This document shows, one piece after another, positions 1 through 26,654 of a DNA stretch of 26,654 nucleotides; positions within the stretch are counted from its first letter, which is position 1, and each line of letters starts with the position of its first letter. Where the stretch lies: positions 5,962-32,615 of the forward strand of contig JBNKTL010000054.1 in the NCBI GenBank assembly GCA_050298055.1. Reading direction: 5' to 3'. The notes below the pieces were generated by a model, which searched no databases, was not told the origin of the DNA, and saw only the letters and a list, made by a program, of their open reading frames with translations. The translations under genes were made by a program, and so were the position numbers. The stretch is from Spirochaetota bacterium (lineage in GTDB: Bacteria; Spirochaetota; UBA4802; UBA5550).

Positions 1-882
1 ACCGTTGAAGTTGACGGCAGCCAGTATAATTCAGTGCTCAGGGGGAAGCTCCGAAAAGATGAGCGGCTGAAGAGATTTTCCGATCCCGTTGCCACCGGGG
101 ACCTTGTTGATTTTGAAATAAGTGAAACGGGGGAGGGGATCATCAACGGTGTCCATGAGAGGAGAAATACATTTACCCGGATGGACAGCAGGAGCAGGAA
201 GGAAGACCTCATAGCCGCGAATCTCGATATGATCGTAGTCATCCAGGCCTTCAGGATGCCGCGGCTCAACCTCAGGTTTGTAGACAGGCTTATGGTCCGG
301 GGTGAGAAGGAGGGGATACCGCTTCTTCTCTGCGTGAACAAGTCGGACTTGGCTGATACGGGTGACATTTCCTACCTCAGGGAATACTATGAGAACACCG
401 GTACCGGGATTATCATTACAAGCGCCGTAACCGGAACAGGTCTTGACCGGCTGAAAAAGAGCCTCAAGGGCCGTACTTCCCTCCTGGCAGGATATTCCGG
501 GGTGGGCAAATCCACTCTCCTTAACCGGCTCTATCCGGAACTTGAGCTCAGGACCGCGGAAGTATCGGACTCTACTCAGAAGGGGCGGCACACAACCACG
601 AATGTTGAAATGATGCTCCTGGAAGAAGATACATTCATACTGGACACTCCCGGTTTCAGAGAATTCGGGCTTATGGATATAGAACCTCACCTCCTGGGCA
701 ACTACTTTCATGAATTCGGAGAATATGCCCGATCATGCAACTTCAGAAGCTGTACCCATGACCACGAGCCGGGGTGCGAAATCAAGCACCAGGTTGAAGA
801 GGGAAAGATCTCCGGTGACAGGTATGTTTCCTATCTCAATATTCTCAATTCTCTCAGGGAGCAGTATGACAACATGTACTGA
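1..882 (+). CDS. rsgA: Ribosome small subunit-dependent GTPase A (5'-truncated by the window edge)
   Basis: Frame is open from base 1 (TVEVDGSQYNSVLRGK...). Circularly permuted G motifs NKSD, GYSGVGKST, GRHTT, DTPG. C-terminal zinc finger CNFRSCTHDHEPGC. Confidence 0.95.
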   Translation, partial: TVEVDGSQYNSVLRGKLRKDERLKRFSDPVATGDLVDFEISETGEGIINGVHERRNTFTRMDSRSRKEDLIAANLDMIVVIQAFRMPRLNLRFVDRLMVRGEKEGIPLLLCVNKSDLADTGDISYLREYYENTGTGIIITSAVTGTGLDRLKKSLKGRTSLLAGYSGVGKSTLLNRLYPELELRTAEVSDSTQKGRHTTTNVEMMLLEEDTFILDTPGFREFGLMDIEPHLLGNYFHEFGEYARSCNFRSCTHDHEPGCEIKHQVEEGKISGDRYVSYLNILNSLREQYDNMY

Positions 883-890
883 AACAGGCT

Positions 891-1646
891 ATGATTGATG
901 TGAGGGACCTTCATATATCCTTTGAAAAGAAGCCGGTAATAGAATCTCTCAGTTTCCATGTTGAGAAAGGGTCCACACTTGTGATTCTGGGAAAGAACGG
1001 TTCCGGAAAGTCTGTGATATTGAAGGCAATTGCCGGGCTGCTTCCCGGTTACAGCGGAGATATCCGCATTAACAAAAGGGAGACAGGTGATTTTTTTTCC
1101 GGAAGAGACCGGGGCGCGGGTTCCCGTGATGAAACCGTTCTTGCATATGTTTTTCAGAAGGGCGGGCTTTTTGATTCAATGACCGTTTTTGAAAATGTCT
1201 CCTTCGGTCTTGAGCGGTCGGGATATAACCCGGCGCTCCTCAGGGAAAAAGTCCTGGCTTCACTGAAGAGAGTGGGGCTTGAGGGGAATGAGAATAAGCT
1301 CCCCTCTGAGCTTTCAGGAGGGATGCAGAAACGTGTTGGCCTCGCCCGGGCCATATGTCTCGATCCGGATATCATCCTCTATGATGACCCCACGGCAGGT
1401 CTCGATCCCATCCTTTCGGATTCCATCGCGGACCTTATGGTTGAAATAAAAAATTCAATTGACGCGACATCAATAGCCGTAACACATGATCTCAGGGTCG
1501 TCCGTAAGATCGCCGATACCGTTGTCCTTGTCTATGGGGGCAGGTCTGTTTTTACCGGAACATGCCATGAGTTTTTCAGCGGAACGGATAACTACGCGGA
1601 ACAGTTTATCCGGGGTGAGATTGAAGGGCCTATTGATATTTTTTAA
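891..1646 (+). CDS. ABC transporter ATP-binding protein, MlaF/Ttg2A-like
   Basis: Walker A GKNGSGKS, Q-loop YVFQKGGLFDSMTVFENV, signature LSGGMQKRVGLARA, Walker B/D-loop ILYDDPTAGLDP, switch THD. C-terminal QFIRGEIEGPI is typical of the MlaF family. Confidence 0.85.
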   Translation: MIDVRDLHISFEKKPVIESLSFHVEKGSTLVILGKNGSGKSVILKAIAGLLPGYSGDIRINKRETGDFFSGRDRGAGSRDETVLAYVFQKGGLFDSMTVFENVSFGLERSGYNPALLREKVLASLKRVGLEGNENKLPSELSGGMQKRVGLARAICLDPDIILYDDPTAGLDPILSDSIADLMVEIKNSIDATSIAVTHDLRVVRKIADTVVLVYGGRSVFTGTCHEFFSGTDNYAEQFIRGEIEGPIDIF

Positions 1647-1664
1647 TTGAGAGGACACTATTCC

Positions 1665-2660
1665 ATGAAGATGAATGTCAGGAAAGATGCAGAGTTTGAT
1701 GTATACGCTATGGGATCAGCCCTGCTTGATTTTACCGTTGAAGCCGATGAAGAACTGCTGAGAAAATTCCAGCTGAACAAGGGAAAAATGCACCTTATTG
1801 ATGCGGAATCCAGTATTGAGATCCTCTCTGCACTTGAAACTCATCCCATGACAACTACACCCGGCGGCAGTTCTGCCAATACCGCAGCGGGGATCATGAA
1901 TTTTTCGGGAAAATCAATTTTTAACGGAAAAGTGGGTAATGACAGGCATGGTGAAATCTATATAAGGGAAACGAAAAAAACAGGCGTCGTGTCCGAGATA
2001 AAGAAGGGCCCTTCCATTACCGGGCATGCTATTACATTTATTACCCCTGACCTGGAGAGGACTTTTGCCACACACCTGGGCGCCGCCCTCAACTTTTCCG
2101 AGAGCGATGTCTCCCCAGAAAGCATCGTGAAAAGCAAAATTCTTCATCTTGAGGGATATCTCTTTGAGCCTCCCGGTCTGTACGAAGCCTGTATCCTTGC
2201 CATGGAGAACGCGAAAAGCAACGGGACACTCATATCCCTGGACCTCTCTGACCCGGCCCTTATCGGAAGGATCTATGACAGGTTTGAAAATGTCGTTAAA
2301 GAGTATGCTGATATTATCTTTGTCAATGAAGATGAAGCGGAAGCCTTTACCGGGAAAAAAGAGGCGGATGCTCTTAATCTTATATCTCAAAACTGCAGTT
2401 TTGCCGTTGTTAAGCTTGGCCCTGAGGGGAGTCTTATCAGGTATAATGATATCATAAGCGAGATCCCGGCCTATCCCGCAGACCTGGTCAATACAAACGG
2501 GGCGGGGGATATGTATGCCGCCGGGGCCCTTTACGGAATATGCCGGGGGTTTTCCGCCGGGATGTGCGGTAAGCTGGGCAGCTACGGAGCCTCACTGGTT
2601 GTTTCCCGGGGAGGGGCCAGGTATGACGGGACTATTTCAGTTGATGATATTCCGGTCTAG
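1665..2660 (+). CDS. PfkB-family carbohydrate kinase (adenosine kinase-like)
   Basis: Motifs GSALLD, PGGSSAN, GKVGND, NEDEA, KLGPEG, NTNGAGD. Start moved to ATG 1665, behind the GAGGA RBS at 1651-1655. Confidence 0.88.
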   Translation: MKMNVRKDAEFDVYAMGSALLDFTVEADEELLRKFQLNKGKMHLIDAESSIEILSALETHPMTTTPGGSSANTAAGIMNFSGKSIFNGKVGNDRHGEIYIRETKKTGVVSEIKKGPSITGHAITFITPDLERTFATHLGAALNFSESDVSPESIVKSKILHLEGYLFEPPGLYEACILAMENAKSNGTLISLDLSDPALIGRIYDRFENVVKEYADIIFVNEDEAEAFTGKKEADALNLISQNCSFAVVKLGPEGSLIRYNDIISEIPAYPADLVNTNGAGDMYAAGALYGICRGFSAGMCGKLGSYGASLVVSRGGARYDGTISVDDIPV

Positions 2661-2773
2661 TACTTCGACTGCGTGATTTTTTACTCATCATGATTGGATA
2701 ACTGCCGGAATATCCGACTATTAAGAGAATCTTATTGGTACATGATCACGCGGGCTCAGCACAGGAAAGATTA

Positions 2774-3763
2774 TCAGTTACTGTTAAAAAGGTGCGCCAG
2801 GTTTTCCAGGGCCTGTTTGTATGTGTCTTCGAAGTTCAGCTTTGACTGGTAGCCTGCTGCGTTCTTATGGCCGCCCCCGTTGTTGGCAATGGCAATTTCC
2901 GCAACATTGTAATTTCCCTTTGTCCTCATGCTTACCTTAACGGGGCCGTTGCCGCTGTGTTTTACAAGAAGGCTCGCAACAACACCCTTTACCGTAAGGG
3001 GAAGGTTGATCGCGGGTTCTCCTTCTTCAAATGTTGCCCCGGTCTGTTCGATCATCTTTGGTGTCAGTTTCATGGCGATGAGCTTTCCGTCGTAATAGAC
3101 CTCAATGGAAGAGAGTATCTCGCTTCTCAGCTTGAAGCTGGAGAGGGTATTGTTTTCATAGAGGTATTCATGTATCAGGGGAGGTTTAACGCCCAGTTCA
3201 AGGCAGGCCGCGGCCACCCTGTATGTATTTGCGGTTGTTTTCGGATATTTGAAGGACCCGGTGTCAAAAACCATCCCTGTAAAGAGCGACTGGGCATCTT
3301 TGAAATTGAATTCCTTTTCAAAGTGTTGAAAAGCCATGTAGACTATCTCCGCGGTTGATGAGGCCTCAGCCTTCAGGTGGAAGGTGTCGCCCACCCCCAC
3401 AGTACCTTCGTGGTGGTCAATAATGAAAAGCGACTTTACCCTGTCTTTCAGGATTTCGTATGCGGTGCCGATGTTGTCGTAATCATTGGTGTCCAGAACA
3501 AACTGCGCATACTCTTCTATGTTATCGGGAACAGTGTAACCTGCACTGAGCTGGTTTATCTCGTTGTCCGCATCGAGGAATTTCAGGTTTGCCGGTGTGG
3601 AATCGGAGTTGATGATGAGTGTCTCTTTGCCCAGTTCCCTCAGTAAATGACAGAAGGCGAGCTGTGCACCGATACCGTCAGCATCAGGACTCTGATGGGT
3701 CGACACAACAAACTTTTCGTGCTGATTGATGTAGTTTTTCAGGTTTGTAAAGTCAATTTCCAT
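2774..3763 (-). CDS. nrnA: DHH/DHHA1 phosphoesterase, bifunctional oligoribonuclease/PAP phosphatase NrnA-like
   Basis: Motifs THQSPDADGIG, IIDHH, DTGSFKY, KVSMRT, GGGHKNAAG. Starts 2 bp after the glyQ stop. Confidence 0.88.
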   Translation of the reverse strand: MEIDFTNLKNYINQHEKFVVSTHQSPDADGIGAQLAFCHLLRELGKETLIINSDSTPANLKFLDADNEINQLSAGYTVPDNIEEYAQFVLDTNDYDNIGTAYEILKDRVKSLFIIDHHEGTVGVGDTFHLKAEASSTAEIVYMAFQHFEKEFNFKDAQSLFTGMVFDTGSFKYPKTTANTYRVAAACLELGVKPPLIHEYLYENNTLSSFKLRSEILSSIEVYYDGKLIAMKLTPKMIEQTGATFEEGEPAINLPLTVKGVVASLLVKHSGNGPVKVSMRTKGNYNVAEIAIANNGGGHKNAAGYQSKLNFEDTYKQALENLAHLFNSN

Positions 3764-3765
3764 TG

Positions 3766-4659
3766 TTATACCGAGGCTCCTTCCTTTTTAATAAGGGGGA
3801 ATCCCATCTCCTCTCTAATTTCAATATATCTTTCGGCGCATCTTCTTGCGATATTTCTCACCCGTGTTATGTATCCCACTCTCTCTGTTACCGAAATTGC
3901 TCCCCGGGCATCCAGCATGTTGAACGCGTGGGAACACTTAAGAACATAGTCGTAAGCGGGAAGGACCAGGCTGACGCCTGTATTGTCAAGTATTGCAAGA
4001 CACTCTTTCTCGTAGAGATCAAAGAGTTTGAAGTGAAGATCTGTATCGGCAATATTAAAATTGTAGTGTGAAAATTCAAACTCGCTTCTGTGGTGAACGT
4101 CCCTGTAGGTAAGATCTTTGTTCCACTTAATGTCAAAAATACTGTCAACTCCCTGGATGTACATACAGATTCTCTCTATACCGTAAGTCAGCTCCACGGT
4201 TACCGGGTCCAGTTCAACACTCCCGCATTGCTGGAAATAGGTAAACTGGGTTATTTCCATCCCGTCCAGCCAGACTTCCCATCCAAGCCCCGATGCTCCC
4301 AGTGTCGGTGATTCCCAGTCATCTTCCACGAACCTCACATCGTGTTCTTTCAGGTCGATACCGAGGTATCTGAGTGATTCAAGATACTTATCCTGGACGT
4401 CAAGAGGGGAGGGTTTCAGAACAGCCTGGTACTGGTAATAATGCTGGAGCCTGTTGGGATTGTCTCCGTATCTGCCGTCTGTGGGTCTTCTTGAGGGTTC
4501 CACATATCCGGCGTTCCACGGCTCCGGACCCAGGACCCTTAAGAAAGTTGCCGGATTGAATGTACCGGCACCCACCTCCGTATCGTACCCCTGGACGATT
4601 GTACACCCGTTTTGGGCCCAGAACTCGTTTAGTTTGGCAATTAAATCCTGAAAATACAT
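3766..4659 (-). CDS. glyQ: Glycine--tRNA ligase alpha subunit
   Basis: [80 protein letters not shown]. Confidence 0.97.
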
Positions 4660-4732
4660 TTAAACCTCGAATGATATTGTTGCAACTCTATCCTGCCGGG
4701 TCTTTAAAGATTCCCCGCCAGGATTGTCACAT

Positions 4733-4762
4733 ATAATAATTCCTCTGTATAATTTTCGTCAA
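4733..4762 (-). promoter_or_regulatory. Putative sigma70 promoter of glyQ-nrnA
   Basis: Minus strand TTGACG (4762-4757), 18-nt spacer, TATTAT (4738-4733), about 75 nt upstream of the glyQ ATG. Confidence 0.5.
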
Positions 4763-4850
4763 GCAAATAACAATAATAGGGTGTAATTATTATGCTTTCC
4801 AATCTATTTTACAATGATTACAGTAAGAAACAAGCGGCAGTGGAAAAAAG

Positions 4851-4876
4851 TGAATTCCCGTTTTCACGGGAATGAC
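4851..4876. repeat. REP/dRS3-like palindrome ATTCCC-N8-GGGAAT-GAC, possibly a terminator of the HDOD gene
   Basis: tgaATTCCCgttttcacGGGAATgac, about 30 bp downstream of the HDOD gene stop codon. Confidence 0.55.
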
Positions 4877-4903
4877 AGAGAAAAAAATCTCCCTTTCTGG
4901 AAA

Positions 4904-6400
4904 TCATTTTTGTTCGTATGTCTTCTGGAGTATATTGTGAAGGGTATTAAAACTCTTTTCATCCTTTAAGTTGAAGTAATTGAGTACGTCCTCATCAACA
5001 ATATCATATTTTGATTTCTTTTTCTCAATATTTAAAAAAATGTCAGCAAGGTAGACGATATAAATCAGGGATTTTTCGCTTTCAGGGGCCATGAAAGGGC
5101 GTTGATGGTATTCGATTGTCTTAATAAGCGCATCATGAAAATTCCACTTGGCGGCAATCATACCTCCCAGGGTGCTGTGACTTAATCCTATACTCATCTC
5201 CTCAAGAAGGTCTGAATTATCGATTCCCTTGAAACCCGCGATTGTTTTCAGCCTGGTCATCTGTTCTGAACTTATAGAAAGCATAACTATCCTGCCCAGG
5301 TCAGCAAGAAGTGCGGCAAGATACGCGTTATCAGTCAACTTTGACTGATTCATCTGCAGGGAGAGCTTCTGCGCGTAAAACGCTCTTTTGTACGAGTCCT
5401 TGAAGATTGCTTCGTATCGTTTATATTTTGATTTAATAATATCGGTTACACCGGTGGCAACAAGCAGGGTATTAATTCCCTTGATGCCGATTATCATAAC
5501 GGCTTCTTCAATAGTATCAACCATTTTTGATGTGATATAACCCGCGGAATTGGCAAGCTTGAGGATTGATGATGCCAGTCCCGCATCCATGGATATTGCC
5601 ATGGATATCTCCTTTATTTCCACATCGGGGTTTTTACAGAGATCCTGTATTATCCTGATGTTTTCAGGAAAAGCGGGAAGGCTGTCAATTTCAGTAATAA
5701 TTTCGCTTGCTATCCTCTTCTGTGATTCTGTTTTTGTCATGCCCTGAGGAATTGAAAGTGTGGCAATTGTCAGGTCGTCCTTTCTGTAGATCTGGAATGA
5801 ATCTGCGGGAAGACCCGCGTTTTTAAAAAGCATCATTGCCATTATGAGCCCCAGGCCGGCGCCCTCGGAATCATCAATGACATCGTCAAATGCATCGGTG
5901 ATATCATGATATTTGTAGGCTTTGACTATCCTGGCTTTGACTTTGTTGAGTTCCTGCTCAAGAATAGGTATATTGTTGATCACATTGATGTGTATATGTT
6001 CTTTTGACGTCTTGAAGGATATTCTTACCACAAGGTTTGATTTTTCAAGTTTATTGAGAAGCTCATTGTTGTCTTTCTGATAGACCTCTTCCTTGAATGA
6101 TTCCATCCCTTTCCGGTAATCATCAATTTTACTTATCTCCAGTTTTTTATTCTTAAAATAAAGCCTCTTGACGTTCGCCTTTACCGCGTTATTAAGAAGT
6201 TCCTTTACAACAGTGAGTATGGGATTTTTCATAAACAGAATATCATACTCCTCCAGGTACCTGTGAATAATCCTTGTGACCACCGATTCAACATCCCTTG
6301 CAAACTGGTGGAACTGGATATAAAACTCCTTTTTTTCTTTTATAGCCTGCATGTAATCAGGAGGATTTGCCGTATAATGTTTTACTATCTCTTTATTCAA
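4904..6400 (-). CDS. HDOD domain signalling protein with an N-terminal HATPase_c-like domain
   Basis: N-box-like ELLNNAVKAN and G-box-like EGAGLGL in the N-terminal half. HDOD features LPAFPE, D.GLASSILKLANSA, TIEEAVMIIG, HSTLGGMIAAKWNF. TTG start behind a GGGAG RBS. Confidence 0.85.
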   Translation of the reverse strand: MNKEIVKHYTANPPDYMQAIKEKKEFYIQFHQFARDVESVVTRIIHRYLEEYDILFMKNPILTVVKELLNNAVKANVKRLYFKNKKLEISKIDDYRKGMESFKEEVYQKDNNELLNKLEKSNLVVRISFKTSKEHIHINVINNIPILEQELNKVKARIVKAYKYHDITDAFDDVIDDSEGAGLGLIMAMMLFKNAGLPADSFQIYRKDDLTIATLSIPQGMTKTESQKRIASEIITEIDSLPAFPENIRIIQDLCKNPDVEIKEISMAISMDAGLASSILKLANSAGYITSKMVDTIEEAVMIIGIKGINTLLVATGVTDIIKSKYKRYEAIFKDSYKRAFYAQKLSLQMNQSKLTDNAYLAALLADLGRIVMLSISSEQMTRLKTIAGFKGIDNSDLLEEMSIGLSHSTLGGMIAAKWNFHDALIKTIEYHQRPFMAPESEKSLIYIVYLADIFLNIEKKKSKYDIVDEDVLNYFNLKDEKSFNTLHNILQKTYEQK

Positions 6401-6462
6401 GTTATGAAAACTCCCGGGAATAGTGTGGTCCGATATAAAACATATTGATTGATATATTATTA

Positions 6463-6602
6463 GTAACTACTCAGCTATATGGCAAAAATAAGCCTATTTA
6501 CTAAAATATTAACAATATGTCCCCGCCGCCTTCGGCGGCGGGGACATCTCAGTTATGTTTATTAATGAATATGATTATTCTTACACATAGCTGAGTAGTT
6601 AC
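6463..6602. mobile_element. 140-bp MITE-like element, copy 1 (intact)
   Basis: Perfect 16-bp terminal inverted repeats GTAACTACTCAGCTAT / ATAGCTGAGTAGTTAC. Flanking 8-bp direct repeat TATTATTA (6455-6462 and 6603-6610). Central hairpin ATGTCCCCGCCGCC-TTC-GGCGGCGGGGACAT (6517-6547). Confidence 0.8.
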
Positions 6603-6632
6603 TATTATTATCGTAAAAAAGTTCCTATATAT

Positions 6633-9632
6633 TTATCTTAAATAATCAACTCTTTTAATTTTATTGTTCAATAATTCATCAAGTGTCGTTGAAATTCCGT
6701 AATAGATGACCTTCTCTCCGCCCCTGTCAAATCCTGCCGCGTATCCCACAAAACCCACAAGATCCAGCCAGTATCCCAGGGTAAATTTGATATGGAGCTC
6801 TGCCCCCGCGCTGGTCCTGAAATCGTTGATATCAGGCGAACCGTTCCATACATCACCATATTCAACGAACAGGTTCATCCATATGTCCCTGAACATTACG
6901 GGGATTGTTAAAATTCCGGCATCTGCCTGCAGCAGGGGGAACCTGTATTCAAGGGTGGCAGTGGCAATATTATCGCCGTATTCACTTCCCGGGACATATC
7001 CTCTCATGCCCCACTGGTCTGAATCAAAAGATTCATCTACCCTGTATCTTTTGTTCTCATTGCCAATATCATATTGTGAAAGATACTCTCTGTTGTTTCG
7101 GGTAAATCCGCCCCTGAGCCTTGCCATGAGTACATTGTTGTTGAGGAAACCGGGCAGAAACTCGGAGTACTCAATTCTTCCCCTGAAAATGTTTGAATCG
7201 GACCCTATCTTGTCATTGAAAACATCCCCCATGAGCATAATATATCTTCCCTTCTCACTGCTGATTGAGTAGACGTAATTTTCGGTGTTGCTGAAAGTGT
7301 AGACACCCTGTATCCGGGGAAATGTTGTTTCCGTTTTTTCAACGGGATTGCCGGGCAGATAGGTGTCGGTATATACCCTTTCGTAAATGTAGGAGAGCTG
7401 GAACATCTGCCTGTAGCTTATTCTGTTGAAAGGAAAATAAATGCTTATGAAACCAAACCGGCTCAACTCCCTGGCGAGGGGTCCCCGGTTTTCCCCTTCC
7501 CAGGGGAATTTATCTTCACCGAAAAAGAGATTCTCGTCCACGTATCCCAGGCTGATATCAGGATAGAACCGGGAATAGGTATAGTTTGCAATCACCGTGG
7601 CCCTCTTCTGTTCCCTGTATCCGTATGCCATCAGGTAGTAATTATGACGGAAGAGTGTGTCCCAGCCGAAGGTGGCAGCTCCAAAGAGCATATCGTTTTT
7701 ATCGGTATAGATCTCTTCAAATGCGAATAAGGGAATGAGAAGTGTCGGCAATACGGAATAGACCGGATTATATGATGAGGGAGTATATTTTCCGGAAGGT
7801 TCCGGTTTCAATTCTCCCTGGAGAGTGAAAAATTCCTGTGACAGCTTTACCCTGTCTCCCTTCCCGGAAACAGCCGGTTTGTCTGGATAATCCATCAGTG
7901 AGATTACATGTCCCCCGGATTTATAGGACGCAAAGACAATCTTTTTTCCATCGGGGGATATGTCAGGGGTGAACCCCCCGCCCACAAGGTTCGTGAGAGG
8001 GGATATCCTTCCGTTAATAAGAGAATATTCATACAGGTTGAATATCCCGTTTCGGTCAGATGAGAATACGATCCTCTTTCCGTCAGGATGCCAGTCCGGC
8101 TGTATATCACTAAAGAGATCACTGGTGAGCCGTGTGAAACTTCCCGTTGAGCGGGAGTAGACGGCGAGATCGGTGAACCCCCTCTCATCCTTAATGGTAA
8201 AGACGATCCTTTCCCCGTCAGGGGAGAACCGGGGACTGGAAATCTGCACCCTGCTGTTTTTGATAATTTCTTTTTCATCCCTGAAACCCGGTCCGGTAAT
8301 GAAAAGCGAGTACCTGTCCCGGGATGTTCTTACTCCCGTAAATTGTTTTCCGTCAGCGGATACATCTATGTATGTTGTCCTTTTTCCCCGGGTTAACTGC
8401 CGGGAGTCATCTCCCGATCTGTAGATATCATAGTAGAGAGAGAATGATCTGAAAAAATTGACATCGGTTAAATAGACCTCACCGTTGTCCTTTACTGTGA
8501 GTGAATTCGGGTAAAAAACCCTGCTCAATTCGCCGGTTGTTTTTTTGGCAATATTGTATTCTGTCAGCCTGTCTTGATCACGGGAGGATTTTTTTATATA
8601 GAAGATCGATGTCCCGCTGCTGTTGAATCTCGGCAGCAGGGAGTCATTCTCATGGTGCGATATGATCTTTTCGGGAGTAAGGGGCTTTTCGGTTATGGAT
8701 CTATACTGCAGGGTATACTTTTCTTTGATAAATTTTTCCCATTCTTTCCAGAGACGGGGAAAGGATTTCCCGTAAACGTCTTTTGCGTCTTTATTAAAAA
8801 GACAGGGTATGGGATAGATGTTGTCGGAATAGGGTATGAGGTTGTCGGAGTTTTCATGCATGAATTCAGCGAAACTCCGTTTGCCGTATCTTTTCTCCAG
8901 GTAGTCTATAAAGAGACCCCCGTACAGGTAGGGGACGTTTCCCCGGGGCCATGACCTCGGAAAGTGAGATGCTTCCGAGATGGACTTGAATTCTCCTGAG
9001 AGGACCTCCATCCTGATAATCATGTCCACATAGCTGCTGTTGTTTCTTCCCATCCCGTTCCCCATTGACTCATGCAGTACACTGCTCCCCTCCTGTACCC
9101 AGACGGGAACAAACGCATTGGGGAAACAGCACCTGCCGGGAAAATTCCTTGTTGCCGACGGAAAACCGCTTATCATATCGATGTTGAGGATATGCGTGTA
9201 CTCATGGAGAAAGACCAGCTTCAGCCAGTTGTCAAAGGTGCTCAACACGGAACCGTTCATGGGACGGCTGATATAGATTTCAACCCTGTTATAAGGGAAA
9301 GGCATGGCCATACCATTTGAAAGGTCGCTGCTGTCAACCAGTACAACATCAGTCCGCATTGACGGTTTCCACCCGATCTCCCTTACAAGCTCCCGGTGAA
9401 CACTTTCTGCCAATTCTGTCATTTTCAGCGCTACGGGTTCCAGCCCCTGGTGATAGTGAATCCAGAAATGTTCGGTTTTTAAAGATTTCCACTTAAAGGC
9501 GGGATCAAAGTATTGGGCTGCTTCTGTTTTATGGGGGGCCCGGTAGGAGATAAGTATCAAAATAATAAGGCTTATGAGTCGTGATGATATCCTTTTGCAT
9601 GGTCTGATGCCGCACTGGTTTGAATTCATCAA
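6633..9632 (-). CDS. Outer-membrane protein: gluzincin-like peptidase domain + TolB/PD40 beta-propeller + Omp85 (BamA/TamA-type) barrel
   Basis: Hydrophobic signal region. HEYTH (aa 143-147) with downstream WVQEG. PD40 repeats SPRFSPDGERIVF, QPDWHPDGKRIVFSSDRNG, TPDISPDGKKIVF. C-terminal MRGY loop-6 motif, ATLEYRFPL and SAGAEL strands. Confidence 0.8.
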   Translation of the reverse strand: MMNSNQCGIRPCKRISSRLISLIILILISYRAPHKTEAAQYFDPAFKWKSLKTEHFWIHYHQGLEPVALKMTELAESVHRELVREIGWKPSMRTDVVLVDSSDLSNGMAMPFPYNRVEIYISRPMNGSVLSTFDNWLKLVFLHEYTHILNIDMISGFPSATRNFPGRCCFPNAFVPVWVQEGSSVLHESMGNGMGRNNSSYVDMIIRMEVLSGEFKSISEASHFPRSWPRGNVPYLYGGLFIDYLEKRYGKRSFAEFMHENSDNLIPYSDNIYPIPCLFNKDAKDVYGKSFPRLWKEWEKFIKEKYTLQYRSITEKPLTPEKIISHHENDSLLPRFNSSGTSIFYIKKSSRDQDRLTEYNIAKKTTGELSRVFYPNSLTVKDNGEVYLTDVNFFRSFSLYYDIYRSGDDSRQLTRGKRTTYIDVSADGKQFTGVRTSRDRYSLFITGPGFRDEKEIIKNSRVQISSPRFSPDGERIVFTIKDERGFTDLAVYSRSTGSFTRLTSDLFSDIQPDWHPDGKRIVFSSDRNGIFNLYEYSLINGRISPLTNLVGGGFTPDISPDGKKIVFASYKSGGHVISLMDYPDKPAVSGKGDRVKLSQEFFTLQGELKPEPSGKYTPSSYNPVYSVLPTLLIPLFAFEEIYTDKNDMLFGAATFGWDTLFRHNYYLMAYGYREQKRATVIANYTYSRFYPDISLGYVDENLFFGEDKFPWEGENRGPLARELSRFGFISIYFPFNRISYRQMFQLSYIYERVYTDTYLPGNPVEKTETTFPRIQGVYTFSNTENYVYSISSEKGRYIMLMGDVFNDKIGSDSNIFRGRIEYSEFLPGFLNNNVLMARLRGGFTRNNREYLSQYDIGNENKRYRVDESFDSDQWGMRGYVPGSEYGDNIATATLEYRFPLLQADAGILTIPVMFRDIWMNLFVEYGDVWNGSPDINDFRTSAGAELHIKFTLGYWLDLVGFVGYAAGFDRGGEKVIYYGISTTLDELLNNKIKRVDYLR

Positions 9633-9801
9633 TGGATTAATACTCCTTTAGTATTCCGAAAAAATTCTTGATTTGATTGAAAATAACAATATAGTATATC
9701 ATGTCCAGAAAAAAAGTTAGTTTGCTATCGATTGGGTGACGGTTATTTTCACCATCAGATCCAGGTCGTAACGCTAATTATTATGGGGGCATTTTTTAAA
9801 G

Positions 9802-9831
9802 TTGACAATGGCAGGTGAAACATTTTAAATT
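9802..9831 (+). promoter_or_regulatory. Putative sigma70 promoter of cheY operon
   Basis: Perfect TTGACA (9802-9807), 18-nt spacer, TAAATT (9826-9831), about 120 nt upstream of ATG 9949. Confidence 0.4.
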
Positions 9832-9948
9832 GTATCAGTAAATGAAAAAAATCTGATACGGAAAATACCAATTAAATTTTTAGCTGTAACGGACGTTAAA
9901 TTTCTTAATGATAGTTGGTACCTTTTCTTCAAAGTAGTATAGTTAGAT

Positions 9949-10410
9949 ATGAAAAGTAAGAGTGATTTCCCAAACCTGAATGTAAAAAGTCCTGACGGGA
10001 TTGGACCTGATGGGCGGCCTTACAGGGTAATGGTTGTTGATGATAAGGAATTCCAGAGAAAACAGATCGCGCAGATACTGGAATCTGAAAAATATAATAT
10101 TGTGGCCACTGCGTCAAACGGTAAAGAAGCCCTTGAGAAGTATGAAAAACTCAATGGGAAGGTTGATATAATAACAACGGATCTGGATATGCCCATTCTG
10201 GACGGTTATGCCCTTGTCTATGAGCTTAACCAGCAAAGGATGAAACCCAGGATTGTCTTCATCAGTGAAGATACGACAAAGGGTGTCATGCAGGACCTTA
10301 TCTCCATGGGAATATCTGATTTTATCCTCAAACCGGTGAACAGGAGGATACTCCTTGAGAGGATCAAGGCCATAGCCGTTAAAATTCAAAAGGACTTAAA
10401 CGGAGTATAG
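9949..10410 (+). CDS. cheY: Single-domain response regulator, spirochete CheY-type
   Basis: Receiver motifs VVDD, TTDLDMP (phospho-Asp), FIS, ILKP. N-terminal extension KSDFPNLN..SPDGIGPDGRPYRV resembles Treponema/Borrelia CheY from memory. Confidence 0.75.
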   Translation: MKSKSDFPNLNVKSPDGIGPDGRPYRVMVVDDKEFQRKQIAQILESEKYNIVATASNGKEALEKYEKLNGKVDIITTDLDMPILDGYALVYELNQQRMKPRIVFISEDTTKGVMQDLISMGISDFILKPVNRRILLERIKAIAVKIQKDLNGV

Positions 10411-10412
10411 AG

Positions 10413-11507
10413 ATGCCCGATAATTCCGATCAGGAAAACAACCTGCAGTCAGCAGTAGACTCTTTGTCAGAGCAGACCAGGAGACTGGAGATCGCAAAGT
10501 ACTATACTCATGGGAACTTTGAGAACGCAAAAAAAATGGTTTCCGGATCATATAGAGATCTCTATGCAATTAAAGCGAAGTTCTCATCATCCTCTGTTTA
10601 CGGGGCTTTTCTTGTCTTCTTTAATACTGTGTATCAGCAACTGACAGATTATTTCGGGATCGTATCACATGAATTCAGTGTTGATGATATTAAGACTACC
10701 GGTGACTGGAAGATCTTCGAACAGGAGATTGAAAGGAACCTGAAGTTTAAACTGCATGACGATGTTCTGGGGAACCATCTGAAGGATGAGATAAACAAGG
10801 CATTTACCCCGCAATTCGGGCAGGACCTGAAGAAACTCCTGGACAGCAATGAAGAGATCGGTGTTAATCATCTTTTTCAGAAAGTCACCCAGGACAAGCT
10901 GGGCTTTCCCAATGTTAAAATCAGTGTGGACTTCAATCAGCTCTCTTCCCTGGACATGGAACTCTATTCAATAAGCAGTAAAAAGATCACCCCTGATCAA
11001 ATGAAAGAAGGGGGTGAGACCAGGGACGAAAAAGTTGATGATATCGAGAGAATAGATGATGATGAAGATCCCCTGGATGGGAAAAACGTAAAACTGATAC
11101 TTGAAGGAAGCCTTATGCTTGCGCCCATAAAGGGCAAGGAGATTTCCAGTCTTGTGAGAGGTGACAGGATTAAGGTCAAGATCATTGACAAAAATCCCAA
11201 GGGGATAGCCCTGGCCAAGGCTTTTAATGCTTATGAAGAGGGTAAGATGCTGCCCATAACAGGGAGAATTGTCTCCATCAAGAGTGTTCCCGCGGGGGGA
11301 TTTAAAATTTTTGTTATCGTAGCAAAAGGTATCTTTCTTAAGATAGAAGAAGAGGAAGAGCAGATCAAGGTTGCCATTGATGATCTTGTAGTGAAACCCG
11401 GTGAAAGTTCCGAATCCGAAGGATTCCAGCTCAGCCCCCCGGTCATAATTATTCTTGTTGTTGCGTTTCTTGGTCTTATAGCCGCAATCTTTCTTTTCCT
11501 GATGTAG
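10413..11507 (+). CDS. Hypothetical protein with C-terminal transmembrane anchor
   Basis: 364-aa ORF starting 2 bp after cheY. Acidic linkers, no signal peptide, terminal hydrophobic helix VIIILVVAFLGLIAAIFLFLM. Confidence 0.8.
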   Translation: MPDNSDQENNLQSAVDSLSEQTRRLEIAKYYTHGNFENAKKMVSGSYRDLYAIKAKFSSSSVYGAFLVFFNTVYQQLTDYFGIVSHEFSVDDIKTTGDWKIFEQEIERNLKFKLHDDVLGNHLKDEINKAFTPQFGQDLKKLLDSNEEIGVNHLFQKVTQDKLGFPNVKISVDFNQLSSLDMELYSISSKKITPDQMKEGGETRDEKVDDIERIDDDEDPLDGKNVKLILEGSLMLAPIKGKEISSLVRGDRIKVKIIDKNPKGIALAKAFNAYEEGKMLPITGRIVSIKSVPAGGFKIFVIVAKGIFLKIEEEEEQIKVAIDDLVVKPGESSESEGFQLSPPVIIILVVAFLGLIAAIFLFLM

Positions 11508-11508
11508 A

Positions 11509-12282
11509 TTATTCGGTTTTAATAACCGGACGGACAGGTATGCCATACTCCGCGAGATATTCCTTCACTTCCTTTATGGAAATTTCCCTGAAATGAAAAA
11601 TTGAAGCGGCAAGAACTGCATCTGCTTTTCCCCGGGTCAACCCGTCATAGAGATGTTCTCTTGTTCCCGCTCCTCCTGAGGCAATAACGGGTATACTCAC
11701 TGTATCCGATATCATGCGCGTCAGTTCAAGATCGTAGCCCTCCTTTGTCCCGTCCCTGTCCATGCTTGTGAGAAGTATCTCGCCCGCGCCCAGCTCTTCC
11801 GCCCTGGAAGCCCATTCCACCGCATCAATATCAGTCCGGGTCCTGCCCCCGTGGAGGTAGACAGTCCAGCTGCCCCGGTCATTTCTCCTGGCATCGATGG
11901 CAACCAGTATACATTGTGAGCCGAACCTGACGGCTGATTCCCCGATGATATCGGGATTTTCAACGGCTGCTGTGTTCATGGATACCTTGTCCGCTCCATT
12001 TTCAAGGATTGTTCTTACATCATCAATTGTCCTTATCCCTCCTCCCACGGTAAAAGGGATGTGAACTGTTTCGGCAACATGTTTGACCATGTCCAGGATG
12101 ATCTCTCTTCGGTCCGAAGAGGCGGTAATATCGAGAAAAACCAGTTCATCAGCTCCTTCTGCATCGTAGAATTTTCCGTTTTCAACCGGATCTCCCGCGT
12201 CCTGGAGGTTTATGAAATTGACTCCCTTGACAACCCTGCCGTCTTTCACGTCAAGACAGGGAATGATTCTCTTTGCCAGCAT
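11509..12282 (-). CDS. hisF: Imidazole glycerol phosphate synthase cyclase subunit
   Basis: [80 protein letters not shown]. Confidence 0.98.
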
Positions 12283-12482
12283 ATGTTTCCTCGATTTTTT
12301 CGTCAGCTTTTTTCATCTCTTCTTAAGTTTACCAGATTCTCTTTTTGTTCGATATTTTCAATCCCTTTTTTATTATTGTGATCTCCCGAATCCCCCGGAG
12401 GGGAGCCCCCTGAATTTCCCCTGGTGGCTGTTTTCCTATTGACAAATTATAAAAAATATTTCTCTATTGTTTTTAATAAATC

Positions 12483-12622
12483 GTAACAACTCAGCTATGT
12501 ATAAGTATAGTCATATTCAATATAAAAGATAGCCCGTATGTCCCCGCCGCATTCGGCGGCGGGGACATATTGTTGATATTTTAGTAAATAGGGTGATTAT
12601 AACCATATAGCTGAATAATAAT
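12483..12622. mobile_element. 140-bp MITE-like element, copy 2 (inverted relative to copy 1, decayed right end)
   Basis: Aligns without gaps to the reverse complement of 6463-6602 at about 113/140 identity (manual count). Same 13-bp hairpin stem ATGTCCCCGCCGC / GCGGCGGGGACAT (12538-12568). Confidence 0.75.
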
Positions 12623-12638
12623 CTATCTGAAGGACACA

Positions 12639-13433
12639 ATGAAGAAAAAAATTAAGTGGCTTGCGGCAATTCCCCTGTTCTCCCTTCTTCTTGCATGTGA
12701 GACCGGCGGGGGCTTTCTTAAAAAAGAATCTGTTATGAAACTGAACATTCCTGACAGTGAAAAGAAAATCATATCCGTCATGAAGTTTGATGACAGGTCA
12801 ATAGGAACGAGACGCTATAAACCCTGGCGTATGGGGATACCGGACATGATCATGGAGGCGCTGGGGGCCATCCCCTACTACAAGGTCATATCCCGGGAAT
12901 ATATGACCAGGCAGGTGCTGAAAGAACAGGAGTTCCAGCTTCTCGGGGCAACGGACCAGGACAGCGCCGTTAAACTGGGCAACCTGCTCAATGCTCAGTA
13001 TATTGTAATCGGCTCCTTCCAGGTCTTCAGGAATACACTGCAGATTACCTCAAAGGTGGTTTCCGTTAACACAGGAGAGATGATCAAACAGACCTCTGCC
13101 GCAGGCAAGCTGGACAACTTCTTTACCGTCCAGAACCAGATTGCCGTTAATATTTCAACTGCAATGAATCTCAAACTTACCGAAGCTGCAAAGAAAAAGC
13201 TGATCAAAAAGTATGAGACCAGAGTCCTGGATGCTTCCCTTGCCAACTACAGGGGTGAACAGAAGCTGGAAAAAATCGAGGTCCTTAAGAAAAAGAAGAA
13301 GAAGGAAGAAGTAAGGAAAGTCAAGGAGGAAGCCAAGAAGGACTTCAAAGAGGCCATAAAACTTGATACAAACTATGAGAAGGCAAAGAAAAACCTTGCC
13401 AAGATAGGCCTGGGGATACCGGTTACGCTATAG
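12639..13433 (+). CDS. CsgG/HfaB/FlgO-like lipoprotein with C-terminal TPR-like helices
   Basis: Lipobox LLAC (Cys20). ISVMKFDD, VISRE...VLKEQEFQLLG..DQDSAVKLGNLLNAQYIVIGS and KVVSVNTGE match the CsgG/TolB-N fold pattern. AIKLDTNYEKAKKNL is TPR-like. AAGGA RBS. Confidence 0.75.
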   Translation: MKKKIKWLAAIPLFSLLLACETGGGFLKKESVMKLNIPDSEKKIISVMKFDDRSIGTRRYKPWRMGIPDMIMEALGAIPYYKVISREYMTRQVLKEQEFQLLGATDQDSAVKLGNLLNAQYIVIGSFQVFRNTLQITSKVVSVNTGEMIKQTSAAGKLDNFFTVQNQIAVNISTAMNLKLTEAAKKKLIKKYETRVLDASLANYRGEQKLEKIEVLKKKKKKEEVRKVKEEAKKDFKEAIKLDTNYEKAKKNLAKIGLGIPVTL

Positions 13434-13923
13434 ATAAAAAACTCATTTCAAGGAATAAAGAGAGGGAAAATAATTGGGGCTCATGTACCAGGCATTTTTA
13501 ATAAAAGTGACAGATAGAACATATGATTTTAAAGATGAACAGCCGGACAGGTTTGCGAGAGTAACACTGGCGGCAATCTATATGTTCATGTAAAAATACA
13601 GCTTATTAAGAAAAAGCTTTTTTTTACTGCTATTTTGTATTTCTTTGAATAAATGTTATTTCTGTAAATATAAAAATATCAATAAGCTGATTGCTTGATC
13701 TGCACAGAGGTTATATAATAAAATTTTCAGGGCTAAATTGAAAAAATTCTATTTCAGAAAAAAAAATGTCTTATTCTCCTTTTTGCTGACACTTTAAAGT
13801 TAATGTATCATTATAGAAAATACTCTTTAAATTAAATTTTTGAGGAGTTTGGTCAATTAGAAGTAACTTTTTGTAAAATTATACATTTTTATTTAAAATG
13901 TATAATGAAAGAATAAAAAGTGT

Positions 13924-13991
13924 CGTTCATTACACTCTGTGTAGCGTTCATTACATCAGGTATTGACGATTTTTGTTTTATTAAATATTAT
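13924..13991 (+). promoter_or_regulatory. Sigma70-like promoter with upstream tandem direct-repeat operator
   Basis: CGTTCATTACA at 13924-13934 and 13945-13955, then TTGACG (13963-13968), 17-nt spacer, TATTAT (13986-13991). Confidence 0.6.
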
Positions 13992-14261
13992 ATATAATGT
14001 GTAGCAATGCAAAAAAAATATACACAAAAGTGAGAAATTATTTATGATGTATTGTAATCGAAGACGAGAATTTTTTTAAAAAGGTTTATTAAAACTTATA
14101 CTATCAATAATCCTGCAATACTGAATGAATAGCTGTATTCCTGGTAAAGAATAGGTTTATACCCTGCAAGAAAATTTGGTTTATATTGATTATGCTAATA
14201 TCATGCGTAATATACAGAACTGCTATATACAAATTTATTAAAATAAAAAAGAATGTGAAAC

Positions 14262-14921
14262 ATGGACAGAAAATATAAAATTATCTTTTTTACGACTATT
14301 CTGGTATTTATTATTACCGTTTTCCTATTAATTTATTTCATCCCATCTGTATCGTTTTCTCAGTATGCAAAGCAGATGTTTCTCATAGATACAGAATATA
14401 ATAATAAAACCGGAAAATGGTTTGTGAAGATTAATGATAAATATCGTATCACCAGGGAGAACATTGAAAGGGATAAATCTGCGTTGATTAATTCTCTTAC
14501 AGCAGGGAGTAATACCAAGGGCAATAAAGGTGATAAGCAGTTTGATGAAAAGTTCCTGGAAAATACTCTTAACCAGCACCTTATTATCATTGATGCTGTA
14601 GAAAAGGGAATTATCGGCGATAGCAGGTTTAATGATTATCTCTGGCTTTCTGTAAAGGATGCGGTTGTAAAATATTATCTGCTGAAAAAACTTGAGTCGG
14701 AAAAAAAATCCGGTGAAATTATTGTTGATAATAATAAAGTGCAGGAACTTTACAAAAAAAATAAAGTTATATATGAACATCTCGGTTTTTCAAAAGAGAA
14801 GGCGTATCAGAATATAAAAAGTATTCTGATAAAAGAGAGAAAAACAGAAAGGATTAAAAAACTTGAGCAATCGGTTATTAATGAATTGAAGCTTAAGTAT
14901 AAAATTGAATTTTCAAAATAA
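14262..14921 (+). CDS. Membrane-anchored SurA-N/PrsA-like chaperone lacking a parvulin domain (putative)
   Basis: N-terminal TM helix, then the pattern VKIND..ITRENIE, FLENTLNQHLIIIDA.EKGI, V.NNKVQELYKKNK, IKSIL, ELKLKYKIE. No PPIase insert is recognisable. Confidence 0.55.
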   Translation: MDRKYKIIFFTTILVFIITVFLLIYFIPSVSFSQYAKQMFLIDTEYNNKTGKWFVKINDKYRITRENIERDKSALINSLTAGSNTKGNKGDKQFDEKFLENTLNQHLIIIDAVEKGIIGDSRFNDYLWLSVKDAVVKYYLLKKLESEKKSGEIIVDNNKVQELYKKNKVIYEHLGFSKEKAYQNIKSILIKERKTERIKKLEQSVINELKLKYKIEFSK

Positions 14922-14956
14922 CTTCATTCATAATTTAAGAGGGTTTCAATAAATAA

Positions 14957-15598
14957 ATGAGAAGACCAATGTTTTTGCTGATAATAGCTATGCTCTTTTC
15001 CTGCAGCAGCAACTCGGAAAAAGCACTTGAACTGTATATAAAGGGTAAAAAAGCATATAACAAGAAGGATTTGAATAATGCGGAGAAACTTTTTTATGAA
15101 TCGATAAAAAATGACAGCAGTCTTCATAATGCGAAACTTATGCTTTCAAAAATCTACTATTATCATAAAAAGTATTCAGAAGCCCTCCATTTCCTTAACA
15201 GTATATTAAAGGATAACGATAATCATATTGGGGCGCTCTACTGGAAAGCCAGAATTTTATTAATAGATAAGAAAAAGAACATTAACAATGAAAAAATAGC
15301 AGTTGAATGCTTACAGAAAGTCCTTGAACATGATATTCATCACATCAGGGCACGTACACTTCTGGCGCTTCTCTATGAAAAAATGAAAATGTATAAAGAA
15401 GCTATTTATGAATACAGGATGCTTTTAAATGAAGAAGAGGCCCTTATAAATGGAAGGGCAAATCTTGCAATCCTTTATAAGAGAATGGGCTTGGGAGATA
15501 AATCACTCAATGAGATGAATAAAGCGATAAAGATTGCTGATATATCAGGGGTAAGAAGCTCCAACCTTAAGTTTTTGAAGAAGGAGGTAGGTAAATGA
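14957..15598 (+). CDS. Tetratricopeptide-repeat lipoprotein
   Basis: Lipobox LFSC (Cys17). Several TPR units, e.g. AKLMLSKIYYYHKKYSEALHFLNSILKDNDN and ARTLLALLYEKMKMYKEAIYEY. Confidence 0.85.
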   Translation: MRRPMFLLIIAMLFSCSSNSEKALELYIKGKKAYNKKDLNNAEKLFYESIKNDSSLHNAKLMLSKIYYYHKKYSEALHFLNSILKDNDNHIGALYWKARILLIDKKKNINNEKIAVECLQKVLEHDIHHIRARTLLALLYEKMKMYKEAIYEYRMLLNEEEALINGRANLAILYKRMGLGDKSLNEMNKAIKIADISGVRSSNLKFLKKEVGK

Positions 15599-16119
15599 TA
15601 ATCAGGATATTATTCTTCATGTTTTTGATATTTACGTCCTGTTCAACCATGGATTTGTATATAAAGGAAAACGCATTGTTAAATAAACCGGGCAAAATAC
15701 TCATAGGGTATTTTGAAAAAAGGAGCATAGAATATGAGCCATACATTGAAATGAATTTCAGGGATGCACTGAGGTTCCAGTTTTTTCAGCTTGGTTATAA
15801 TTCTATTGTAGTAAAACTTGACGGAAAAGATAATGAGAAAAATGATTTTGGCAAGCGCAATCTCAAAGGTGAAGAGATAAAAAAGATCATAAACAGTTAT
15901 AGTGGTGATATTTATATTCAAGGTGCGATATCGGAAAGGGACGTTGGTGATATTGCAGATAACAAAACCAGCACTTCTGTAATATTTCTTATCTACGACA
16001 AAAATGGGGAAAAGATTGGGGAAGCCCTTTATCTGGCAAGTGAAACAATGGTTGATGCAAGTATTCAGAAAGAAATTTCCAGCAAGTTTGCCGAGAACTT
16101 GCATAATCAGTTTAAATAA
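15595..16119 (+). CDS. Hypothetical lipoprotein (alpha/beta, possibly CsgG/LpoB-like fold)
   Basis: Lipobox FTSC (Cys16). ATGA overlap with the TPR gene. Strong AGGAGGT RBS. Confidence 0.75.
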   Translation: MIIRILFFMFLIFTSCSTMDLYIKENALLNKPGKILIGYFEKRSIEYEPYIEMNFRDALRFQFFQLGYNSIVVKLDGKDNEKNDFGKRNLKGEEIKKIINSYSGDIYIQGAISERDVGDIADNKTSTSVIFLIYDKNGEKIGEALYLASETMVDASIQKEISSKFAENLHNQFK

Positions 16120-16173
16120 GTCCGGATTATTTTTATTCATAAAGTAATAATCAGTTCTGATAAATGCAGAATA

Positions 16174-17643
16174 ATGGCTGAATTTTATCATATAAGAAAA
16201 TTATTTTCTGTGCAGGCTATACTTATTCTGTTGACGCTGAACCTCTATGCTGACAATAAAAAAAACGGTCCGAAGAGAAGTCCCGGCGGATATGCTTCGC
16301 TAGAAATCCTCCAACTTAATCTGGAAAACTCGCTGGGCATAGCTATCAATAACAACTTTCAACTGAAGGCCATTAAAGCGAGAAGTAAGGTATATGACTT
16401 ATCTATTATTGAAAGCTGGAGGGAGTATTTCCCGACCTTGAGCCTCTCTTATATGAAAACTGAAGATATTCGTAAAAGGGAATCAGATACCCGTCAGCAC
16501 AAGTTTTCAGCAGATACCGAGTTTGTAGTTTTTGACGGCGGGAAGCGAAGTTTAAACTATGATATTACAAAGCTCAAGGCAATCCTTGCCAGGAATGATT
16601 ACAGGATTGTACTTAATCAGCTGATAAGGGAAATAAACAAGGTCTATCTCCAGACACTTCAGAAAAAAGATGTAATTGATATCTATAAAATGACCCTGGA
16701 AAAGGGGCAGATGCAACTCAGATTTATTAAAAAGGAGTACAGCCTCGGTGAAGCAACAAAGCTTAATGTCCTTGAGATTGAGGCAAAAGTAAAAGAGATA
16801 GAGCTGAGTTATGAACAGGCAAAGGATGATTACAGTACGGCTCTCAACAACTTTAAACTTCTCCTGAAGCTGGACTGGAGGCAGCCAATTGAACTTGTCG
16901 GGAGCATTGAGAAAGATGTGGAATTGCTGCCCATTGAAAATATTGATATTGAGGAATATATAGCAATTGCGATTAAAAAGAGAAAGGAGATCGAGAGCAG
17001 CGAGGTTGAGCTGGCAATAAACAGAAAATCTTATACCTTTAACAGGCTTTACTATTTCCCAAAGTTTTCTCTGGGACTTAACTACTCACTTACCGATGAG
17101 CAGTTTATACCCAGGGAAAAGGGGTGGGGAATAAACTTCAAAGTCACATCGGCGCTGTTCGGGAATACCGGGTCATACAATACAGGTTATAATGAAAGCG
17201 AGAACAGGAACACCAGGACTTTCTCCGATAGCGGTTCCGTGAATGTTCTCGATGATATGGGATACAAGAGAAGGATCGTAGAAAGTAAAATTGAGCTGAA
17301 TTCCGCGGCAGAAAATGTAAAGGACGTAAAACAGCAGATTTCACTGGAAATACTTAACTCCTATTCGGCTCTTAAGAATTCATGGAAGATGATTCATATT
17401 GCAAGACAGCAGCTGGAACTCTATGATACCCTTCTGAAGATAGAACGTCTCAAGGCAAACATGGGGGAATCGCGAAGGTATGACCTCATGGAAAAGGAGA
17501 TAGAGAGGGGAGAGGCGGCTATCGATTACCTCGGCTCAAAAGTAAAAAATCTTATGGCGATTCTTGCGCTGGAAACAGCCATGGGCGTCGATGCAGGTTA
17601 TCTTAAGCTCTATAAGATGAAATTTAGAAATGGACTAAAGTAA
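16174..17643 (+). CDS. TolC-family outer-membrane efflux channel
   Basis: Signal peptide and two OEP repeats: A..NNFQL, YFPTLSLS, VFDGG, GEAT.LNVLE and YFPKFSLG, Y..L, GES.RYDL. Confidence 0.9.
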   Translation: MAEFYHIRKLFSVQAILILLTLNLYADNKKNGPKRSPGGYASLEILQLNLENSLGIAINNNFQLKAIKARSKVYDLSIIESWREYFPTLSLSYMKTEDIRKRESDTRQHKFSADTEFVVFDGGKRSLNYDITKLKAILARNDYRIVLNQLIREINKVYLQTLQKKDVIDIYKMTLEKGQMQLRFIKKEYSLGEATKLNVLEIEAKVKEIELSYEQAKDDYSTALNNFKLLLKLDWRQPIELVGSIEKDVELLPIENIDIEEYIAIAIKKRKEIESSEVELAINRKSYTFNRLYYFPKFSLGLNYSLTDEQFIPREKGWGINFKVTSALFGNTGSYNTGYNESENRNTRTFSDSGSVNVLDDMGYKRRIVESKIELNSAAENVKDVKQQISLEILNSYSALKNSWKMIHIARQQLELYDTLLKIERLKANMGESRRYDLMEKEIERGEAAIDYLGSKVKNLMAILALETAMGVDAGYLKLYKMKFRNGLK

Positions 17644-17717
17644 CTTCTCTACTATGTATAATTTTAGCCGTTTGACTGATCGGTTGCGGATCTGAATATT
17701 TTTTAAGGAATGTTTAT

Positions 17718-18005
17718 GTGAAAGTTGTAAAGCGGGAAAAAGAAGATGGATCGGCCCTTATATTTATTAAGGGTGATTTAACAATTCAATATGTGAGAAA
17801 GCTGAAGGATTTCATAACGGGATTGTTTGGGAAGTACAATGCCCTGGAGATTGATCTTTCGGAAACCGGGAGACTTGACAGTTCCGGGTTACAGTTGTTG
17901 TTGTATTTTAAAGCTGATAAAAAACTCTATGGGAAAAAACTCATAATCGTTAATCCGTCGGTAGAAGTAAAAAACACTTTCATTAAATTTGGTGAATATT
18001 TTTAA
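17718..18005 (+). CDS. STAS domain protein (anti-sigma-factor antagonist-like)
   Basis: IKGDLTI, EIDLSE..RLDSSGLQLL with the conserved phosphorylatable Ser, LIIVNPS. GTG start behind AAGGA. Confidence 0.85.
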   Translation: MKVVKREKEDGSALIFIKGDLTIQYVRKLKDFITGLFGKYNALEIDLSETGRLDSSGLQLLLYFKADKKLYGKKLIIVNPSVEVKNTFIKFGEYF

Positions 18006-18018
18006 TAAGAGAATTAAG

Positions 18019-20091
18019 ATGAATTTTAAAGAAAAAGTCATAACATATATAAAGAAAGGGAAAGCGGTTATTAACAGGTTAACGGAACTGTTCCATGGAT
18101 TAATTAAAGAAATAACTAAAAGAAAGAGTAATCAGAAAAAACGTAATGGAGAAAACTTCAGGAAAAATCTGGCAGTACAGAACGACTGCTGGCACATTTC
18201 GCTGAGGTTTCCCGAAACTTCTTTTCTCGATGGCCTGGATCTTGCCGGTTTCATTGACAGAATCGGCACACTTGGTGAGTTGCGTTCTGTAAAAACACTC
18301 TTCAATGACCTTTCACTTGAACAGATGAATCCGGAACACTGTTATCTTGGCATCGAGTTGGACCTCTTGAGCAGTTCATCCCTTAACGTAATTGAAAACA
18401 TTTTAAAATCTTCGGAACATGAATGTATCTATCGGATATTAAGTCCCAATAGCGGCTTTTCTGAATACCATGCGATGTTTGATCAATTGCCGGAGGATTC
18501 ATACCGGATGGGTAATCTCCTTGTGGAGATGGGTTCTCTTACGAAGCCGGAATTGGAGGCAATCCGCGGTTTTCATTCTGATGCCGATGTTACGGTTCCT
18601 GAATATGAAGCAGGGGATGAAAGAGCCGGGAAATTCAATATTCCGGCAATAAACAGTTTATTGAGAAACAGGTATTTTGTGAAAGGAGTAATGATTGTGC
18701 TTCTTTTGGTGATTATAACCTCTCTTGCGGTAAAATCCGGCCTTTTTCGTAGTCACGATGACGAAAAAAGCCAGGAAAGGAGTCGTGAAGAAAAGATGGC
18801 TGATGATCCCGCAATCCAGACTTACCGGGTTGTCAATAAAAACGTATCCGATGATATCAAAACTCTCGGGCAGATTGTTTTCTATGAAAAAATTAATATT
18901 TCTTCAAAGGTGAATGGGAGGTTAAGCAGTGTTAACGTCCAGGAGGGGAAAAGAATAAGGAAGGGACAGTTGCTGGCGGAGGTGGAAAGACTTCCCCTTA
19001 AGATAACTCTTGCCCAGCAGAGATCCGAACTGGAAATATCACGCAAGGCCTTTGAACTGACAAGAGCAAAATATGAAAATGCTTTAAAATCAATTGAGAT
19101 CAAGTTAAAGACAATAAGAAAAGCAAAAGCGGACCTCAATGACAAAAAAGTCAGCTATGAGAATATGGACAGGATTTTGCAGAATAAGATGGTACTCTTC
19201 AAAGAAGGAGGCGTAAGCGAAAGTGAAATAAAGACCTTGAAGGCTCAGCATACGACGTCTTTTACCAAGTACCAGCTGGCAAAGTCCGATTATGAAATCC
19301 AGCAGGTAGGATACAGGGACGAGGATATCCAGGCGGAGGGATACGCCGTTCCCCGGTCTGAGGCCGGAAAACTTAAACTCATAAAGAAGATCAATACGAA
19401 AATTGAGAGGGCTGAACTTGAATCTGCAAGATCAAGGATCAGGCAGGCAGAGAATAATATCAGGTCGACAAAAATTATGATCCAGGAGACCTATATAAAG
19501 TCGCCCATAAACGGTGTTGTTGCCGCAAAGAGTATGGAAGCGGGAGAGATGATTAAGGCCGATTCTGTCATCGCTGTTATCATGAATATCTCAAAGGTCT
19601 TTATTGCCATGAATATCAATGAAAAGGACATAAGGAGCGTAAAACTTGGCCAGAATGTCGAGTTTACGGTTGATGCCCTGGGTGACAGGAACTTTAAAGG
19701 TGTCATTTCGAGGATAACCCCCGTTCTCGATATCAAGACAAGGACTATTGAGGTTAAGGCCGATGTCGGTAATGACAGTGAAGTCCTTAAGCCGGGTATG
19801 TTTGCCCGGGCAGTCATCAGGTCGGGAAATACAAGCAGGAAGCTGATGGTCCCGGTATCGGCGCTGATAAAAAAGGAAGGAAATGAAAGTAATGTGTATA
19901 TTGTCAAGAAGGGACTGGTTTTTAAACAAAAAATTATGTTTGGAGAAGAGCATAACGATGAAATCGAAGTTCTCAAAGGCCTTAATGAAAACGATGTAAT
20001 TATTTCAGCCGGTCTTAACCTGGTTTATCCCGGACTCAAAATAAAACCCGGGAAAAAAGGAAAAAGTGAAATTGTGAATTCGGCGAAATGA
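18019..20091 (+). CDS. RND efflux periplasmic adaptor (MFP) with a ~220-aa cytoplasmic N-terminal extension resembling a CheA internal domain
   Basis: ATG 18019 preferred over TTG 17989. TM helix at ORF aa 230-248. Lipoyl halves ISSKVNGRL..VNVQEGKRIRKGQLLA and IKSPINGVV. TRTIEVKA, LKPGMFA, GLNEND.I. Confidence 0.9.
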   Translation: MNFKEKVITYIKKGKAVINRLTELFHGLIKEITKRKSNQKKRNGENFRKNLAVQNDCWHISLRFPETSFLDGLDLAGFIDRIGTLGELRSVKTLFNDLSLEQMNPEHCYLGIELDLLSSSSLNVIENILKSSEHECIYRILSPNSGFSEYHAMFDQLPEDSYRMGNLLVEMGSLTKPELEAIRGFHSDADVTVPEYEAGDERAGKFNIPAINSLLRNRYFVKGVMIVLLLVIITSLAVKSGLFRSHDDEKSQERSREEKMADDPAIQTYRVVNKNVSDDIKTLGQIVFYEKINISSKVNGRLSSVNVQEGKRIRKGQLLAEVERLPLKITLAQQRSELEISRKAFELTRAKYENALKSIEIKLKTIRKAKADLNDKKVSYENMDRILQNKMVLFKEGGVSESEIKTLKAQHTTSFTKYQLAKSDYEIQQVGYRDEDIQAEGYAVPRSEAGKLKLIKKINTKIERAELESARSRIRQAENNIRSTKIMIQETYIKSPINGVVAAKSMEAGEMIKADSVIAVIMNISKVFIAMNINEKDIRSVKLGQNVEFTVDALGDRNFKGVISRITPVLDIKTRTIEVKADVGNDSEVLKPGMFARAVIRSGNTSRKLMVPVSALIKKEGNESNVYIVKKGLVFKQKIMFGEEHNDEIEVLKGLNENDVIISAGLNLVYPGLKIKPGKKGKSEIVNSAK

Positions 20092-23000
20092 TAGAAAAAC
20101 TTGTAAAAAGAAAAGTCACAACGACTATGATATTTCTCGGGATCTGCCTGCTGGGAATTATTTCCGCAGACAGGCTCTCTGTCCAGCTGCTTCCGAACAT
20201 AGAATTTCCCAAACTGACGGTTATAACATCATATGAGAACGCGGCGCCTTCGGAGATTGAGAAGCTCGTCACAAGAAATATCGAAGAGGCTGTGGGTTCC
20301 GTTAACGGTGTCATCTCCGTTTATTCCGAGTCCCTTGAAGGACTCAGCCTGGTCACTGCCCGTTTCGAATGGGAGACCGATATGGATATGGCACTTGTTG
20401 AGACAAAAGAAAAAGTCGATATGATAAAAGGACAGCTCCCCCAGGACACTGAAAAGTCCATAGTCGTGAAGTTTGATCCCAAAGAGTCTCCCATAATGAT
20501 CTATTCGATTATTAACAAAACGGGCGAATTCAAGCAAACGCGCAAAAGGGCTGAAAAGGAGATCCAGCCATATATTGAGAGAATAGAAGGTGTGGCAATT
20601 GCCGATATAACCGGGGGATGGAAGAGGCAGATAAATGTTGAGCTTGATGTCTCTAAAATCTTTTCACACAACCTCTCTCTCCCTGAGGTGATGGAAAGTA
20701 TTAATATGTCCAACTACAATTTCCCTGCCGGTAGCATTGAAAAAGGGAATATGGAGTATCTCGTCAGGACAATCGGTGAGTTTAAAAATATTACTGAACT
20801 TAACAGCGTTGTGGTTGGAAGGAGCGATAGCGGTATCCCCATATATCTTGGAAATATATCCAGCATCAGCGATTCTTATAAGGACAGGAAGTCCATTATT
20901 CGATTTAACGGCAAAGAGTCAGTTGCCCTTCTGATAAGGAAGGAACCGGGTAAAAACACGGTAGATGTTTGCAGAAAAGTTGATGAAGAGATAAATACTT
21001 TCAAAGATAAGTACAGGAACGATTTTCAGATTACAAAGATATACGACCAGTCGGAATTTATTAAAAGCTCTATCAACAACGTATTTAATTCGGCTATTCT
21101 CGGGGGGATAATTGCGATTTTTGTCCTGCTCTTCTTTTTAAAAGAAATACGTTCACCCGTTATTATAGCTACAACGATCCCTATATCGATTATCGGCACC
21201 TTTGCCCTCATGTATTTTAAGGGCATAACACTCAATACCATGTCTCTGGGAGGACTGGCTCTTGCAGTGGGGATGATGGTTGATGCGGGTATTGTCGTTC
21301 TCGAATCAATATCGGGAAAGATCAAAGATCCCGGGAGCTCCGGAATCGTAAAAGCCGTGACTGAAGGTACAAATGAAGTGTTCGGTGCCGTTGTATCTTC
21401 AATTCTGACTTCGATCGTTGTTTTCCTTCCCATTGTTTTCCTTTCGGGGCTGAGCGGTGCGATATTTGGCGAGCTTGCTCTGACAATATCTTTTGCCCTT
21501 ATTTTTTCTCTTATAACGTCGGTAACGCTCATACCAATGCTCTCCACCCTTGGTACGGGAGTTTTCAGGGAGATACCCGGTGTTTTTAAAATCGTAGTTT
21601 TTATAAAAAACAGGATCTTTGATTTCTCCGATATCTTTATGGAAAAAGCTGAAAACCTTTACCGGAAATTAATCAGAATCTCCCTTGGAAGGAGAAAAAT
21701 CGTTATTCTCATGGGCTCCGCTCTCCTTGTTATCGGGGCATTCATGTTTACTCTGCTCCCCACCGAACTTCTTCCTAAAGTTGATCCCGGGATTTTCACT
21801 ATTGATATTGAAGCCCCGAGAGGCACACCGCTTGCCGAGAGTTCAATGATCAGCATGAGGATTGAAAAGCACCTCATGTCGAAACCGTATATAAAGCAGA
21901 TATTTTCCAAGATCGGTTCGGATCCCGATGAAAATATTACTGAAAAAACATCGGGCCGAAGCACCAACAATATCCTTATACAGGTTCTCCTGAAGAAAAA
22001 AAGGGATATGAGTATAAGCGAGATAGTCAGTTTATTAAAAAAAGAGATCAGGCTGGGAGAGAATGTAAATATTGACTACATAATCAAGGAAAATGTTATC
22101 GCGTCGATAATATCCAATCGCATGAAACCTCTCCACATTGAAGTATACGGCAGGGACCTGGATGAGCTCAAGGTTATCGGCAGCGAGATAAAGACGAAAA
22201 TATCGGCAATAAAAGGCATTAAGAATGTGGGTTCGCTCTTTGATAAACTCGATCCCGAACTCAAGGTAGATATTGACAGAAATAAACTGGCGTCCCTGGG
22301 AATAAATATTGCTGACGTTGCGTCAACCATTAAGGCCGCGATTTATGGAGAAGTGGTGACAAAGTTCAGGGACAGGGATGACGAAGTGGATATCAGGGTG
22401 AGGCTTCGAAGAGATGACAGGACAGGCAAAGAGTCTTTGAATAATATTCTCGTTAAAACAGGCGATGGGAACAGTGTCCCCATCGGGAAATTCTCCCTGA
22501 TCCATGAAGGCTACGGATCGAGTAAAATATTACGAAATGAACAGAGCAGGATCAATATTATAACCGCTAACTTTGCCGGAGACGGCGACGGCATAATCGG
22601 GAGAGTAAATAAAATTCTCTCCGGCTTAAAACTAAAAGACGGGTATGAATATAAAATTGTGGGAGAAAAGGACGAGATAATGAAAACATTCAGAAATATG
22701 AGGTTTGCCTTTATCCTGGCGGTTGTCCTTATCTATATGCTCCTTGCATCGCAGTTTCAATCCTTTATTAATCCCCTTATCATAATGCTGAGTATCCCTG
22801 TTGCGTCTTTCGGGATTTCAGGTTCGCTGGCCATAACCGGTAAAAGCCTGAATATAAATTCGGGAATGGGAATCATCATGCTGGCCGGTGTTGTGGTCAA
22901 CAATGCCATTGTCCTTTTTGATTTTATCGAAAAGGAGAGGCTGGAGGGGAAGAACCTTATGGATGCCATCGTTGAGGCGGGGAACAGGCGGCTGAAACCG

Positions 23001-23213
23001 ATACTTATGACAACTTTTACGACAATTTTCGCTCTCCTTCCGATTTCTCTCGGGATCGGTGAAGGGGCGGAACTTCAACAGCCAATGGCAATTGCCGTAA
23101 TCGGGGGGCTTACCGTTTCAACCCTCTTAACTCTCGTATTTATCCCCACTGTCTATTCGATGATCAATAAGGACAACAAAGATTACGATAATGATTCGGC
23201 TATTGTGACTTGA
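20088..23213 (+). CDS. RND transporter permease subunit 1 (AcrB/AcrD/AcrF family)
   Basis: 1041 aa. LPNIEFP, APSEIEKLVT, TM4 GMMVDAGIVVLE, TM10 GVVVNNAIVLFD, RLKPILMTT, PMAIAVIGGL. ATGA overlap with the MFP gene. Confidence 0.95.
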   Translation: MIEKLVKRKVTTTMIFLGICLLGIISADRLSVQLLPNIEFPKLTVITSYENAAPSEIEKLVTRNIEEAVGSVNGVISVYSESLEGLSLVTARFEWETDMDMALVETKEKVDMIKGQLPQDTEKSIVVKFDPKESPIMIYSIINKTGEFKQTRKRAEKEIQPYIERIEGVAIADITGGWKRQINVELDVSKIFSHNLSLPEVMESINMSNYNFPAGSIEKGNMEYLVRTIGEFKNITELNSVVVGRSDSGIPIYLGNISSISDSYKDRKSIIRFNGKESVALLIRKEPGKNTVDVCRKVDEEINTFKDKYRNDFQITKIYDQSEFIKSSINNVFNSAILGGIIAIFVLLFFLKEIRSPVIIATTIPISIIGTFALMYFKGITLNTMSLGGLALAVGMMVDAGIVVLESISGKIKDPGSSGIVKAVTEGTNEVFGAVVSSILTSIVVFLPIVFLSGLSGAIFGELALTISFALIFSLITSVTLIPMLSTLGTGVFREIPGVFKIVVFIKNRIFDFSDIFMEKAENLYRKLIRISLGRRKIVILMGSALLVIGAFMFTLLPTELLPKVDPGIFTIDIEAPRGTPLAESSMISMRIEKHLMSKPYIKQIFSKIGSDPDENITEKTSGRSTNNILIQVLLKKKRDMSISEIVSLLKKEIRLGENVNIDYIIKENVIASIISNRMKPLHIEVYGRDLDELKVIGSEIKTKISAIKGIKNVGSLFDKLDPELKVDIDRNKLASLGINIADVASTIKAAIYGEVVTKFRDRDDEVDIRVRLRRDDRTGKESLNNILVKTGDGNSVPIGKFSLIHEGYGSSKILRNEQSRINIITANFAGDGDGIIGRVNKILSGLKLKDGYEYKIVGEKDEIMKTFRNMRFAFILAVVLIYMLLASQFQSFINPLIIMLSIPVASFGISGSLAITGKSLNINSGMGIIMLAGVVVNNAIVLFDFIEKERLEGKNLMDAIVEAGNRRLKPILMTTFTTIFALLPISLGIGEGAELQQPMAIAVIGGLTVSTLLTLVFIPTVYSMINKDNKDYDNDSAIVT

Positions 23214-23214
23214 C

Positions 23215-26200
23215 ATGAAGTATTTTATAAAAAACCATATAAGCGCATTCATGCTCTTTCTCGGTTTGTTGATTTTCGGGCTGATCGGTCTCAGCAGGCT
23301 GACCGTATCCCTTATGCCTCAATCCAGTTATCCCGCCATATCGGTCATTATCGAGTATCCGGGTATAGCACCGGAAAAAATTGAGACCATAATAACAAAG
23401 CCAGTTGAGAAGATAATCAAAACCGTGTCCGGTATTGAAAAGGTCAACTCAATATCCGAGGAGGGTAAATCCCGGATTAACATCAGCTTTGAGATCGATG
23501 CGGACATTAAGATTTCCGCCCTGAAAGTCCGTGAGAAGATAGGGTTGATACGGCCGTATTTTCCCGATGAAGTTCAGGAGCCGGTGGTGGTAAGATATGA
23601 TCCCACGGACAGGCCCGTAATAATTGCTACCGTGGAAAGCGAGGGAAAATCACCTGAAGAAACCAGGGAAATTGTTGAGAGAAAAATCAAGCCGAAGCTC
23701 CAGAGGATAGAGGGGGTCTCGGAGATAAATATTGCCGGGGGGCTTCAGAGAGAGATACATATAAACGTTGACAGCGGCAAACTCTTTGCCCGCGATATAT
23801 CTTTTCGAGATATATCACCCTTAATCCAGAAAAGCAATATCTCCCTTCCCGGCGGCATTGTCCGTTCAAATAACAGGGATTACATCGTCTATACCTCGTG
23901 CAGGTACAGGAGCCTGGATGAGATATCCGGCACTGTTATCATGAAAGCATCCAGGGGATCGCTGATTAATATTAATGATATTGCAAAAGTTAAAAATTCA
24001 TACAGGGACAAGGAGGATATTGCCCGGCTTAACGGCAGGGAGAGGATTACCCTCTATATCCACAAAGCGGGTGACGCCAACACCCTTGATGTATGCAATA
24101 AGGCCGCGGATTTACTGTCAAAAAACAAGTATGCTGATTCCACACTGGTTTATAACCAGGGTGAATATATCCAGGCATCCATAAACAATGTTGTCAGCTC
24201 GGGGATCTGGGGTGTGGTTATCGTCATTCTGGTCCTTTCCCTTTTTATCAAAAGAATTGGCATTTCATTTACAATCGGGTTTTCCATGCCGGTTACCCTG
24301 GTTATTGTTTTTGCCTTTATGTATTTTTTCGGTTTAAGCATCAATATCATGAGCCTGAGCGGTCTGGCCCTGGGTGCCGGTATGATCGTTGATAACGGAA
24401 TTGTCATCGCGGAATCCGTTTACAGTGGGGAGGAAATAGATGATACCGGTATCTATGAAAGAGTATCGTCCGTCAGGAACGCGATCATCTCTTCCACACT
24501 GACGACAATCGTCGTTTTTTTCCCCATTGTCTTCAGTAACGCGGAAGCGAAAAGGACATATACCGACCTTGCGTTTACGGTGTCTTCCGCGCTGCTTATA
24601 TCGCTTCTCACGGCGGTTGTCCTGATCCCTTCGGTTTTTTCCGCCCTTGAGAAATATAATACCCGCAAGAGATCATTTAAATTACCCGGATTCCTCAATG
24701 AATTGAAAAAATTCTATAGATTTCTTAAAAACCGGGTGGAGGAGGGTGAAGAATATCTCCTGGAGAAATACAGGGGCCTTCTTGACTATTCGTTTAGTAA
24801 TACCGGGAAAGTCATTTCTGTTGTTCTTGTCATGTCATTTGTATCCCTGGCAATCTACACGCTTATAAAAAAGGAATATGTGGACCCTTCGGGCAGAAAG
24901 GAATTTTATGTCTATCTTGAATTCCCCACGGGCACATCCCTGAACTATACAAATGCAGCCGTAAAGGAGGCTGAAAAGTATATCAGGTCGCTTGATGTAT
25001 CGGAGAAGCTCTCGACAAAAGTTGAAAAATGGAGGGGCACCCTTTCAATAGAATTAAAGGACAGGTTTTCTTCAGCTGATGAACAGCTTGAGATTAAAGG
25101 GAAGATCAAAAAAAACGTTAACAGACTTTTAAAACAGTATAACGGTTTTGTTTTTATAACCGAGGCGGATGAAGTTTCGGCGAAGGAGCTCAATATTGTT
25201 TTCATTGGAAATGACAATAGCCGGCTGCAGAAACTTGCCAGGAATGCCGCGGGACAGATTGCGAAGATTCCTTCTATTACCGATTGTGTTCTCAGGTTCA
25301 GGGAGGGAAGGCCGGAATACAGGATCTATGTTCAGAGGGACAAGGCGTCCCTTTCGATGATAACGCCGGCAATACTGACCGACTTTTTCAGGAGCGCGGT
25401 TTTTGGCCCTGTTGTTACAAAGTATATCGATAATGACAGGGAAGTGGACGTCAGGATGAGGTTTAACAGGGACCAGCGTGATTCTATTGATAAGATATTA
25501 AACTACCAGGTCAGGAACCTTAATGGAGTTACAATTCCGGTGAAAGAAGTTGTGAATATAAGGGAAGAAGCGGGACCCACAAAGATCTGGAGACAGAACG
25601 GCCGTCGAAGCGTGACGATTACCGCGAAAATCGGAAGCCTTACCTATGATGAAGCCTCGCGGCATATTACTCAGGCACTGAAAAAAGTGAAATTTCCCGC
25701 AGAGTATACTTATGAATTCGGTGAAAACCTGAAGAAGATAAAGAAGAACCGAAAAGGTATGATGATAGCCATAGGACTGGCCATTGTACTTGTCTATATG
25801 GTCCTGGCATCACTGTTTGAATCCATAAGGCTGCCTTTTATTATCATGACAACAGTCCCTCTTGCCCTGATCGGCGTGATCTTTACACTGTTTATAACAT
25901 CGTCATCAATAAATATTTCAGTCTATATCGGTCTCATTGTGCTGGCGGGAATTGTTGTTAATAACGGCATCATACTTGTGAATTCAATAAATAACGGCTA
26001 CAGGTTAAATGAGATGAATGGGGAGAATATCGATATCTATATAAAAAATATATGCTATAAAAGATTCAGGCCGGTACTCATTACCACCCTGACCACTATT
26101 CTGGGTTTGTTTCCCATGCTGATTAAAAGCGGTGAAGGAAGTAATCTCTGGCGGCCCCTTTCTTTAACAGTCATAAGCGGGCTCCTGTTTTCAACTCTCC

Positions 26201-26268
26201 TGACCCTTGTGGTAGTGCCTGTATTGAGCTATTTATTGTTTAAATACGATTTAAGGAGCAATCAATGA
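23215..26268 (+). CDS. RND transporter permease subunit 2 (AcrB/AcrD/AcrF family)
   Basis: 1017 aa. YPGIAPEKIE, TM4 GMIVDNGIVIAE, TM10 GIVVNNGIILVN, RFRPVLITT. Starts 1 bp after subunit 1. Confidence 0.95.
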   Translation: MKYFIKNHISAFMLFLGLLIFGLIGLSRLTVSLMPQSSYPAISVIIEYPGIAPEKIETIITKPVEKIIKTVSGIEKVNSISEEGKSRINISFEIDADIKISALKVREKIGLIRPYFPDEVQEPVVVRYDPTDRPVIIATVESEGKSPEETREIVERKIKPKLQRIEGVSEINIAGGLQREIHINVDSGKLFARDISFRDISPLIQKSNISLPGGIVRSNNRDYIVYTSCRYRSLDEISGTVIMKASRGSLININDIAKVKNSYRDKEDIARLNGRERITLYIHKAGDANTLDVCNKAADLLSKNKYADSTLVYNQGEYIQASINNVVSSGIWGVVIVILVLSLFIKRIGISFTIGFSMPVTLVIVFAFMYFFGLSINIMSLSGLALGAGMIVDNGIVIAESVYSGEEIDDTGIYERVSSVRNAIISSTLTTIVVFFPIVFSNAEAKRTYTDLAFTVSSALLISLLTAVVLIPSVFSALEKYNTRKRSFKLPGFLNELKKFYRFLKNRVEEGEEYLLEKYRGLLDYSFSNTGKVISVVLVMSFVSLAIYTLIKKEYVDPSGRKEFYVYLEFPTGTSLNYTNAAVKEAEKYIRSLDVSEKLSTKVEKWRGTLSIELKDRFSSADEQLEIKGKIKKNVNRLLKQYNGFVFITEADEVSAKELNIVFIGNDNSRLQKLARNAAGQIAKIPSITDCVLRFREGRPEYRIYVQRDKASLSMITPAILTDFFRSAVFGPVVTKYIDNDREVDVRMRFNRDQRDSIDKILNYQVRNLNGVTIPVKEVVNIREEAGPTKIWRQNGRRSVTITAKIGSLTYDEASRHITQALKKVKFPAEYTYEFGENLKKIKKNRKGMMIAIGLAIVLVYMVLASLFESIRLPFIIMTTVPLALIGVIFTLFITSSSINISVYIGLIVLAGIVVNNGIILVNSINNGYRLNEMNGENIDIYIKNICYKRFRPVLITTLTTILGLFPMLIKSGEGSNLWRPLSLTVISGLLFSTLLTLVVVPVLSYLLFKYDLRSNQ

Positions 26269-26654
26269 AAAGTAAAGTCCTGATAAAGATATTTACGGGT
26301 ATTATTGCCCTGTTGTTACTGGACAGGTTTAACGGTTTACTGATATTTGAGGCCAGTCTTCACAGTCTCATTAACCTGTTGATCATTTTGATTTTAACTC
26401 TCAATATAATCAATATCTTTACTGATGATAAAAAGAGAGTGTCCCAATTGGATTATTTATTGTTAGCGTTTCTCTATTTATCGGGGATCAATACTCATGA
26501 TAAATTCAGATTTTTTCTTTTTCTTTCACTGTTGTTTTTATTTTATCTATTCAAAATCATCGGGTTGACACGGGTAGCTATTCCGGTTGACCGGATAGCG
26601 ATTTTTGTTTTTCTATACGTTGGTGTAAAATCAGCCCGAATTACAATGATAGTA
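26265..26654 (+). CDS. Polytopic membrane protein, 3'-truncated by the window edge (absent from the ORF track)
   Basis: ATGA overlap with the RND2 stop and an AAGGAG RBS. 130 open codons, MKSKVLIKIFTGIIALLLLDRFNGLLIF..., with several hydrophobic segments. Confidence 0.75.
   Translation, partial: MKSKVLIKIFTGIIALLLLDRFNGLLIFEASLHSLINLLIILILTLNIINIFTDDKKRVSQLDYLLLAFLYLSGINTHDKFRFFLFLSLLFLFYLFKIIGLTRVAIPVDRIAIFVFLYVGVKSARITMIV

Follow-up and report, generated by a model that had tools for sequence, protein, structure and literature searches.

How does a piece of a chemotaxis kinase come to lie on the cytoplasmic side of an RND exporter, and what might it do there? This question is raised by a locus of a Spirochaetota bacterium (assembly GCA_050298055.1, contig JBNKTL010000054.1), in which the window, i.e., the whole stretch of 26,654 nucleotides that was analysed, holds a STAS gene and an extended adaptor gene within an exporter operon. 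The features of the exporter locus, in window positions, are the following:

14957..15598, + strand: TPR protein (Pfam TPR), conserved, in the upstream part of the exporter locus
15595..16119, + strand: LIC10494-family lipoprotein (NCBIfam NF033169, above cut-off)
16174..17643, + strand: tolC, TolC-family outer membrane channel (Pfam OEP)
17718..18005, + strand: STAS gene, intact, of the cheA-linked type (Pfam STAS)
18019..20091, + strand: fusion ORF of 690 aa, a CheA-derived cytoplasmic tail plus an RND adaptor (TIGR01730, above cut-off)
20088..23213, + strand: RND permease 1 (Pfam ACR_tran)
23215..26268, + strand: RND permease 2 (Pfam ACR_tran)

The fusion protein belongs to the RND adaptor family TIGR01730, which it matches with 199.6 bits at a cut-off of 94.9, and it has a TM anchor as well as tolC and two permease genes alongside. 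From their adjacency, the two permeases are likely a heteromeric pair; in an NCBIfam scan, neither reaches the cut-off of any family. The pump core is conserved as normal, with TolC keeping 125 of 131 anchor sites and the adaptor core 145 of 156, both within the normal range. Of the 15 wider orthologous loci, 13 have the TPR gene ahead of tolC, and 13 likewise have the gene for the LIC10494-family lipoprotein. LIC10496 is described as an outer membrane efflux protein in the available part of PMC2387172.

What sets this adaptor apart from those of tripartite RND exporters of the MdtABC type, with which the locus shares the succession of TolC, adaptor and two ACR_tran permeases, is a tail of 219 residues with a CheA-derived domain, along with a STAS gene inside the operon. 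A sequence-only reading of this DNA had estimated the tail at about 220 cytoplasmic residues and had placed the end of the STAS gene 13 bp before the adaptor's ATG. Both hold, as do its coordinates and motifs: 219 cytoplasmic residues precede the TM helix, and the STAS stop lies 13 nt before ATG 18019, which starts the adaptor ORF. Residues in that reading were counted from TTG 17989, such that its aa 68 is W58 here. The adaptor has a single TM helix, and in aa 1-213 no other hydropathy window exceeds 0.85. Roughly residues 53-205 are CheA-derived and comprise a P2-like ferredoxin-fold domain and the first of two MshEN-like motifs. The parts of the fusion ORF are:

18019..18174, + strand: aa 1-52, basic amphipathic helix (modelled helix 3-37)
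18175..18447, + strand: aa 53-143, CheA P2-like domain, diverged (beta-alpha-beta-beta-alpha-beta fold)
18325..18348, + strand: aa 103-110, retained MNPEHCYL motif, core of the predicted STAS interface
18505..18576, + strand: aa 163-186, a single MshEN-like motif (the first of the pair), its last Leu and Gln degenerate
18628..18642, + strand: CheA-to-adaptor junction, approximate (in the alignment, MshEN motif 2 starts opposite G204-K205)
18676..18732, + strand: aa 220-238, TM anchor (hydropathy 2.65)
18733..20091, + strand: periplasmic adaptor core (Pfam HlyD_D23, HlyD_3, Biotin_lipoyl_2)

A CheA origin of this segment, as the sequence-only reading had supposed, is borne out by the two intact cheA genes of the same genome, those of C35 (35% identity, E 1e-24) and C11 (37%, E 1e-20). 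Each of them has a STAS gene directly upstream, and in most loci of relatives the spacing between STAS gene and cheA is 12-15 nt, which agrees with the gene order expected for such kinases. When the graft segment was compared with 1.84 billion representatives, 268 matches were obtained at E 0.001. We classed 150 homologues, namely the 149 best non-self matches and a 732-aa CheA that matches the graft at 43%: 74 have both Hpt and kinase core, 37 Hpt only, 13 the core only and 26 neither, and none is an adaptor. Hence 124 of the 150 carry Hpt and/or the CheA core, and the 26 others are fragments or stand-alone proteins. The best 120 of 1053 matches in a profile search were all CheA-type as well; as this search favours conserved copies and missed the fusion itself, it speaks only weakly against further degenerate fusions. 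No match was obtained among 177 candidates of near length in a word search with aa 1-214. The STAS-linked CheA kinases akin to the graft presumably correspond to chemosensory class F8.

In the structural model of aa 1-214 (mean pLDDT 82), helix 3-37 is followed by a domain at 58-141 and three short helices. The P2 domain of Thermotoga maritima CheA (1u0s) is among the structure matches (Z 6.5, rmsd 3.2, 78 residues aligned), at rank 11 and tied with ACT domains and other folds; Foldseek with the tail model returned nothing at E 0.001. Pfam P2 (PF07194) gives weak matches in 6 of 28 family members (best E 0.008) and none for the graft itself, and Pfam and single-sequence PDB searches of the CheA-derived segment yielded nothing useful, their matches to protein A not being meaningful. 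In the C11 and C35 CheAs, the parent domain sits between the Hpt and dimerisation domains. From its fold and its position in the parents, P2-like is a fair name for the tail domain. The parent CheAs carry two MshEN-like motifs after this domain, with 11-17 residues between them in the 25 other scorable rows. For the MshEN part of the parent family, a profile match to PilF was found (E 2.6e-8), and the top 7 rows of a Foldseek search are GSPII/MshE domains with weak E values. An association of MshEN with CheA is already noted in section 12 of PMC5013675, a source available to us in part.

The first 52 residues have 15 K/R as compared to 4 D/E, and their hydrophobic moment was reached by 29 of 2000 shuffles. 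Their comparison with the first Hpt helix was matched by 638 and 199 of 1000 shuffles, that with the last Hpt helix by 34 and 366, and the best one with adaptor tails by 69 of 1000; one of 30 pairwise comparisons reached 18 of 1000. Neither an Hpt nor an adaptor-tail origin would thus seem demonstrable for this part, the similarities being not significant.

The STAS ORF starts with GTG, behind a good SD-like site (-5.1), and encodes 95 aa (Pfam STAS, E 1e-8). Its best matches in its own genome are two che-operon STAS genes (E 4e-10 and 3e-9; the next match is at 0.012). The DSSG motif is at aa 54-57, and the invariant G19, D54 and Q59 are kept. By these features, the gene is of the cheA-linked, CheS-like type, with a STAS domain only. 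In a STAS tree, it is grouped loosely with the che STAS genes of its own genome (support 89). The cheA genes closest to the graft belong to the genera g5, g12 and g23 (42-45%, the own-genome copies having 34-37%), and in a quick tree the graft stays within the family clade without a fixed position there. Since the graft is unplaced in the tree and the own-genome grouping of the STAS gene is loose, one common donor is not established. Around the insert, the repeats listed include no conspicuous terminal repeats, and promoter-like sites are at chance level (6, with 7.1 expected).

We found the fusion in one genome only. All 34 orthologous loci that were fetched (27 distinct by their N-termini) lack the insert and any STAS or CheA match. 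In 33 of the 34 rows the adaptor tail is 16-59 aa long, the remaining one being about 150 aa, acidic and unrelated. The adaptor tail thus tolerates extensions. A search of 61 genomes with the full-length protein gave close adaptor orthologues that align only from about aa 202, and of the 99 matches listed across the class (122 genomes), none but that of the window itself extends over both parts; related genomes, to which the sequence-only reading had pointed for further cases of the fusion, therefore gave none among these matches. The fusion protein is present in a public collection as an exact sequence, its 90% cluster having this one member, and the one locus from a metagenome scan carries an ordinary cheA. 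The sequence searches brought up no adaptor with a CheA-derived domain, and an adaptor-CheA fusion is not described in the titles and abstracts listed, a coverage without most subscription journals. The fusion architecture is real, and it is unique in the sequence and literature searches made here, in line with the remark in the sequence-only reading that no described membrane fusion protein of this kind was known to it.

With respect to a possible function of the graft, the most likely partner by prediction is the STAS protein of the same operon. A modelled complex of adaptor aa 52-189 with the STAS protein has a score of 0.85, the best of three controls having 0.00; at least 89% of contacts recur between the runs, and the partner pLDDT is 88 or higher. 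The mark for complex scores is reached by 116 of 157 solved pairs and by 2 of 215 mismatched pairs, and is only a rough guide for the alignments used here. Both alignments were drawn for the most part from intact che operons, and the score may therefore speak for the ancestral pair rather than for the present copy. No chemotaxis protein is named among the 13 PDB relatives of the STAS family. The best-resolved contacts run from STAS 55-60 (SSGLQL) to M103, P105, E106, C108, Y109 and L110; the model sets STAS Q59 on the CYLG motif, and the interface is centred on the retained NPEHCYLG. Of the eight P2 residues that take part in the best-resolved contacts, seven have the consensus identity of the family; this set was picked after the fact. 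Over the whole interface, retention is not above background (p 0.45-1.0): it is 10/14 versus 23/39 elsewhere for P2 (p 0.53), and 9/18 versus 8/16 for STAS (p 1.0). The CheS protein of Sinorhizobium meliloti reportedly binds the P2 domain of CheA itself. That this STAS-only protein binds CheA is stated in the accessible text of PMC12654446, which cites Dogra 2012, and CheS was the sole precedent that we found in the literature for a role of STAS genes beside such cheA genes.

We therefore favour a scenario, about equally prone to turn out right or wrong, in which a STAS-docking relic rides on an otherwise normal pump and the STAS protein mainly caps the graft. Homology, synteny and the open frame show the insertion and the in-frame fusion that the sequence-only reading had proposed, and also the loss of the kinase parts. 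In a conserved exporter made up of TolC, adaptor and two RND permeases, a fragment of a chemosensory STAS-cheA operon has landed between the genes for channel and adaptor. Its STAS gene has been kept whole, while the cheA part has lost its Hpt and the whole kinase core and has been joined in frame, at the start of the second MshEN motif, to the cytoplasmic tail of the adaptor. According to the models, this tail would still fold as a P2-like domain and bind the same-operon STAS protein via its NPEHCYLG face, while CheY docking and c-di-GMP binding would be gone, to judge from the lost residues. The pump would export as in relatives, now with STAS on its cytoplasmic side, and the pairing may mainly cap or stabilise the graft and need not switch transport.

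If the graft had no partner at all, it would be a decaying passenger, with the working adaptor made from an internal start or the tail merely tolerated. This is conceivable, yet we doubt it. The graft is old and has been worn down: of 57 family anchor sites it retains 36, compared to 83-100% in 29 intact CheAs, and none of the 89 end branches in the quick tree is longer than its own (2.64, median 0.51). Translation may also begin near the TM helix, a case that the sequence-only reading had raised. In front of start 18019, the SD-like site is a weak one (-2.9 kcal/mol), while SD-like sites also precede the internal candidates M164 (-9.5) and codon 208 (-4.3), the latter being the point where a normal adaptor would begin; in sequencing run X2, codon 208 is ATG (variant at 18642, ATT here). 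Against a mere passenger stand 207 codons without a stop or frameshift, an intact STAS gene with its good SD-like site, the retained CYLG core and the score of the STAS-P2 complex. Codons 2-207 contain no stop, as compared to 0 of 5000 codon shuffles that are stop-free (33 of 5000 for codons 2-52 alone), the other two frames of the + strand have 13 and 21 stops over the graft, and an intact P2-MshEN segment decaying neutrally to 37% changed residues stayed stop-free in 24-36 of 500 runs. Since the frame is open beyond chance in the shuffles and the decay runs, it probably has been translated. Drift within an open frame is a different matter: 183, 111 and 63 of 1000 neutral simulations reach the three statistics observed for the graft, in a test of little power that three stand-alone copies fail too, and the pattern of change is not distinguishable from such neutral drift.

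A more ambitious proposal is that the adaptor-bound STAS protein acts as an on/off subunit, with Ser phosphorylation at S55 of DSSG controlling assembly, turnover or placement of the pump; S55 would then be switched by partner-switching kinases and phosphatases. We take S55 to be the phosphorylation site of this motif. Both S55 and S56 fall within the predicted interface, and DSSGL, which differs from the che-STAS consensus DTAGF, can be aligned with MDSAGL in TM1442, an anti-sigma antagonist. In the genome, 15 HATPase_c_2 matches pass the cut-off, including proteins other than anti-sigma kinases, and there are 20 matches of the SpoIIE type. MlaB, a STAS subunit of a transporter, is one of the PDB relatives of the STAS family. 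However, orthologous pumps do without the graft, a route from the tail via one TM helix to the RND permease has to be assumed, the interface shows no excess of conservation, and the case is a singleton. We thus regard the switch as unlikely, and are similarly sceptical of the broader version, a STAS-CheA pair rewired into a cytoplasmic control subunit in which STAS, either Ser-phosphorylated or competed for by the intact CheAs, governs assembly, activity or placement of the pump. Regulation of export by the graft as such is possible.

Improbable is a control of export by CheY acting on the P2 domain or by c-di-GMP on the MshEN part. It would draw on the persistence of the P2-like fold, the tandem MshEN of the parent family and the intact che systems of the genome, and half-motifs of neighbouring adaptors might conceivably pair in trans. 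Yet two conserved helix patches of P2, which we take to be its CheY-facing side, are absent from the fusion; of 112 full CheAs, 106 have the one and 111 the other, and five of five stand-alone copies have neither. No cheY came with the insert. The c-di-GMP site of MshEN requires two motifs ending in LxxxLxxQ, according to the available portion of PMC5013675. The fusion has one of the two, which reads RMG...LxxxRxxH with three of six key residues and LxxxRxxH in place of LxxxLxxQ, and the second motif of the tandem 24-residue pair is replaced by the adaptor tail and TM helix; the tail is, from these residues, evidently not an intact MshEN receptor. With Hpt, kinase and helix patches lost and MshEN halved and degenerate, an input through CheY or c-di-GMP is unlikely. 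The sequence-only reading had offered CheY, STAS or a nucleotide messenger as inputs; STAS stands as the likely partner, while CheY and the nucleotide are not supported. Its term "chemosensory module" was an overstatement, as no Hpt, kinase or CheW came along. The CheY candidate that it named (9949-10410) belongs to another neighbourhood, about 7 kb upstream; as a linked partner, we rejected this response regulator, which lies beside a LIC10486-family gene and not in a che operon. An ORF that reads as hisF-like in sequence adjoins it.

The sequence-only reading had also raised an assembly chimera at the junctions. Matching contigs come from three runs: X1 (15500-18369 and 18384-21500, no differences), X2 (16834-18050 and 18341-20249) and X3 (18124-18364 and 18402-18560). 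X1 and X2 both bridge the join from tolC over STAS to the ATG and also the passage from CheA to adaptor sequence; the start of the CheA piece is crossed by X1 and X3. The three runs come from a single study, X1 is possibly the source sample itself, and no one contig covers the stretch from end to end; no RNA run was among the sequencing runs listed that carry the sequence. A chimeric joining of a che operon to the exporter might be suspected from this and from a 14-nt hole in X1 (18370-18383) that an X2 contig covers with only 29 nt to its left, but it is very improbable indeed, because contigs from more than one sample run across the junctions, two runs for every one of the three joins and with no joints listed, the hole lies inside the CheA-colinear domain, and the piece, at most 46% identical to every intact cheA found, is degenerate in a unique way that a chimera would not yield.

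Among known systems, the STAS-linked CheAs (C11, C35, related Spirochaetota, Gallionella) share with the fusion the upstream STAS gene, the WHISLRF...CYLG.E domain and the first MshEN-like motif. The fusion differs in lacking the helix patches, the second MshEN motif and, by Pfam, the Hpt, dimerisation, HATPase and CheW domains, and in being joined to a membrane adaptor. These four domains make up the CheA kinase core in the accessible part of PMC10782961, and with all of them missing the fusion protein is not a CheA. The CheS-CheA pair of S. meliloti is alike in that a STAS-only protein from a che cluster binds CheA (PMC12654446, as far as the available text goes), here modelled on the P2-like domain; it differs in belonging to another CheA lineage, and the fusion has neither kinase nor CheY relay. 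With the MshEN receptor (5HTL, PilF), the fusion shares one RxG..L..G.L....L motif, but it has one motif of two and no terminal Leu and Gln. Adaptors of the EmrA/HlyD/MacA type likewise have a TM anchor and sizeable cytoplasmic parts, which serve substrate recognition and assembly; the excerpt of PMC8277102 at hand describes such tails for ABC, MFS and type 1 systems, whereas the present one is an RND adaptor with a CheA-derived tail.

As a mere passenger, the graft would be a neat example of domain shuffling, confined to one genome. Should the binding of STAS gate export, it would make for an RND pump with a cytoplasmic regulatory subunit on its adaptor. The fusion is also a natural deletion experiment, in which only the STAS protein and the P2-like domain of a whole che operon survive together. 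The model of Q59 on CYLG is thereby a residue-level, testable proposal for the role of STAS genes beside such cheA genes, and a rewired docking pair, if true, would mean that the graft maps where the STAS proteins of che operons bind their kinases.

Judged by family names only, two segments of the window are reminiscent of the Leptospira LIC10486-LIC10496 neighbourhood:

window 9949-11507: response regulator and LIC10486-family gene (by family name)
window 15595-17643: LIC10494-family lipoprotein and tolC (by family name)

The window also harbors a REP-like, GC-rich hairpin repeat (12470-12620; arms around CATATGTCCCCGCCG, -33.5 kcal/mol), which recurs at about 275 places across 70 contigs of the same genome. 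A short element at 13915-13960, carrying CGTTCATTACA twice and falling within the AT-rich gap 13433-14262, is found at about 19 places across 19 contigs and is possibly a regulator site.

At the adaptor itself, sequencing run X2 revealed a strain variant at window 18642 that converts codon 208 from ATT to ATG, at the fusion junction. One orthologous adaptor (L070:3488-5287; 551 aa counted from GTG) is extended at its N-terminus by about 150 aa of acidic, unrelated sequence. In genus g12 (loci L018, L019; L074, L076), tolC and the adaptor gene are separated by a GC-rich, non-coding spacer of about 190-200 nt that displays neither STAS nor CheA similarity.

In the parent family of STAS-linked CheA kinases, a tandem MshEN-like pair sits between P2 and the dimerisation domain:

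L001:7025-9244: CheA with the pair
L002:6597-8738: CheA with the pair
loci L037-L060: CheAs with the pair

Pfam did not detect this pair, whose motif spacer measures 11-17 residues as compared to 5 in MshE. These kinases may be c-di-GMP binders.

The fusion's P2-like domain type also occurs, with an intact tandem MshEN pair, in stand-alone proteins of 202-211 aa:

L024:6428-7042: genome G051
L025:6244-6852: genome G040
L087:4700-5314: genome G089
P0019, P0129: further examples

Genus g29 has three genomes with such proteins, and in two of them MCP and cheR genes precede the gene. Because the stand-alone proteins keep both MshEN motifs and lack the same conserved P2 helix patches as the fusion, their sequences suggest that they may be CheA-derived, free c-di-GMP receptors.
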